A stretch of 64,000 bases of DNA from Phycisphaerae bacterium (GTDB lineage: Bacteria > Planctomycetota > Phycisphaerae > UBA1845): assembly GCA_020056715.1 (NCBI GenBank), contig JAGVHG010000140.1, forward strand, positions 5,039-69,038, written 5' to 3'. Positions 1 through 64,000 of this stretch are shown piece after piece; position 1 is the stretch's first letter; each line of letters begins with the position of its first letter. Under the pieces are notes generated by a model, which saw only the letters and a list, made by a program, of their open reading frames with translations, ran no database searches and was not told where the DNA came from. The translations under genes and the position numbers were made by a program.

Positions 1-2
1 AC

Positions 3-1277
3 AACCTGGCCCGGGTCCTCAAGCATGAGTTCGCTCACACCGTTACTCTGGCCGCGACGGACAATCGAATTCCCCACTGGTTTACCGAAGGACTCGCAGT
101 CTATGAAGAGGACGCCCCGCGTCCGTTCGATTGGTCTGAACTGTTGGCTGACGCAGTGCGCCGCGACCGACTGTTCACCCTCGAATCCGTCGACTGGGGA
201 TTTATCCGCCCGCGACGTCCCACGGATCGTCAGATGGCCTATGCTCAAAGCGAATGGATGGTGGAATACATCGTCGAGCGGTTCGGGTATGACATGATCC
301 AAATCATGGTCAATCGTTTCCGTTCCGGAAAAACGCAAAGCGAAGTATTCACCGGAGAATTGGGGGTGGAGCCGGAGAAGTTCGATCGTGCATTTCACGA
401 CTGGGCGCGAGCGGAGGCGGCTAAGTGGAATTGTCATTTTGATTTGAGTCCACCCGAAGACATTAAAGAGCTTCGAGCACAGGCAGCGAAGGAAGACGCC
501 GTTGCGAGCGTCTGGGGGCGACTGGCCCGTGCGGAGTTTGACGAATCGGAGTACGAACGGTCGATGGCCGCCGCACGGCAGGCGTTGGCTCTCGATGAGA
601 ACGAGGTCAACGGGCTTGATATTGTGACCAGTGTTTTGACGCTGCTCTCCCAAAAGGAAAAAAGCGAAGCGGGAAAGCGCGGGTATGAGGATGAGGCGCT
701 GCCACTGTTGGAACGATTCATGCGGGTCGATCCGAACAGTTGGGCGGCTTCGAAACACTTCGCCGAGATCGCTCTGCGACGCAAGGAGTGGGACCGCGCC
801 GTCGAGACGCTCAAGCGCCTTCAACACCTCTGTCCCATGGACCCGGCCAGTTGGGGAGGGTTGGCGGGGATATACCTGGAGAGAGGCGAGGAGGAGCTTG
901 CCCTGCCGCAATTGATCGAACTGGCGCGGATCGAGCAGAACGATCCGTCGATTCCGCAAAAAGTTGCGAGCATCGTCCGGCGACGGGGCGAATTGCGCGA
1001 GGCACAGTATTGGTACCGCCAGGCACTCTCCATTGATCCGTCAAGCGTCGCCCTGCATCAAGCGTTGGGCGATGTGTGCATGCAGACCGGGGATTCCGAG
1101 GCGGCCTTGCGGGAGTACAAGACGCTGACTGAACTGCAACCCACAAACGCCAAACACTTCGAGGCCGCCGCCCTGGCCGCTCACAAACTCGGCGCGACGC
1201 AGGAGGCACAAGCGTTGGCCCGTCAGGCTCTCAAGCTCGACCCCCAATCGCAAGTTCGATCATTGGTCCCTGAGTAA
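3..1277 (+). CDS. Peptidase MA/gluzincin-like domain plus TPR repeat protein (5' truncated by window edge)
   Basis: The frame is open from position 3 and reads NLARVLKHEFAHTVT...PHWFTEGLAVYEE (HExxH plus EG motif) upstream of the listed ORF. The C-terminal half has TPR patterns such as WGGLAGIYLERG and ALHQALGDVCMQTGD. Confidence 0.8.
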   Translation, partial: NLARVLKHEFAHTVTLAATDNRIPHWFTEGLAVYEEDAPRPFDWSELLADAVRRDRLFTLESVDWGFIRPRRPTDRQMAYAQSEWMVEYIVERFGYDMIQIMVNRFRSGKTQSEVFTGELGVEPEKFDRAFHDWARAEAAKWNCHFDLSPPEDIKELRAQAAKEDAVASVWGRLARAEFDESEYERSMAAARQALALDENEVNGLDIVTSVLTLLSQKEKSEAGKRGYEDEALPLLERFMRVDPNSWAASKHFAEIALRRKEWDRAVETLKRLQHLCPMDPASWGGLAGIYLERGEEELALPQLIELARIEQNDPSIPQKVASIVRRRGELREAQYWYRQALSIDPSSVALHQALGDVCMQTGDSEAALREYKTLTELQPTNAKHFEAAALAAHKLGATQEAQALARQALKLDPQSQVRSLVPE

Positions 1278-1299
1278 GAATGACTTGCACTTTGCCAAT

Positions 1300-2358
1300 C
1301 TATGGCTGAGCGAAGAAGGCGCGCCATATCGCCTCGGCGAACAGTTCGTGGGCGCGTTCATTGGGATGGGCATCCACGCGGTTTACAACCAGATCCTCGG
1401 CAGGCAAACCGGCAATGGCCGGATAGAGATCCACCACCGGCGTTTGATTTACCTCGAAGAACTTCCGTAGCAGGGCATGAAGAGTGGTAATATTCAACTT
1501 GTCACCGCTGGTACGAATAAACGGCAGCAAGGCGACGTGCAGCGTCACACCGTTTTCCCGGCAGTGTCCAATGATAGCGTTCAGTTGTTCCTGGTGGCGA
1601 TGCCAAATGCCCTCATCGCCGTATCCTTCGGCCAGCCAGTCGTGATAGTTTCTCACGCTAGGAATGCGGGGAAGATAAATACGGCGATACAAATAGTCCA
1701 TAAGACACGATGAATCCATATTGAAAAACTGCGTGTCGGGAGGCCGTATTGGATTGAAGTCATCCGTCGTCGGTAGAAGTTTTTCGATATCATTGGCCAC
1801 ATAGCAGAGCACAACTTCGTCCACGCCGTACAATGAGATCATGTCCTGAATAGGTTGCAGTTGCGCACCGGTATCCCATCCGGGTTTGGCCACATTCATC
1901 ACTTCCACTGTCCCCGGCGCGCGGACATCAAATAGAGATTGAATGCGATCCGGGAACCGGTCCTCCGTCCGCTCGATGCCCCATCCATAGGTGAATGAAT
2001 CGCCCACAAAGGCAATCCGCCGAACGCCGGGCGGTTTGATCGGCGGCCACTCACGATCACGGCAACCGAGTGAATTCAGGTGCGTATGCAATGCGAACCA
2101 GCGTCGTGCGGGCAATGACACGCCGAACGAATCCGTCTGTACACATGCGAACCGAAGGTAACTCTCGCCCGCCAATGCCGCAAAGCCGATCAGGCAGAGA
2201 AAAACAAGTCCATTGCCAATGCTTAGCCCCAATTTGCGATAGACTTTCCACGGGAACAACTTGAAAAAACAGCATGTGTGCAGGAGAAGGGAAAGGTAAA
2301 GAACCCACCAGAGGATATAGTCAAACAAATATCCGAAAGCGCCGCTGGTGAGCATCAT
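1300..2358 (-). CDS. Membrane-anchored SGNH/GDSL hydrolase
   Basis: Motifs FVGDSFTYG, NVAKPGW, YVAND and DAHPN; N-terminal TM helices. Confidence 0.85.
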   Translation of the reverse strand: MMLTSGAFGYLFDYILWWVLYLSLLLHTCCFFKLFPWKVYRKLGLSIGNGLVFLCLIGFAALAGESYLRFACVQTDSFGVSLPARRWFALHTHLNSLGCRDREWPPIKPPGVRRIAFVGDSFTYGWGIERTEDRFPDRIQSLFDVRAPGTVEVMNVAKPGWDTGAQLQPIQDMISLYGVDEVVLCYVANDIEKLLPTTDDFNPIRPPDTQFFNMDSSCLMDYLYRRIYLPRIPSVRNYHDWLAEGYGDEGIWHRHQEQLNAIIGHCRENGVTLHVALLPFIRTSGDKLNITTLHALLRKFFEVNQTPVVDLYPAIAGLPAEDLVVNRVDAHPNERAHELFAEAIWRAFFAQP

Positions 2359-3239
2359 ACGCGGTCCAGCGATAAATCGATGGCGACTGCGGAATGAGTC
2401 AGGGCGCCGACCGAAATGCGGTCTACGCCGGTCTCCGCAACGGAACGAACAGTCTGTAGGGTAATTCCCCCCGACGCCTCTAAGGCCACTTTACCACGCA
2501 GTCCTAGATCGTCGCGAAGGATGACGGCCTCACGCAGTTGATCGAGGGAGAAGTTGTCCAGAAGAATGGCGTCGATTCCCACCACTTTGAGGAGCTGCTT
2601 GACCTGCTCGATGCCGTCAGCCTCGATTTCGACGAACGTCGGTACCGCATCCCGCATTGGCAACCGGTTTAACATCTCGAATACGTCGTGAGCGAGTCGT
2701 GCTGTTCCTATCCCAGCCAGGTGGTTGTCTTTGATGAGCACGGCGTCATAGAGGCCCATGCGGTGATTGCTTCCTCCGCCGCAGCGCACGGCGTACTTCT
2801 CCAACACTCGCCAACCAGGGGTTGTCTTGCGTGTGTCATAGATTGTCGCATCGGTTCCGGAGACGGCGTCAACGAATGCACGGGTGAGCGTGGCCACACC
2901 GCAGAGCCTTTGAAGAAAGTTGAGCAGGACGCGTTCCGCGGAGAGGACCGTGCCCAGCGGCCCACAAATTGTGGCGAGCTGCGCCGGCACAGAGTCGATC
3001 CGTCGCCCGTCGACGCCCGATGCAGTCCATTCCATGTCCACCGTAGTACTATACGCGGCGAAAACCGCGGCGGCGACTTCGCGACCGGCGAAGACGCCGC
3101 ACTGTTTGGCGATGAGATGGAAGGTCGCGCGTTGTTGCGGATCATCGAGGAGCGAGGATGAGATGTCCCCTGGTCCGAAGTCCTCGTTCTTGGCAAGCTC
3201 GATCAAACGCAAGATATCCTTATCATCGGCGATGCTCAT
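2355..3239 (-). CDS. nadC: Nicotinate-nucleotide pyrophosphorylase (quinolinate phosphoribosyltransferase)
   Basis: Motifs ERVLLNFLQRL, DTRKTTPG, HRMGLYD..LIKDNH, LLDN, EASGGI and ISVGALTHS. Alternative GTG start at 3260. Confidence 0.95.
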   Translation of the reverse strand: MSIADDKDILRLIELAKNEDFGPGDISSSLLDDPQQRATFHLIAKQCGVFAGREVAAAVFAAYSTTVDMEWTASGVDGRRIDSVPAQLATICGPLGTVLSAERVLLNFLQRLCGVATLTRAFVDAVSGTDATIYDTRKTTPGWRVLEKYAVRCGGGSNHRMGLYDAVLIKDNHLAGIGTARLAHDVFEMLNRLPMRDAVPTFVEIEADGIEQVKQLLKVVGIDAILLDNFSLDQLREAVILRDDLGLRGKVALEASGGITLQTVRSVAETGVDRISVGALTHSAVAIDLSLDRV

Positions 3240-3325
3240 TTGCACTATTCTCGAATGCACCTAGTGTAGCGTCAACCATGAATTGATGGGTTGAGTGGCA
3301 TGGCCAAGCGCAGTCACATATGCCG

Positions 3326-3538
3326 TTATAGGTCTGCCGGGGTTAGCCCGGTTCGCTTGGCGATGCGCACGAGCATGCGGGTGCCAATCTCCTCGTTCTC
3401 ATGGAACGCGAATACGAAATTCGGCCACCCGATTCTTTGCAAGGTACGATGTGAGCCGGACTGTCACTTGATTGACCAACCGATGCGGAGCAGCGCCGCC
3501 GGCACTCGCGATGCCCGGGTTGAAGGCCAGTCCGCCAC
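3326..3538 (-). pseudogene. hicA: HicA-family toxin with in-frame stop
   Basis: Hand translation: MADWPSTRASRVPAALLRIGWSIK*QSGSHRTLQRIGWPNFVFAFHENEEIGTRMLVRIAKRTGLTPADL. It has the HicA GSH motif, and TGA falls at codon 25 (3464-3466). Confidence 0.8.
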
Positions 3539-3540
3539 GG

Positions 3541-3748
3541 TTAAGCTGCGACGATTGAAAAGACCGCTTCCACTTGCGGGAGGTCTTCGCCGTGTTCCAG
3601 CCGCTCGGCCGGGACGCGCAACGCCGGCGCCTGGGCGCGCATCACCGCTTCTTCACGCGACGCGCCATACGTTATCACGCCAGGCAACTCCGGGACCTCA
3701 GCGATCCACCGACCGTCGGTCTCCTGTTCGACACTCGACTTTGAACAT
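3541..3748 (-). pseudogene. hicB: HicB-family antitoxin with +1 frameshift
   Basis: MFKVEC, then one extra base, then EQETDGRWIAEVPELPGVITYGASREEAVMRAQ...EHGEDLPQVEAVFSIVAA. Span is 208 nt (3n+1). Confidence 0.8.
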
Positions 3749-3856
3749 GATGCCAGTATAGCTTATTTCCACCCCGGAACCAAGACTCGTATCGCTGGCT
3801 TTACGCGGCTAGAATACATTGCAAGAAAACCGCAAGGAGACTGAGTGTAATCTTCC

Positions 3857-4519
3857 ATGCAACCGACCGTACATGTAAGCGCGGTAGCCGATCCGGCGAT
3901 GCGCGTGATGCGCGTCCGGCAGAACGTCGCTCCCGCCGCCATTGGTGCTGCCTTCCTCCTCTTTTTCGGCTTCTTCCAATTAACTGAACCGACGGGCACT
4001 GATCTCTTCAGCCGTGCCAACTGGGTTTTCTATTACACGCTTCGACTCGGCGGACTGGCGATGGCCGCCGTCGCCGCTTGGTCACTGCTGGGTCAGTCCA
4101 TCACCCTCGCCGTCGACGCCGTGGTGACCGTGGCGATCGGCGCACTGCTCATCCTTACGGGACTGGGTATGGCTGTGGACGGTGGAGCCATGGTCCAGAC
4201 GATCATCAACGTGGTCTGTGGCGGTATGTTCATCTCCTCCGGTGTCCGCAATTGGCGAGATTACCGGTTTATCAGCGCGACCAAAACGTCGAACGATCCC
4301 GCAATACCAACACGCGACCTTAACGCTTTCGATCGACGCCCTCACGCCTCGCCGGACGTTCGTCGAAAGCCTCCTTCTCCCTCTGCAAGAGAGGGTCGGG
4401 ATGATAGTCGGGTGCAACGAAAATCGACCACGCCGATCGCGCCTCCGCCGGAGGGGTTCTTAGCCTCGCTGGCGAAAAAACCGCCGCCGCCGACTGACGA
4501 CGAAGGACCGAGTACGTGA
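3857..4519 (+). CDS. Hypothetical membrane protein (about 4 TM helices, Pro-rich tail)
   Basis: Hydrophobic helices; the stop overlaps the next start (GTGA). Confidence 0.7.
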   Translation: MQPTVHVSAVADPAMRVMRVRQNVAPAAIGAAFLLFFGFFQLTEPTGTDLFSRANWVFYYTLRLGGLAMAAVAAWSLLGQSITLAVDAVVTVAIGALLILTGLGMAVDGGAMVQTIINVVCGGMFISSGVRNWRDYRFISATKTSNDPAIPTRDLNAFDRRPHASPDVRRKPPSPSAREGRDDSRVQRKSTTPIAPPPEGFLASLAKKPPPPTDDEGPST

Positions 4520-5586
4520 GTCGCACCGAGGGTGATCTACCGATCCTCGACCCCGCTCTGGCGCGTTACTCACGGCAGATTCTGTACGAAAAAATCGGGG
4601 TGGAAGGGCAGCAGCGCCTCTCCGCCGCCCGTGTTGTGCTCTTCGGATGCGGCGCCCTCGGCACGGTCCTTGCCAATACGCTCGTTCGTGCGGGCGTGGG
4701 GACTATGCGAATTTGCGATCGCGACTTCATCGAACGCGATAACCTCCAACGCCAGGTGCTCTTCGACGAGAACGACATCGCCGCCGGTCTCCCCAAGGCG
4801 GAGGCCGCCGCCGCGAAGCTCCGCCGCATCAACTCCGCCGTGACCATCGAGCCGTTCGTCATCGACGTCAACCCCACCAACATCGAACGCCTCGCCGACG
4901 GCGCCGAACTTTTGCTCGACGGCACCGACAACTTCGAGACCCGGTTTCTCATCAACGATCTCGCGGTCAAGACGCGGCGACCGTGGATTTACGGCGCGGT
5001 CATCGGCGCTACCGGCCTGTGCATGACCATCATCCCCCACGACACTCCCTGTATTCGTTGCGTGTTCGAGGACGCTCCTCCGCCGGAGATGAATCCCACC
5101 TGCGACACGGCGGGCGTACTCGGATCAGCCGTAAACCTAGTTGCCAGTCTCCAGGCGATCGAAGCCATTAAACTGCTCCTTGGACGAGAGGATGAAATCA
5201 ACCGACATCTCGTACACATCGACGCTTGGTCGGGCCGGTTGGTGAATATGAAGGTGCAGTCGGCCTACGACACGGGTAATTGCCCGTGCTGCAAGCGTGG
5301 CGAGTTTCAATATCTTGAGGGGAAGTTCGCCGGCACTACGACGACCCTCTGTGGCCGCGACGCCGTTCAGGTCATTCCCGGCGGCGCGACCCAGATCGAC
5401 TTCGCCGTCATCGCCAAGAAGCTCCAACCCATCGCCGCCCGCCTCGTATCCCACAACCGCTTCATGCTCAAGGCCGCCGTGGACGGTTACGAATTGACTC
5501 TTTTCCCCGACGGCCGCGCCATCATCAAAGGCACCCACGACCCCGACAAGGCTCGAACGCTGTACGCCAAGTATTTCGGGGCCTAG
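4516..5586 (+). CDS. moeB: ThiF/MoeB-family adenylyltransferase
   Basis: Motifs RYSRQ, GCGALG, DRD..E..NLQRQ, DGTDNF, PCIRC, PTCDTAGV and CPCC. Confidence 0.9.
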   Translation: MSRTEGDLPILDPALARYSRQILYEKIGVEGQQRLSAARVVLFGCGALGTVLANTLVRAGVGTMRICDRDFIERDNLQRQVLFDENDIAAGLPKAEAAAAKLRRINSAVTIEPFVIDVNPTNIERLADGAELLLDGTDNFETRFLINDLAVKTRRPWIYGAVIGATGLCMTIIPHDTPCIRCVFEDAPPPEMNPTCDTAGVLGSAVNLVASLQAIEAIKLLLGREDEINRHLVHIDAWSGRLVNMKVQSAYDTGNCPCCKRGEFQYLEGKFAGTTTTLCGRDAVQVIPGGATQIDFAVIAKKLQPIAARLVSHNRFMLKAAVDGYELTLFPDGRAIIKGTHDPDKARTLYAKYFGA

Positions 5587-5589
5587 TCC

Positions 5590-5652
5590 GTAGGGTCCGC
5601 TCCGCGGACCACCTTGGGTGCCCCCAGTAGTAGACATCCTCCGGACCCGACA
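5590..5652. repeat. GTAG-type REP palindrome with degenerate inverted partner
   Basis: GTAG followed by GGTCCGC-TCC-GCGGACC, with a partial inverted copy CCGGACCCGAC near 5641. Confidence 0.55.
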
Positions 5653-6037
5653 TCCGATTTCGACTTATCCATTCGACAATCGCCAATCGACAATTCCCCG
5701 CCCCACTGCCTTCGCCCTTCCGTATTCAGCATTCACCATCCCGCGTGATCGCTCGATCACGCGGTCTCCACCGATCACCCCTCAAGTTATATGGGTGTTG
5801 ATGAAAGCCGCGCTCGCTCTGCGCGCAGTTGTCGGGGATCGGGATTGGGGAATTGGGTTTCGGTGTTGCGACGTTTCTGCGTTTCCCTACGTCACTTCGC
5901 GCCTTTTTCATAGGTGCCACGATGTGACACTCGAAAAAAACTGTACTCGCAGAACGAACCCATTTGAAACCGGTACATGAAAAAGGGAAGTACAAATGTC
6001 AATGCGAAAAACGCTACTGGTCGCAGCTCGAATTGTG

Positions 6038-7895
<1,858 letters not shown>

Positions 7896-8044
7896 TCAGT
7901 ATCGGCCAGAGGTCGAAGATACCTCTACCGAACGACGGGCACGGACTGTAGTGGGATCGCCACCGGCGTCAACGATAGGGCGAGCGGTTCGGTTCGCGCT
8001 TGGAAGGACCAGCGCGGCAAGTGATCCCACGAATACTACAACGG

Positions 8045-10498
8045 CTACCTCACCGTGATCGGGTGATTGACGCCGTCAAACGAGACCGTGCCCGATACGC
8101 CCCTCAACCGTGGGCCGCCGCGCATCGTTCGGGTCTTCCCGCCTGGTTCCACCGCCGGACGGACCTGGAACGTCACTGTCCGGGCGGAGTCGTCGAAGAA
8201 CGGGCCCCACTTGATTTTGCGGTGGACGTTGTCCCATGCCCCGTCGTCACTGATCGTCGTCACTACCCAACCTGCGGGGAGTTGAACTTCGAACGCCACC
8301 GCCGAAGTGCCGATCGGCGGCTCGACCGTCACAGGGATGTTCCACGTACGTACGGATATTTTATGAAGCACAGTGATCGTGGAGGGGACTTCGATCGGAA
8401 TGATGGAGTCGTCCGCCGCCGCGCCGCCATTGCTTGCCGGGCAGCATCCCGACTCCGGCGCCGGACAAGAGGTCGGCGACCATTTCTGTTGCCCGTCGTC
8501 CCAGCAATAGCACTCGCCGCTCCGCCAGACATAGGCCGCACGAGTCATGCCGGACAGATCGTCGTTGCAGCCGCGAATCCAGGAGCAGGCGTAGCCGATC
8601 ACTTCACACAGGGTAACCCGGCCGTCGTCGCACGTTCCCCCGCCGCAACTATCGCAGCCGCCGACCGGACAGCCGCTACACGCCTCTTGCGGAAGGTCGG
8701 CGGGCATCTTCGAGCAGCAATGCTCATTGACGCACTCCTCACCGCAAATAGGTTGATTGTTCCCGTCGACGGAGACGGAGCCGTAGAAGCACCGTGTGAC
8801 GGAGTCAGCGGGGATGGGAATAATCTCGTAGCTGACTTCCGGGGGGAAAGGCGCAAAGAGCGGGCCCCACTTGACCTTGCCGTTCACCGGATCATAAGCC
8901 CCTCCGTGGCTGATGTTGTTGGTCACGATCCAACCGGGCGGCGGCAAATCCTCGACGCCGAGCGCCGTCGTGCTGTTGGGCGGGGTCAACACGATGCGAA
9001 CCATCTTCGGGTCACCGGGACAGAAAGAAAGATTGGGATCGGACAAGTCGCGGGACGCGGCACACGCGGCGGACACACATTCTCCGTGATGGTCGATGGA
9101 GACACCGGCTCTGTCCGCTTCGCACTCGTTGCCGTAGGTCACCCCGTCGCAGCCGCAGACGGGATCCCAGAGCGTGATGCAGGCGTCGGGGATCGGCGCG
9201 CACATCCCTTGGTTGTCGACGATGTCGCACGTGCCGATGGGGAACTTGCAGAACTTCCCTTGCGGGCACGCAATGCCTGCGATACCGCCACAGACTTCAG
9301 AACACTCGCCTCGATAAGCGATGGTCACGCCGACTCGGTCGGCCTCACATTCGTTGCCATAAGTAACTCCATCGCAGCCGCAGACTGGGTCCCACACGTC
9401 GGGGCAGCCCGTGGGAATCGAGGCACATACGCCCATGAAGTCGCAGCAGCACGCCCCGTCGGGCAGCTTGCAGAAAAAGCCATCGGGACAGGGCAGGCCG
9501 CCGATGCCCCCGCAGATCGCGTTGCCGATGACCGGCTGGCCCAACACGTGCAGTATCGTGTCGTCACACGCCCCAGGGTTCATCCCATGCATGGACGCGA
9601 AGATATCAATCACCGGGAATTGCCCGCCGCCCATGACGAACCCGCTATCGAAATGGGTCGGCCCCGTATTGCTGAGCCAAAGCTCGAGGCTCAGTTGATG
9701 TTGGACGGCGACTTCGCCGCCCACCCGGTAACGCCCGAATCCGCGGATGGAGATACCGTTGATCGGTCCGGTCGACGGGACCTGCCAGTTGAGGTTCACC
9801 ACGGCGAAGTCGCGGAAAAGGCCGTTGTCGGACAGCGGCACGAGGGCGAAATCCCCGACCATCGGTACCGGACCGAAACAAAGGCAATCGCACGGACTGA
9901 GCGGGGAGCAGCAACCCATCTCGTAGGTTGCACCCGGGCCCAGCATGTACGGCGTAATCGCGCTATCCGGAACACGAACGGCGTCAATCGCGACGACGCG
10001 ATCAAAGCACCACATGCCGTTGATGGAGACGGTGACGTTAATGCGGGACATGTCCCCGATCAGGACCCAGCCGCTGTCGAAGTGCTCGACGGCGTTGGCG
10101 CCGACTTGCAGATCAAGTTCCATGCGCTGTTGCAACAGTGGAATAATGCCTGGGCTGCCGATGCTGTACTTGCCCCCGCCAATGATCCTAAGCTGAGGGT
10201 CGAAGAAGGGCACCGTTAAATTGACGTCCTGAACGGCGTAGGTCTCAATCCCATCGCTCGGTCCCGTGTAGACGAGCTTGAACGTGCCGCTGATTGGTTG
10301 CTCGTTCAAGATCGGGCACATGCAAGGCGGGAAGCAGCCCTCCTGATAAGTCGCCGCCGGGGTCATCATGTAGATCGCCCCGCTGCCCGCGCCGAGTGGA
10401 TCTGCCGCGGAGACCGCAGGGAAGACCAGAGTCCAGAGAGCGACCGATGCGAACGCTGAGATAGCGGGACGATTGATTCTTGCGGCTTGAACGACCAT
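8045..10498 (-). CDS. Secreted Cys-rich multidomain protein with two Kazal-type protease-inhibitor domains
   Basis: GGAGG RBS before the ATG at 10498 and a signal peptide. Two copies of C..WDPVCGCDGVTYGNECEA..G......GEC; duplicated N-terminal and C-terminal beta domains. Confidence 0.8.
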   Translation of the reverse strand: MVVQAARINRPAISAFASVALWTLVFPAVSAADPLGAGSGAIYMMTPAATYQEGCFPPCMCPILNEQPISGTFKLVYTGPSDGIETYAVQDVNLTVPFFDPQLRIIGGGKYSIGSPGIIPLLQQRMELDLQVGANAVEHFDSGWVLIGDMSRINVTVSINGMWCFDRVVAIDAVRVPDSAITPYMLGPGATYEMGCCSPLSPCDCLCFGPVPMVGDFALVPLSDNGLFRDFAVVNLNWQVPSTGPINGISIRGFGRYRVGGEVAVQHQLSLELWLSNTGPTHFDSGFVMGGGQFPVIDIFASMHGMNPGACDDTILHVLGQPVIGNAICGGIGGLPCPDGFFCKLPDGACCCDFMGVCASIPTGCPDVWDPVCGCDGVTYGNECEADRVGVTIAYRGECSEVCGGIAGIACPQGKFCKFPIGTCDIVDNQGMCAPIPDACITLWDPVCGCDGVTYGNECEADRAGVSIDHHGECVSAACAASRDLSDPNLSFCPGDPKMVRIVLTPPNSTTALGVEDLPPPGWIVTNNISHGGAYDPVNGKVKWGPLFAPFPPEVSYEIIPIPADSVTRCFYGSVSVDGNNQPICGEECVNEHCCSKMPADLPQEACSGCPVGGCDSCGGGTCDDGRVTLCEVIGYACSWIRGCNDDLSGMTRAAYVWRSGECYCWDDGQQKWSPTSCPAPESGCCPASNGGAAADDSIIPIEVPSTITVLHKISVRTWNIPVTVEPPIGTSAVAFEVQLPAGWVVTTISDDGAWDNVHRKIKWGPFFDDSARTVTFQVRPAVEPGGKTRTMRGGPRLRGVSGTVSFDGVNHPITVR

Positions 10499-10724
10499 AG
10501 CTTGACCTCCGTAAGCGGACACTCCCATCCCCTCCGGCATGCCAAGAACGATAATTGGCAGGTTAGCACGGCGACCCGATATTGTCAAGGTGTTTTTACC
10601 GAAGGCCCACCTTTTTTAGCGTGTTCCGGGATATACAGCGGGGCTTTGCATTGGTGGGGCGGGCGGATATCATTCGGGGGTCAGGAGCCAACCGAAAGGA
10701 ACGGAAAATGGAGGACAACCAGCC

Positions 10725-11777
<1,053 letters not shown>

Positions 11778-11855
11778 GATGTCAGTTCAAGCGCTGTCGA
11801 TAGTATTGTTGCCTGTTCGGGCGTAGAATGAAGCAGCGTTCTGCGGGTGTGAACC

Positions 11856-12326
11856 ATGCCAGCCAGTGTCTTCATCGAAACCAGCATTCCGAGCGCTTAT
11901 GTGAGCACGCGGCAGGACGCCAGCAGTGTCCACCGCCGCGAAGCGACCAGGCAATGGTGGAGCGAGCAACTTCTTCTGTACGAAGCCTGGTCATCCGACG
12001 GTGTCGTGTTGGAGCTGGGCAAAGGGGATTGGCCAGGGAAGTCTGAAGCAATCGCCCTCCTTGGCGGGCTGCCGCGGCTGGCGATTAACGATGAGATCAT
12101 TGGCGTAGCGCGCCGGTACATCGAGGAACAGTTGGTACCTGACGATGTCAGGGGAGACGCGTTGCACCTAGCTGCGGCGAGTGTAAATGAGTTCGATTAT
12201 CTGTTAACTTGGAACATTCGGCACCTTGCCAACCCGAACAAAGTGGATCATCTGACGGCGATCAACCGCCGCCTCGGTTTGCTCAGTCCCGTGATTGTGA
12301 CGCCCGAAATGCTCTGGCTGGAATAA
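11856..12326 (+). CDS. PIN-domain toxin (VapC-like)
   Basis: Motifs VFIETSIPS, VVLEL, DALHLAAA, YLLTWNIRHLAN and PVIVTPE. Confidence 0.85.
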   Translation: MPASVFIETSIPSAYVSTRQDASSVHRREATRQWWSEQLLLYEAWSSDGVVLELGKGDWPGKSEAIALLGGLPRLAINDEIIGVARRYIEEQLVPDDVRGDALHLAAASVNEFDYLLTWNIRHLANPNKVDHLTAINRRLGLLSPVIVTPEMLWLE

Positions 12327-12331
12327 TTCTC

Positions 12332-12520
12332 ATGACCGATAAAAGGAAAAGCTATCCCGATCCCCTGATCGACGAGGTCCGCGAACGGCGCCGTCAACTG
12401 TGGGCAGATTACGGTAACGATCTGGACAAGGTTTACGCAGCTATCCAACGGCTTCAGGCCGAGCATCCGGAAAAGCTGACTGATCCACGGAAGTCGCGGA
12501 AAGCGAATACGAAAAAATAG
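12332..12520 (+). CDS. Small putative antitoxin (DPxxxEVR family)
   Basis: MTDKRKSYPDPLIDEVRERRRQLWADYGNDL, starting 5 nt after the PIN gene. Confidence 0.7.
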   Translation: MTDKRKSYPDPLIDEVRERRRQLWADYGNDLDKVYAAIQRLQAEHPEKLTDPRKSRKANTKK

Positions 12521-12523
12521 AAC

Positions 12524-12636
12524 GGCATGTGGATGGATGGGCCGAATCGTCTTCCAACTTCCCATGGACGACGGCGTCAAGCTGCTCAACACCATTCAGG
12601 ACGTGTACGCGGATAAGACGATTGACGATTGCGTAG
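12524..12636 (+). repeat. Degenerate duplicate of the fbaB 3' end
   Basis: 12573-12623 matches 11715-11765 at 49/51 nt, with weaker similarity on both sides. Confidence 0.9.
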
Positions 12637-12638
12637 AA

Positions 12639-12783
12639 TCCGAGCCGTAGGCGCGAGCCTACGGACAAGCCCGGCAAAGGGGGTCACCAGGCTCGCGCCT
12701 GGTGCTCTGACTCGCCGCTCCGCGATTCCTTGCCGCGATAAATCACCAATGTCACTGGACTTGCGCCCGCCCGGTGCTCTGAC
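12639..12783. repeat. Inverted REP-like doublet with AGGCGCGAGCCT core
   Basis: CCGTAGGCGCGAGCCTACGG and CACCAGGCTCGCGCCTGGTGCTCTGA in opposite orientations; a third GGTGCTCTGACT lies near 12773. Confidence 0.55.
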
Positions 12784-13039
12784 TCCTTCCCGACCGATCA
12801 CCCGTCGCGTTATTGGGTTGGCGGGACAACAGGATGGGCTGTCCACCGGAATAGTTGCCGTTTGGGGTCAAACCCGCCTATACTGTTCCCGGCCCCACGG
12901 GAGCGGAACGCCCTCCACTGCTCAAGAGCAGTGGCACACGAGCCGGACAACGGAGACCTGACGTATTAACGCCATCGCCGAACCTCAATCCGACGCTGCT
13001 CGACTGGGAAACTCACAGCCCCGGAGATCGCCGCACCCG

Positions 13040-13417
13040 GTGTTCTGGGTGATAGCGGTCGCGTTGGTGGTGATCGCCACGGCCTTGGTTGTGCGGCGGG
13101 ATGGGGCGGCGTTCGACGCAACGGCTTTCGGGCAGCTACCGACGACGGCCGGGGCCAGGGGGGTCTTCGCCTTTTCCGGACAGCTTTCCAAGGGCACGTA
13201 CGGGGTCTACGTGGTGGACACCGACGCGATGACCATTTGGGTCTACGAATACCTGGCCCAGAAGGGTTGCATCCGACTAGCCGGGGCCAGGACCTGGCGG
13301 TATGATCGGTACTTGGAAAACCATAATGTTTGCGACCTCCCGCCCGATGTGGTGGAGAAAATGGTAGAGGAACAGCGGCAGTTTCGGTTACAGTCTATCG
13401 AGCAGAAGACGCCGTAG
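13040..13417 (+). CDS. Hypothetical exported or membrane-anchored protein
   Basis: N-terminal hydrophobic helix and a beta-rich body (YVVDT...IWVYEY...LAGARTWRYD). Confidence 0.7.
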   Translation: MFWVIAVALVVIATALVVRRDGAAFDATAFGQLPTTAGARGVFAFSGQLSKGTYGVYVVDTDAMTIWVYEYLAQKGCIRLAGARTWRYDRYLENHNVCDLPPDVVEKMVEEQRQFRLQSIEQKTP

Positions 13418-13458
13418 CGGTCCAACCAGACGCACGCAGAGGAGTCAATCGAAACCCC

Positions 13459-14421
13459 ATGGCCAAGATGTTTTATTCGGCGAAAGAGGCGTCCGAACGG
13501 CTAGGCCGGTCGGAAGACGAGCTAAAGGCTCTCGTCCGTGACGGGAAATTGCGCGAGTTCCGCGACGCCGGCTCGGTGAACTACAAAGTGTCCGACGTGG
13601 ACGGTTTGGCGTCGAAGGCTTCAGGCAAGAGCGATAAGCCCGTCAAGGCCTCGGTCGGCGGTTCGCAGAGCGGCGAGATCGTGCTCGAACCCGTCGAGGA
13701 CTCCAACGTCGCATTGGCGCCCTCCGCCAGCGACGTGGTGAGCCTGGAGGGTGTGGACGCGGAGGATACCGCAACCGGTGCGCGAATCACCAAGAAGTCC
13801 AAGGAAGGGTCGGCCGTCGCCTCGGTCGGAGTCAATGTGTTCGACGACGACGATCTTGACGAACACGTCGATCCGCTCGCCCAGACGGCGGTGACGGATG
13901 TGGCCGGGCTGGGCCTGGAAGGGATCGGGAGCGGATCGGGCATTCTCGATCTGACGCGGGAGAGCGACGATACCTCGCTAGGCGCGGAGCTTCTGGAAGA
14001 GATTTACACCGGTGAAGAGGGCGAGGCCGAGAGCGGTGGCGGCGCTGCGGCCGAGATGGGCGAAGCGACACGGGCGGGTCTTGACGAAGCCCTGCCTGCG
14101 GAGGGTGCGGAGGGCGCTGAGGGCGAAGAGCCGGTCGAGGTGGGCGCCAAGACCGCCGTGGCGGTAAAGCCGCGAGCCGTTGTTACTCAAGTCTTTGAAT
14201 ACGCCCCCGACGTAGTCTCCAGCGGTTTGACGGCGGCGCTGGTCGTTGCGGTGGCGGTGATGTGGTTCGGTGGGCTGGGCGCTGCGGCTTTGGTTCGCGG
14301 CATCACGCCGGCGATCCTTCGGTCGGTGTACGACAATCTGTTGATTTTCGCCGCCGGCTCGCTGTTGGCGTGCGGGATCGCTTTCGGGGCGACGTATTTT
14401 CTTGCCAAGCGATCCAAGTAA
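13459..14421 (+). CDS. N-terminal excisionase/MerR-like HTH, long acidic linker, two C-terminal TM helices
   Basis: Starts MAKMFYSAKEASERLGRSEDELKALVRDGKLREFRD; D/E/S/G-rich middle; hydrophobic C-terminus. Confidence 0.8.
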   Translation: MAKMFYSAKEASERLGRSEDELKALVRDGKLREFRDAGSVNYKVSDVDGLASKASGKSDKPVKASVGGSQSGEIVLEPVEDSNVALAPSASDVVSLEGVDAEDTATGARITKKSKEGSAVASVGVNVFDDDDLDEHVDPLAQTAVTDVAGLGLEGIGSGSGILDLTRESDDTSLGAELLEEIYTGEEGEAESGGGAAAEMGEATRAGLDEALPAEGAEGAEGEEPVEVGAKTAVAVKPRAVVTQVFEYAPDVVSSGLTAALVVAVAVMWFGGLGAAALVRGITPAILRSVYDNLLIFAAGSLLACGIAFGATYFLAKRSK

Positions 14422-14497
14422 AAGCGTTTAGAAAGCGATACAATCCGACCGGCGGATCGGTCGGTAGGGGATGGTTCACGAGCAAAGGAGGCCTGTG

Positions 14498-15394
14498 ATG
14501 CGCGGCGGCGGTTGGATGGTAGGTTTGGTCGGCGGTGTGTGGGTGACGACGTTGGGCGGATGTGTATCTCTGGACGATCACCTGAGGTTGAAAGCGGCTA
14601 ATCGGACGGTGACCGCGGAGAAAGAGTCAGTCAGCCAGGAACTCTTCGACGAGCGACACGTCAATGACATCCTTCGGACGAAGGTCGACTCGCTGGAGGG
14701 CGAATTGGCCAGCAAGAGCGAACTGTTGTCGAACCTGCGGGGCGAGAATGATCTACTCAACGAGTTGCGGTTGAACGCGAAGGGCACCCTGGAGGACATG
14801 GCCGGGCGGCAGAAGTTCGGTGACATTACCATGCCGATCCTCCCCGCGCCCCTGGACAGCGCGTTGAAGCGCTTTGCCGAGGAGCATCCCAGCGAGGTCG
14901 TGTACGATCCCGCGCGCGGCACGGTGAAGTGGAAGGGCGATCTACTCTTTCCCTTGGGCAGTGACGTGGTGAAGGATACGTCGCTTGACTCGCTTCGCGG
15001 TTTCGCCGACGTCCTCAAGTCGGCGGCGGCCTCGGACTTCGAGGTCATCATCGTCGGACACACCGACAACCGTCCGATTCAACGGCCGGGGACCAAAGAC
15101 AAGCACCCGACGAATTGGCATCTTTCCTCCCATCGCTCGATTGCGGTTGGGGCCGTTTTGCAAAAACACGGCTATCGACCAGAGCGGATCGGCGTGATGG
15201 GATGCAGCGAGTATCGCCCCGTAGCGGATAATTCGGGCGAAAACGGGCAAAGCCAAAACCGCCGGGTTGAGATTTATCTGGTACCCACGGGTTCGGTCGT
15301 CCAAGTGGCTGCCCCTTCGGCGACGCCGGCGAAGTCGGTCAAACAGCCGACTGCGGCCGAGAAAGCGACACCCACACGGCCGGCAACACCGTGA
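14498..15394 (+). CDS. OmpA/MotB-family peptidoglycan-binding lipoprotein with coiled coil
   Basis: AAGGAGG RBS, LGGC lipobox, and motifs LLFPLGS, VGHTDNRP, NWHLSSHRS and NRRVEI. Confidence 0.88.
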   Translation: MRGGGWMVGLVGGVWVTTLGGCVSLDDHLRLKAANRTVTAEKESVSQELFDERHVNDILRTKVDSLEGELASKSELLSNLRGENDLLNELRLNAKGTLEDMAGRQKFGDITMPILPAPLDSALKRFAEEHPSEVVYDPARGTVKWKGDLLFPLGSDVVKDTSLDSLRGFADVLKSAAASDFEVIIVGHTDNRPIQRPGTKDKHPTNWHLSSHRSIAVGAVLQKHGYRPERIGVMGCSEYRPVADNSGENGQSQNRRVEIYLVPTGSVVQVAAPSATPAKSVKQPTAAEKATPTRPATP

Positions 15395-15619
15395 AATAGT
15401 TTAGGTCCATTGGGGCGACGCGTCTTACGGCGCTTCGAGTCTGGGAATCGGGGACTGCGACAACGCGCGGTACCGTGCGGCCTTTTCGGCGTAGCCCTTG
15501 CCAGGCTCGGCGGCGTCCCGCGGCTGATTCGGTGCGGCGATCCATCGCGGCACCTGTCGGCTGAAGCGGCCCGGCCTAATCCCGTTGCGACCCAGTACCG
15601 AGCCGTCTATCCTCGTGGC

Positions 15620-15940
15620 ATGGATTCCCAGCTCGTAAAGATCAAGCGTCTGGTGGCGAGCGGGCGCTATGCCTTCACCATGAAGGCCGACCTGGAATGC
15701 GCTGCGGACGGATTGACCCGTGAGGACGTGACGGAGTCCATTTTGACCGCCCAGTTCCTGCGTATCAAAAACAGCCGTAGCCCGTGGCGGCGCAGCCGAC
15801 GAGAGAAGCTCTATATCATCGACAGTTTCAATTTCGAGGGTGTGCCGATATACTCTAAGGGCGTCGTGCGACGCAACGAAGAATATGAGACGGAGTTCTA
15901 CATCCTTATCTCGGGCAAGCGGTCCATCCGCTCCGATTGA
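15620..15940 (+). CDS. DUF4258-like putative toxin
   Basis: MDSQLVKIKRLVASGRYAFTMKA...DGLTREDVTESIL...IYSKG...FYILISGK; paired with a Zn-finger gene. Confidence 0.65.
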   Translation: MDSQLVKIKRLVASGRYAFTMKADLECAADGLTREDVTESILTAQFLRIKNSRSPWRRSRREKLYIIDSFNFEGVPIYSKGVVRRNEEYETEFYILISGKRSIRSD

Positions 15941-16142
15941 GCCTTCTTTCTCGACATGTCCGCTCTGCGGTTCGCGGGATATCGAGTTGGGCGTGGAGAC
16001 GATTTCGCTTCGCCGAAAGGCTGACGGCGCCATCCGACTTCGCGTGCGCCGCTGGGGATGTGGCGGCTGCGGGGAGAGCTTTCTGACAGCTAGTTCCCGA
16101 CGAAAGATTGATGTCGCACTGGGACTCGAGACGAGAGTCTGA
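15885..16142 (+). CDS. YgiT/MqsA-type zinc-finger antitoxin (start uncertain)
   Basis: CPLCGS...CGGCGESF pattern. Confidence 0.65.
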   Translation: MRRSSTSLSRASGPSAPIEPSFSTCPLCGSRDIELGVETISLRRKADGAIRLRVRRWGCGGCGESFLTASSRRKIDVALGLETRV

Positions 16143-16307
16143 TCGTACAATGCTCCTTCTCAATGGGCTATCTTCGTTACTTCGCACTTTTCTCGCCACT
16201 CGACCGCCTCTATCCGTTAATGGAGGGCGGCCACGGGTCGCTCCGCGGCGTATAATCGTTTATACCGGCCTTGGAGGCCGGCTGTGTCCCCGTTCGGCGA
16301 GTAGCGA

Positions 16308-18671
16308 ATGATTCAAACCAACCCGGCGCCGATGGCCCGAGCACATTATCGCCCGCGCGCCGGCCTTTTCGCCGCGGTGTCGAACCTGTTCAGCAGCGTC
16401 TGGCTCGGAGTCTTCTGGGCCGTGTTGCTGTTCATCTATTGCTCGATCGGCAGCGCCCTACCGGCCGTACGTCAGCTTCCGGCCTTGGAAATGACGGAGT
16501 TCGAGTGGTTCCACTGGTGGCCCTTCAACGTCCTGATGGTCCTGCTTTGCACGACGCTGATCGTCGTAACCGTACGGCGAATTCCGTTGCGGCTGGTGAA
16601 CGCCGGAGTGTGGATGATTCACACCGGCATCATCACCCTCTGCATCGGCAGCTTCTACTATTTCGGGACCAAGGTGGAGGGCGACGCCCCGGTCTTCCGC
16701 CGCCGGTTGAAGATCGAGATGCCCGGGCTGTCGAACCCCGAGACCTTGCTCGCCGTGGCGGGCAACCGAACCAGTGTTGCGGTGGGTTCGGATGTGTGGC
16801 GAATCGAGGTCCAGGATACGAACAGCGATTGGCCGATCCTCTCCGACGAGCACAAGGGTGAGAAAGCCTACGCGGTCAACGTCATGGTCACGCCGCCGAC
16901 CGGCGAACCGTTCATCCGCCAGTTGCTCGCCGGTTACCCGCAATACACCGAGGACGTCATCCCCGGCAAGGGACGAGCGGTGAAATCCGTCGGGCGGAAG
17001 CTGATGGACGAAAACCTGCAACTCTCGTTGGACTACGAGCCGCAGGAGTATTTCCACGTGATGGACACTTGGGCGCTTTTCGTCCGACGAGTCGGCGAGA
17101 CGGAGTGGGCTCAGCGCCCCATCGAGGGATTGCCCAGATATAACGACCGCATCGGCTCGCGCGACCAGGTGTTCACCGAGCCGCACGATCCGCTGCCGCT
17201 GCGTTCGATCGATCTGCCGGTTGCCCCGTCCCAGGCCGGAGACGCGCTCGGGCCGTTGCCGGTGCGAATTACGGGATTTCTACAATACGCGCAGATGGAT
17301 CATCGATGGCACGACGGCGGCAACCGCGTGAACCCGTTGTTGCAAGTTAGCCTCCTGTCGGAGGACGCACGGGCGCAGTCTTATGAAATGGTCGCTTTCG
17401 ATCCGGCGCACAGTCAGGCCGCCGACGGCAACGTGCAATTTGTGTGGTTGAGTGACTCCTCCAAGCTGGACACCTTGCCGACGGATTCACGCGCTTTGCT
17501 GCACATCGCCGTGCCTCAAGCCAACGTGTCTTTGGACGTACCCATTACGCCGCAACTGCTTCAAAGCCCGCCGACGCCGATCGAAGGGACGGAGTTCTCC
17601 TATCGCCTTTTAGACCTTCATGACAACCTGTCGCTTCCTGGGCGGGACAAGCCGGTGTCGATTGCGGTGGTGGAGGTGCAGACGCCGCAGGGCAGCTTCC
17701 GTCGCTGGGTGGCCGATCAGCCGGAGCATACTCGTGATCTGCACGGTGAGGGCAGCGACCCGCACGCCGTCGATGCCCGGGAGGCCGACGTACGGATTCA
17801 GATGACCTATCAACCAGGATCGCCGCCGTTGATCTTCGCCGGCCATCCCGGCGGTTTGCACTTTGTCTTCAACGGACCCAAAGGTCGGATGATCGAGCGA
17901 GACGTGAAACCGGGCGAGACGATCGAGATCATTCCGGGAGTGAGTGTGAAGGTTGACAGCTTTCTAACCCACGCCGTCGCCGAGGAAAAGCCGTACATCA
18001 TTCCACCGGCCTCTCGACAGCGGAACGCCGCGGAGTCGTTCGCCATGATCCGTCTCGAAGTCGAGTCGGGCCAGGGCGTGCAGAGCAAGTGGGTGCCGTT
18101 CAATCAGTATGTATTCCCCGACGCGCAGTATGCCTACGGCGGGCGCTTTACGTATACGCCGGAAAACTTCCGACTGGCGGACGGCAGCGCGGTCGAGGTG
18201 GTTTTCTCGCGTCAGCGTTTGAAGCTTCCCAACCCCATTGCCATGGAGGACTTCGAGCTGGACACGCACATCGGCGGCTATACGGGGAGCGTGTCAACGA
18301 TCATGAATTACGTGAGCCGGTTGCGGTTTCTGGACAACGGGAAATGGACTGATCCGCAGCCGATTGCCGTCAATCATCCGACCGAATACGGCGGATACTG
18401 GTATTTCCAGGCCTCGTGGGACCGGCCACCGCAAAGTGATCCGACCGCGGGCATGAATTATACGGGGCTGGGCATCGGCAACCGACACGGAGTGTACGTA
18501 CAGCTTGCCGGGTGTTGTATTTCCGTGGCGGGGATGATCTTCGCGTTTTACGTGAAGCCGGTCATTAAACGCCGCCGACATGAGCAGTCGCGGGCTAGAA
18601 TATCGCAAGGCCGCGGCGAAGTGCCCAATGATACGTCAGCGACCGCGGTTGCGGAGACAGTGCGGCTTTGA
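16308..18671 (+). CDS. resB: Cytochrome c biogenesis system II ResB/CcsB-like protein
   Basis: N-terminal TMs with GVWMIHTG, large periplasmic domain, VNHP..YGGYWYFQASW, C-terminal TM; adjacent to ccsA. Confidence 0.85.
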   Translation: MIQTNPAPMARAHYRPRAGLFAAVSNLFSSVWLGVFWAVLLFIYCSIGSALPAVRQLPALEMTEFEWFHWWPFNVLMVLLCTTLIVVTVRRIPLRLVNAGVWMIHTGIITLCIGSFYYFGTKVEGDAPVFRRRLKIEMPGLSNPETLLAVAGNRTSVAVGSDVWRIEVQDTNSDWPILSDEHKGEKAYAVNVMVTPPTGEPFIRQLLAGYPQYTEDVIPGKGRAVKSVGRKLMDENLQLSLDYEPQEYFHVMDTWALFVRRVGETEWAQRPIEGLPRYNDRIGSRDQVFTEPHDPLPLRSIDLPVAPSQAGDALGPLPVRITGFLQYAQMDHRWHDGGNRVNPLLQVSLLSEDARAQSYEMVAFDPAHSQAADGNVQFVWLSDSSKLDTLPTDSRALLHIAVPQANVSLDVPITPQLLQSPPTPIEGTEFSYRLLDLHDNLSLPGRDKPVSIAVVEVQTPQGSFRRWVADQPEHTRDLHGEGSDPHAVDAREADVRIQMTYQPGSPPLIFAGHPGGLHFVFNGPKGRMIERDVKPGETIEIIPGVSVKVDSFLTHAVAEEKPYIIPPASRQRNAAESFAMIRLEVESGQGVQSKWVPFNQYVFPDAQYAYGGRFTYTPENFRLADGSAVEVVFSRQRLKLPNPIAMEDFELDTHIGGYTGSVSTIMNYVSRLRFLDNGKWTDPQPIAVNHPTEYGGYWYFQASWDRPPQSDPTAGMNYTGLGIGNRHGVYVQLAGCCISVAGMIFAFYVKPVIKRRRHEQSRARISQGRGEVPNDTSATAVAETVRL

Positions 18672-18708
18672 GACTCACGGTGCACTGGCGGGATAGCAGG
18701 ATCAAGAT

Positions 18709-20694
18709 ATGACTTCTCGATTTCGAGTTCGGGCAATCGACGTGATGGTGGTGGCGGCGATGCTCGCCTACGGCGTGTATCGCGCGGGCGATCGTCCGCC
18801 GCGGACGGACGAGGGGCCTTCGCCGTTCGCGCAGCAAGTGCGGCTCGACCCGCTGTATAAGACCGCGGTTCAGGCCGACGGGCGGCTGCGCTCGTTTGAA
18901 TCCCACGCCAAGACGTACATGGGCATGGTCAGCGGCTCGCGATCGATCCGGGGACAGTCCAACGGTCTCACCTACCTCGATCTGATGTTCCGGCCGGAGA
19001 GCTACGCCGACACCGACTTGATCTTCGTCAAGAACAAGGAGGTCCGCGTCCAGATTTTGGATGCGTTGAAGGGACGCCCCGACATCGACCCGGTACGTCG
19101 CGACGTGATTTTCAAGAGCGGGCTTTTTCCGCGCAAGCTCATGACCCAGCCGGAGGTCGCGGCGCTCTTGCAGAAGCTGGGGAAGGATTTGATCCGCACG
19201 TCCAAGGTGGTTGATGCGATCAATCAGGCCCTTGGCGTTTCCGATCCACGGTTCTTACTCGAGAACCTTCGGTTGATTCCCCCGCCGAGTGGAGAGCTGA
19301 GCACTCCGTGGCGACCGATGTCCGACGTTACCGCGACACGCGCCGCACCACAAGACAGCGTTCACGGTGGGATGGCGATGCCGGCGGCGGGCATACCCGG
19401 ACTCGACAACGAATTGCAGAAGAATCTCTCCGCGGCATGGTCTGCGTTGCAGACAGCGTGGCGTGCGCAGGAGGCCTCCGCCGTAAATGACCAGATCGCT
19501 AAGCTGTCCTCGTTGCTCCCGACCGTCGTGCCGCAGCTCTACCCCGCCGAGGGCCGACTGGGGATGGAGAGTTGGTATTTCCGCTACCAGAGCATGACCT
19601 GGGTGTGGTTGATCTACCTGGCGAGCGTCATGCCGCTGCTGATGTCCATCATCTACAAGTGGGACCGGGCGCGGACCATTGGAATGGTGTTGTTCGTGAT
19701 CGCGTTTTCGGCGCACACGGCGTCGGTGGCGATCCGCTGGTACATCTCCGGTCGCTGGCCGAACTCGAACATGTTCGAGGCCGTCACCACCTCCGCGTGG
19801 TTCGGCGGCGTCATGGCCATGATTCTGGAACGCCTCACGCGTCGGACCCCGTTCCGCAATGTCTTTGCTCTGGGTTCGGCGGTGATTTCCATGGCGGCGT
19901 TGATGGCCGCGTATTATCTACCTGCCCAGCTCGACTCGGCAATCAACAACAAGATGGCCGCCCTCAACGACATCTGGCTCTATATCCATACGAACATGAT
20001 TATCTGGAGCTACGCGGTGATCGGGTTGGCGTGCGTACCAGCGCTACTGCTGTTGCGCGATCGCTGGTGCCTCGCGTGGGACCAAGGGGCGATCCCCAAA
20101 TTGCGGCTGCTGATCCTTCCCGTCGCCATTGGGATTCTGAACTACACGGCCTACCTCCTACTCATGCACCTGATCGACCACACGGGTTTTGGGCTCAGCG
20201 GCCGATCGCTCTTCGGTGTGACCGGCGCATTCTGGGGCGCGCTGATGATTGTGCTGCTCGAAGCGTTGAGCGCCCGGGGTCGGATGCTTTCCGGCGGCAC
20301 GGTCGAACGGTCCGCAACGGGCGGGGCGTCGTCGTTGATCCTCGGCGGGTCGTCCGGCTCGTCCTTCCTGCGCCAGGAAAAACCCACCGCCGGTCAGGTG
20401 TTCGACGGGGCGACGATGGTTTTGGTGGAGTTGTCCTTCATCATGCTGTGGACGGGTTTGGTGATGGGCGCCATTTGGGCAGACCATTCGTGGGGCAGGC
20501 CTTGGGGTTGGGATCCCAAGGAAGTCTTTGCCCTCAATACGTTCATCATTTTCCTGGTCCTCATTCATGTTCGCCTCAAAGTGCGGGACAAGGCCTTCTG
20601 GACGGCGATCCTCGCCGTCGTGGGCTTTGAGGTGATGATGTTCAACTGGATCGTGGTCAACTTCGTCATCAGCGGTCTGCACAGCTACGCCTAG
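18709..20694 (+). CDS. ccsA: Cytochrome c biogenesis protein CcsA/ResC
   Basis: WWD motif GAIWADHSWGRPWGWDPKE, plus RWPNSNMFE, WLYIH and GLHSYA. Confidence 0.93.
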   Translation: MTSRFRVRAIDVMVVAAMLAYGVYRAGDRPPRTDEGPSPFAQQVRLDPLYKTAVQADGRLRSFESHAKTYMGMVSGSRSIRGQSNGLTYLDLMFRPESYADTDLIFVKNKEVRVQILDALKGRPDIDPVRRDVIFKSGLFPRKLMTQPEVAALLQKLGKDLIRTSKVVDAINQALGVSDPRFLLENLRLIPPPSGELSTPWRPMSDVTATRAAPQDSVHGGMAMPAAGIPGLDNELQKNLSAAWSALQTAWRAQEASAVNDQIAKLSSLLPTVVPQLYPAEGRLGMESWYFRYQSMTWVWLIYLASVMPLLMSIIYKWDRARTIGMVLFVIAFSAHTASVAIRWYISGRWPNSNMFEAVTTSAWFGGVMAMILERLTRRTPFRNVFALGSAVISMAALMAAYYLPAQLDSAINNKMAALNDIWLYIHTNMIIWSYAVIGLACVPALLLLRDRWCLAWDQGAIPKLRLLILPVAIGILNYTAYLLLMHLIDHTGFGLSGRSLFGVTGAFWGALMIVLLEALSARGRMLSGGTVERSATGGASSLILGGSSGSSFLRQEKPTAGQVFDGATMVLVELSFIMLWTGLVMGAIWADHSWGRPWGWDPKEVFALNTFIIFLVLIHVRLKVRDKAFWTAILAVVGFEVMMFNWIVVNFVISGLHSYA

Positions 20695-20820
20695 TGATGC
20701 GTCGCAGGCAATCCTTGACGTGTGGCACAGCGGCCCTCCGCTGTGCCAATGCGCCCGGCCGAGGGCGGCTGGGCTACACCGACTCGCCGTATTAAGTGCG
20801 ATAGACCATTAGGATTTCGC

Positions 20821-21414
20821 GTGCCTTCACAGAGCCCACGTCTGATTCTCGCGTCGGCCAGCCCGCGGCGGGCGGAGTTGCTTCGCGAGTACGGTTACGA
20901 TTTCACGGTCATCGCATCACCGTTGGCCGAGCCAGTCGAGTTTCCTGACGACGTGTCACCGGTGGAGCGAGCGGAATCGTCCAGCTATTTTAAGGCGAAA
21001 AACGTGGCCACGCTTGCCGGCGACGGGTGGGTTTTGGCGGCGGACACGATCGCGGCGCTCGGCGGTCGCGTGTTCGGGAAACCCGCCGATCGGGACGACG
21101 CGCGGAGGATCCTTAGGTCGCTTTCGTGCACTACGCACCAGGTCATCACCGGCGTGACCTTGTTGGACGCATCGAGCGGCGCGAGGCTCATCCGTCACGA
21201 TTCGACGGACGTGATCATACGGCGACTGACCGATTCGGAAATCGAAGACTATCTCGACAGTGGAGCGTGGGAGGGGAAGGCGGGCGCTTATGGCATTCAG
21301 GACAAAGGCGACGCCTTCGTCGAACGCATCGACGGCAGCTTCACGAATGTTGTCGGATTGCCGATGGAACTTGTTGCACGGATGCTCGATGAGTTCGCCC
21401 GGAACGCACCCTAA
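20821..21414 (+). CDS. maf: Maf-family nucleoside triphosphate pyrophosphatase
   Basis: Motifs LILASASPRRAELL, AADT, GKP, KAGAYGIQ and NVVGLP. Confidence 0.93.
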   Translation: MPSQSPRLILASASPRRAELLREYGYDFTVIASPLAEPVEFPDDVSPVERAESSSYFKAKNVATLAGDGWVLAADTIAALGGRVFGKPADRDDARRILRSLSCTTHQVITGVTLLDASSGARLIRHDSTDVIIRRLTDSEIEDYLDSGAWEGKAGAYGIQDKGDAFVERIDGSFTNVVGLPMELVARMLDEFARNAP

Positions 21415-22743
21415 CTAACCGCGGAGAACCCAGCGCATCATTTCGCCGACCTTGGCGCCTTTCCCCTGCATGAGGATGCCGACGCGGAAAATGCGCCCGG
21501 CGGCGAAGACGCAGGCGACCGTCGTGAGGAGAACCAAGAGGATTCCCAGTAACGGCTGCCACGTTGGGATTCCCGGCGGAACGGCTTGGCGGATGGTCAT
21601 GAGCATCGGCGTCGCCGGCGGTATCAAGGACATCGCCAGGGCGAACGAGGAACTCGGCTCCTTGACCACATTGATCCAGACGAACATCGGGGACACCGCG
21701 ATCAGCATTACCGGCGTAACCAGGCTTTGCGCCTCCTTCATGTCGCTCACCGCGGCGCCCACGGCGATGAATAGCGAACCGTACATGAGCACTGCGAGTG
21801 ACTGGAAGATCACGAACCACCACACGATGTGTGCCGGGAAGAAGGACCCGAACCCGGCCTGATGGATCGCGTAGAAAGCCCCAACCAGATACACCGTGAC
21901 GATGGTCAGGGACACGCCCACCATCCCCACCAGCTTGCCCATCATCAACTGGAACGGAGGAACCGATCCGAGTAACACTTCGGCGATGCGCAGGGTCTTC
22001 TCCTCCAGCACACTTTGGACCAAGGGCGACGCCCCTACCATCACGACCATGAGCATGAGCATCATCAGGCCCATGGGCACGAAAATATTAGCGAGTTCGT
22101 TGGTCTTCTCAGCCTCGGTGATGTTGCCGGCCTCGTCGCGCGAGACCAAACCCAGGTTGGCGACCGGAACACGTTTCGTCGCCGCGGCGACGATTCCGGC
22201 GTCGAGGTTCGCCGCTTGCAGGCGCAGTTGCTGAACCCGCTCGTTGAGCGGCCCAGCAATCCAGTGCTGGATGTCATCATACGTAGGGCTGTTGGAATGG
22301 TAGTCGATGGAGGCGTTGGCGGGATCGGGGCCGGGCCTAATAACGTCCGCGCCGATAACGACGAAGGCCATGATCTCCTTGGAATCGGCCTTGCGAACCC
22401 GCTCAGAAAGAGCGAGCCTCGCTTTAGCCGCGTCGTCGCCGCGCGGGTCAACGCGCTCGACGAGGAACCGCGGCTTGACCTGCTTGCGATCCGCACCTTC
22501 ACCTTCAAAGATGTCCTTTTCGTTGCGAACTTGCGCGGCGGCCGCCACCGCGTCGTACAAATGGTCGGTGTAGTCAACGACGGCGATTCTCTTGTCCTTC
22601 GTGTCGACCTTATTGCGCATGGCCATCTGCACGACGATGCTTCCGCCCCAGAGGATGGGCATGGCTACCAAAGTCATGAGGAAGGCTTTGCTCTTAACGG
22701 CGGCCTGATACTCACGGACTGCAACGACGATCATCTTACGCAT
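21415..22743 (-). CDS. ABC-2 type permease (NatB/YhaP-like)
   Basis: Motifs VREY..AVKSKAF and VLEEKT.RIAEVLLGS; multiple TMs. Confidence 0.88.
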   Translation of the reverse strand: MRKMIVVAVREYQAAVKSKAFLMTLVAMPILWGGSIVVQMAMRNKVDTKDKRIAVVDYTDHLYDAVAAAAQVRNEKDIFEGEGADRKQVKPRFLVERVDPRGDDAAKARLALSERVRKADSKEIMAFVVIGADVIRPGPDPANASIDYHSNSPTYDDIQHWIAGPLNERVQQLRLQAANLDAGIVAAATKRVPVANLGLVSRDEAGNITEAEKTNELANIFVPMGLMMLMLMVVMVGASPLVQSVLEEKTLRIAEVLLGSVPPFQLMMGKLVGMVGVSLTIVTVYLVGAFYAIHQAGFGSFFPAHIVWWFVIFQSLAVLMYGSLFIAVGAAVSDMKEAQSLVTPVMLIAVSPMFVWINVVKEPSSSFALAMSLIPPATPMLMTIRQAVPPGIPTWQPLLGILLVLLTTVACVFAAGRIFRVGILMQGKGAKVGEMMRWVLRG

Positions 22744-23692
22744 GGGCGGTTTCTCGCGCGGCTCCCGGGACGACGTCTTGGGGTTCGGGCCGGGCGATAC
22801 GCACGAAAATGTCGTGGAGGGACGGGGTGGTCAACTCAAAATGCGTAACGCGACCGCACTTCATCAACTCGGCCAGCACATCCTGCGTATCCGTCTGTGG
22901 CGAAATGCGTAACTCCTGCAACTTGCCGAAGTCCGTCACCTTTTCCACGCCGGGAATTGTTCGAGCGTCGAACCCGTTGCCTTCGACTTTCACGCGGAGC
23001 GTGTCCGTTCCGTAGCGGTCCTGGATGGATTCGAGCGTGCCGTCGAGGACTTTTTCGCCCTTGTAGATCATGAAAATGAGGTCGCACATCCTCTCCGCGA
23101 CGGCCATGTCGTGGGTCGAGAAAATTACCGTCGAGCCGTTCTTCCGCAATTCGAGCACCGCGTCGCGGAGCACGTCGGCGTTGACCGGGTCCAGACCGGT
23201 GAACGGCTCATCGAGAATTACCAGTTCCGGATCTGCGATGACCGCGGAGATGAACTGCACTTTCTGGGCCATTCCCTTGGAAAGGGCTTCGACCTTTTTG
23301 TCCGCCCATTCGGACAATCCCATCCGCTCCAGCCAGGAATTGACTCGATCCTTGAAGTCGCGACAGCCCTTCAGCTCCGCGTAGAACCGCAGGATGTCGC
23401 GGACTTTCATTTTTTTGTAAAGCCCGCGTTCCTCCGGCAAGTACCCAACGCGGTCGTCGGCCGCTGTTTGCTTCGTCTCACCCAAGACGCGAATCCGTCC
23501 CGGTCCCGGGTCGGGGTGATAAATGCGCATGATCATGCGCAGCGTGGTCGTCTTGCCCGATCCGTTGGGGCCGATGAACCCGTAGATCGACCCCTTGGGG
23601 ACCGCCAGTGACAAGGCGTTGACAGCGGTGAAGCGTCCGAACGTCTTGGTGACGTTCTCGATTTCGACGACGTTCATAGTCGGTTCAACCAT
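22736..23692 (-). CDS. ABC transporter ATP-binding protein
   Basis: Motifs GPNGSGKTT, LSKGM, ILDEPF and PSLHDIF. Confidence 0.93.
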   Translation of the reverse strand: MVEPTMNVVEIENVTKTFGRFTAVNALSLAVPKGSIYGFIGPNGSGKTTTLRMIMRIYHPDPGPGRIRVLGETKQTAADDRVGYLPEERGLYKKMKVRDILRFYAELKGCRDFKDRVNSWLERMGLSEWADKKVEALSKGMAQKVQFISAVIADPELVILDEPFTGLDPVNADVLRDAVLELRKNGSTVIFSTHDMAVAERMCDLIFMIYKGEKVLDGTLESIQDRYGTDTLRVKVEGNGFDARTIPGVEKVTDFGKLQELRISPQTDTQDVLAELMKCGRVTHFELTTPSLHDIFVRIARPEPQDVVPGAARETAHA

Positions 23693-23836
23693 CCAACCGG
23701 GCGGAGGCGCGTCTACGTTCGCCTCGGTAACGCATCGCCATCCTACCGGCCGGCGGCATTCGCCTCAATACGATAGTTGTCGAGAGGTGTTTGTTCTTGT
23801 CGAGCTACTGAAACGGTTCTTGACGTGCATACGAGG

Positions 23837-24943
23837 TCACGTTCGCACGCGATCGAGGAGCACCATGGCCAGGGTTCCGAAGACGAAAATCGGAATCCAG
23901 GCGGGCAGGGCGGACGCCGTTTCGGAGCGGATGTTTTGGGCGATGAAGGTTACGACGTAACACAGCCCGCAGACCAGCAGGCATCGGCCCGCGTCGCCCA
24001 GCACGTTGGCCGGCGAGCGATCGAGAAAGAAGGGCAGCCCCAACAAGAGCAGCAGCAGGCTCACGATCGGCGCCGCGATGCGCGAATGTCGCGTCTGGAT
24101 GATCGACGCTCGATCGGCGGTTTGATCGGTCTCCAATTCTCGCAACTGGGCGAGGCTCAAGAAGCGGAGCCAACCCTGCGATTGTCGAAGCTCGATCGCT
24201 TCGGGACTCAGATCACTTTCGTAATACGTGGGGTAGGTGATGCGCTGGTCTTCGCGGGGGCCAAGTCCCGTCTCCGCCCCGGCCAAACGAGTTGTCAATC
24301 GTCCGCGATCGAGATGCCATCGTCCCTGCGGGCGAACCGAGCTTGGCGGCTCCCAGGTCGCGCGGTCGGCCTCCCACGTCTGCACCACCGAGCCGTCTTC
24401 GTTGCGCACCAGAATCAGAAGTCGCTCCAAATCATGGCTGCCAGGGTTGAACTTGCCGGCGGATAAGAGGGCGCCGCCTTTGTCGCGCAGGAAAAGGACT
24501 TCATACGCCAGTTTCCCGGCGGCGTCGTCGTGATACCGCGAGAGTTTGTGGGCCACCGCGGGAACGAGCCACTCCGTATCGACCACCAACAGTCCGGTCA
24601 CTACCGCGCCGAAGATCAGCACCGGTCGGGCTACGCGATACAGGCTAACGCCCGAGGATAGAATGGCGGTCATCTCGTTCAACTTCCGCATCCGCGCCAA
24701 CACGGCCGCGCAGGCGAACAGCGTGATCACACCCGATAGCTGCGAAAAATACAACAATAAGTTCGGCGTGTAGTAGCTCACGATGTTGCCCAGGATGGTG
24801 AACACCGGCTCGCGCTGCTCGGTGAACTCGTCCATGTTGACGAACATGTCGAGAACCACGTAGAGGCTGAGCATGACGCCCAACCCGATCAAGTAGTTTA
24901 CCAGGAGCGAGCGGAGCAGATAGCGATCCAACACGGTCAGCAT
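23837..24943 (-). CDS. lptG: LptF/LptG family permease (LptG-like)
   Basis: Starts MLTVLDRYLL; NEMTAILSSGVSLYRV; 3 TMs, a periplasmic domain, then 3 TMs. Confidence 0.8.
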   Translation of the reverse strand: MLTVLDRYLLRSLLVNYLIGLGVMLSLYVVLDMFVNMDEFTEQREPVFTILGNIVSYYTPNLLLYFSQLSGVITLFACAAVLARMRKLNEMTAILSSGVSLYRVARPVLIFGAVVTGLLVVDTEWLVPAVAHKLSRYHDDAAGKLAYEVLFLRDKGGALLSAGKFNPGSHDLERLLILVRNEDGSVVQTWEADRATWEPPSSVRPQGRWHLDRGRLTTRLAGAETGLGPREDQRITYPTYYESDLSPEAIELRQSQGWLRFLSLAQLRELETDQTADRASIIQTRHSRIAAPIVSLLLLLLGLPFFLDRSPANVLGDAGRCLLVCGLCYVVTFIAQNIRSETASALPAWIPIFVFGTLAMVLLDRVRT

Positions 24944-25033
24944 CGAACATTCATCCAGGCCGACTGCTCGGCCCAACGCTCACGGGCGTGGACGCTCCCT
25001 CCTCGGTCGCGTCGTCCGACGGTCCTGACGCCC

Positions 25034-26662
25034 TTAACGCCGCAGTACGCGGGCCAGCGTCCACCAATCCAATGCCGCCACCACGGCGATGCCCGCCCAG
25101 ATCAGCAGCAACCCGACTACGTGGGTGTTCGCGTTGCTCGCCAGTTGCCGGCCAGTAACGATGGTGATGATTACGATGAGGGACGGGACGAAACTGATCC
25201 CGAACGCCATCAGCACGTGTGAGCCGCGGAACACAATTCCCAACGCCGCCCCCAAAATCACCAACCCGAATACGCTGATGCTATAGGCCGTGCGTTCGTG
25301 GATCGTGGCGATGATCTTCCGCACCACGGCGCCGAGTACGTCGCGTGCCCGGTCGCGACGCTCCGAGAGCGGGTCGGTCAGCCCCAACGCCCTTGAGCGT
25401 TGGGGCGAGAGTTCAACCTGGACCCCGGAGGCATCCTCCCGTAGCAGATCGTTTTCGGAAAGATTCGCCACACGTTGTAACCACTGCGGCGACAGGGTCA
25501 TCGGACCGAGCATTTCCTTGACCCGAGGGACGGACGTCGTCCCGTCCCGCATGTGAACCTCGAAAAGCTCGATCTGCAGGCCGCTCTGCTCGAACGTGTC
25601 ACCCTGTGACAGGTCGATCGTCGCCCGTTTCGCGGTGTACGTGCGGCGTCGTCCCTGCCGCTCTTCATCCACTGTAACGTCGGTCAGCTCCACGCCGCCG
25701 TCTCGCGGGATGCGAGCGGCTTTCTCGGCGCGGACCGTATAACGTCCGGCAACATCAGAAAGTGCTATTTGTTTGTCATTATTCCAGTCGGCGAGTAGTT
25801 CGTCATAGACCATACGCTTGCCGATGCTCGTCCGCAGGCGGGCGAAAGCGTCGGCCACTTGGTGCCAACGGCTCGGGTCCGCCCAATAGTTGAACAACTC
25901 GCCGAGGGTGAGAAACTTGATCTGTGGCGGAAGCAAGGTGGGAAGCTCGTTGGGCGGGATATTCTGTTCGGCAAGGTCCGCGAACCGTCCCGCGCGGCGG
26001 TCATAGAAACTCAGCCCGGACATCGAACCCGACGCCCGGAGCCGGACTTCATCCCGGTCGAACCGTAAACTGATCTGCCGAGCGGTGCCGTAACGTACCC
26101 ACTCCTCTCCGTCCACTTCGACGAACGCCACACGGCTGAGGACCACGCGGTCGCTTTGCGCGAAATCCACCGCACTGTCGTCAGCATAAATGCGGTATCG
26201 ACCGCCCAAGGTTATCCCGCGTGGACGATTGAGCTTCTGTTGGATGAAAGCGCCAACGTCCGCCCCGATGAACTCGTTGAGGTTCCGCACCATGCCGGGG
26301 ATCAAGAAGTTAATGAACGCGAAGGTTACGACCGCCGACGCCAAACTGAGAACGACGGTGGGGAAGAACAGTACGTGCAGGTTGATGCCGCTGCTGCGGC
26401 AGGCGACGAACTCGTTGTCGGCACTGAGCCGACCATACGTCGCCGCGGCGCTGAACAAGGCCGCGATGGGGAGGGTCAACGCCGCGGCCACGGGAAGCAC
26501 CAACCCCATCATGCGAAAGAGCTGCCCGGGGGTCACTTCCCCCAATTTGATCATTTCCAATACCCCGCCACCCAGACCGAGGATACCTGTCAGGGCCGCA
26601 GCGGTCAGCAAAAAAGTCTTGCCCATCTCGCGGAAGATGTATTTCTGGAGTGTCCAGGGCAT
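25034..26662 (-). CDS. lptF: LptF/LptG family permease (LptF-like)
   Basis: Starts MPWTLQKYIFRE; YGRLSADNEFVACRSSGI. Confidence 0.82.
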   Translation of the reverse strand: MPWTLQKYIFREMGKTFLLTAAALTGILGLGGGVLEMIKLGEVTPGQLFRMMGLVLPVAAALTLPIAALFSAAATYGRLSADNEFVACRSSGINLHVLFFPTVVLSLASAVVTFAFINFLIPGMVRNLNEFIGADVGAFIQQKLNRPRGITLGGRYRIYADDSAVDFAQSDRVVLSRVAFVEVDGEEWVRYGTARQISLRFDRDEVRLRASGSMSGLSFYDRRAGRFADLAEQNIPPNELPTLLPPQIKFLTLGELFNYWADPSRWHQVADAFARLRTSIGKRMVYDELLADWNNDKQIALSDVAGRYTVRAEKAARIPRDGGVELTDVTVDEERQGRRRTYTAKRATIDLSQGDTFEQSGLQIELFEVHMRDGTTSVPRVKEMLGPMTLSPQWLQRVANLSENDLLREDASGVQVELSPQRSRALGLTDPLSERRDRARDVLGAVVRKIIATIHERTAYSISVFGLVILGAALGIVFRGSHVLMAFGISFVPSLIVIITIVTGRQLASNANTHVVGLLLIWAGIAVVAALDWWTLARVLRR

Positions 26663-26871
26663 AGGTGGATCGAAATGGTACGCTGGTTGCCGTCGCTTGC
26701 AACTCGTCGCCACCGCATAACTCGATCAGAAGACGCTGAACGGATTCCGTGATCTGCACGAGGTGACCGTCTGCTGACCGCACCACGACCCATTGCAGGC
26801 TCGGATCGCCGCTTCTATACTCGTGCGAAGCATGAGGATGACAGTCCCAAACGTGTTTTCGGCGAATTGAT

Positions 26872-27099
26872 ATGCCCGTGTATGAATATGTATGCCAAGC
26901 GTGCGGACACGAGTTCGAGGAGTTTTCTCGTTCGATGACGAATTCGTTAGTTGTGACGTGTCCCGCCTGCGAAAAACGGACCGCGGAGCGCAAGCTAAGC
27001 GTGTTCGCCGCGCGACTTGGGGCGTCGAAACCGGTGGGAATGAGCGCCGGCACTGCCTGTAACCGATGTAGGGATCCCAATGGCCCTTGTTCCGCCTGA
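26872..27099 (+). CDS. FmdB-family zinc-ribbon protein
   Basis: MPVYEYVCQACGHEFE...CPAC...RKLS. Confidence 0.9.
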   Translation: MPVYEYVCQACGHEFEEFSRSMTNSLVVTCPACEKRTAERKLSVFAARLGASKPVGMSAGTACNRCRDPNGPCSA

Positions 27100-27583
27100 A
27101 CCTGCGACCAACCCCGCTGCCGTGGCGTACGCGCCTCGAAACGCCCTGTTGACTGGGCCGATCGCGGGGTTCCTTGCCTGGCTCGTGCCCGGTCTGGGTC
27201 ACATTTATCTTGGACACCGCGTCCGCGGCGTTGTTTGCTTGGTCACGATCACGGTGACGTTCTGGACCGGCGTGGCGATCGGCGGAGTGCAAGCGACCGT
27301 TGACCCGCATGAGCGGTCTTTTTGGTTCATGGCCCAGATTTGCACGGGGGGCAATACGCTCGCCGCCTACGGCCTCCACCGTGTCGTTGAACCGCAGCTA
27401 GCGGCCGGACAGCGACCCGTCGCCGCTTTGGCCCATTGGCTGTCCTCCGAAGTCGGCGTCCACTATACAGGTGTTGCGGGCTTACTGAACTTGCTAGTCA
27501 TCCTCGACGCCCTCGGTCGGGCCGATGCACCTTCCCCGAAGCGCACTCGCCGCGATCACCCACCCGGCGCTCCACGACCATGA
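27080..27583 (+). CDS. DUF6677-like membrane protein
   Basis: LAWLVPGLGHIYLG...Y..VAGLLNLLVILDA. Confidence 0.75.
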   Translation: MALVPPEPATNPAAVAYAPRNALLTGPIAGFLAWLVPGLGHIYLGHRVRGVVCLVTITVTFWTGVAIGGVQATVDPHERSFWFMAQICTGGNTLAAYGLHRVVEPQLAAGQRPVAALAHWLSSEVGVHYTGVAGLLNLLVILDALGRADAPSPKRTRRDHPPGAPRP

Positions 27584-27804
27584 CTCTTGTCGCGTTATTC
27601 ACCACGGCGATCGAGCTAACCAGCGCGCAGCGGTTTTTACTGATGCTGCCCTTGTGCCTCAGCCTCGCAGTGGTCTACAAAACGATTCGCCTGGAGGACG
27701 TCCGTGCCATACCGGCGGCCTCTTTGATTCTTTCGGCGACCATTGTTCTGGCGATGTGCGCCATCGCGGTCGGGTTATGGGCCGTGTTTTCCATTATGGT
27801 TTAG
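27580..27804 (+). CDS. Small membrane protein
   Basis: ATGA overlap with the upstream gene; LLMLPLCLSLAVVYKTIR; two TMs. Confidence 0.7.
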   Translation: MTLVALFTTAIELTSAQRFLLMLPLCLSLAVVYKTIRLEDVRAIPAASLILSATIVLAMCAIAVGLWAVFSIMV

Positions 27805-27820
27805 CCTGTGTTCGAGCACT

Positions 27821-27850
27821 CCCTCTCCCTCTCTCCTCAAGGGGAGAGGA
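27821..27850. repeat. CCCTCTCCC/GGGAGAGG palindromic repeat
   Basis: CCCTCTCCCTCTCTCCTCAAGGGGAGAGG; related copy at 59665-59703. Confidence 0.6.
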
Positions 27851-27891
27851 GTTGCCGGAAAGGACCTAGTGCGACGACGCAACTAATCCTG

Positions 27892-27980
27892 GGGGTTGGA
27901 TGGCATGCCCAAGCTCGGCGTAGCCGAGCGCCGGCATGTTTTCCTTCGGCATGGCGGCGCTTCGTTTGGCCATGCCACCC
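27892..27980. repeat. Imperfect inverted repeat (TGGCATGGCCAA family)
   Basis: GGATGGCATGCCCAAG...TTGGCCATGCCACCC; related to GAGTGGCATGGCCAAG near 3293. Confidence 0.45.
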
Positions 27981-28020
27981 GAAAAAGGCTGCGTCGGATC
28001 ACTAGCCGCTGGGTTGCGAC

Positions 28021-28821
28021 ATGCCGGCGATTTCATCAACCGAAACGCTCGAGCCCGCCAGTGACGCGGCGGACCATGTGATCGAGGCCCGCCAACGAGC
28101 GCGCCAGGTGCTCGCCGGGGAGTCGCACATCGGCGCCGTCGATGATTGGCGCCGCGCCCTGGTCAGCGCCCGCGACGCGTTGATTTTCATATGGCTGGCC
28201 TGGGTGGCGCTGCACGGTTTCGGCGACCCTCCGTTTACGGGGTGGATGCTGGTGGCCCTCGCCGTCGCCCTCGCCTTACTTTTGGGCATTTCCACCGCCC
28301 GTTCCACGCATGCGCAGGTTCAATACTACGCCGCGGAACTGGATCGCGAACGAACAGAAATCCGCACCGACTTCGAGCATGAACGCGAGGAGGTCCGCGA
28401 GCTTTATGCCGCGAAGGGCTTCCGCGACCCGCTGCTGGAGCAGATCGTGGATACGCTTTCAGCCGACGACGACCGACTCCTCAAAGTAATGATGGAGGAG
28501 GAGCTGGGATTGTCGTTGTATCATGTCAATCACCCCTTGATCGTGGGGTTATGGAACTTCGGAGGGGCAGTCCTTGCGGGACTGGCCTTGGCCTTGCCAA
28601 CGGCCCTAATGTTCCCCGACTCGGCTCACTGGTGGATACCGCTCGGCGGTCTCGGACTCCTCGGCGTTATTTCCATCGTATCCGCCCGCGCGACCGGGCG
28701 CAGCATGATCGAGTTCTTTGCCGTGGGCGTAGTGATGGCCGTGGTCACCGGCGGCGTTGCCTACGCGCTGTCGCAGTGGTTCGCGCAGATCATCAGTGTG
28801 CCACTGTTGGTACAACAGTGA
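28021..28821 (+). CDS. VIT1/CCC1-family iron/manganese transporter-like protein
   Basis: ELDRERTEI...EREEVRELYAAKGF...MMEEELG cytoplasmic domain between TM bundles. Confidence 0.85.
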   Translation: MPAISSTETLEPASDAADHVIEARQRARQVLAGESHIGAVDDWRRALVSARDALIFIWLAWVALHGFGDPPFTGWMLVALAVALALLLGISTARSTHAQVQYYAAELDRERTEIRTDFEHEREEVRELYAAKGFRDPLLEQIVDTLSADDDRLLKVMMEEELGLSLYHVNHPLIVGLWNFGGAVLAGLALALPTALMFPDSAHWWIPLGGLGLLGVISIVSARATGRSMIEFFAVGVVMAVVTGGVAYALSQWFAQIISVPLLVQQ

Positions 28822-29134
28822 GTTGTAGCGAGATACCAATCTCCACGCACCAGCCCACTAGCCCGGTCCAATCGACCCACATCAATATCAAGCGCCAGGA
28901 GGTCGTAAAATAGGGGCACTTCTGAATAATTCGGGATAATCGCAGCGATGAGAACCGAGGGTCGCACATTGCGCCGGAACCGTTCGCGAGCCTATTCGAC
29001 GGGGTTGTCGTTGGCCGGCGTAGGTGTGCAGAACGTTCCTTCTCGCTCATTGTTCAGAAAGTGGGTATTCTGCGCCACGAAGTCGGCTCCGGTCGGCGCT
29101 TCACTCCGATTCATTGGTAATGGTAGTTGTCACG

Positions 29135-30058
29135 ATGGGGGCTATTCTGGAATGCGATCGGCTGACCAAGCGTTACGGCCGGATCGTCGCCCTCAAGGGA
29201 ATCACCCTGACACTCCAGCCCGGCATCGTCGGACTGCTCGGTCCCAACGGGGCGGGGAAGAGCACGCTCATCAGCGTCCTTCTCGGCCAAACACCCGTGA
29301 CCTCCGGAACGGCGACGGTGCTGGGCCTGGACATCCGGCGGCGACAGCGCGCCATCCGCCGCCGCGTCGGTTTTGTGCCGGAAAACGACTGCCTCATTCC
29401 AGGCATGTCCGGCACGGGGTATGTGTACTTTGCGGGGCGGTTGGCGGGCATGTCGCACGCCGACGCCATGCAACGTGCCCACGAGGTCCTCGATTACGTC
29501 GGGATGGAGGAGGCCCGCTACCGCCCGGCCGAGCAGTATTCGGCCGGAATGAAGCAGCGGCTTAAGCTGGCGCAGGCACTCGTCCATGACCCCGACCTCC
29601 TGTTCCTCGACGAGCCGACGAACGGCATGGACCCTCAAGGGCGGCAAGTCATGCTCTCACTCATCAGCGATCTGGGCCGCGCGGGGATCAGCGTCGTCCT
29701 CTCCAGTCATTTGCTCCCGGACGTCGAACGAGCATGTGAACGGGTCGTCATCATGGGCGGCGGCGAAGTGTTGACCGAGGGACACCTCGAAGAAATGAAT
29801 AAGCCGCATCCCACGTTGTATCGCGTGGATTTCCAGGGCGACACGACCAGCTTCCAGCGCCGGCTCACCGAGCGGACCGTGCGCGTACTCGAACAAAGTG
29901 ACGGTTGTTTTCAGATCGCCCTGCCCGAGGAAGGCTCGCAACGGCTCGTTTTTCAGGCGGCGCAGGACACCGGCACGAAACTCTTCGGTTTGCACCCCAA
30001 GCGAAGCTCGCTCGAGGAAACGTTCATGGCCGCAATCCAGAGGCAGCAGAACGCATGA
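29135..30058 (+). CDS. ABC transporter ATP-binding protein
   Basis: Motifs GPNGAGKST, YSAGMKQR, FLDEPT and SSH. Confidence 0.93.
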   Translation: MGAILECDRLTKRYGRIVALKGITLTLQPGIVGLLGPNGAGKSTLISVLLGQTPVTSGTATVLGLDIRRRQRAIRRRVGFVPENDCLIPGMSGTGYVYFAGRLAGMSHADAMQRAHEVLDYVGMEEARYRPAEQYSAGMKQRLKLAQALVHDPDLLFLDEPTNGMDPQGRQVMLSLISDLGRAGISVVLSSHLLPDVERACERVVIMGGGEVLTEGHLEEMNKPHPTLYRVDFQGDTTSFQRRLTERTVRVLEQSDGCFQIALPEEGSQRLVFQAAQDTGTKLFGLHPKRSSLEETFMAAIQRQQNA

Positions 30059-31062
30059 CCACGGCCTCGACAGATCGTGTGCATCAGTACCAGCGCTGGC
30101 AGGGCACGCTGGGCAAGACGCATTGGACCTGGCCGGCCATTGTCGTAAGCGGCATCAACTTATCGCTCCGGCATTCCAAGACGCGGATTCTTCTACTGAC
30201 CAGCGGAATGCCCGCGCTAACGGCCGTCGGAGTGTTCTACATCACTTCGCTGTTGGAGTCGGTGGTCGGCACGGAAGAGGCCAGGGGAATGTACGATTTT
30301 CTAAACGCACTTCTGCACATCGACATCCGGGGGATCAGCCAGCTCGCGGAATTCCGCGACGTGCTATGGCGCAGCACCTTCCTCATGATGGCCAGACTTC
30401 AGATGATATGGGTGCTGATTGTCGTGGCTCGCGTCGGCACTGGCGTGATCGCCAACGATTTGAAGGCGCGGGCGCTGCCTATTTACTTCGCCAAGCCCGT
30501 CACGCCCGCCACATACCTTCTGGGAAAATGGGCCGTTGTCGCATTCTTCGTTGCTCTTGTCACTTTGGTCCCAAGTCACGCCGCGTTCGCTTTGGGTATT
30601 GCCCTGACCGGCGGGCCGGGGACATGGGCTCAGGTGTTCACGCTCGCCGTTGATCTGACGGCAAGCGGTGCGTTGGTGTGTGTCGTTTCCGCAGCGGTCA
30701 TTCTCGCGCTTTCGAGCATTACATCTGACCAGCGTTACGTGACCGTCGCTTGGGTGGCGATTTGCCTCCTACCGGCTTTCGCCCAAGCCATCATCAGCGA
30801 ATCGCTTCCCGCGGACTCAAGAATGGGCTGGCTGGGATGCATCTCCTTGCGTGACGACATTGTGATTGTCATCGAGTATCTGCTTCGCATTCGGCAAGGG
30901 CTGGCCGCAACCTCGATGCCTGCGGAGCGGTTCGCCCAGGCCCTGGGAAGCCCGGTCGATCCCTCGAAGGCCGCCTTGGTTCTTGGGGCCCTAACGGTGG
31001 CGGCGATTGTTTTCAGTTGGCGGCGAGTGGTGCGGTTCTCGCGAACCGCGGCGACGGTTTGA
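30055..31062 (+). CDS. ABC-2 type permease
   Basis: IANDL..RALPIYFAKPV...YLLGK; multiple TMs; ATGA coupling. Confidence 0.82.
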   Translation: MTTASTDRVHQYQRWQGTLGKTHWTWPAIVVSGINLSLRHSKTRILLLTSGMPALTAVGVFYITSLLESVVGTEEARGMYDFLNALLHIDIRGISQLAEFRDVLWRSTFLMMARLQMIWVLIVVARVGTGVIANDLKARALPIYFAKPVTPATYLLGKWAVVAFFVALVTLVPSHAAFALGIALTGGPGTWAQVFTLAVDLTASGALVCVVSAAVILALSSITSDQRYVTVAWVAICLLPAFAQAIISESLPADSRMGWLGCISLRDDIVIVIEYLLRIRQGLAATSMPAERFAQALGSPVDPSKAALVLGALTVAAIVFSWRRVVRFSRTAATV

Positions 31063-31073
31063 GCGGGTGACCT

Positions 31074-32003
31074 GTGGCCGTCATTGAGTTAATCCAGCTT
31101 TCGAAGTGGTACGGCGAGGTCATCGGCCTCAACAACGTAACCGCCGAGATCGGCCCCGGCATCACCGGACTGTTAGGTCCCAACGGCGCCGGCAAATCCA
31201 CGTTGATGGGTTTGGCGACCGGCCAGCTCGGTCCCAGCAAAGGCGCCATCCGAGTCTTCGGCGGGTCTCCTTGGGACAATCCGCGCCTGCTCTCGCGGAT
31301 CGGATACTGTCCCGAGGGCGACCCATTCTGGTCGAACCTGACCGGTCATCAGTTCGTTCTGTTTCTCGCCAAAGTATCGGGGCTTCACGGCGGCGCCGCC
31401 CGCCGCGCCGCGACGCAGGCCATCGAACGGACAGGGATGAGCCCCCACGCCGGACGGGCGATCCGCGGCTATTCCAAAGGAATGCGCCAGCGGATCAAGA
31501 TCGCCCAGACCCTCGTCCATTCCCCTGAATTGCTGATCCTGGACGAGCCTTTCACCGGCACCGACCCCATCGCCCGCCACGAACTGACCCATCTGTTTCG
31601 TGAATTGGCGGCGCAGGGAACGAACATCCTCGTGTCCAGCCACGTGCTCCACGAAGTCGAAGCCCTCACGCGGCAGATCCTCATGATCGACCACGGCCGA
31701 ATCGTCGCCCAGGGAGACGTGCAGGACGTGCGGCGGACCATGCTCGATCGCCCGCACGTCATCCGCGTACGCGTGGATCAACCGCGAAAACTCGCCTCGC
31801 GACTCGCGGGTTGGGAGATGGTCACGGGAGTCTCCGTTCCAGAGCCGGACACCGTTCTCTTCGAAACCCGCTCGCCCGAGGCTGCGTATGAGCGGCTCAC
31901 GACGCTTATCCTGGAAGACGGCTTGACCGTGCGCGAGGTCGCCGCGGCCGACGAAAGCCTGGAAGCCGTTTTCGGATATCTGACCCAGCGGAGCGCGAAA
32001 TGA
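31074..32003 (+). CDS. ABC transporter ATP-binding protein
   Basis: Motifs GPNGAGKST, YSKGMRQR and ILDEP. Confidence 0.93.
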   Translation: MAVIELIQLSKWYGEVIGLNNVTAEIGPGITGLLGPNGAGKSTLMGLATGQLGPSKGAIRVFGGSPWDNPRLLSRIGYCPEGDPFWSNLTGHQFVLFLAKVSGLHGGAARRAATQAIERTGMSPHAGRAIRGYSKGMRQRIKIAQTLVHSPELLILDEPFTGTDPIARHELTHLFRELAAQGTNILVSSHVLHEVEALTRQILMIDHGRIVAQGDVQDVRRTMLDRPHVIRVRVDQPRKLASRLAGWEMVTGVSVPEPDTVLFETRSPEAAYERLTTLILEDGLTVREVAAADESLEAVFGYLTQRSAK

Positions 32004-32851
32004 AACCGGCCTTCCCGATCGGAGCGATCGCCGCCCTGTTCCTCTTCACCATCAGGCAGATGCTGCGCGACGCGAAGTTCTGGGCGGTGGCGGCCGCGAT
32101 GTTTCTACCTTGTGCGCTTGCCCTGCTGATCCGGCACTTTCATCCTCCCATCAAGAGCCTTGATCCGGTGTGGCATCTCTATCACGGCCTGTCGCAGTTC
32201 ATGTTCCTCATGGGTCTCGTGCCCCTCGCCTGCATGATCTATGGGACGGGCTTGATCGGAACCGAAGCCGAATCGAAAACGATCGGGTATCTGATTACCC
32301 GCCGCCTTCGACGTCGCACCGTCTTGCTCACCAAGTTCGCCGCCACGACGCTTGTGCTGATCGTGGCTTGCGGTGTTGCAACTGCCGCGATTTACGCTTC
32401 CGTGGTATACCGTTTGGATTGGCAGTCGCTTGCCCCAAAGTCGGCGGCTCTCGCCCAATGGAACCCAGCCCACGAGTTGATTGTCTATCTAAGCGTCACC
32501 GCCCTCGGCGTGATCGGGTTCTTGGCGATCTTCAGCCTCATCGGCCTCTTGACCGCCAAACCGCTGGCGATGTCGGTATTTTACATGGTCGTCGTCGAGC
32601 TGGTCATCGGCAACCTGCCCGCCCGAGCAAGGGAGTACAGTCTGATCCATCAATTGCGCGTCAGCGCCGCGGCGTCGATCCCCCGCCTGGTCAACCTGTT
32701 TCAACTTCCCTCGGAGCTTAGCGCGCAGCTTTTCCCCGCCAATGGATCGGGTGTCCCCGAAGTGCTGATTGCATCCGCCGTCGCGCTCTTTCTCGCTTGC
32801 GTGCTCGTGACGGTGCGGGAATTGACACCTTCAAAAGTAGCCCGTGACTGA
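32000..32851 (+). CDS. ABC-2 type permease
   Basis: E.ESKTIGYLITR motif; about 6 TMs. Confidence 0.82.
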   Translation: MKPAFPIGAIAALFLFTIRQMLRDAKFWAVAAAMFLPCALALLIRHFHPPIKSLDPVWHLYHGLSQFMFLMGLVPLACMIYGTGLIGTEAESKTIGYLITRRLRRRTVLLTKFAATTLVLIVACGVATAAIYASVVYRLDWQSLAPKSAALAQWNPAHELIVYLSVTALGVIGFLAIFSLIGLLTAKPLAMSVFYMVVVELVIGNLPARAREYSLIHQLRVSAAASIPRLVNLFQLPSELSAQLFPANGSGVPEVLIASAVALFLACVLVTVRELTPSKVARD

Positions 32852-33277
32852 GGCATTGAGGCGTCGTAGCCTATCGGTGAAAAGTACCGTCAAGGTGTTG
32901 GAGGCGGAGGGTGAGGGAGTGGGGGTCAGGAAGACGAGGCGCGGGAGGCGGACACACGAGCAATCGCGTCGGTTGACGAAGCGGACAATGTCTTGTGACG
33001 AGGAGGCTCTTGGATCTACGCGACGTCTGGGGTATGAGGAAGGGACTTTGGCGGGCGTTTCCTCCCGTGCGGCACTCCATGCCGCGTTCGCCATCGCGTC
33101 GCGGAAGGAAACGACGGGGAAGATGGCCGGACCTTTCTGCGTTTTCCCCCAATACCGGCGCACAGGTTTTTACGCGAGGTTGGGCTGGGAACAACTGGGT
33201 TACCGTGCTAAGCTAGGTGTGCCTTGCGTCCCACGTTTGTGGCGCGATCGCAAGGGGACCTTGTAAGGAGAACATCC

Positions 33278-34489
33278 GTGTATTCTCGACCCTATCAATC
33301 GATCGTATCGGATACGAAACTTGACCGGCGCCGCTTCCTGCAAGTCGGGGCGGTCGGTGCGGGATTGATGCTGGGCACGCCGAGTGCGTGGGCCCAGGAG
33401 GCGGACAAGGCGACGCCGCCCCCGAAGCCAAAGACGAATATCGACGAAGCCCTCAAAGCGCCGCGTACGAAGTACTCGCTGCCCGGCCTGTACCCCGGCC
33501 GAGTCGTACACGTCCAGGACGACAAGGCGATGGTCAAGGATTCGCCGTCGCCATCGGTCGTGGAGCAGATGTTCAACCGTGGTTTGGAACAACTGACCGG
33601 AAAGGGCACGAAGGAGAGTTTCGGGCTGTTCTTTACGCCGGACGACGTTGTGGGGATCAAAGTGAATCCGGTCGGCTCCGGACTGATCAGCACAAAGCCG
33701 GAACTGGTGCAGGTGCTCGTGAGCTGGCTCACCGCGGGCGGTTTGCCCAAGGAACGGATCGTGATCTGGGACCGCTTCGATTACATGCTTGCGGATGCGG
33801 GCTATACCGCGGAACGGTTCCCGGGCGTCAAGATTGAGGGGCTGCAGACCATGGACGAACGGGCCGCGGAGGACCCGCAGGCCGACCAAAGCCGCTGGCG
33901 CGACGCGGACGGCAACCACATCAGCGCCTCCAATTTCGACAAGGACACGTTTTACTGGGCCGATGTCGAGGGCCCGCAGGACGCGGCATACCTCAACCAA
34001 CATGTGTTCAACGGCAAGCATTCCTACTTCGGCAAGCTTGTCACCCAGCGGCTTACGAAGATCATCAACGTTCCGGTGTTCAAGAACGCGGGGAACGGTA
34101 TTTCGATGGCCACGAAGAACCTCGGGTATGGCGCGATCTGCAATACGAACCGGCTGCACAAACCGTTGTTCTTCGATGTCTGCACCGAAGTCCTGGCTTT
34201 TCCTTGCATTCGGGACAAGCTGGTACTGAATGTCACCGACGGCCTGCGTGCCCAGTACGACGGCGGACCCATGCCCGCAGCTCAGTTTGCCTACGAGTTC
34301 AACTCCCTCTTTTTCGCAACGGACCCATTCGCACTCGATGCCGTGTGCCATCCGTTAATCATCGAAAAACGCAAGGAGCGGGGCGTGAAGGTTGACGAGC
34401 ACCCAAGATACACGGAATACCTGCGCTACGCGGAGCGGCTCGGCCTGGGCGTCGCCGATCCGGCGCGAATCACGAAGTTGAGCGCCTAG
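33278..34489 (+). CDS. Tat-exported DUF362 domain protein
   Basis: AAGGAG RBS, DRRRFLQ Tat motif, VGIKVN, INVPVFK...SMATKNLGYG and ATDPFALD. Confidence 0.85.
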   Translation: MYSRPYQSIVSDTKLDRRRFLQVGAVGAGLMLGTPSAWAQEADKATPPPKPKTNIDEALKAPRTKYSLPGLYPGRVVHVQDDKAMVKDSPSPSVVEQMFNRGLEQLTGKGTKESFGLFFTPDDVVGIKVNPVGSGLISTKPELVQVLVSWLTAGGLPKERIVIWDRFDYMLADAGYTAERFPGVKIEGLQTMDERAAEDPQADQSRWRDADGNHISASNFDKDTFYWADVEGPQDAAYLNQHVFNGKHSYFGKLVTQRLTKIINVPVFKNAGNGISMATKNLGYGAICNTNRLHKPLFFDVCTEVLAFPCIRDKLVLNVTDGLRAQYDGGPMPAAQFAYEFNSLFFATDPFALDAVCHPLIIEKRKERGVKVDEHPRYTEYLRYAERLGLGVADPARITKLSA

Positions 34490-34518
34490 TGTAGAAATTC
34501 GCGCTATTTGCATCTTAT

Positions 34519-34589
34519 CCGAGCCGCGACCGTGAGGGAGCGGACGGGGCGCCAAGCAATCAAACCGCTTCCTAACGGGCGCGGCTCGG
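34519..34589. repeat. REP-like inverted doublet
   Basis: CCGAGCCGCGACCGTGAGGGAGCGG...CCGCTTCCTAACGGGCGCGGCTCGG; a half copy TCACGGTCGCGGCTCGG lies at 53831-53847. Confidence 0.75.
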
Positions 34590-34611
34590 TTTTGAAAAGA
34601 AGGCGTGACGC

Positions 34612-35538
34612 ATGACGCGGGTCATCATCTTCTACTGCTCCGTGCTTCTGGCGGTACAGTCCGCCGGTTGTCGGAACGCCGATTCGCGACGCGGTGCGCC
34701 TTCCGGCGCAAACCGTCCTCCGGCAAGCGTCAGAGCGACGTTGCCACCGGGGAGTTTCGGCGCTTCGTGGTTCCCGGCGGGGCCGGAGAAGACATTCGTG
34801 AAGGAGGATCTTTTCAACCGCATCAACGGGGCGGCGGAACTGTTTGTGGAGATGGGCTTTCAGAGACTGCACGCCCAACGGTATCGCAACGGTGAGTCCG
34901 CGATTGATCTAGACCTCTATGAAATGGAAAACGCGACCGCCGCGATGGGCATGTATTTCCACAAACGCGGGCGTGAGACACCCATCGAGAGTCTTGTCGG
35001 TCGTCATACAGGCAACCGCTTTCAGATCACGGCGTGCAAGGGCGCCTATTTTTTCCAAATCAACAATTTCAGCGGCAAAGCGGAACTGTTGCCGGCCATG
35101 TCGGAACTCGCGCGGTCCGTGTTCAGCACAATTCCTGCCGAGGAGCCAATTGGACTCCTCGACGTTCTCTCAAAACAAGGCCTTGTTGCCGGCTCCGAGA
35201 TCATCGTTCGCGGACCGCAGTCTCTGCAAACGATTTATTACCTAGGAGAGGGGGACATTCTGGAGCTTGACGGACGAATCTTCGGCATTGCCGGGGATTA
35301 TGTCCAGGACGACAACGACCGGCTCACTCAACTGGTCATACCTTATGGCGACCCTGCCCGAGCGAGGTCGGTATTCGGACATCTGGCAGCACATTTGGAC
35401 CCGCAACTGCACGTGATCCGGCACGACGAGCGGGAACTGGTTTTCCGCGATATCAAGGACAAGTGCGGAGGGGCGCTTGTTGCTGAGGACCGTTTGGAAC
35501 TGCGCTTACAATCGCCCTGTGCAGTTTTTTCCCATTGA
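34612..35538 (+). CDS. DUF6599-like lipoprotein
   Basis: SAGC lipobox; LFNRINGAAELF..MGF...DLYEM...A.GMY. Confidence 0.75.
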   Translation: MTRVIIFYCSVLLAVQSAGCRNADSRRGAPSGANRPPASVRATLPPGSFGASWFPAGPEKTFVKEDLFNRINGAAELFVEMGFQRLHAQRYRNGESAIDLDLYEMENATAAMGMYFHKRGRETPIESLVGRHTGNRFQITACKGAYFFQINNFSGKAELLPAMSELARSVFSTIPAEEPIGLLDVLSKQGLVAGSEIIVRGPQSLQTIYYLGEGDILELDGRIFGIAGDYVQDDNDRLTQLVIPYGDPARARSVFGHLAAHLDPQLHVIRHDERELVFRDIKDKCGGALVAEDRLELRLQSPCAVFSH

Positions 35539-35791
35539 TCGCGAGGGAAACAGAAACGGATGGATCTCTTCTCTGAGTTTTTTAATTGAGTTGTCCATCT
35601 CGATCGCCATCCGGCGTCCTTGATTGTCCGAAGTGCGAAGGTTGGGCTGAGGAGATTCAGGAGTTGCATTGGACACGGGCGCGTTATGCGCCTCTCCTGT
35701 CGATATCCGATTGGCGCGTTGGTAGGCTGCGCCGGCGGGTGACACAGATCGCCGTCCGCGCCACGAGTGGTTCTACTGGGGAGCAGAGCGT

Positions 35792-36238
35792 ATGCATTTG
35801 AGCCCGTGGTTCAACGCGTACAAGCCTGCTGCATCGGCCAGAAGTCATGCGTTTTTGGCTGCGTCCATGTGGACTGTTGTGGGGACGGTTTTAGCGTTTG
35901 TAGGCGTGCGTTGGGTTATCAGCAGCAGCCTTCCCCATGCGTGGTTATTCGTGCTCATCGCGGCCGCGGCGGGGGTGCTCAAGTCGCGGTTCGTCCTCGA
36001 GCGATCGGCCAACCGAGCCATGGAGCGCATCCAGGGGCGCGGGGACGGGCGCTGCGTCGGTGGGTTCTTCTCGTTCAGGGCATGGGTCTTTGTGGTGGCG
36101 ATGGCGTTCCTGGGAAGGATCCTGCGTGGGAGCCTGCTTCCTCATTACGTCGTTGGTCTGCTGTATATCGCCGTCGGAATCGCGCTGGTGCTCGCCTGCC
36201 GCAAGCTGTGGGTGGGCTGGTACCGACTGGGGCGCTGA
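35792..36238 (+). CDS. Hypothetical 4-TM membrane protein
   Basis: Hydrophobic helices with GVLKSRFVL...RCVGGFFS...MAFLG. Confidence 0.75.
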   Translation: MHLSPWFNAYKPAASARSHAFLAASMWTVVGTVLAFVGVRWVISSSLPHAWLFVLIAAAAGVLKSRFVLERSANRAMERIQGRGDGRCVGGFFSFRAWVFVVAMAFLGRILRGSLLPHYVVGLLYIAVGIALVLACRKLWVGWYRLGR

Positions 36239-36251
36239 GGCGTTGAGTTGA

Positions 36252-36389
36252 ATCGCAGGCGCCATCAGCGGGGCGTACAATGGGCTTGATGCGATCCCGG
36301 AGAAGTGGCGGGCTGAGGTCGAAAACGCTTCTTATCTTCTTCAGATCGCCGCTGAACTTCTTGATGCAAGTTGCCGGTCGAGTAGGTGA
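36252..36389 (+). pseudogene. C-terminal relic of an ADP-ribosylglycohydrolase
   Basis: IAGAISGAYNGLDAIPEKWRAEVENASYLLQIAAELL, preceded by an in-frame stop and lacking a start. Confidence 0.65.
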
Positions 36390-36433
36390 TGGTTCGATTG
36401 TTGCGAACGAAGGGCCGTCTGTGACCGCGGTCC

Positions 36434-37645
36434 TCACTTCGCAAAAAGCCGGTCGAAAGTGATCGCGATCGGCGGATTGTTGGGAGCGGGAACGAGCTTG
36501 TCCCCAATCGTGGCAAAGGCGATTTCCAGGAGGCGCGCCTGCGGGTAGACCACGACGGAATGCAACGTCACGTTTTCCAGCTGGTCGACCGCCACGGCAC
36601 GCAGCGCTTTCCACGCCGCTTCATCGCTTACCGGCGAAGTGACCAAGTCCGTCAGTTTCCGATACCGGGTGGCCGACGACCCCGACCCATTTGCGTTTGA
36701 TGCGGGCAGATAATGGTTGGTCGTCAGGCAGATGGCGCCTTCGGCGCGGTTCTCACTCAGACCGTTGGCATCGACTCGATAGACTCGCGCAGGGGGCGAT
36801 TTATCATCGGCCGCACGCGGGGCCACGATCCGAACCATGTAGCTGAACGGATAAGGCGTGATCGCCTTCAACTGCTTCTCGGCGAGGGTCAGCGCTTGGG
36901 TGGCATCGGTGGATTCCAGCAAGCCGGTGAGGGTCAGGGCAAGCGGCGCATATCGGCCGGCCGGGCTGGAGAGCCTCGGCCCATCGCCATCATGCATAAA
37001 CGCGCACACCCCGGCATCGTTGATTCCGGTGAATGATCCGATGTAGCCGGGCGGGGCGACGCTGGCGACGGCGTGGCGCCCCGTCGGCAGGCGGACCAGG
37101 ATTTGGCCGACCATTCCCTTGCGGCTGACCAGCCCAAAGTCGAAGTTGCGGCCTGTGATCAAGCCTGCCGGGCCCGCGGCCTCGCCCCAGACAGTGAAGC
37201 CCGAGCATCCGAAGGCACGCATCGCATCCATGGCATTGGTCAGAATCAGATCATCGAGTTGCAGCGGACGCCCGACGAAAGTTAGTTGCGGGAGCGCACC
37301 TTTGGCAGCCTTGATTCCGTCGAGGATGCCGACCAGCTCCGCGCGCGCATCGTTCGGGAATTCGAAGGCCTTCGCGGCTTCAGCCACCGCGTGAGAATAC
37401 TTTTTCGGATCGCCCGCGAAAAAGGTGGAACCGCTTTCGTTCACATAGGCGGCGATGTCATCCGCCAAGAGGAAGCCGTGGGCAAAGCCCATCTCCTGCG
37501 GCGTTCCCCAGACCCGCAGGACGCGGATGGATTCGATATGATCGATCCGGCCGTTGATTGGAGGCGCTGACCGGGCCGAGGCCAACGGCCCGACGGTCAA
37601 TAGCAGGAACAGCAATTGCCAAAGCAAGGTTCGATTTCTGGACAT
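36434..37645 (-). CDS. Secreted C45-family Ntn-hydrolase (autoproteolytic acyltransferase/hydrolase)
   Basis: Signal peptide, G.P.EMGFAHG, FG-CSGF (nucleophile Cys), GRNFDF, GINDAG and TNH. Confidence 0.85.
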   Translation of the reverse strand: MSRNRTLLWQLLFLLLTVGPLASARSAPPINGRIDHIESIRVLRVWGTPQEMGFAHGFLLADDIAAYVNESGSTFFAGDPKKYSHAVAEAAKAFEFPNDARAELVGILDGIKAAKGALPQLTFVGRPLQLDDLILTNAMDAMRAFGCSGFTVWGEAAGPAGLITGRNFDFGLVSRKGMVGQILVRLPTGRHAVASVAPPGYIGSFTGINDAGVCAFMHDGDGPRLSSPAGRYAPLALTLTGLLESTDATQALTLAEKQLKAITPYPFSYMVRIVAPRAADDKSPPARVYRVDANGLSENRAEGAICLTTNHYLPASNANGSGSSATRYRKLTDLVTSPVSDEAAWKALRAVAVDQLENVTLHSVVVYPQARLLEIAFATIGDKLVPAPNNPPIAITFDRLFAK

Positions 37646-38351
37646 GAATACCCTCCGTAAGGCCCTCGGAACCGACATCTCGTGTCGATCGATTCTCAAG
37701 CCGACATCGTAGCCGGGCGAACCGACTGATTCAAATGTAAGCGGCCAATTCAGCGTTTGTGCGTGTCCAGCAGCCGACTTCACGATTCCTCGCTGCTTCT
37801 TAGCGTACCGACAGCGATTCCGTACTCCGGGCACACGCCGAGACGATTCCCGTCAAACCAAGTTCGCACCTCATGCATAGATATTTCCGCAAGGTCATTT
37901 AGGCCGCAATTTCATGGTGAACTTTTATTCGGGATGGAACTCTGTCCAAACCATTCGATCAGAACCGGGTCCCTACTGTCGTCGGCCGGCGCATGTCTCA
38001 AGAGAGACGACCTTCTTCAGAGGTAACCGTTCACATCCCGACAGCACATAGAACGGGGGCGGGGCTGGCGGCGCGGTGGGCGACGACGGTCCGCCAGAGG
38101 CGGAGTAGTCAAGGACGGGGTGGTGTTGCCGTCGTAACGTTTGGACCACGGTCAGAAGGCGTTCCGCGAAGCGACAGCCCGCGTCGCTGTGGTTGCTGAA
38201 GCTTACTTGCGCCAGATCGCGGCACGTCGCAGTCCGCCAGAGGCGGATTCGGCGTGGTTGTTAGTCGGCTCCACGCCCTCCACCCGTGCAAAGACTTGTC
38301 CTGAGCCTCGAAGGATTCGACATTCGCCATTCCACGCGTTAGCGTGGCTTC

Positions 38352-38732
38352 ATGTCCATCATCGGTCATGGCCTCGATCTCGTGGAGTGCGCCCGCATCG
38401 CGAAGGTTTTCAAGAATCACGGCGTACGGTTTCTCGATCGCGTCCTAACGCCCGCCGAGCAAGAACGGGCCAAGCAGTACAAAGATCCCATCCCCTTCAT
38501 CGCCGGTCGCTTCGCGGCCAAGGAGGCGATCCTCAAGATGATCGGCACGGGCTGGCGAGGCGGCATCGCCTGGACTGACATGGAGGTCCTCCCCGACTCC
38601 CTGGGCCGACCCGTCGTGACCCTCACCGGCGAAACCACCCGCCTCGCCGCCCAGCTCGGTATCCAACGGATTCTTCTCTCCATCACCCACACGGAACAAC
38701 TTGCCGCCGCGTCGGCTATTGGAATCGCTTAA
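38352..38732 (+). CDS. acpS: Holo-[acyl-carrier-protein] synthase
   Basis: Motifs GHGLDLVE..RI, AGRFAAKEA..K..GTG and LSITH. Confidence 0.95.
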   Translation: MSIIGHGLDLVECARIAKVFKNHGVRFLDRVLTPAEQERAKQYKDPIPFIAGRFAAKEAILKMIGTGWRGGIAWTDMEVLPDSLGRPVVTLTGETTRLAAQLGIQRILLSITHTEQLAAASAIGIA

Positions 38733-38735
38733 CTT

Positions 38736-39013
38736 GGGTCTGGCCATTTCTGATGGTCGGGAGGAATGATTCGCGACCTGCTTTGATTGCGTGAGGATGC
38801 GGCGGCTGACAGAATCCTGGGGTGTTTGTACGGTGGAGACACCTTTCAGGAGAGAACGATGGACAGGGATGTTTTGATGCAGCAGATGACGGATCGTTTT
38901 CAGGAGTTGTACAACCGTGCCTTGGACGCATTGGACCTTGCGCCCGACGGGCAGTGGGAGCAACACTGGCAAAACCGAAAAACCGCCTGATGCCAAAATC
39001 CGTGGCCAGGCCC
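38736..39013 (+). mobile_element. Internally deleted IS remnant/MITE (ISKra4-like)
   Basis: Terminal inverted repeats GGGTCTGGCCA / TGGCCAGGCCC (10/11) enclose a short ORF, MDRDVLMQQM...LAPDGQW-EQHWQNRKTA*, whose stop lies just inside the right end. Confidence 0.55.
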
Positions 39014-39134
39014 CCCCCGCCTCAGGACAACCGAGTCCGTTGGCACGCTCAACCTCGCACGTTTAGAATCCGCCGCTATCGAAACCGAAGATTGGTTGGC
39101 GACCGCCGGAGCTTGACGAGTGCTCGAACGACAG

Positions 39135-40319
39135 ATGACCCTGATGGATATCCTGCGGACGTATTGGCCGATCCTGGCCGTCTCGTTCGGGGTCTCCGTC
39201 GTTTGCACGCCGATCTGCCGACGCTTCGCGTTACGCCATCAGATTGTCGATCGGCCCGATGATTTCCTGAAACCACACAAGCGGCCCGTACCGTATCTGG
39301 GCGGCGTGGCCATCTTCCTGGGTTGGGCGGCCGGGGTCGTCTTGGCGTTCCTCCTGTTCGACCAGGTCCGGGCGACCGACTCGCCCTGGACGCCCGGCGA
39401 ATCGCAGCGCGGCGGGCCGGCGATGGATCCCGTGTTGACCATCGGCATCCTGCTTGGCGCGACGGGTATTATGCTGCTGGGTCTCTTCGACGACCTTCGG
39501 ATGATGTCGCCGAGGATCAAGCTCGCCGGCATCGCCGCGGTCACGGCGGTGTTGATCCTGTGCGGCCTGGGCGACGACTCGATTCTCATCGTGCTGCGGA
39601 CCACGGGACTGAATCAGCAGGACTTCGACCGGGTGCTCATCCTCATCTACTCCGTCCCGCTCACCCTGTTCATCACCATGGCCGCCTGCAACGCGACGAA
39701 CCTCATCGACGGCGTCGACGGCCTGTGCTCGGGCGTCCTCGGCATCATCGCCGGCGGCTTCCTGATTCTCTCCGTACACATGCACCTTTACAGCGATTGG
39801 CACCCGTGGGACGTGGAGCGCGTGACGCTCTCGCTCGCGATGATGGGCGCGGCGCTGGGCTTCCTGCCCTATAACCGCAACCCCGCCAAGATCTTCATGG
39901 GCGACGCAGGTTCGATGTTGCTCGGTCTGAACGCCGCGATTCTGCTGCTCCTGTTCAGCAAGTCCAGCGCGATCCGCTGGATGCTGGCGTCGCTCATGGT
40001 CTTCGCCCTGCCGCTGGCGGACATGATCCTCGCGATGGTACGGAGGTGGCGGTACGAGAAACCGATCATGCAGGGCGATCGAAGCCACTTTTACGATCAA
40101 TTACTCGACCGCGGCTGGTCCGTGCGAAAAGTAGTCACGATCAGCTACGCCCTTGCCGCATTCTTCGCCTTCATGGGTTGCATCTCGATCACGCTGCGGA
40201 CGCGGTACATCATCCTACTGTACGCGGGCGTGGTGTTCGCCGTCTGCCGGCTCATCGTCAAGTTCCGCATGGTCCGTATGGATCGCGGTGGACCCAAAGA
40301 AGACCGAGCCGCCCGTTGA
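39135..40319 (+). CDS. wecA: MraY/WecA/TagO-family UDP-GlcNAc:undecaprenyl-phosphate transferase
   Basis: Motifs VDRP..KPH..PVPYLGG, GLFDD, NATNLIDGVDGL, FMGDAGS and DRSH. Confidence 0.88.
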   Translation: MTLMDILRTYWPILAVSFGVSVVCTPICRRFALRHQIVDRPDDFLKPHKRPVPYLGGVAIFLGWAAGVVLAFLLFDQVRATDSPWTPGESQRGGPAMDPVLTIGILLGATGIMLLGLFDDLRMMSPRIKLAGIAAVTAVLILCGLGDDSILIVLRTTGLNQQDFDRVLILIYSVPLTLFITMAACNATNLIDGVDGLCSGVLGIIAGGFLILSVHMHLYSDWHPWDVERVTLSLAMMGAALGFLPYNRNPAKIFMGDAGSMLLGLNAAILLLLFSKSSAIRWMLASLMVFALPLADMILAMVRRWRYEKPIMQGDRSHFYDQLLDRGWSVRKVVTISYALAAFFAFMGCISITLRTRYIILLYAGVVFAVCRLIVKFRMVRMDRGGPKEDRAAR

Positions 40320-40372
40320 GGTGCAGGCACTCAGTACCGTCCGCCGCAGGTGGATGAGGGAGCGGGCGCGTC

Positions 40373-41911
40373 CTACGGCATTCCTACCAGCAGATACAAA
40401 TCCCCGACTCGCTGCCAGGCTCCCACGGGTGGTTCGATTCGCGGCAACTCCCTGTTTGCGGGAACAAGGACCACCGATCTGTGGGCATCGACGGCATCAC
40501 CCGCCGTCTCGGCGGGCAGACTGCTTACGATTTGCAGTTCGTCATAGTCGGCCCGGAGCGCTTGATAGCGCACGGCAAACTCGGCCATGCCATCTTCAAC
40601 GATGATGATCCCATCGGCTCCCGCCAACGCCACGGCCTCGCGGCTCATTCGCTCCGCGGACCGCTCCACGATCGACCACGGCGTGAAAATATACACATAG
40701 TCGTCCCGGTACGGCTTGTGCCGCTCCATCGACGCCAGCACCTTCCAATGTCGCGCGACATCGGGCAGAACGGCGTATAGGCAGGGTGTCAGGCCTAGCA
40801 ATCCGCAGGCCGCCACCAACGCCACAGCGCGGCGCGCGCCGCTCGCGCGATCGAGAAACCCCGCGACCCCGACACCGCCGAAGATCGACAGAATAACGTA
40901 CATGGGCAGGAAAAACGTGTACCGGTCCCACATCGGGTACCGCAGGACGAACACCGCGTGAATCAGCAAGCCCGCTAGCAGCGCTCGTCGCACGAGTGGG
41001 GATGAGATCAACCGCGTCGAGCGAATGATCCCGTAGGCAGCAACCGGCAAGAGCAAGTTAGGAAAGTTGAGGGCCAGGAAACCGGCGCTCAAGAGCAACT
41101 CCCGCGCGGACAACGTCGTATTGAGGACCTCGTTCCGGAAGCCTTGTCCGAACAGCGTCGAGCGGATCGTTCCCGCATAGTCCGATGTGCGGAGCCACTC
41201 GCTGAGCACCAGGCAGCCGTAGGGCGCCGCGCCGAGCAACCACAGCCCCGCAGCCGCCGCAACGTCGCGAATGCGGATTGCCTTTCTCCAGGCCTCATGC
41301 AGTACAACCACCCCAAGCACCGGAGTGGTTAGTGCTGCGAGTAGATGGTTCGATACGCCCAATCCATTGAGCAGCAGCGTGCCCCACAAATAGACCGGCC
41401 GCCGCGTCTTGGCATACAGGATCAGGAACCAGCATTCCCCCGAGAACAACGCCGCGGCGAACGTATACGTCTCCGTCAGCGTCGCCATCTGCCAGAACGT
41501 GTGCGCAATAGCGAGTGACAGCGCCGCGAAAAGCGCCGCCGGCCATTGCCGGGTCAGCGTAAACACGCACCCAAACGTGTTCGCCACTGCGATCGCCGCC
41601 GCCAGCGTGCTCACCAAAGTCACGGCGAAACACGGTTCAAACAAGTTGAGGGATACCGCGAACCTTCCGAGCCAGTGATGTAATGGATGACTCAACGCCA
41701 ACCCGAGCGGGTTAACCGGCTCTTGGGTCACTATGCGCAGGATGTGGTTCCCGGAGTCCTGCCATTGCGCCCCGCGATTCGCGGTGGCCGCATACAGCGC
41801 GAAGCCGGCGGTGAAGAGCGCGAACCATGCAACACACACCGTTCGCGTTTTCCCACCAGGGTCAGCGGATGGTAAGGCCGGTAATTCGAGCCTCGAAAAC
41901 GAGTTTACCAT
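40373..41911 (-). CDS. DUF2723/TMEM260-like GT-C membrane glycosyltransferase
   Basis: LYAAT...WQDSG...SHPL, FWQMA..TETY, GVSNH; many TMs. Start uncertain because of a 50-nt overlap with fabZ. Confidence 0.7.
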   Translation of the reverse strand: MVNSFSRLELPALPSADPGGKTRTVCVAWFALFTAGFALYAATANRGAQWQDSGNHILRIVTQEPVNPLGLALSHPLHHWLGRFAVSLNLFEPCFAVTLVSTLAAAIAVANTFGCVFTLTRQWPAALFAALSLAIAHTFWQMATLTETYTFAAALFSGECWFLILYAKTRRPVYLWGTLLLNGLGVSNHLLAALTTPVLGVVVLHEAWRKAIRIRDVAAAAGLWLLGAAPYGCLVLSEWLRTSDYAGTIRSTLFGQGFRNEVLNTTLSARELLLSAGFLALNFPNLLLPVAAYGIIRSTRLISSPLVRRALLAGLLIHAVFVLRYPMWDRYTFFLPMYVILSIFGGVGVAGFLDRASGARRAVALVAACGLLGLTPCLYAVLPDVARHWKVLASMERHKPYRDDYVYIFTPWSIVERSAERMSREAVALAGADGIIIVEDGMAEFAVRYQALRADYDELQIVSSLPAETAGDAVDAHRSVVLVPANRELPRIEPPVGAWQRVGDLYLLVGMP

Positions 41912-42335
41912 CCATCACACCCTGTGTGTCCGAAACGATCCGACGCGGACGAAAGTCGACGCCGACCCCGATGATGTAGAGACGCGCCGGTGGAACGACG
42001 GTCTCCCGGAATTTGCAGTTGTCCACCCCGCCGAACCCGATGAACGTGTCGCACCCGCGCAGCTTGGCCAGAACGGCACTGGCCTGAGCCGCCATCTCCA
42101 GCATGAGCACACCGGGCAGCAGCGGTCGATTGGGCACGTGTCCGCGAACCCACCAATCCTCGGATCGAATATCGGCGAACGCGACGATTCGCTGGCCTTC
42201 CGGGTCAACCATACAGACCCCGTCAAGAACCCGGAACTCGAAACGTTGGGGAAGTCGTTCGTAAATCTCGTCCTTGGTCAAACAGACCCGGTCGAGATCG
42301 AGTTGTTGAAGGTCAACAAGAAGGGGGGGCGGCAT
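41862..42335 (-). CDS. fabZ: 3-hydroxyacyl-ACP dehydratase (FabZ/FabA family)
   Basis: LPQR.EF..LD, WW.RGHVP.RPLLPGVLMLEMAAQ and KFR..V.P. Confidence 0.88.
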   Translation of the reverse strand: MPPPLLVDLQQLDLDRVCLTKDEIYERLPQRFEFRVLDGVCMVDPEGQRIVAFADIRSEDWWVRGHVPNRPLLPGVLMLEMAAQASAVLAKLRGCDTFIGFGGVDNCKFRETVVPPARLYIIGVGVDFRPRRIVSDTQGVMDGKLVFEARITGLTIR

Positions 42336-42564
42336 GCAGCATAGACTCCGTGTAGGACGCCGATCCACGCGACAGCAGCCGGCCCCTTGAGGCCGGCTGC
42401 GAGGTGTGACATGCGACGGACAAAGGAGGTGGTCCGACCACACAACCGCGGTGGCAACAGGTTCTCGCCGCTCACGCCGTCAGCACAAACACCCTTGAGT
42501 GTTTGGGCGAGACGTTAGCCTTAACGGCGACGCGAGCGGGTTGGAACGCGGCACCGTTGCGAGA

Positions 42565-42744
42565 TTAGCTCGTCGGCTGCGAGCGGACCTCCAGAATCTT
42601 CTTTCGTACGGTCTGCGCGGTGTCCTTGATATCTTGCATGGCCTTACGAACCCGTGTACCCGCGGCCTTGTTCCCTCCCGACGCCTTGGCGACGTCATCC
42701 GCAGCGGCCTCCACGAGTTCCTTCAGACGTTCATAGTCCTGCAT
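42565..42744 (-). CDS. Short histone H1-like (Hc1 family) protein
   Basis: D..K...GNKAAGTRVRKAMQDIK..AQ..RK signature. Confidence 0.85.
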   Translation of the reverse strand: MQDYERLKELVEAAADDVAKASGGNKAAGTRVRKAMQDIKDTAQTVRKKILEVRSQPTS

Positions 42745-43002
42745 GTTCACACTCTCCGATCATCGCGAACCGGGCGACGGCGTCACAGTAAACATTTCGT
42801 GGCCCTGTAGATTCTAACCAGGCCACGATCCTACCAAACGTATCTTACTCCACTCATCGGCTCTGCCGCACCAGAAACTGCCCTTTTATCGCCTTGAAGG
42901 ACGGGATCAAGCCCCTCGTTCAGGATTGGACACCAACTAATTGTCCGTATAAAGCAAATATAATGAATAACACTGCATTTCGTGGCCCTCGTCATTTTAC
43001 AC

Positions 43003-43210
43003 TGTCGGTGGTCGGTAAGGTACAATCCAAACGACTCGGAGGTGTGGATGAACCTCGGATGACGTCGCGGTGTATCAAGGTGACAAAGTGTTGGCACGCG
43101 ATTGCTACACCCGGGCGACGAACATTGATCCCCAGGCGGACATGACCATCGCCGAAGCGCAGCAGCGGCTCGTCTTGATGACCACTATGAAAACCTTCCG
43201 CGGTCTTTAA
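43003..43210 (+). pseudogene. Frameshifted C-terminal TPR relic
   Basis: RYNPNDSEVWMNLG, then one extra base at about 43060, then DVAVYQGDKVLARDCYTRATNIDPQADMTIAEAQQRL. Confidence 0.6.
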
Positions 43211-43228
43211 CCGAAGAGTAAGTAAACC

Positions 43229-44221
43229 ATGTCCGCACCAGCAGTCGTCATGCACCCTGTATACGCCGTCATCGGACAGGATCACTTCCTACGAAACGAA
43301 GCCCTCCAGAACATTCTGCGGACGCTCGCACCCCACATGGATGCCCTCGGACCGGCGTGCGTGGACGGCAAAAACGCTTCGCTGGCGGACCTCCTCGACG
43401 AAGTACGAACGCCGTCGCTTCTGGGAGGCCGGCGCGTCGTGATCGTGGACGATGCCGATGAATGCATCACGAACCATCGCGCCGCACTGGAGCGATATTG
43501 CGCGGCGCCGGCACCCGGAGGCTGCGTCATTTTTTTGTGCGATTCCATGCCTAAAAACACGCGAATACGCAAGATTATTTCCGACGGCGGCGAGGTCATT
43601 GAGTGTGAACCGCTCAAGGGCCGAGCCGTGGTGAGCTGGATCGTCCGCCGAGCCAAAGAAGTCCATGGAAAAAGAGTGAACGACACTGCGGCGCAGATGC
43701 TGAAGGAGCACCTCGGCGACGCACTCGGCTTGCTCGACGTGGAGTTGGCGAAACTCGCTGCCTACGTGGGCGACCGGCCGGAGATTACACCCAAGGACAT
43801 CGACGCCGCGACGGGTGAGCATCGCGAGGAGAAGGTGTTCGCCGTTCTCGATGCAATCACCGCCGGCGATCCCGTCAGCGCACTTCGAGCCTGGGAACAG
43901 GTCTGGGCGACGGATCGTGCGGCCCCCGGTCGCGCCATCGCGGGACTCGCTTGGAGCGTCCGACGGCTTTTGGAGGTCCGCCGCGAGTGGGACCGCGGCG
44001 CCGACATCGGAGGTCTCGCTCGTCGCATGTTCACGGATCCCGTGACGCTGCGGCGTCGACTCGAGCGGAGCAGCGTCGATCATTTGCGCGAGCAACAACG
44101 TGATCTGTTGGCCGCCGACATCGCCGCCAAGACAGGCCTGTCCACCGTCGAAGTCGCGGTGGAACGATTCATCGTTAAGCACAGTACCCGTTCCATGACG
44201 GCACGCAGCAAGTCCGGATAA
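43229..44221 (+). CDS. holA: DNA polymerase III subunit delta
   Basis: PVYAVIGQDHFLR, TPSLLGGRRVVIV, ELAKLAAY and VFAVLDAI. Confidence 0.9.
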   Translation: MSAPAVVMHPVYAVIGQDHFLRNEALQNILRTLAPHMDALGPACVDGKNASLADLLDEVRTPSLLGGRRVVIVDDADECITNHRAALERYCAAPAPGGCVIFLCDSMPKNTRIRKIISDGGEVIECEPLKGRAVVSWIVRRAKEVHGKRVNDTAAQMLKEHLGDALGLLDVELAKLAAYVGDRPEITPKDIDAATGEHREEKVFAVLDAITAGDPVSALRAWEQVWATDRAAPGRAIAGLAWSVRRLLEVRREWDRGADIGGLARRMFTDPVTLRRRLERSSVDHLREQQRDLLAADIAAKTGLSTVEVAVERFIVKHSTRSMTARSKSG

Positions 44222-44363
44222 AAATGGGAAGAGAAGCATTACAGCTCAACGCTTTTTGCAGGAATATAAAGCGCCGATTCTTTTTTTGTCGCCACCGACA
44301 GCTACTTGCCGCAAAATAGCATTTGTCCCTCTTAAAAACTGTGGAGTTTTGGATAGAAAACAG

Positions 44364-44391
44364 TTGACGCGGGCCGATTAGTTATTAGATT
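44364..44391 (+). promoter_or_regulatory. Putative sigma70 promoter
   Basis: TTGACG-16 nt-TAGATT in an AT-rich stretch upstream of 44475. Confidence 0.45.
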
Positions 44392-44474
44392 TTGCAGCAC
44401 GTGAGTATTACGCGGGCGGCGCGGTCTGCGGCCACGTGTTCGGTACATGAATTCGGTGATTGGAGTGAAAGCTT

Positions 44475-45317
44475 ATGAAGCAAGCATTTACATGTGTGTG
44501 TGTGCTGGCGTTTGCCGTATGTGCGATTGCTCAGGAAAAGGAAAAAACGACCATCAAGACTACGACCACGACGGTCAAGAGCGGGTTTGATCTGCTCGGC
44601 GGCGAGACGTTTAACGTCACGGATGCGACGCCGTTTGAGACCCACGCGGTTGACCTGCGGTTTGCGTTCCGGTGGGAAACTGAAAACTTCCCGGCTAATG
44701 CAGGTGATTCCAACGACGACTTCTACATCCAACCGGTGGTCGTCTGGGGATCCTGCCCCAACGTCGAGGTGTCGGTGAGCACGCCGGTTCAGATCGGCGA
44801 TGGCGGGAACATCCCCGGACAGGCCGATGGCCACCACGATTCATACTTCGGGCTGCTCTGGAAGCTGACGGACCAGCAGGACTACTGGCCGGCGCTCGCT
44901 TTGGCTAGCAACCTTCGTGTCCCAACCGGACAGCGCTCCAATGGCGTCGATTGGGAGCTTCGGCTCGCCATGACCAACCAGTACGACAGCGGTATCCGCT
45001 CGCATTTCAACATTTTCGGGATCACTGCGAACCACGACAACTATGATGACCTACGGCACTTCCAGTATGGGGCGGTGGCCGGGCTTGACGGTCCGCTGTG
45101 TGCCGACGGCGCGGTTCGCTGGGTATTCGACTACATGTACCGCATCGGCCAGCATGAGGGCGGCGGCGGTAAGAACATCGCCGAGGCCGGCTGGCAGTGG
45201 CAGATCGATGACTGCAATAAGCTCGGAATGTCCGTACAGGCCGGCTTGGATCACGCGGAGGACGAGGCCGCGAACCTGGGGGCGGCCCTGACCTACGCCT
45301 ACACCCTGAAGTATTAG
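44475..45317 (+). CDS. Outer-membrane beta-barrel protein (MetA-pathway/transporter-like)
   Basis: Signal peptide, amphipathic beta strands, WPALAL...RVPTG and an aromatic C-terminus. Confidence 0.75.
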   Translation: MKQAFTCVCVLAFAVCAIAQEKEKTTIKTTTTTVKSGFDLLGGETFNVTDATPFETHAVDLRFAFRWETENFPANAGDSNDDFYIQPVVVWGSCPNVEVSVSTPVQIGDGGNIPGQADGHHDSYFGLLWKLTDQQDYWPALALASNLRVPTGQRSNGVDWELRLAMTNQYDSGIRSHFNIFGITANHDNYDDLRHFQYGAVAGLDGPLCADGAVRWVFDYMYRIGQHEGGGGKNIAEAGWQWQIDDCNKLGMSVQAGLDHAEDEAANLGAALTYAYTLKY

Positions 45318-45348
45318 GTCGCGACTGCAAACTGGCAGAGTAAGATCC

Positions 45349-45390
45349 ATCGGCCCGGCGAGGGTGAACCTCGTCGGGCCGATTTGTTTT
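45349..45390 (+). terminator. Intrinsic terminator
   Basis: ATCGGCCCGGCGAGG-GTGAA-CCTCGTCGGGCCGAT followed by TTGTTTT. Confidence 0.8.
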
Positions 45391-45570
45391 CGGCTGGGGA
45401 GCGGCGGCGCCAGCAGCACCATCACCCGTGAGTGATGGTACGACCGTCAACTGCGACACCCCGGCAACGCTCCGTAGTTGATGGCGAACGCGAAGACTAC
45501 CCGTGCCGCTGCAGGAACTTGTCCCGGCGCGCCGGGATGCTTTCTCGTAACCGCGTTTCTGCGTTTCCCT

Positions 45571-48240
45571 TCACGGCGTACATCGCCCGCAACTGTCGCG
45601 GCAGAGGGGAGTGCCGCACGTACCGCCCGGACAGTGCCTCGCGCTGTCGATGCACGGCTTGCCGTCGTTGGTCCCGCCAGTACACGTCTTCACGCACATG
45701 TTAGGACTGGGGCACCCCGTACCACAGGCGCCACCGCACGTAACCGCCGACGGACACGCGCACGGCCCGCTGAACGCATACGCCCTCTGCTTCACCGCGT
45801 CCACCACCGCCACGATGTCCAAAGCGTTGACGTTCGCGTTTAGCTCCGGCAGGTTGGGTTGCAACTGGGTGATCGCCTTCGCCAGAGCGCCCGGCAGGTT
45901 CTTTAACTTGGTGACCACCGCCGCGACGTCGAGAGCATCGGGCTGACCCGTGGTCGCCGGCGGGTTAAAGTTCGGAGCCGCGTCGCCGGAACGGCGCGTG
46001 TACATCGTCACCGCCGGGGACACGGCGGTGCAACCATCTTCTGCACCCATGCACGACGCCCCGTACGTCTGGACGCTGTATTCCGAGCTGGGAGCGATTT
46101 CCGCACCCACCACGGTGATCGGTCCGCTCGCCGTTTCCGTGATCCAATCGTAGTAGAACGGCGTACACTGTAGCCGGGCCGCTTTGTAGGTCGCGCCTCC
46201 CGCAGCGTCCTGATTCTCAAGGAAGGTACCGGGCTTACCGACCCAGCGTGCGCAGCCGTTCATCTCGCCCGAGGCCGTGCAGGTTGCAGATTCGAACGCG
46301 CTGAAATCCGGCGGTGGGAATTGCGGTAAGTTCAGCGGAATCGGATGCTGTAGGTCGATCATCGTCACCTTGATGGCGACTTCGGGAGGCGTGGCCGGCA
46401 TCATCACGGAGAACTGCAGGGACCGACTCGTTCGATTTGCGCTCGTGGGGGATACCTCCCACCTGATGTTCCCCCGCGTCAACGTAACGAGGCCCAGACT
46501 GTCCTCGTCGCCTGCGGCGATGGCGACGAAACCCGTGTTGGGCGCGGGGACGTTGGTTTGACCGAAGTTGTTGCGTCCCCAGGCCACGATGGAGCCGTCG
46601 CCCTTGAGACCCAGATTGTGATAGTCGCCCGCGGCGATGGCGATGAAACCCGTATTTGGCTCGGCAACGTTGTTCTGCCCATAGAGGTTGTGTCCCCATC
46701 CCACTATGGACCCGTCGGCCTTGAGACCCAGACTGTGTAACCTGCCCGCAGCGACGGTGACGAAACCCGTGTTGGGTCCGCCGGGCGGCGGATTGGTTTG
46801 ACCGTAGGAGTTGTCTCCCCACGCCACGATGGACCCGTCGGCCTTGAGACCCAGACTGTGGAACCCACCCGCGACGACGGCCACGAAACCGCTGTTGGGT
46901 CCGCCGGGCGGCGGATTGGTTTGACCGTAGATGTTGTCTCCCCACGCCACGATGGATCCGTCGGACTTCAGACCCAGGCTGTGGTACTCGCCCGCCGCGA
47001 TGGCGACAAAATCCGTGTTCGGCGCGGGCACGTTGCATTCACTATAATCGGACCAGTCCCCACAACCCCACGCCACGATGGAACCGCCGGCCTTCAGACC
47101 GAGACTGTGGTACTGACCCGCGGCGATGCCCACGAAACCGCTGTTGGGTGCGGGAACGTTGGTTTGACCGTAGTAGTTGTCTCCCCACGCCACGATGGAC
47201 CCGTCGGACTTGAGACCCAGGCTGTGGTACCCGCCGTCGGAGACGCCCTCGAAACCCGTGTTGGGCGCGGGGACGTTGGTTATGCTTCCCCACTCCACGA
47301 TGGACCCGTCAGTCTTGAGACCCAGACTGTGATAGTCGCCCGCGGCGATGGCGATGAAACCCGCATTTGGCTCGGGAACGTTGTTCTGCCCATAGAGGTT
47401 GTGTCCCCATCCCACTATGGACCCGTCGGCCTTGAGACCCAGACTGTGGAACATGCCCGCAGCGACGGTGACGAAACCCGTGTTGGGTCCGCCGGGCGGC
47501 GGATTGGTTTGACCGTAGTCGTTCCATCCCCAGGCCACGATGGACCCGTCGGCCTTCAGACCCAGACTGTGGTACGTGCCCCCAGCGACGCCCACGAAAC
47601 CGCTGTTCGGCGCGGGGACGGTGGTTTGACCGTAATTGTTTCGTCCCCACGCCACGATGGACCCGTCGGACTTAAGACCGAGGCTGTACGACCAGCCCGC
47701 GGCGACGGCGACGAAGCCCGTATTGGGCGCGGGGACGGTGGTTTGCCCGAAGTCGTTGTACCCCCACGCCACGATGGACCCGTCGGCCTTGAGGCCCAAG
47801 CTGTGGTCCCAGCCCGCGGCGATGCCGATGAAATCGGCATTGGGTGCGGGGACGTTGGTTTGACCGCCGAGGTTATACCCCCACGCCACGATGGACCCGT
47901 CGGCCTTCAGACCGAGACTGTTGAATACGCCTGCGGCGACGGCCACGAAACCGCTGTTGGGTCCGCCGGGCGGCGGATTGGTCTGACCGTAGTCGTTGTA
48001 TCCCCACGCCACGATGGACCCGTCGGACTTGAGACCCAGGCTGTGGGTCCCGCCCGCGGCGACGGCTGCGAAACCTTGGGTAAGGTCAACACCGACGACC
48101 TGGATCCCCCAGCCGACGACCGACCCTTGCAACTGTCCGCGGGCATTCTCGCCCCCCGGAACGTTTGCCGCGATTAGAGCGAGTCCCAACGCCAGGATTG
48201 GGGCCATGCAACGCTTCGCGTTAAAACTGTGTGATGACAT
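45571..48240 (-). CDS. Secreted RCC1-like repeat (14x) beta-propeller protein with Cys-rich, dockerin-like C-terminal region
   Basis: GGAG RBS and signal peptide; 14 copies of GSIVAWG..N..GQT.VP.PN.GF.A.AAG..HSLGLK.D; duplicated DALDVAAVV / NALDIVAVV. Confidence 0.88.
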   Translation of the reverse strand: MSSHSFNAKRCMAPILALGLALIAANVPGGENARGQLQGSVVGWGIQVVGVDLTQGFAAVAAGGTHSLGLKSDGSIVAWGYNDYGQTNPPPGGPNSGFVAVAAGVFNSLGLKADGSIVAWGYNLGGQTNVPAPNADFIGIAAGWDHSLGLKADGSIVAWGYNDFGQTTVPAPNTGFVAVAAGWSYSLGLKSDGSIVAWGRNNYGQTTVPAPNSGFVGVAGGTYHSLGLKADGSIVAWGWNDYGQTNPPPGGPNTGFVTVAAGMFHSLGLKADGSIVGWGHNLYGQNNVPEPNAGFIAIAAGDYHSLGLKTDGSIVEWGSITNVPAPNTGFEGVSDGGYHSLGLKSDGSIVAWGDNYYGQTNVPAPNSGFVGIAAGQYHSLGLKAGGSIVAWGCGDWSDYSECNVPAPNTDFVAIAAGEYHSLGLKSDGSIVAWGDNIYGQTNPPPGGPNSGFVAVVAGGFHSLGLKADGSIVAWGDNSYGQTNPPPGGPNTGFVTVAAGRLHSLGLKADGSIVGWGHNLYGQNNVAEPNTGFIAIAAGDYHNLGLKGDGSIVAWGRNNFGQTNVPAPNTGFVAIAAGDEDSLGLVTLTRGNIRWEVSPTSANRTSRSLQFSVMMPATPPEVAIKVTMIDLQHPIPLNLPQFPPPDFSAFESATCTASGEMNGCARWVGKPGTFLENQDAAGGATYKAARLQCTPFYYDWITETASGPITVVGAEIAPSSEYSVQTYGASCMGAEDGCTAVSPAVTMYTRRSGDAAPNFNPPATTGQPDALDVAAVVTKLKNLPGALAKAITQLQPNLPELNANVNALDIVAVVDAVKQRAYAFSGPCACPSAVTCGGACGTGCPSPNMCVKTCTGGTNDGKPCIDSARHCPGGTCGTPLCRDSCGRCTP

Positions 48241-48455
48241 GTGTAACTCCACGACAAGACCGGCGACAAGCGCTCGCCTGTGCAAAGCTCATTCGCCCCG
48301 CGCTTAACTACCGCGTGCGATGCCGCGACCCTCCCAGGACCGATTTTTGTGCCGAAGCACATCCAATAACGTGCGATGATACCAAAACTTGGGCTTGATA
48401 GTCAAGGAAATAATCAAAATCGCCGGGTTAGTAAAGAGTAGCCTTCCTTACTTAA

Positions 48456-48563
48456 CTGGTGCGAGATTCCCATCTCGCACCCCAGCCGCCGGGATTCCCT
48501 TCCCGCGGTGCGGAAGGGATTGGAGTCCCCCGTTTTCCGTGCGAGAAGGGATATTCGCACGAG
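48456..48563. repeat. Inverted doublet of the RAYT-associated double-hairpin REP
   Basis: CTGGTGCGAGATTCCCATCTCGCACC..GGGATTCCCTTCCCGCG, followed by a degenerate inverted copy ending GTGCGAGAAGGGATATTCGCACGAG. Confidence 0.8.
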
Positions 48564-48642
48564 CATTGAACCTCTAATTCCCAGGCCGCAGGAAGTAACC
48601 CCGCTGAACCCTACCATCCAATTGGCAATTGGCAATTGGAAA

Positions 48643-49602
48643 TTAGTCGGGCGTTTCCCAGAGGATGTTGCGTGCCTCGAAGATCGGTCCGTCGGTGCAG
48701 CAGAGGCGGTAGGACCAGCCGGTCGAGTCGGCGGTGTCACGCACTGGCACCACACACGATTGGCACATGCCCGTGCCGCAGGCCATGTTCCGCTCCACGC
48801 AGACGTAACATTCGATCCGCCGCGCCACGCAATACTCGGCCACAAAGCGTATCATCGGCTCCGGGCCGCAGGTGTAGACGACCAGATCGTCAGCGGCGAC
48901 CGGATTCGCCTGGTGATAGGCGGCCATCGCGGATCCTACGTACCCGCGAAAGCCCAAGCTGCCGTCGTCGGTGCTGATGACCACATCCGCGCCGCACTTC
49001 GTGAACTCCTTCGCCGACGGTGTCGCGGTCTTGGCACTTCCGTCCGGTTGCGCCGTCGGATCGAGCGTCAAAGCAAGAAGGTCATGAGTCTGCGCCCCGC
49101 AGAAGGCGACGACGCGCTTGGCGGTTTCCTGTAACGCTGCGGCCAGCCAAAGCATCGGAGGCAGTCCAACTCCTCCGGCGACGAGCCATGCGACCGGTTT
49201 GCGATCAGAGACGGGGAAGCTGTTGCCCATCGGTCCCAAGAGACTGACCGGATCGCCAGCGCGAAGAGACTCCATCCATCGCGTGGCCGTACCTACCACG
49301 CGGTAGATCACGTCCACCTCGACGCCGGTATTGGTGCAACGCAGGCCCGCGATGCTGAATGCCCGGCGCAGCATGGGTTGGTCCAGTTCACTCACCCATC
49401 GGTCGTGCGACTCCATCGGGGAGTCATCTAGTCGCCGTTCAGGGCTGAGGTGTACGAATTGCCCCGCCCGCGCCGGCGGGAACATCGGCAGACGAAACGT
49501 GAGGCGGTAGTGGTCGCGGCAAAGTCGCCGGTTGGCCACAACGTGCGCAGTTTGGATCACGCGGTCGCGCTGCATTACAGGTGTCGGAGGCGAATCGATC
49601 AT
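48643..49602 (-). CDS. pyrK: Dihydroorotate dehydrogenase electron transfer subunit
   Basis: Motifs AGQF, LRRAFSI, GPMGN, AGGVGLPP, TDDGS.G, CGPEPM and MACGTGMCQSC...CCTDGPIF. Confidence 0.9.
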   Translation of the reverse strand: MIDSPPTPVMQRDRVIQTAHVVANRRLCRDHYRLTFRLPMFPPARAGQFVHLSPERRLDDSPMESHDRWVSELDQPMLRRAFSIAGLRCTNTGVEVDVIYRVVGTATRWMESLRAGDPVSLLGPMGNSFPVSDRKPVAWLVAGGVGLPPMLWLAAALQETAKRVVAFCGAQTHDLLALTLDPTAQPDGSAKTATPSAKEFTKCGADVVISTDDGSLGFRGYVGSAMAAYHQANPVAADDLVVYTCGPEPMIRFVAEYCVARRIECYVCVERNMACGTGMCQSCVVPVRDTADSTGWSYRLCCTDGPIFEARNILWETPD

Positions 49603-49615
49603 TGCGTACGGTCGT

Positions 49616-49658
49616 AAAAAAACTTCCGGGATCGAAGCCTAGCCACGATCCCGGAAGT
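49616..49658 (-). terminator. Intrinsic terminator about 14 nt upstream of the pyrK start
   Basis: ACTTCCGGGATCG-11 nt loop-CGATCCCGGAAGT-TTTTTT. Confidence 0.8.
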
Positions 49659-49748
49659 CCGCCACGGCTCAAGAAGCCGCATCTCAAACATGCCGCGAGT
49701 CGCCACGACTCACAGCCGAAAGCTCATCAAACTCGTTCCGATGAACGC
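49616..49748 (-). ncRNA. Candidate structured small RNA or attenuator leader upstream of pyrK
   Basis: Four consecutive hairpins; the last is a perfect 13-bp stem followed by a U-run; has its own promoter. Confidence 0.5.
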
Positions 49749-49753
49749 ATCCC

Positions 49754-49782
49754 TTTGTAGGCTATAGGAGCGCTTGTGTCAA
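49754..49782 (-). promoter_or_regulatory. sigma70 promoter toward pyrK
   Basis: TTGACA-17 nt-TACAAA on the minus strand. Confidence 0.6.
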
Positions 49783-49914
49783 CTGCGGCGTAGTTCCGCA
49801 TTTTCGGAGATAATCTGCTCGTAACTTAAGCAACGATAAATGGTTATGAAAATGATAAAATCGGTGTACTAATTCGTCTCCTCGAATCGACCGTCCAAAG
49901 AGGAGACCTCGCCT

Positions 49915-49943
49915 TTGACTCGGTATCGCTCGCGCGGTATACT
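49915..49943 (+). promoter_or_regulatory. sigma70 promoter for aroF
   Basis: TTGACT-17 nt-TATACT. Confidence 0.75.
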
Positions 49944-50039
49944 ATGCCCTTTGCCATCGCGTATCATAAGTTCATGTACGGACAGAAGTTGCGCGGTTCG
50001 TCGCCCGCCGAACACTGACACCAAGAGGCCAAAAGGTCT

Positions 50040-51119
50040 ATGGACATGATCGTAGTCATGAAGGCCGGGGTGACCGACGAAGACGTGCAACGCGTCGTCG
50101 AACGCGTCACGGAGTTGGGTCTAGCACCCCATCCATCGAAAGGAGAGTTTCGCACCATCGTCGGGGCGATCGGCGAGCGAACGCCCGAAGCGCAGCAACA
50201 GCTCGAGCAGCTTCCCGGCGTTGACGAGGTCATGGCCATCAGCCAGCCGTACAAGCTTGCCTCCCGCGAGTTCCACGAAGCCGACACCATCCTCGATATC
50301 AAAGGCATCCGCGTCGGCGGACCGCATGTGAACATTATCGCCGGCCCGTGTGCCATCGAGAGTCGTGAAATCCTTTTCGGCGTCGGCCAGGCGGTCAAAG
50401 ACGCCGGCGCTTCGATCCTCCGCGGCGGGGCCTTCAAGCCGCGGTCGTCGCCCTATTCGTTCAGCGGCATGGGGAAGGAAGGGTTGGAACTGCTCCAAGA
50501 GGCGGGCGTTGCCCTGGACATGCCCACCATCACCGAGGTTGTCGATCCGCGCGACGTGCCTATCGTCTACAAGTACGCCGACATATTCCAGATCGGCGCC
50601 TGCAACATGCAGAATTACAACTTACTGCTGGAAGTGGGCAAGACGGACAAGCCGGTGTTCATCAAACGCGGGCTGGCCGCTTCGATTACGGAACTGCTCA
50701 TGTCCGCCGAATACGTCCTCAGTCAGGGCAACCACCGCGTGATTCTTTGCGAACGAGGCATCCGCACTTTCTCCGACGAGGTGCGTTTCACGCTGGATGT
50801 GTCGGCTGTGCCGGTGATTCAGGAGCGCTCGCACCTTCCGGTTTTCGTTGATCCGTCACATGCCGCGGGGAAGCGCGATCTGGTACCCGCGCTTGCCCTT
50901 GCAGGCATCGCCGCAGGCGCGCAGGGCGCGATTATCGAAGTACACAGTTGTCCGGAACGAGCGCTGTGCGACGGTCCTCAAGCCGTTCTGCCGCAAAACT
51001 TCGCCAAACTCATGGAGCAGATCCGCCAGATCGCCGAGATCGTCGGCCACCGCGTCACCATCTGGGGCCGCGAGGATGCCCAACCGCGCCGCGCCGTCGC
51101 CGGAGGATGGACGACGTAA
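50040..51119 (+). CDS. aroF: 3-deoxy-7-phosphoheptulonate (DAHP) synthase, type I-beta, with N-terminal regulatory domain
   Basis: Motifs IAGPCAIE, RGGAFKPRSSPY, KRG, CERGIRTF, DPSH, EVH and DG.Q. Confidence 0.93.
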   Translation: MDMIVVMKAGVTDEDVQRVVERVTELGLAPHPSKGEFRTIVGAIGERTPEAQQQLEQLPGVDEVMAISQPYKLASREFHEADTILDIKGIRVGGPHVNIIAGPCAIESREILFGVGQAVKDAGASILRGGAFKPRSSPYSFSGMGKEGLELLQEAGVALDMPTITEVVDPRDVPIVYKYADIFQIGACNMQNYNLLLEVGKTDKPVFIKRGLAASITELLMSAEYVLSQGNHRVILCERGIRTFSDEVRFTLDVSAVPVIQERSHLPVFVDPSHAAGKRDLVPALALAGIAAGAQGAIIEVHSCPERALCDGPQAVLPQNFAKLMEQIRQIAEIVGHRVTIWGREDAQPRRAVAGGWTT

Positions 51120-51333
51120 CGGCAAGTCGGAAGTTCGAAGGGTCAAGATCGAAAATGCCAACCTCAGTGTCGCTGCGCCACGCCCGTGTAACTGCGGACA
51201 TTTAGGATACAGTTTCGTGCGTACGAAAGGAAACACGATCACGTAAAATCCGCGAACGCGTGTATACTAGGCCGAGTGGAACATCATACTTTGATCGCCG
51301 GTTGTCGTAGGCGGCGATCGTTGGGGTTGGCTT

Positions 51334-52530
51334 ATGCTTCGGACAGTAGTGATTCTGATCGTTTTGGCGGTCTTGAGTCTCGGCGGGTACGTCGGGTTCC
51401 AAAAGTGGAATGACCGGCAGCCGCAGGTGACCTACAAGACCACTCCGGTTACGCGCGGGACGCTTGTCTCCACGGTGACGGCGACTGGCAACCTCGAGCC
51501 GTTGGTGAAGGTCCTGGTCGGGTCGCAAGTGAGCGGGACAGTCACCCGCTGGTATGCGGACTTCAACCAGCGCGTCGAGCAAGGCTTCGTGCTGGCCGAG
51601 TTGGACCAAGATCGCTTCAAGGCCACGCTCGACCAACGCCAGGCCACCGCGAAAGCGGCGAGAGCACGGGTTGAGGAGGCCCGTGCGGCGCTCGCGGACA
51701 CGACCCTCAAGCGCGAACACGCTGAGGTCAACATAAAGCAGAACGCGGCAACCGATCTCGAACTCGCGGAGACGCGAGTCGCAGAGCAACAGGCGGCGGC
51801 GTCCGTCCACGCGGCCGAGGCCGAGGTGGAACGCGCCGATGCCGAGGCCCGCCTCGCCAAGGTCGATCTGGATCGGACGGTCATCCAGTCTCCCATCAGC
51901 GGTGTCGTCATCTCGCGAAACGTAGATGCGGGACAGACCGTCGCCGCTTCGTTTACGGCGCCGATCCTTTTCACCATTGCTAACGATCTCGCCAAGTTGC
52001 AGGTGAATGCGGCGGTCAGCGAGACGGACATTGGTAAGATTCACGAGGGCAGCGGGGCCGACTTCCGGGTGGACGCCTATCCGGACCGGCGTTTTCACGG
52101 CGTGGTCTCGCAGGTGCGCTACGCGGAAACGATCGTCGACAACGTGGTCACATACACGACGCTGATCAACATGGACAATACGGACCTAGCGCTGCGGCCC
52201 GGCATGACGGCGACGATTTCGTTCGAGGTCGCCCGGGCTGAGAATATCCTCATGGTGCCCAACGCGGCCATGCGTTTCAATCCAATCGCTGCCCCGGCGG
52301 ACGGCGATTGGATGCGTCCGGGCAAGGCGGTGCGCATGCAGCCGCGGGTGTTCAAACTCGACGCCGGCCGCCCGGTCGAAGCGCCGATCGAGCCGGGGTT
52401 GACGGACGGAAGTTTCACCGAGGTCCGCTCCGGCGACCTGCGCGAGGGCGATCCGGTGGTGATCGAACAGAGCGGCGGTCTACGTCCACGCGCCAATGTC
52501 CCCACGCGCACGCCAAGGATCGCCGGATGA
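51334..52530 (+). CDS. macA: Efflux periplasmic adaptor subunit (MacA-like)
   Basis: VTATG.LEP...VGSQVSG, alpha hairpin, SPISGVV, VSETDI and LRPGMTA. Confidence 0.9.
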   Translation: MLRTVVILIVLAVLSLGGYVGFQKWNDRQPQVTYKTTPVTRGTLVSTVTATGNLEPLVKVLVGSQVSGTVTRWYADFNQRVEQGFVLAELDQDRFKATLDQRQATAKAARARVEEARAALADTTLKREHAEVNIKQNAATDLELAETRVAEQQAAASVHAAEAEVERADAEARLAKVDLDRTVIQSPISGVVISRNVDAGQTVAASFTAPILFTIANDLAKLQVNAAVSETDIGKIHEGSGADFRVDAYPDRRFHGVVSQVRYAETIVDNVVTYTTLINMDNTDLALRPGMTATISFEVARAENILMVPNAAMRFNPIAAPADGDWMRPGKAVRMQPRVFKLDAGRPVEAPIEPGLTDGSFTEVRSGDLREGDPVVIEQSGGLRPRANVPTRTPRIAG

Positions 52531-53228
52531 GCAGCGACTTGATCGACATCACCGACGCTTGGAAGGTCTATCATGTCGGCGAGGTGCAGGTGCCGGCTGT
52601 TCGCGGCGTCTCGCTGCGAGTTTCGCAAGGCGAGTTCGTGGCCATCACCGGACCCAGCGGATCGGGTAAGTCAACGTTCATGCACCTGCTGGGGTGTCTG
52701 GACCGGCTTTCGTCGGGGACATATCGCTTCGAGGGCCAGCCGATCCAGGAGCAGTCGCGTTTGCAACTAGCGCGGCTGCGGAATCGGCGGATCGGTTTTG
52801 TATTCCAAAGTTTTAACCTGCTGGCGCGGACGACGATTGTGGACAATGTGGCTTTGCCGCTCATCTACCAGGGCGTGGGGCGTTCCGAACGAAGGAAGCG
52901 GGCGTCGGAACTGCTGGGCCGCATCGGCTTGGGCGACCGACTGCGGCACCACACCAACCAACTTTCCGGCGGACAACAGCAGCGCGTAGCTATCGCCCGG
53001 GCATTGGTCACTCGCCCCGCGATGCTCCTGGCCGATGAACCCACCGGCAACCTCGACACCAAGACCAGCCACGAGATCATGACTCTGTTCCAACAGCTCA
53101 ATCGTGACGAAGGCATTTCCGTCGTGGTGGTGACGCACGAGGCGGAGATCGCCGCCTTCGCCCGCCGGCACGTCATGTTCCGCGACGGGCTGATCGTGCA
53201 GGACGTCTTGCAGGCCACCGCGGCGTGA
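52527..53228 (+). CDS. MacB/LolD-type ABC ATP-binding protein
   Basis: [27 protein letters not shown] and [10 protein letters not shown]. Confidence 0.93.
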
Positions 53229-53332
53229 TACTCCTATTTCCCGCAGGCGGGCCGCCCCACGCGTACCGAAGAAGGGTTCGGCCCCTGAGCTCCTTGCGGG
53301 AAACGACCTTCGCCCGGTAAAACAGCCCCCAA

Positions 53333-53569
53333 ATGAAAACGACGCAGTATTTTGAGTTTCGACGGAGGCTACCTGATCGCGCCGATATTCAGGATGCGTG
53401 GATCGACGAGGTCATTCGACGTCCCTACAAGACGCAAAGGCAGTCCGATGGTAGAATTAGGATGTGGGCGAAGATCGAGGAGGCCGGAGGGCGGCATCTT
53501 CGTGTGGTGCTGTTGGAAGACGGCGAAACCGTGCACAACGCATTCTTTGATCGCAGTTTTCGAGGATGA
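53333..53569 (+). CDS. Small putative toxin (DUF4258/RelE-like fold)
   Basis: MKTTQYFE..R..PDR..I...WI..VI..P...Q.DGRIR.W...GGR.LRVVLLEDGETVHNAFFDR. Confidence 0.7.
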   Translation: MKTTQYFEFRRRLPDRADIQDAWIDEVIRRPYKTQRQSDGRIRMWAKIEEAGGRHLRVVLLEDGETVHNAFFDRSFRG

Positions 53570-53574
53570 CGGCC

Positions 53575-53772
53575 ATGAAGGTCAAGTACTTCACCGACAC
53601 CGACACGCTCTACATCCAATTGAACGAGCGTCCCGCCGCTCAGACCACCGAACTCAACGAGAACGTACTTCTCGACCTCGATCGTGACGGCAAGGTCGTC
53701 TCCCTCACCGTCGAACACGCGGCCCTGCACTCGGGAAAGATGGATTTTTCGTACGAAGCAACGGCGGCATGA
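53575..53772 (+). CDS. DUF2283 putative antitoxin
   Basis: MKVKYFTDTDTLYI.L......T.E..EN..LDLD.DG..VSLTVEHA. Confidence 0.85.
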   Translation: MKVKYFTDTDTLYIQLNERPAAQTTELNENVLLDLDRDGKVVSLTVEHAALHSGKMDFSYEATAA

Positions 53773-53867
53773 TCCCTCCCCCGCTCCCTTTCCGTCACTC
53801 TTTGCCTTCGTTGCCCCACTGTCCGATCTATCACGGTCGCGGCTCGGATCGGTTATAATCCATCGCC

Positions 53868-55085
53868 ATGAGCCCGCTGATCATTCTGTCCGAATCGCTC
53901 CGCAGCCTGCAAAAGAACAAGGTGCGCACCGGGCTATCGGTGCTGGGCATCGTTATCGGTATCGCCGCCGTCATCACCATGGTCGCCGTGGGGGAAGGGG
54001 CCAAGCGCCGTGTGGAGAAGGAAATCGCCACTCTCGGCGACGACTGGATCATGATCGGTTACTGGGGCGTGCAACGCGGCGGCACACGGCGACAGACGGG
54101 GCTTCCGCGAAACTTTACCAGCGAGGACGCCGACGCGATCGAGCGTGAATGCGACGCCGTCCGCGCCACCACGCCGGTCAACCGCATCACCATGCAGGTC
54201 GTGTCCGGCTTCGGCAACTACCAGACCAACGTGATCGGGGCGCGGCCCAACTATTTTGACATTCGACGCATGACGCCGGCTGTCGGTCGTGTGCTTAACA
54301 ACGATGACCTGCGGATGCTCAACAAGGTCTGCTGCATCGGGGCGACCGTCTCCCGCGAGCTTTTCGGGGCGGTCAACCCTGTCGGGCAAACCGTGCGGAT
54401 CAATCGCGTGGCCTTTGATATCGTCGGGCTGCTGGAGCCTAAGGGTGTGGGAAGCGACGGCCGAGACAATGATGACGTCATCGTTGTGTCATTCACCGCA
54501 CTGGAACGCTACCTTGCGGGAAGCGAGCGCTCCGGCACGTTGCTCGCCGCGGCCAAGAAGGGCTACGATTCTTCCGTTGCCCGACAGCAAATCCGTGACC
54601 TCCTTCGACAACGTCACCGCCTTGCGGAAGACGAGGACGACGACTTCCGCATCTTTGACCGCTCGCTCACCATGCAGGCCAACGCCGAGGCCACGCGGAC
54701 GTTTAACACGCTCCTTACCACGATCGCTTCGATATCGCTGCTGGTCGGCGGCGTGGGCATTATGAACATCATGCTCGTATCCGTGACGGAGCGTACGCGA
54801 GAAATCGGTCTGCGCATGGCCATCGGCGCGGCCGGTTATCAGATCCTTGAACAATTCCTCTGCGAGGCGATCGTGCTGTGCGGGATGGGCGGGCTGTTCG
54901 GCTTTGTCGGTGGGTGGGGCGTGTCCAAGTTTGTTTCCTCGTACTACGGCTGGGACACGGTCGTTTCCTATTGGATGGCCGCTCTTGCCGTCGCCTTCGC
55001 GACCACGGTGGGGCTGTTCTTCGGCTTCTATCCCGCGTGGCGCGCGAGCGACCTCGACCCGATCGACGCCCTGCGCTATGAGTAG
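53868..55085 (+). CDS. MacB-family ABC permease
   Basis: NK.RT.LS.LGIVIG, SLLVGGVGIMNIMLVSVTERTREIG and YPA..AS.LDPIDALRYE. Confidence 0.93.
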   Translation: MSPLIILSESLRSLQKNKVRTGLSVLGIVIGIAAVITMVAVGEGAKRRVEKEIATLGDDWIMIGYWGVQRGGTRRQTGLPRNFTSEDADAIERECDAVRATTPVNRITMQVVSGFGNYQTNVIGARPNYFDIRRMTPAVGRVLNNDDLRMLNKVCCIGATVSRELFGAVNPVGQTVRINRVAFDIVGLLEPKGVGSDGRDNDDVIVVSFTALERYLAGSERSGTLLAAAKKGYDSSVARQQIRDLLRQRHRLAEDEDDDFRIFDRSLTMQANAEATRTFNTLLTTIASISLLVGGVGIMNIMLVSVTERTREIGLRMAIGAAGYQILEQFLCEAIVLCGMGGLFGFVGGWGVSKFVSSYYGWDTVVSYWMAALAVAFATTVGLFFGFYPAWRASDLDPIDALRYE

Positions 55086-55220
55086 GCGGCGGGCCGTCCG
55101 CGGCGTCCACGCAGGCACGATACTATTGACGCGAGGTTACGTGCGTAGATAATTCATGGGTAGCCATTACCATGCTGAAAAAGGAGCAACGCAAGCTCCG
55201 CGAAGAAATGAGGTAACGTC

Positions 55221-55466
55221 ATGACTCTCGAACAACTCCGTAGGATTCACGGAAGCCGACCCTTCAGACCGTTCACCATGTACATGGCTGACGGGCGATC
55301 GCTTACCGTGCCGCACCCGGAAATGCTGTGGGTACCGCCGCAGGCGTCACGGACGGTTCATGTCGAAACCGGGCCGGATGTATCCGAGTACGTCGATTTA
55401 CTTCTGGTCGCGTCCATTGAAGTTGGTAACGGCAAGGCCAGTCGCAACGGGCGGAAAAGACGCTAA
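55221..55466 (+). CDS. Small hypothetical protein (PFxPF...DG...V.HPE family)
   Basis: GAGG RBS; MTLEQLRRIHGSRPFRPFTMYMADGRSLTVPHPE. Confidence 0.75.
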   Translation: MTLEQLRRIHGSRPFRPFTMYMADGRSLTVPHPEMLWVPPQASRTVHVETGPDVSEYVDLLLVASIEVGNGKASRNGRKRR

Positions 55467-55510
55467 CGCGTTGTTAATTGGTGCGCAGGCGCGCCTTAAC
55501 CGATGCGAGC

Positions 55511-55727
55511 TTACGGCTCCAGCTCGATGGTGACCAAGATCGAAGGGTCGGACACGAGACCGTAGTCGGCGGGGTCTTCCCCATCCAAAGCGATGGGCGA
55601 TGACTTCCTTTAGATTGCCCATGGCCTCGTCGAGCGTGTTACCCTGCGTTACCGCATGAACATCCGGGCATTCAACTATGTACCCGCCGTCCTCGGGATA
55701 GATAAATGCTTTGATGCTACGTTTCAT
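55511..55727 (-). pseudogene. hicB: HicB-family antitoxin with +1 frameshift
   Basis: MKRSIKAFIYPEDGGYIVECPDVHAVTQGNTLDEAMGNLKEVIA, then one extra base, then IALDGEDPADYGLVSDPSILVTIELEP. Span is 217 nt (3n+1). Confidence 0.75.
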
Positions 55728-55877
55728 GTATTGACTGCCGCTCCGTCCAGCCCCGGATTTCGTCTCGTCAGCATACCGCCGTAGAGCGGCGAAAGTCAAA
55801 GGACACCGGCAAACTGCTGGCCGGTCTCGGAGGGCGGTGCATTGACCACGCCCAGACCTTCGGATACCAACGACTCT

Positions 55878-56426
55878 ATGCGGCGAGAGACCTGTGGGGT
55901 ATTGCTCTGGCTTGCGCTAGCCGGATTTATAAGCGGGTGTAGCGGAGTCGGCGCGACTACCGTGCGTAACTTGTCCGTTTTCGACGAGTTTCATTTCGAG
56001 TGGACGCCAGGCTTGGGGTTTTGCCCGCCGGCCGAGTCCGTGTTGTCCGCAACCATCCGTCGTTCGCCGACCGGTGAATATGCTCTCGAGATGACCGTGT
56101 CGAGTGAGAGCCGTCCGACGAATGGCGGTTGCGCCGCGGATACCGAGATCGAAACGATTGATGGCTGCGCCCAGATCATGGAACTGCCCTCGCGCGTGCT
56201 GACACAGGACGAGATCGACACCATGCTCGACCTCTTTCGTCGAGTCGTTGTTTGGCGCACTGTATTCTTAGAACCCTGTTTCCTCCGTGTAGTGGACCCG
56301 TGCGTTACAACGAGTTTTATCTGGGACGATTTCGAAACGACCGACTTCCCGTGCAACCCGACGCATTTAACTGCACAGGAGGCCTCAAGTATCCTCTTTT
56401 TCCTCGACACACTGCGGAGCGATTGA
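55878..56426 (+). CDS. Hypothetical lipoprotein
   Basis: LALAGFISGC lipobox and paired cysteines. Confidence 0.6.
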   Translation: MRRETCGVLLWLALAGFISGCSGVGATTVRNLSVFDEFHFEWTPGLGFCPPAESVLSATIRRSPTGEYALEMTVSSESRPTNGGCAADTEIETIDGCAQIMELPSRVLTQDEIDTMLDLFRRVVVWRTVFLEPCFLRVVDPCVTTSFIWDDFETTDFPCNPTHLTAQEASSILFFLDTLRSD

Positions 56427-56432
56427 CCAAGC

Positions 56433-57194
56433 GTGCGAACCCCACTCATTGCCGGAAATTGGAAGATGCACAAGACGCTCGCGGAGGCCCGCGAGTTAGT
56501 CGCGGGCATTCGTGAGGGCCTCACGACCATCACCGGCGTCGACGTGCTGATCTGTCCGCCGGTGCAACTTTTATTCCCGATGGCCAAGGCCGTCGCGGGA
56601 ACGAAGATCATGCTCGGGGCACAGAACGCCCACGAAGCGGCCTACGGCGCCTTCACCGGCGAGGTCTCCGTGCCGATGTTGAAGGACACCGGCTGCACAT
56701 ACGTCATCATCGGCCACAGCGAGCGGCGGCAGATCTACAAGGAGGACGGCCTGCTGCTCGCCAAGAAGGTCCGTGCAGTGGTCGGCGGCGGGCTTAACGT
56801 CGTCTACTGCGTAGGCGAGACTCTCGACGAGCGGGAGTCCGGGCGTACCCAGGCTGTGGTCGAGCGGCAACTAACGGAGGTTGTCAAACCCGACGTACCA
56901 GCCGATCGACTCATCATTGCCTACGAACCGGTCTGGGCTATCGGAACCGGTCGGACGGCGACCCCAGATCAGGCCCAGGAGGTTCACGTTTTAATCCGCA
57001 CCCACCTGGCCGGCATCTACGGGAGGCCGACAGCCGATGCCATCCGTATTTTGTACGGTGGGAGCGTAAAGCCGGACAATGCCGCCACTCTGCTTTCCCA
57101 GCCTGACATCGACGGGGCCTTGGTCGGGGGGGCCTGTTTGGCCCCTGACGATTTTTTGGCTATCATATCCGCTGCCCAGACCGCCCGGGCGTAG
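56433..57194 (+). CDS. tpiA: Triosephosphate isomerase
   Basis: Motifs [32 protein letters not shown] and YGGSV. Confidence 0.98.
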
Positions 57195-57285
57195 GGGGCG
57201 GGTTATAGTTCGACCGGTCGTCCGCCGCAGGCGGACTCCCGGCTCTGATTGTTTACCGACCTTACGGTGATAGCGAGACGTTTGT

Positions 57286-57879
57286 ATGAGCATGTTGGCT
57301 GAAATGACCTGGGGGCAATGGGCTTTAGGAAGTTTCCTGGTCTTCACTTGTTTTATTCTGATGCTGGTCATTCTATTGCAGAAGGGCCGTGGGGGCGGGT
57401 TCTCCGGGGCTTTCGGCGGCGCGGGCGGATCGAGCGCCTTCGGAGCTAAGACCGGCGACGTGTTCACCTGGATCACCGTAATCGTGGCCGGGGTGTTCGT
57501 GGTGCTGACGGTTTGGAGCAATTTCGTCTTTGATGAATCCCTTAGGCCCAAGCTTGCTTCTGAAGCCGCACGAGTCACACCCCTCGATTTCCCCGTGGAG
57601 GGCCTGGATGGTGCTCAGCCGATCGATCCGATGAAAATGGAACTCGGCATCGTCGATCCCAACACGGGCGAGAAGAGCACAATCCTAGTCCCCAATAAAC
57701 CTGTGACACCGCCGGGCGGCGTGGCGCCCGCCGAGCAACCGTACGATGCCACGAACCCCAAGCCCGCCGAGAGTGCTCAACCGCCTGGTTCCGCCGCCGA
57801 TCAGCCGGCTACGTCACCAAAGGAGACACCGCCGGTGGGCGAGAAGAAGGACGAAAACGAAAACCGTCCCAACCCATGA
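57286..57879 (+). CDS. secG: Preprotein translocase subunit SecG with long Pro-rich tail
   Basis: ILLQKGRGGG.SGAFGG.G.SSAFG.K between two TMs; directly follows tpiA. Confidence 0.9.
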   Translation: MSMLAEMTWGQWALGSFLVFTCFILMLVILLQKGRGGGFSGAFGGAGGSSAFGAKTGDVFTWITVIVAGVFVVLTVWSNFVFDESLRPKLASEAARVTPLDFPVEGLDGAQPIDPMKMELGIVDPNTGEKSTILVPNKPVTPPGGVAPAEQPYDATNPKPAESAQPPGSAADQPATSPKETPPVGEKKDENENRPNP

Positions 57880-58757
57880 TTGTATCGATGACCGGATACG
57901 GGGCGGCGCAGCACACCGAGAACGGTGTAAGCCTCGCCCTCGAACTCCGTACGGTGAACAACCGGTACCTCAAGCTGTCGATCAAGCTACCCGAACATTT
58001 GCAGTTCGCCGAGAGCGACATCGACAAGCTTCTACGACATCGCCTGGCCCGCGGGACCGTGAGCTACACCGTCCGCGTCCGCAGCGACGGTACGATGCTC
58101 AAGGCGGTGGATCTAACGGCGCTGCAGCGCTACGTGGATGTGTTGTCGCAGGTTCGAGTCCCAGCCGGAGTACAGCCGGTCATTGACCTGGCGACGGTGG
58201 CCTTGCTGCCGGGTGTCAGCGAGTCGCCGGATATGGACGACGAAGCGAAACGCCGTTGCGTGGAGGTGCTCACGGAGCTGACCAACCGCGGGCTGAATGC
58301 CTTGATTGACATGCGTCGTGAGGAGGGGCGAATCCTCCACGACGACCTCCTGGGTTGCAGCGAGGCCATCCGCAAACACCTGGCCTTGATCGCCGCGAGG
58401 GCTCCGGGGGTGATCGACGAATACCGCGAGCGGTTGCGAACGCGGGTAGCGGCGTTGATGCAAGGGGGCGGATTTCAGCTTGAAGCCGACGGGCTGCTCC
58501 GCGAGATTGCGGTGTTCGCCGAACGTTGCGACATCAGCGAAGAGATCAGCCGCTTGACCTCGCATCTGGACCAGTTTGCGGAGGTGTGCGACCGTGACGA
58601 ACAAGTGGGCCGGACGCTTGATTTTCTGGCCCAGGAGATGCTCCGCGAGGCCAACACCATCGGCTCCAAGAGCAACGACGCCGCCATCGCCAGAAACGTC
58701 GTGGAGATCAAGGGGCTGATCGACCGGTTGAAGGAACAGGTGCAGAATGTTGAATGA
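57876..58757 (+). CDS. yicC: YicC-family endoribonuclease
   Basis: SMTGYG, E.RTVN.RYL, DISEE..RL.SH, GR.LDFL.QEM.REANTIGSK and KEQVQNVE. Confidence 0.95.
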   Translation: MIVSMTGYGAAQHTENGVSLALELRTVNNRYLKLSIKLPEHLQFAESDIDKLLRHRLARGTVSYTVRVRSDGTMLKAVDLTALQRYVDVLSQVRVPAGVQPVIDLATVALLPGVSESPDMDDEAKRRCVEVLTELTNRGLNALIDMRREEGRILHDDLLGCSEAIRKHLALIAARAPGVIDEYRERLRTRVAALMQGGGFQLEADGLLREIAVFAERCDISEEISRLTSHLDQFAEVCDRDEQVGRTLDFLAQEMLREANTIGSKSNDAAIARNVVEIKGLIDRLKEQVQNVE

Positions 58758-58825
58758 GGAATTCGGAATGCGGAAACGGCCTTACGCTTGTTATTCGGCA
58801 TTCCGCATTCACCATTCCGCATTCG
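58752..58825. repeat. Inverted heptamer tandem repeats (GCGGAAT / ATTCCGC type)
   Basis: GAATGAGGAATTCGGAATGCGGAA...ATTCGGCATTCCGCATTCACCATTCCGCATTC. Confidence 0.75.
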
Positions 58826-58857
58826 ATCGATGGACATCGTGCGGGGAGTGGTGAAAC

Positions 58858-59436
58858 GTGCCCGCGCGAGGTTGTTTGATCGTCATCAGCGGGCCGTCGG
58901 GGGCGGGCAAGACCTCGATCTGCAAGGCCCTGTTGGAGGGGCTGCTCGATACGGTGTGGAGCGTTTCGGTGACCACGCGGCCGCCCCGACCCGGTGAGGT
59001 GAACGGCGATAGCTATCAGTTTGTGAGCCGCAAGGAATTTGAGGCGAAAGAAGCGGCCGGGGAGTTACTGGAAAGCGCCGAGTACGTCGGCCAGCGCTAC
59101 GGGACCCCGCGACAACCCGTGGAAAAAGCTTTAGCCGCCGGACGGAACGTGGTGATGGAAATCGACGTGCAAGGCGGGATGCAGGTGGCCGAGAAAATGC
59201 CTAAATCGGTGCGTATCTTCGTGATGCCGCCCAACATGGAGTCTTTGCGGGCACGGCTCGAAGGGCGTCGGACCGAGGCCGCCGGGCAATTGGCCAAGCG
59301 CTTGGCCGAAGCCGACGGCGAGATCGCCATCGCTCGCGACAGCGGTTGTTACACCCATTTTGTGGTCAACGACGTATTGGAAACGACGGTCGAACAGGTA
59401 AAACGAATCATCGAACAGGAGCGTAGGCAAGCATGA
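58858..59436 (+). CDS. gmk: Guanylate kinase
   Basis: SGPSGAGK, SVS.TTRPPRPGE..G..Y.F, YGTP and EIDVQG. Confidence 0.96.
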   Translation: MPARGCLIVISGPSGAGKTSICKALLEGLLDTVWSVSVTTRPPRPGEVNGDSYQFVSRKEFEAKEAAGELLESAEYVGQRYGTPRQPVEKALAAGRNVVMEIDVQGGMQVAEKMPKSVRIFVMPPNMESLRARLEGRRTEAAGQLAKRLAEADGEIAIARDSGCYTHFVVNDVLETTVEQVKRIIEQERRQA

Positions 59437-59648
59437 TCGAAGCATTGCGGCACGACCATCTAATGGACATGGTCGGCGGACGGTTCAAGCTGACGGCCCT
59501 TATCCAACGGCGCTGGTTGCAACTACTGCAAGGAGCGAGACCCATGGTCGACCCCAAGGGCCTCACCGAAATGGAGGTCGTCATTAAGGAAATCCTGGAA
59601 GGCAAGATCGACTTCGAGATTGTCCCAGAAGCCGAGGATGACGAATAA
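59433..59648 (+). CDS. rpoZ: RNA polymerase omega subunit
   Basis: VGGRFKLTALIQRR..L..GARP...EI..GKI; gmk-rpoZ-coa gene order. Confidence 0.88.
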   Translation: MIEALRHDHLMDMVGGRFKLTALIQRRWLQLLQGARPMVDPKGLTEMEVVIKEILEGKIDFEIVPEAEDDE

Positions 59649-59664
59649 CCGTGCCTGCCAAGAC

Positions 59665-59703
59665 CCCTCTCCCCCCGCAGGGGGAGAGGGTAGGGTGAGG
59701 GGG
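59665..59703. repeat. CCCTCTCCC...GGGAGAGGGTAGGGTGAGGG palindromic repeat
   Basis: Seen directly; same family as 27821-27850. Confidence 0.7.
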
Positions 59704-59710
59704 TTCTCGG

Positions 59711-60307
59711 ATGCACACTGCGAGTGACACTTCCACGACGAGCGACCTGGGCGGCTATGAAGTTCTCGTCTGCGTCTGCGGCGGGATCGCGGCCTACAAG
59801 GTCTGCGAGGTCGTCTCTAAGCTGGTGCAACGCGGCGCGGGCGTGACCGTGGCCATGACCCGCTCGGCCAAGAAGTTCGTCGGCCCCACGACGTTTCAGG
59901 CCCTAACCGGTCGCCGCGTGCTTACCGACTTGTGGTCCGCTGCCGACCCTAACGACGTGCAGCACATCGCCCTCACCGGCGTCGCCGACCTTGTGCTCAT
60001 CGCCCCCGCGACGGCCAACATCATCGGCAAGATCGCCTCCGGCATCGCCGACGACGTGGTGACAACCCTTGTCATCAGCGCCGCCTCGCCGGTGGTCCTC
60101 GCCCCGGCCATGAATGACCGCATGTGGGCCAACCCCATCGTGCAAAGCAACGTCGCCAAGCTCAAACAACACGGCTTCACGATGGTCGGCCCCGGCGAAG
60201 GCTGGCTCGCCTGCCGCAGCATCGGCCCAGGCCGAATGGCCGAACCAACCGAAATCCTCGAAACCATCGCCGCAAAGCTAAAGTCCCACCCGTCGAAAAA
60301 TACGTAG
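59711..60307 (+). CDS. coaC: Phosphopantothenoylcysteine decarboxylase (stand-alone CoaC)
   Basis: GGIAAYK, HI.L, APATAN, PAMN..MW and LAC...G.GRMAEP. Confidence 0.92.
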   Translation: MHTASDTSTTSDLGGYEVLVCVCGGIAAYKVCEVVSKLVQRGAGVTVAMTRSAKKFVGPTTFQALTGRRVLTDLWSAADPNDVQHIALTGVADLVLIAPATANIIGKIASGIADDVVTTLVISAASPVVLAPAMNDRMWANPIVQSNVAKLKQHGFTMVGPGEGWLACRSIGPGRMAEPTEILETIAAKLKSHPSKNT

Positions 60308-60316
60308 ATCGGATCA

Positions 60317-60370
60317 CTGGTGCGAGAATCCTTTCTCGCACCCACCTTCGCGGGAATCCCTTCCCGCGAA
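60317..60370 (+). repeat. Double-hairpin REP (left flank of RAYT)
   Basis: CT-GGTGCGAGAA-TCCT-TTCTCGCACC-CACC-TTCGCGGGAA-TCCC-TTCCCGCGAA. Confidence 0.9.
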
Positions 60371-60377
60371 TCCGGAA

Positions 60378-60911
60378 TCAGAGTTCCAGTACATCCATCT
60401 CCAGGCACACGCCGCTGCGTCCAGCGTACCAGCCGGCCGAGCTGTACCACCAATCCTCGGGGTCGGCGATGAGCCCCTTGCGGACCGGGTTCTCGTGTAA
60501 ATAGCGCAGCTTCTGTTCAAACACGCGGCGCGAGCGGATCGCCTGCGGGTGAAAGCCGTCCTGCCAGAAGGAGAACTCGCCGCGCTCACGGCGGGCCCGT
60601 TGGGCGGCGCGTTCGAGCCACGCGAGGATCGTGTCTCTGTCGTCGGCGACGAGTCGTTCGTGGATCGTGCGCGACGTGAACCGTTTGAAGTCGCGCATCA
60701 TCGCGTGGAGATCGTCGGCCGCGGCGATGCAGTGCAGGTGGTTGGGCATGACTACGAACCCGAAGAGCTGCAAACCCTTTTTCGTCCGGCAAAACGATAA
60801 AGACTCGATCAGCGGGTCAATGAAACGGGCGTCGATGAAGACCGGGATCCAGTCCAGGATCGTGATCGTGCAGAAGTGGGGGAGGTACTCGCCAGCCTGA
60901 TAACGGGGCAT
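60378..60911 (-). mobile_element. REP-associated tyrosine transposase (RAYT/TnpA-REP, IS200/IS605 Y1 HUH family)
   Basis: HFCT.T..DWIPVF, FVVMPNHLH (HUH), DFKRFTS, FWQDGFH, YLHENPVRKGL...PEDW.YSS; flanked by inverted REPs. Confidence 0.92.
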
Positions 60912-60937
60912 GTCCGTCAGGGTATCGTCCGCGATTG

Positions 60938-61029
60938 TTCGCGGGAAGGGATTCCCGACGCTTTGGGTGCGAGAAGGGATTCTCGCACCAGCGACATGAC
61001 CGGCTAGTGCGAGAAGCCCTTCTCGCACC
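60938..61029. repeat. REP cluster right of RAYT (inverted double hairpin plus single hairpin)
   Basis: 60938-60991 is an inverted copy of 60317-60370; 61004-61029 reads CTAGTGCGAGAAGCCCTTCTCGCACC. Confidence 0.9.
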
Positions 61030-61088
61030 ACGACAGCAATCGACAATCGACACTTGTCCTGATCTTCGAAGGAATCGACAATACGTCC

Positions 61089-61715
61089 ATGCGTCTTCTG
61101 GTGACAGCCGGTCCGACGCGGGAGTTTTTCGACTCCGTGCGTTTCATCTCCAATCCGTCCAGCGGAAAGATGGGCTATGCGATCGCCGCCCAGGCCGCGA
61201 GGCGGGGCTGGAAGGTTGACCTCATCTCCGGTCCGGTGGAACTGCCGGCGCCGAAGGGCGTCAAGGTGACACGCGTTGTCACTGCCCAGGAGATGTTCGA
61301 CGCCGCGACCGTCCTGTTTCCCCGCTGCCAAGCGGCGGTGATGACCGCGGCGGTTTGCGACTACCGGCCCGCAACGCGGCTCGATCGCAAGCTAAAAAAA
61401 AGCAACCGCCCGCGTTCCCTTCGACTCCTGCCCACCCCCGACATCGCCGCGCACCTGGGGAAGAGTAAGGGTGACCGGATCGTGATCGGGTTCGCCATGG
61501 AGGACCACGACGCCCATCGCCACGCGGAGGCCAAGCTACGCCGCAAGCGATGCGACGTCATCGTCCTCAACGGACCGGCCAACGTCGGCGGCGACCAAGC
61601 CACGGTGGAAATCTTCCGGACGGCAAGCGGATGGGATCCCCCCGTGGCCGGTAGCAAAACCCGGATCGCAGAGCTAGTGGTCGATCTCGTCCAGCTTCTA
61701 GCCGTGCCAGTTTGA
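61089..61715 (+). CDS. coaB: Phosphopantothenate-cysteine ligase (stand-alone CoaB)
   Basis: LVTAGPTRE..D.VRFISN.SSGKMG, AAVCDY, GFAME and K..RK.CD.IVLN. Confidence 0.92.
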   Translation: MRLLVTAGPTREFFDSVRFISNPSSGKMGYAIAAQAARRGWKVDLISGPVELPAPKGVKVTRVVTAQEMFDAATVLFPRCQAAVMTAAVCDYRPATRLDRKLKKSNRPRSLRLLPTPDIAAHLGKSKGDRIVIGFAMEDHDAHRHAEAKLRRKRCDVIVLNGPANVGGDQATVEIFRTASGWDPPVAGSKTRIAELVVDLVQLLAVPV

Positions 61716-61720
61716 TGCTC

Positions 61721-61922
61721 TTGTTCGCGGGAAGGGATTCCCGGCGCTTTGGGTGCGAGAAAGGATTCTCGCACCAGCGAATGTGTCACGGACCTTGGCT
61801 GGTGCGAGAATCCTTTCTCGCGCCCACCTTAGCAACCCCCATTGTGAAATTGGGATGACGCTCAGCCCCCAAGTGTCTGTTAGGCTGGGAAACTGGCTGG
61901 TGCGAGAATCCTATCTCGCACC
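61721..61922. repeat. REP cluster downstream of coaB (3 copies)
   Basis: 61721-61780 differs from 60935-60994 at 2 positions; 61799-61830 and 61897-61922 are forward copies. Confidence 0.9.
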
Positions 61923-62166
61923 AACTGGTTCCTAACCTACGTTTTCATAATGGGTTACCTATAAAGCAAACATTAGAGTAATCAGCCTGTAACGGTCAAA
62001 TCGTGTTCCAATCGCGCTTTATGCTCGAAAATATGGGCAAATGTTCAAGCTACGGAGAGTGGACCGCCGATCTAGCAGGGACGGTCAATGCGCGGTTCCG
62101 CGCCTGGTGCGGACGGTGCCGCGTGGGAGCCGGGCGGAAGGCGAGAAATATTTTTGGGATTGACGG

Positions 62167-62194
62167 TTGACATGCGTTGGCCGATTCCTACAAT
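62167..62194 (+). promoter_or_regulatory. Near-consensus sigma70 promoter upstream of the surface protein gene
   Basis: TTGACA-16 nt-TACAAT. Confidence 0.6.
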
Positions 62195-62548
62195 GCCCGC
62201 CGTAGCTGTTGCAGTTTGCGTCCATCGTGGCTATAAGGACGCGCGTGAGGCAACGCAAATGGAGGCCGTCGTTCCGAAGCTGGCGCGTATCGGGGCGAAT
62301 AGGGCCGCCAAGTCGGATGGTGTTGTTGAAGGATCCGGAAGCGGCTTGGGCGCGGGACGCTTCGTAACGGTGATGTAGGCAGTACCGGTTTTTGTTTCCG
62401 AGGGTTTGGCGATTTCTACCGCACGCATTCTGTATCGCTGGTGTGCGGGGTCGTCTGATCGTCGGTGTTTTGTGAAATGTTAAGTTTGGAAACCAATCGC
62501 GTGTAACACGGTTCACGCCACAGTCCTTTTATTGGGAGGTCAATGGTA

Positions 62549-64000
62549 ATGCTAGGTTCAAACGTATTCGGTGTAACGACATTCCGCACGCGGACGCGTG
62601 CTATGTCCCGCGTGGCCACGCTCTGTGGCATGTTCGGAATGCTAATGTTCAGCATGGGGGCGCAATGCATCACTAAACCCGTCGCGTGCACGACGGACGC
62701 GGACTGCGTGCAGACGGATGCGTGCCGGACAGGCACCTGCGGCACGGGCGGAACCTGCGATGTGGCGGACGTCTCATGCCCGGAGGGGCAGGATTGCGAC
62801 GGTGGGACTTGCAAGACTCCATGCACCGCAGATACGGTTTGCAATGACGCCGACGGCTGCACGGTTGATGTGTGCGGCACCGATGGCTTCTGCGGCACGT
62901 CAGGCGCTACGGATTGTGACGACGCCGACGCCTGCACGACCGACGGCTGTGTTGCGGCCACGGGCTGCACGCACACGGACGTCGATTGCGACGACAATGT
63001 CGCCTGCACCGATGACGCCTGCGCCGACGGAACGTGCAGCCACAGCGACAACTGCGCTGCGGGCGAACAGTGCAATGCGACCACCGGCGCGTGCGATGCG
63101 CTTTGCGCGGTGGACGCCGATTGCGACGACGCCACATTCTGCAACGGTGCCGAGACCTGCAGCGCGGACGGCATCTGCGTAGCGGGCACCGATCCCTGCA
63201 CGGACAACGGGGTGTTCTGCGATGGTACCGAGAGCTGCGATGTAGCGACTGATGCGTGCGTTTCTTCGGGCGACCCATGCGCCGTTGGAACGACTTGCGA
63301 CGAAGCCACCGCTGCCTGCCTGACGGAAGTGGCCTGCACGCTTGACGCGGACTGCGACGACGGGCTGTTCTGCAACGGTGCCGAGACGTGCGTCATTCCG
63401 GTCGACGCGACGGAGGGCGTCTGCGCCGACGGTACCCGTCCGTGCGACGACACCGACGCGGACGCCAACGTCATCACCTGCGATGCGGGCGCGGCTCAGT
63501 CCTGCGACGAGGGCGACATTGCGGCGGTCTGCACGAACTGCCCGGGCGAAACCCGCAACTTCACGCTGGAAGTTGACACGCTGACCGGTAGCACGAGCGA
63601 TGATACCTTCTTGGCGCCGACCGCCCTCACGGGGTTGGGTGCCCAGACCGCTACACTCCAGAACGGTGACTCGGCCAATGGGTTGGCAGGAGCTGACGTG
63701 TTGACGGCTTATCTCGTCAACGGCGGTGCAGCTCTGACCATCGCCCCCACCCTTGCGGGTATCGAGACGTTCAACTTCACGGATTACTCCACGACCTTCA
63801 CGACGACCATTATCGCTGATGCCATCACTGGAGCGGCGACCATCAACCTGACTGGCGGGTTGAATGACACTGCCGACGGCTTCAGCATCAATAACCTACC
63901 GTCGGTTGTGAATGTTGGTATGACGAACACGTCGGAGGACTTCGAGTTGGTGTATACTTCCGCGGCCGCTTCCGGGGCCAGCAATTCGATGATCCTGACG
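62549..64000 (+). CDS. Large surface lipoprotein: Cys-rich repeats followed by an RsaA-like S-layer domain (3' truncated by window edge)
   Basis: Absent from the ORF track because it has no stop in the window. GGGAGG RBS; ...MFSMGAQC lipobox-like; CDD..ACT.D.C and [12 protein letters not shown] repeats; then [19 protein letters not shown]...[17 protein letters not shown]...[12 protein letters not shown]. Confidence 0.85.

Follow-up and report, generated by a model that had tools for sequence, protein, structure and literature searches.

RsaA of Caulobacter crescentus (PDB 5n8p, 5n97, 6p5t and 6z7p) is the best-understood S-layer protein of Gram-negative bacteria. Published work describes RsaA as a protein without a signal peptide that leaves the cell through the type I system RsaDEF and attaches by its N-terminal domain to the O-antigen of lipopolysaccharide (LPS); a review on S-layers regards its assembly domain and its attachment domain as modules that can be separated. 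Among planctomycetes, a 2025 paper on Kolteria presents the Kolteria strain as the one member of the phylum, anammox bacteria aside, to show an S-layer-like structure, and describes Kustd1514 of Kuenenia as having no homologues elsewhere. Both Kustd1514 and the outer layer of Kolteria novifilia are proposed proteinaceous outer layers from the same phylum as the bacterium studied here, and the passages on them mention no RsaA-type protein. The open-access literature yielded no RsaA-type S-layer protein of planctomycetes, and the reports of RsaA-like proteins or RsaA homologues, among the matches listed, dealt with methanotrophs; the 2025 JBC review of S-layers nowhere mentions planctomycetes, lipoproteins or lipid anchors.

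The gene described here lies on the + strand at the end of the window, the whole 64,000-nt stretch of Phycisphaerae DNA that was analysed. An earlier note, made from the letters of the window alone, had reported an unlisted ORF that starts at 62549 and runs off the window. This ORF was recovered within a frame that opens at 62543 and is free of stop codons through 64000, and retrieval of the remainder of the gene added 548 codons on the contig, with the end at contig position 70685, 1,647 nt past the last position of the window. The frame spans 1,034 residues when counted from the ATG at 62543, which is the origin of all residue numbers given below, and 1,032 from the ATG at 62549, which appears to be the better choice of start because the homologues begin with MLGS.... 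The protein is arranged in three parts (Table 1). First comes an Arg-rich hydrophobic signal, after which stands a conserved extra cysteine (C42); an acidic region of 285 residues then contains 46 cysteines, and the last 700 residues contain a single one. As 16 aligned homologues and 12 ORFs from ten related genomes share this layout, it is not a product of chance. Scans of the full protein against Pfam and NCBIfam returned no family over cut-off.

Table 1. Features of the gene and its upstream region, with window positions unless stated otherwise.
Feature	Position	Strand	Basis and remarks
Promoter-like TTGACA-16-TACAAT (11/12)	62167..62194	+	Consensus match only, putative function; the 5' leader would be ~350 nt
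Shine-Dalgarno-like GGGAGG	62535..62540	+	Read from the sequence; 8 nt before ATG 62549
Predicted signal peptide, residues 3-41	62549..62665	+	Four Arg in the n-region and a 17-residue hydrophobic core; aligned with the MLGS... starts of homologues
Cys42	62666..62668	+	Aligned with the lipobox Cys of homologues; preceded here by Gly-Ala-Gln, a non-canonical lipobox
Acidic Cys-rich stalk, residues 43-334	62669..63544	+	Dicty_CTDC-like and FCNGxExC-type repeats
RsaA-type assembly domain, residues 335-1034 (335-486 in the window)	63545..64000, on to contig position 70685	+	Homology and fold

At the junction between residues 334 and 335, the sequence switches abruptly to a composition dominated by Ala (16.4%), Thr (15.4%) and Gly (12.9%), which is maintained over residues 335–1034. 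The earlier note had remarked on this change to Cys-free, T/G/A/D-rich sequence, and the only cysteine of the region, C724, lies beyond the window. It had further likened the stretch to the start of the lattice-forming region of RsaA, a likeness that was found to extend over the whole 700-residue domain. In a phmmer search, RsaA was the only PDB match, in which residue 335 aligned to the start of the crystallised C-terminal-domain construct of RsaA (5n97), and the domain boundaries of the two proteins coincide (residue 335 here, 249 in RsaA). A 65-sequence family profile retrieved four RsaA entries from the PDB at E-values of 1.4e-45 to 3.4e-39, followed by the RTX domain of CyaA (E 4.6e-32), which was matched via eight short repeat stretches. 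An AlphaFold model of the C-terminal domain (pLDDT 89.6, pTM 0.86) displayed an RsaA-like, L-shaped beta-helix/beta-roll, and the top six Foldseek matches were all RsaA (E 7.8e-14 to 9.8e-10 over ~890 columns), with the next match at E 1.9e-3. Superposition onto RsaA with VIA-align yielded Z-scores of 23.5 (rmsd 5.1 over 493 residues), 23.1 (rmsd 6.7 over 527 residues) and 22.8, with 493–527 residues aligned at 24% identity, compared with Z 13.6 for the next fold; model residues 9–699 align to RsaA 257–1023. The homology to the assembly domain of RsaA is genuine and extends along the entire 700-residue region.

The two proteins also share RTX-type Ca2+ motifs, an acidic and almost Cys-free composition of the domain, and a similar overall size (1,026 residues in RsaA, 1,032 here). 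GGxGxD motifs were located at residues 598, 619 and 854. The HemolysinCabind model scored 21.2 bits, below its 23-bit cut-off, and exceeded the cut-off in eight of the ten homologues scanned; the domain is a predicted Ca2+ binder carrying RTX-type motifs. The stretch of ~110 residues downstream of these motifs is conserved and matches the C-terminus of RsaA in alignment, and the extreme C-terminus, D-L-L-I-Y, is likewise conserved. It resembles the acidic-plus-hydrophobic C-terminal end of type I-secreted proteases and may serve as a structural cap or be left over from such a signal. A fold shared with RsaA is in itself no proof of a lattice, as other RTX beta-roll proteins are enzymes, toxins and adhesins. 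Prediction of a complex between two copies of residues 1–500 of the C-terminal domain returned a score of 0.00, which gives no answer and speaks neither for nor against self-association.

The N-terminal third departs from the Caulobacter protein, as the LPS-binding domain of RsaA is replaced by residues 1–334, which comprise the signal, the conserved cysteine and the 46-Cys stalk. The ~290 residues of Cys repeats that had been read from the window were confirmed, with 46 cysteines between residues 49 and 333 at spacings of 4–12 residues, the CDDxxACTxDxC motif at residues 125 and 149, and the second quoted motif, of 14 residues, at residues 193 and 270. The stalk contains 17.5% Asp and carries a net charge of -56. 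Excluding the conserved N-terminal cysteine, the number of stalk cysteines is even in 14 of the 16 alignment rows, and 23 disulfides are predicted within the ~285 residues. The stalk was modelled with moderate confidence (pLDDT 72.5, pTM 0.35) as a string of small hairpin modules, whose matches in the PDB were weak; the best was the Cys-rich region of the Entamoeba Gal/GalNAc lectin (E 9.9e-4 at probability 0.57), and EGF arrays were also retrieved. Among known systems, Dictyostelium-type Cys repeats (Dicty_CTDC, PF00526) and EGF-like arrays come closest to the stalk. The PF00526 score stays below the gathering threshold of 27 bits both here (22.5 bits at residues 124–146) and in homologue P0007 (24.7 bits). 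Several homologues bear a precomputed PF00526 label, and the second repeat type, DCDDxxFCNGxExC, matched no model in the libraries searched. Scores in the ESM Atlas were 0.76–0.81, and the nearest clusters (0.79–0.81), which carry PF00526, are to be taken as a lead only. Cys-rich repeats of the same type occur beside other domains in at least nine other large ORFs of the genome.

The earlier note had called the protein lipid-anchored on account of the residues GAQC, a claim that stood only in part. The signal stretch is present, forms a helix in the structure model and ends in a cysteine, the first after the hydrophobic core, that occupies alignment column 55 in all 14 rows having an N-terminus. 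The residue at -1 is Gly in nine of the 14 aligned homologues, and Gly-Cys-Pro type lipoboxes were found in relatives. The studied copy, by contrast, has Gln at this position and reads S-M-G-A-Q-C, which departs from the lipobox [LVI][ASTVI][GAS]-C and fails the PROSITE-style rule; the three closest members of its sub-family have Pro or Thr there. Seven of the 18 Cys-rich proteins scanned pass the same rule, excluding an eighth regular-expression match (P0056) whose cysteine lies inside the hydrophobic stretch. A lipid anchor is doubtful for the studied copy because of the Gln at -1 of Cys42, and in view of this residue, the failed rule and the Pro or Thr of the closest relatives, the signal may instead be cleaved by signal peptidase I or remain uncleaved as a membrane anchor. 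As for the lipidation machinery, an Lgt-like match scored 101 and 34 bits within one 404-residue frame (cut-off 118.9) and an LspA-like match 49.6 bits (cut-off 73.95); both are putative, divergent homologues that stay under the curated cut-offs.

The route to the surface also appears to differ. Whereas RsaA takes the type I pathway without a signal peptide, the studied protein has an N-terminal signal, and no type I system was detected. No member of the PrtD, HlyB, LssB or HlyD families passed its cut-off in the 98%-complete genome, in which the best ABC exporters were MsbA-like and below every type I cut-off, and the best HlyD-type match reached 51.9 bits versus the required 208.65. Across 41 relatives, 17 of which carry the gene itself, a single one had an HlyD-type match over cut-off. 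The PrtD test was weak, as its control placed no genome over cut-off, Caulobacter included, so the absence rests mainly on HlyD and the NCBIfam scan. Four secretin genes passed cut-off in the genome, and none of ten related loci holds a conserved, dedicated outer-membrane export partner next to the gene. With the signal in place, the junction at the RsaA domain boundary and type I parts undetected, these results lend support to the proposal of the earlier note that a Sec signal together with a disulfide stalk may have taken the place of the anchoring module. Precedents for surface placement exist in the Aeromonas S-layer proteins VapA and AhsA, the lipoprotein pullulanase PulA, and MtrC/OmcA of Shewanella; in these, type II secretion acts after export through a Sec signal and delivers an S-layer protein, or a folded protein with a lipid anchor, to the Gram-negative surface. 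They are compared here by route.

The family was found in 43 of 201 genomes of one order and in none of 300 sampled elsewhere in the phylum, and is thus confined to that order among the genomes sampled. Its presence is patchy within its own taxonomic family, where 26 of 47 genomes carry the gene; one genome has three tandem copies. The locus is conserved, with the gene placed after coaC/coaB, which were the only conserved partners in the ten related loci. Identity to orthologues amounts to 31–41%, versus mostly 55–72% for the syntenic neighbours (one at 43%), and this faster divergence fits an exposed protein. One strain whose C-terminal domain is 96% identical has a different sequence in the half of the stalk nearest the membrane, and public DNA runs revealed a ~94%-like strain in which the stalk-coding part is replaced. 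A separate search of genome contigs with a nine-row alignment returned 75 loci from cyanobacteria, proteobacteria and others, which had been picked almost exclusively by the RTX nonapeptide pattern and were discarded as being of no use for taxonomy or architecture.

We consider it somewhat probable that the gene encodes a Sec-exported envelope protein, with a signal and conserved cysteine, a disulfide rod and an RsaA-homologous domain that self-assembles into a coat, and that a pathway distinct from type I carries it to the surface. Its signal peptide would end in the conserved cysteine, within a lipobox that is typical of lipoproteins in most relatives and seems degraded in the studied copy by a two-residue insertion. 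A rigid, very acidic rod of ~285 residues with 23 predicted disulfides would follow, taking the place of the LPS-binding domain of RsaA exactly at the domain boundary, and would carry the putatively Ca2+-binding, 700-residue beta-helix/beta-roll domain. The protein would cross the inner membrane through Sec, its rod would be oxidised in the periplasm, and type II secretion is a candidate for the subsequent passage of this folded protein of ~100 kDa across the outer membrane to the surface. There, the RsaA-like domains would self-assemble with Ca2+ into a coat, which the rod would keep off the membrane, with the N-terminal lipid or another contact of the rod as the possible tether. The more specific proposal that one Phycisphaerae-type order builds a true, crystalline RsaA-type S-layer, with Sec export, folding of a 23-disulfide stalk, a lipid or stalk tether in place of LPS binding, and type II-like passage of the outer membrane, can be advanced only tentatively.

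Other explanations would fit parts of these data. The protein might be a Ca2+-binding surface adhesin or matrix protein that has the RsaA-type fold and forms no regular lattice, but a monomeric or fibrillar coat like other RTX-type surface proteins. Such a role would accord with the variety of functions served by RTX beta-roll domains, as the PDB neighbours of the domain include proteases, lipases, alginate epimerases and CyaA. The patchy occurrence within the taxonomic family suits an accessory surface protein, the tandem triplication in one genome points the same way, and the recurrence of the repeats in other large ORFs suggests a general display stalk. Codon usage is unremarkable and does not mark the gene as highly expressed; among 2,588 crude ORFs it stands at the 64th percentile, a measure of little power given that the median of the reference set (31 ribosomal, EF-Tu and EF-G genes) lies only at the 77th. 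We nevertheless regard this alternative as rather unlikely, as RsaA is matched along the entire assembly domain (Z 23), beyond the RTX part, for which Z is 11–13; moreover, the domain boundary is that of RsaA, and the studied genome has a single copy of the gene.

The protein could also stay in the periplasm as a scaffold, which its uncleaved signal or a lipid would hold either at the inner membrane or on the periplasmic side of the outer membrane. The periplasm permits both disulfide formation and Ca2+ binding, the degraded lipobox may leave the hydrophobic N-terminus as an anchor, and the gene has no conserved export partner adjoining it. This explanation seems improbable, however, in the light of the rapid divergence relative to syntenic neighbours and of the mosaic stalk between strains, features seen more often in exposed proteins. 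By the E. coli rule, moreover, retention at the inner membrane is not favoured without an Asp after the lipoprotein cysteine, and the residue found there is Ile in the studied copy and Pro in nine of 14 homologues. According to the literature, all RsaA-type proteins that have been characterised are extracellular. It is very improbable that the protein is a type I substrate like RsaA, with a hydrophobic N-terminus that is not a working Sec signal. The conserved C-terminal ~110 residues align with those of RsaA, and the final acidic residue plus four hydrophobic ones recall type I signals. However, the exporter families were not detected over cut-off in the genome (the PrtD test being weak), only one of the 41 relatives had an HlyD-type match over cut-off, and an acidic repeat with as many as 46 cysteines would be expected to fold in an oxidising compartment rather than be stored in the cytoplasm.

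The envelope-coat reading, in which the bacterial surface coat would be built in a different way, would make this gene a natural test case for S-layer modularity, as the assembly module is kept while the means of attachment and, it seems, of secretion are exchanged. It also provides a candidate outer-coat gene for planctomycetes, in which S-layer-like structures are reported only for anammox bacteria and one Kolteria strain. If a lattice is formed, the gene would be the first to have an S-layer attributed to it in planctomycetes other than the anammox bacteria; the route would be one so far undescribed for the RsaA fold, and anchor and secretion route would have been exchanged in nature with the lattice domain retained. 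If not, the RsaA fold would be used outside S-layers. Possible uses include an RsaA-type scaffold for display that is exported through Sec, and a spacer of defined length made rigid by disulfides.

With respect to expression signals, the promoter-like site is a mere consensus match because the region scanned contained three such sites, as against 1.3 +/- 1.2 in shuffled sequences. The terminator scan detected no T-tailed terminator after the stop codon, and its sole structure was an 11-nt inverted repeat spanning that codon. One public RNA run contained short pieces only, of 90–95% likeness and none over the C-terminal domain, and public DNA runs contained near-identical fragments in groundwater and sediment metagenomes.

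The target ORF opens on the + strand at window position 62543 and shows no stop by 64000, running off the window as the earlier note had stated. The window covers C76:5039-69038 of its contig; read onward in C76, the frame comprised 1,034 codons and ended at C76:70685, well beyond the window. The start at 62549 proposed there is the likely one, giving a protein of 1,032 aa, because a GGGAGG box (62535-62540) lies 8 nt 5' of this second ATG and the closest homologues begin with MLGS.... The database copy (P0002) was called from Met35, a start that would delete the signal and against which the homologue N-termini speak. All motifs cited previously were found in the sequence, and the observation of a Cys-rich stalk joined to an RsaA-like region was confirmed as a whole.

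Layout of the target protein, with residues counted from the 62543 ATG, and positions of other ORFs of the same genome that carry the Cys repeats
Feature	Position	Strand	Properties
Signal	residues 3-41	+	Arg-rich n-region, 17-residue hydrophobic core
Cys42	directly after signal	+	
Stalk	residues 43-334	+	46 Cys at 4-12-residue spacing, 17.5% Asp, net charge -56
C-terminal domain	residues 335-1034	+	A/T/G-rich, one Cys (C724), three GGxGxD motifs
Cys-repeat ORFs	C112:8037-9272, C148:25080-26975, C89, C180, C4, C79, C85, C24		

When all PDB chains were searched with phmmer, RsaA was the sole match (E = 0.0072, with high compositional bias), and in the first alignment block target residue 335 sat opposite residue 1 of chain 5n97, a crystal construct that spans RsaA 249-1026. 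A database search with the C-terminal domain returned 166 homologues (E ≤ 1e-3), 65 of which were used to build a family profile. Against the PDB, ~500 positions of this profile aligned with each of four RsaA sequences (E = 1.4e-45 to 3.4e-39); behind them came matches that scored via RTX repeats, with CyaA at 4.6e-32 (eight short stretches) and lipases and serralysins below it at ~1e-15. The RsaA fold was recovered in the AlphaFold2 model computed with the 65-sequence alignment (pLDDT 89.6, pTM 0.86). The best six Foldseek matches to this model in the PDB were all RsaA (E = 7.8e-14 to 9.8e-10, ~890 columns), followed by a seventh at 1.9e-3; the TM-scores against RsaA, 0.37-0.42, were low, which fits a molecule that is long and has two arms. 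VIA-align superposed the model on RsaA at 24% identity with Z-scores of 23.5 (rmsd 5.1, 493 aligned), 23.1 (rmsd 6.7, 527 aligned, model residues 9-699 on RsaA 257-1023) and 22.8, compared with 13.6 for the top non-RsaA structure. Homology to RsaA therefore spans the entire assembly domain, beginning at RsaA's own domain boundary, which bears out the claim of an RsaA-like lattice region.

The N-terminal third matched Dicty_CTDC in Pfam at 22.5 bits, under the 27-bit cut-off, and had no match in NCBIfam; ESM Atlas neighbours of the stalk were Dicty_CTDC clusters (0.79-0.81), taken as a lead only. In a model based on 16 sequences (pLDDT 72.5, pTM 0.35), the signal formed a helix that led into a series of short hairpins. 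The model's PDB neighbours were weak, comprising the Cys-rich region of the Entamoeba Gal/GalNAc lectin (E = 9.9e-4, probability 0.57), EGF arrays and knottins. From this model, we infer that the stalk may be a rod of small disulfide-bonded modules. The first Cys past the hydrophobic core was kept in all 14 rows with an N-terminus in the 16-row alignment. With this residue set aside, the stalk Cys count was even in 14 of 16 rows (46 in the target, 24-50 in the other even rows), so it would not be required for pairing.

The residue ahead of the conserved Cys was Gly in 9/14 rows, Gln in the target, Pro in homologues P0003 and P0016, Thr in P0011 and Asn in P0056. In a scan of 18 Cys-rich proteins, seven conformed to a PROSITE-style lipobox rule (a further regex match, P0056, was left uncounted, its Cys sitting inside the hydrophobic stretch). 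The target failed it; here and in the three nearest sub-family members, an insertion of 2-5 residues breaks the lipobox. Judged from these sequences, the family thus looks lipoprotein-like, with a lipobox that appears broken in those four proteins, and the lipid anchor proposed previously is supported only in part, by the conserved Cys and the frequent preceding Gly, and is doubtful for the target itself. Lgt-like and LspA-like genes were present in the genome, both scoring under curated cut-offs.

We read the target, with slightly more confidence than doubt, as an RsaA-type coat protein that is exported through Sec, mounted on a stalk and dependent on Ca2+, which makes it a candidate S-layer protein in which both anchor and secretion route have been swapped; the earlier interpretation was, overall, supported in part. 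RsaA undergoes type I export via RsaDEF and folds with extracellular Ca2+. That the target is a type I substrate after all seems very improbable: no type I system was found in its genome (98% complete). The PrtD-type search peaked at 250.9 bits against a cut-off of 510, a weak test whose control gave none over cut-off, Caulobacter included; the HlyD-type search reached 51.9 bits against 208.65, and the two best ABC exporters scored highest as MsbA and fell under every type I model. Among 41 genomes (this one and 40 relatives), 17 carried the gene and only one (G024) had an HlyD-type match over the cut-off.

Four secretin genes of the genome exceeded the Pfam cut-off, and export by Sec plus type II is therefore possible; Aeromonas S-layer proteins and pullulanase provide precedents. 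At the target locus, no secretion or anchoring partner adjoins the gene. Retention in the periplasm or inner membrane is considered unlikely. A surface adhesin or matrix protein that forms no lattice is a lesser, though appreciable, prospect. A 2025 paper places S-layer-like structure among planctomycetes outside the anammox bacteria only in Kolteria, and the open-access text searched yielded no paper that describes an RsaA-type protein from planctomycetes or one bearing a lipoprotein signal.

The target genome has one copy of the C-terminal domain. Of 201 genomes sampled from the same order, 43 contained it (E ≤ 1e-10), with per-family counts of f1 26/47, f5 5/5, f7 10/35, f8 1/1, f2 0/48 and f6 0/48; it was found in none of the 300 genomes sampled elsewhere in the phylum, with only three candidates scored per genome. 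Named homologues were labelled 'Planctomycetes bacterium' or 'Phycisphaerae bacterium', and a few distant ones 'S-layer protein' by JGI. As in the target genome, the gene lay 3' of coaC/coaB in at least seven of ten related genomes; all 12 ORFs examined there combined a Cys-rich front with a Cys-poor rear, nine with a hydrophobic stretch ending in Cys. Identity to the own-genome copies was mostly 55-72% (one 43%) for syntenic neighbours versus 31-41% for the target. One strain with 96% identity in the C-terminal domain had stalk residues ~42-175 replaced, as did a public groundwater contig. Distant homologues carried other fronts, namely thrombospondin-type 3 repeats with PKD, PKD alone, DUF4214 or Big_5/CopC. 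Across these sequences, the rear module is constant and the front exchangeable.

In one relative (locus L142, G491:C1:2815767-2824617), three tandem paralogues of the gene, of 917, 832 and 911 aa, each had their own signal ending Gly/Ala-Cys-Asn and their own Cys-rich front. In five of the ten relatives (loci L135, L136, L138, L140 and L144 of G012, G021, G355, G405 and G425), the contig ended short of the downstream flank, within ~0.6 kb of the orthologous gene in the first three, which suggests strain heterogeneity or assembly-breaking repeats.

Upstream of the target, coaC (Flavoprotein) and coaB (DFP) were separate ORFs ~780 nt apart (window 59711-61715), split by an opposite-strand ORF with a weak match to an IS200-like Y1 transposase (21.5 bits, cut-off 23). 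The halves were just ~100 nt apart in a relative (L139), so this insertion looks specific to the target strain. The ~830 nt that follow lacked a convincing ORF and held a predicted sigma-70-like site (11 of 12), which would leave a leader of ~350 nt. Downstream, ~1.3 kb with small ORFs preceded an opposite-strand MiaB-like gene. This stretch, past the window (target locus L009:3686-4987; C76:70686-71987), contained a 70-aa ORF that resembles a HicB-type antitoxin, plus a related pair of small ORFs (77 and 88 aa); the contig of a related strain skipped L009:3697-4545, so the block varies between strains. A T2SSE-family ATPase of 373 aa, similar in size to PilT (L009:7832-8953; C76:74832-75953, also past the window), lay 4 kb downstream of the target and on its strand, beyond the MiaB-like gene and a methyltransferase, and was not conserved beside the orthologues examined.

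The same type of Cys repeat filled a 3,197-aa ORF elsewhere in the genome (C49:8311-17901, - strand), with ~8 Cys in every 50 residues along a stretch that exceeds 2,000 residues; its C-terminus, ...PTVSEWGLVIMTLLLL...GRR, resembles an IPTL-CTERM/PEP-CTERM-type sorting tail. At least nine other ORFs of the genome placed such repeats beside other domains, and two of the Cys-repeat ORFs (412 and 632 aa) open with a canonical lipobox and then Pro (...MAGCP, ...VMGCP). In this organism, such repeats may serve generally as a display stalk.
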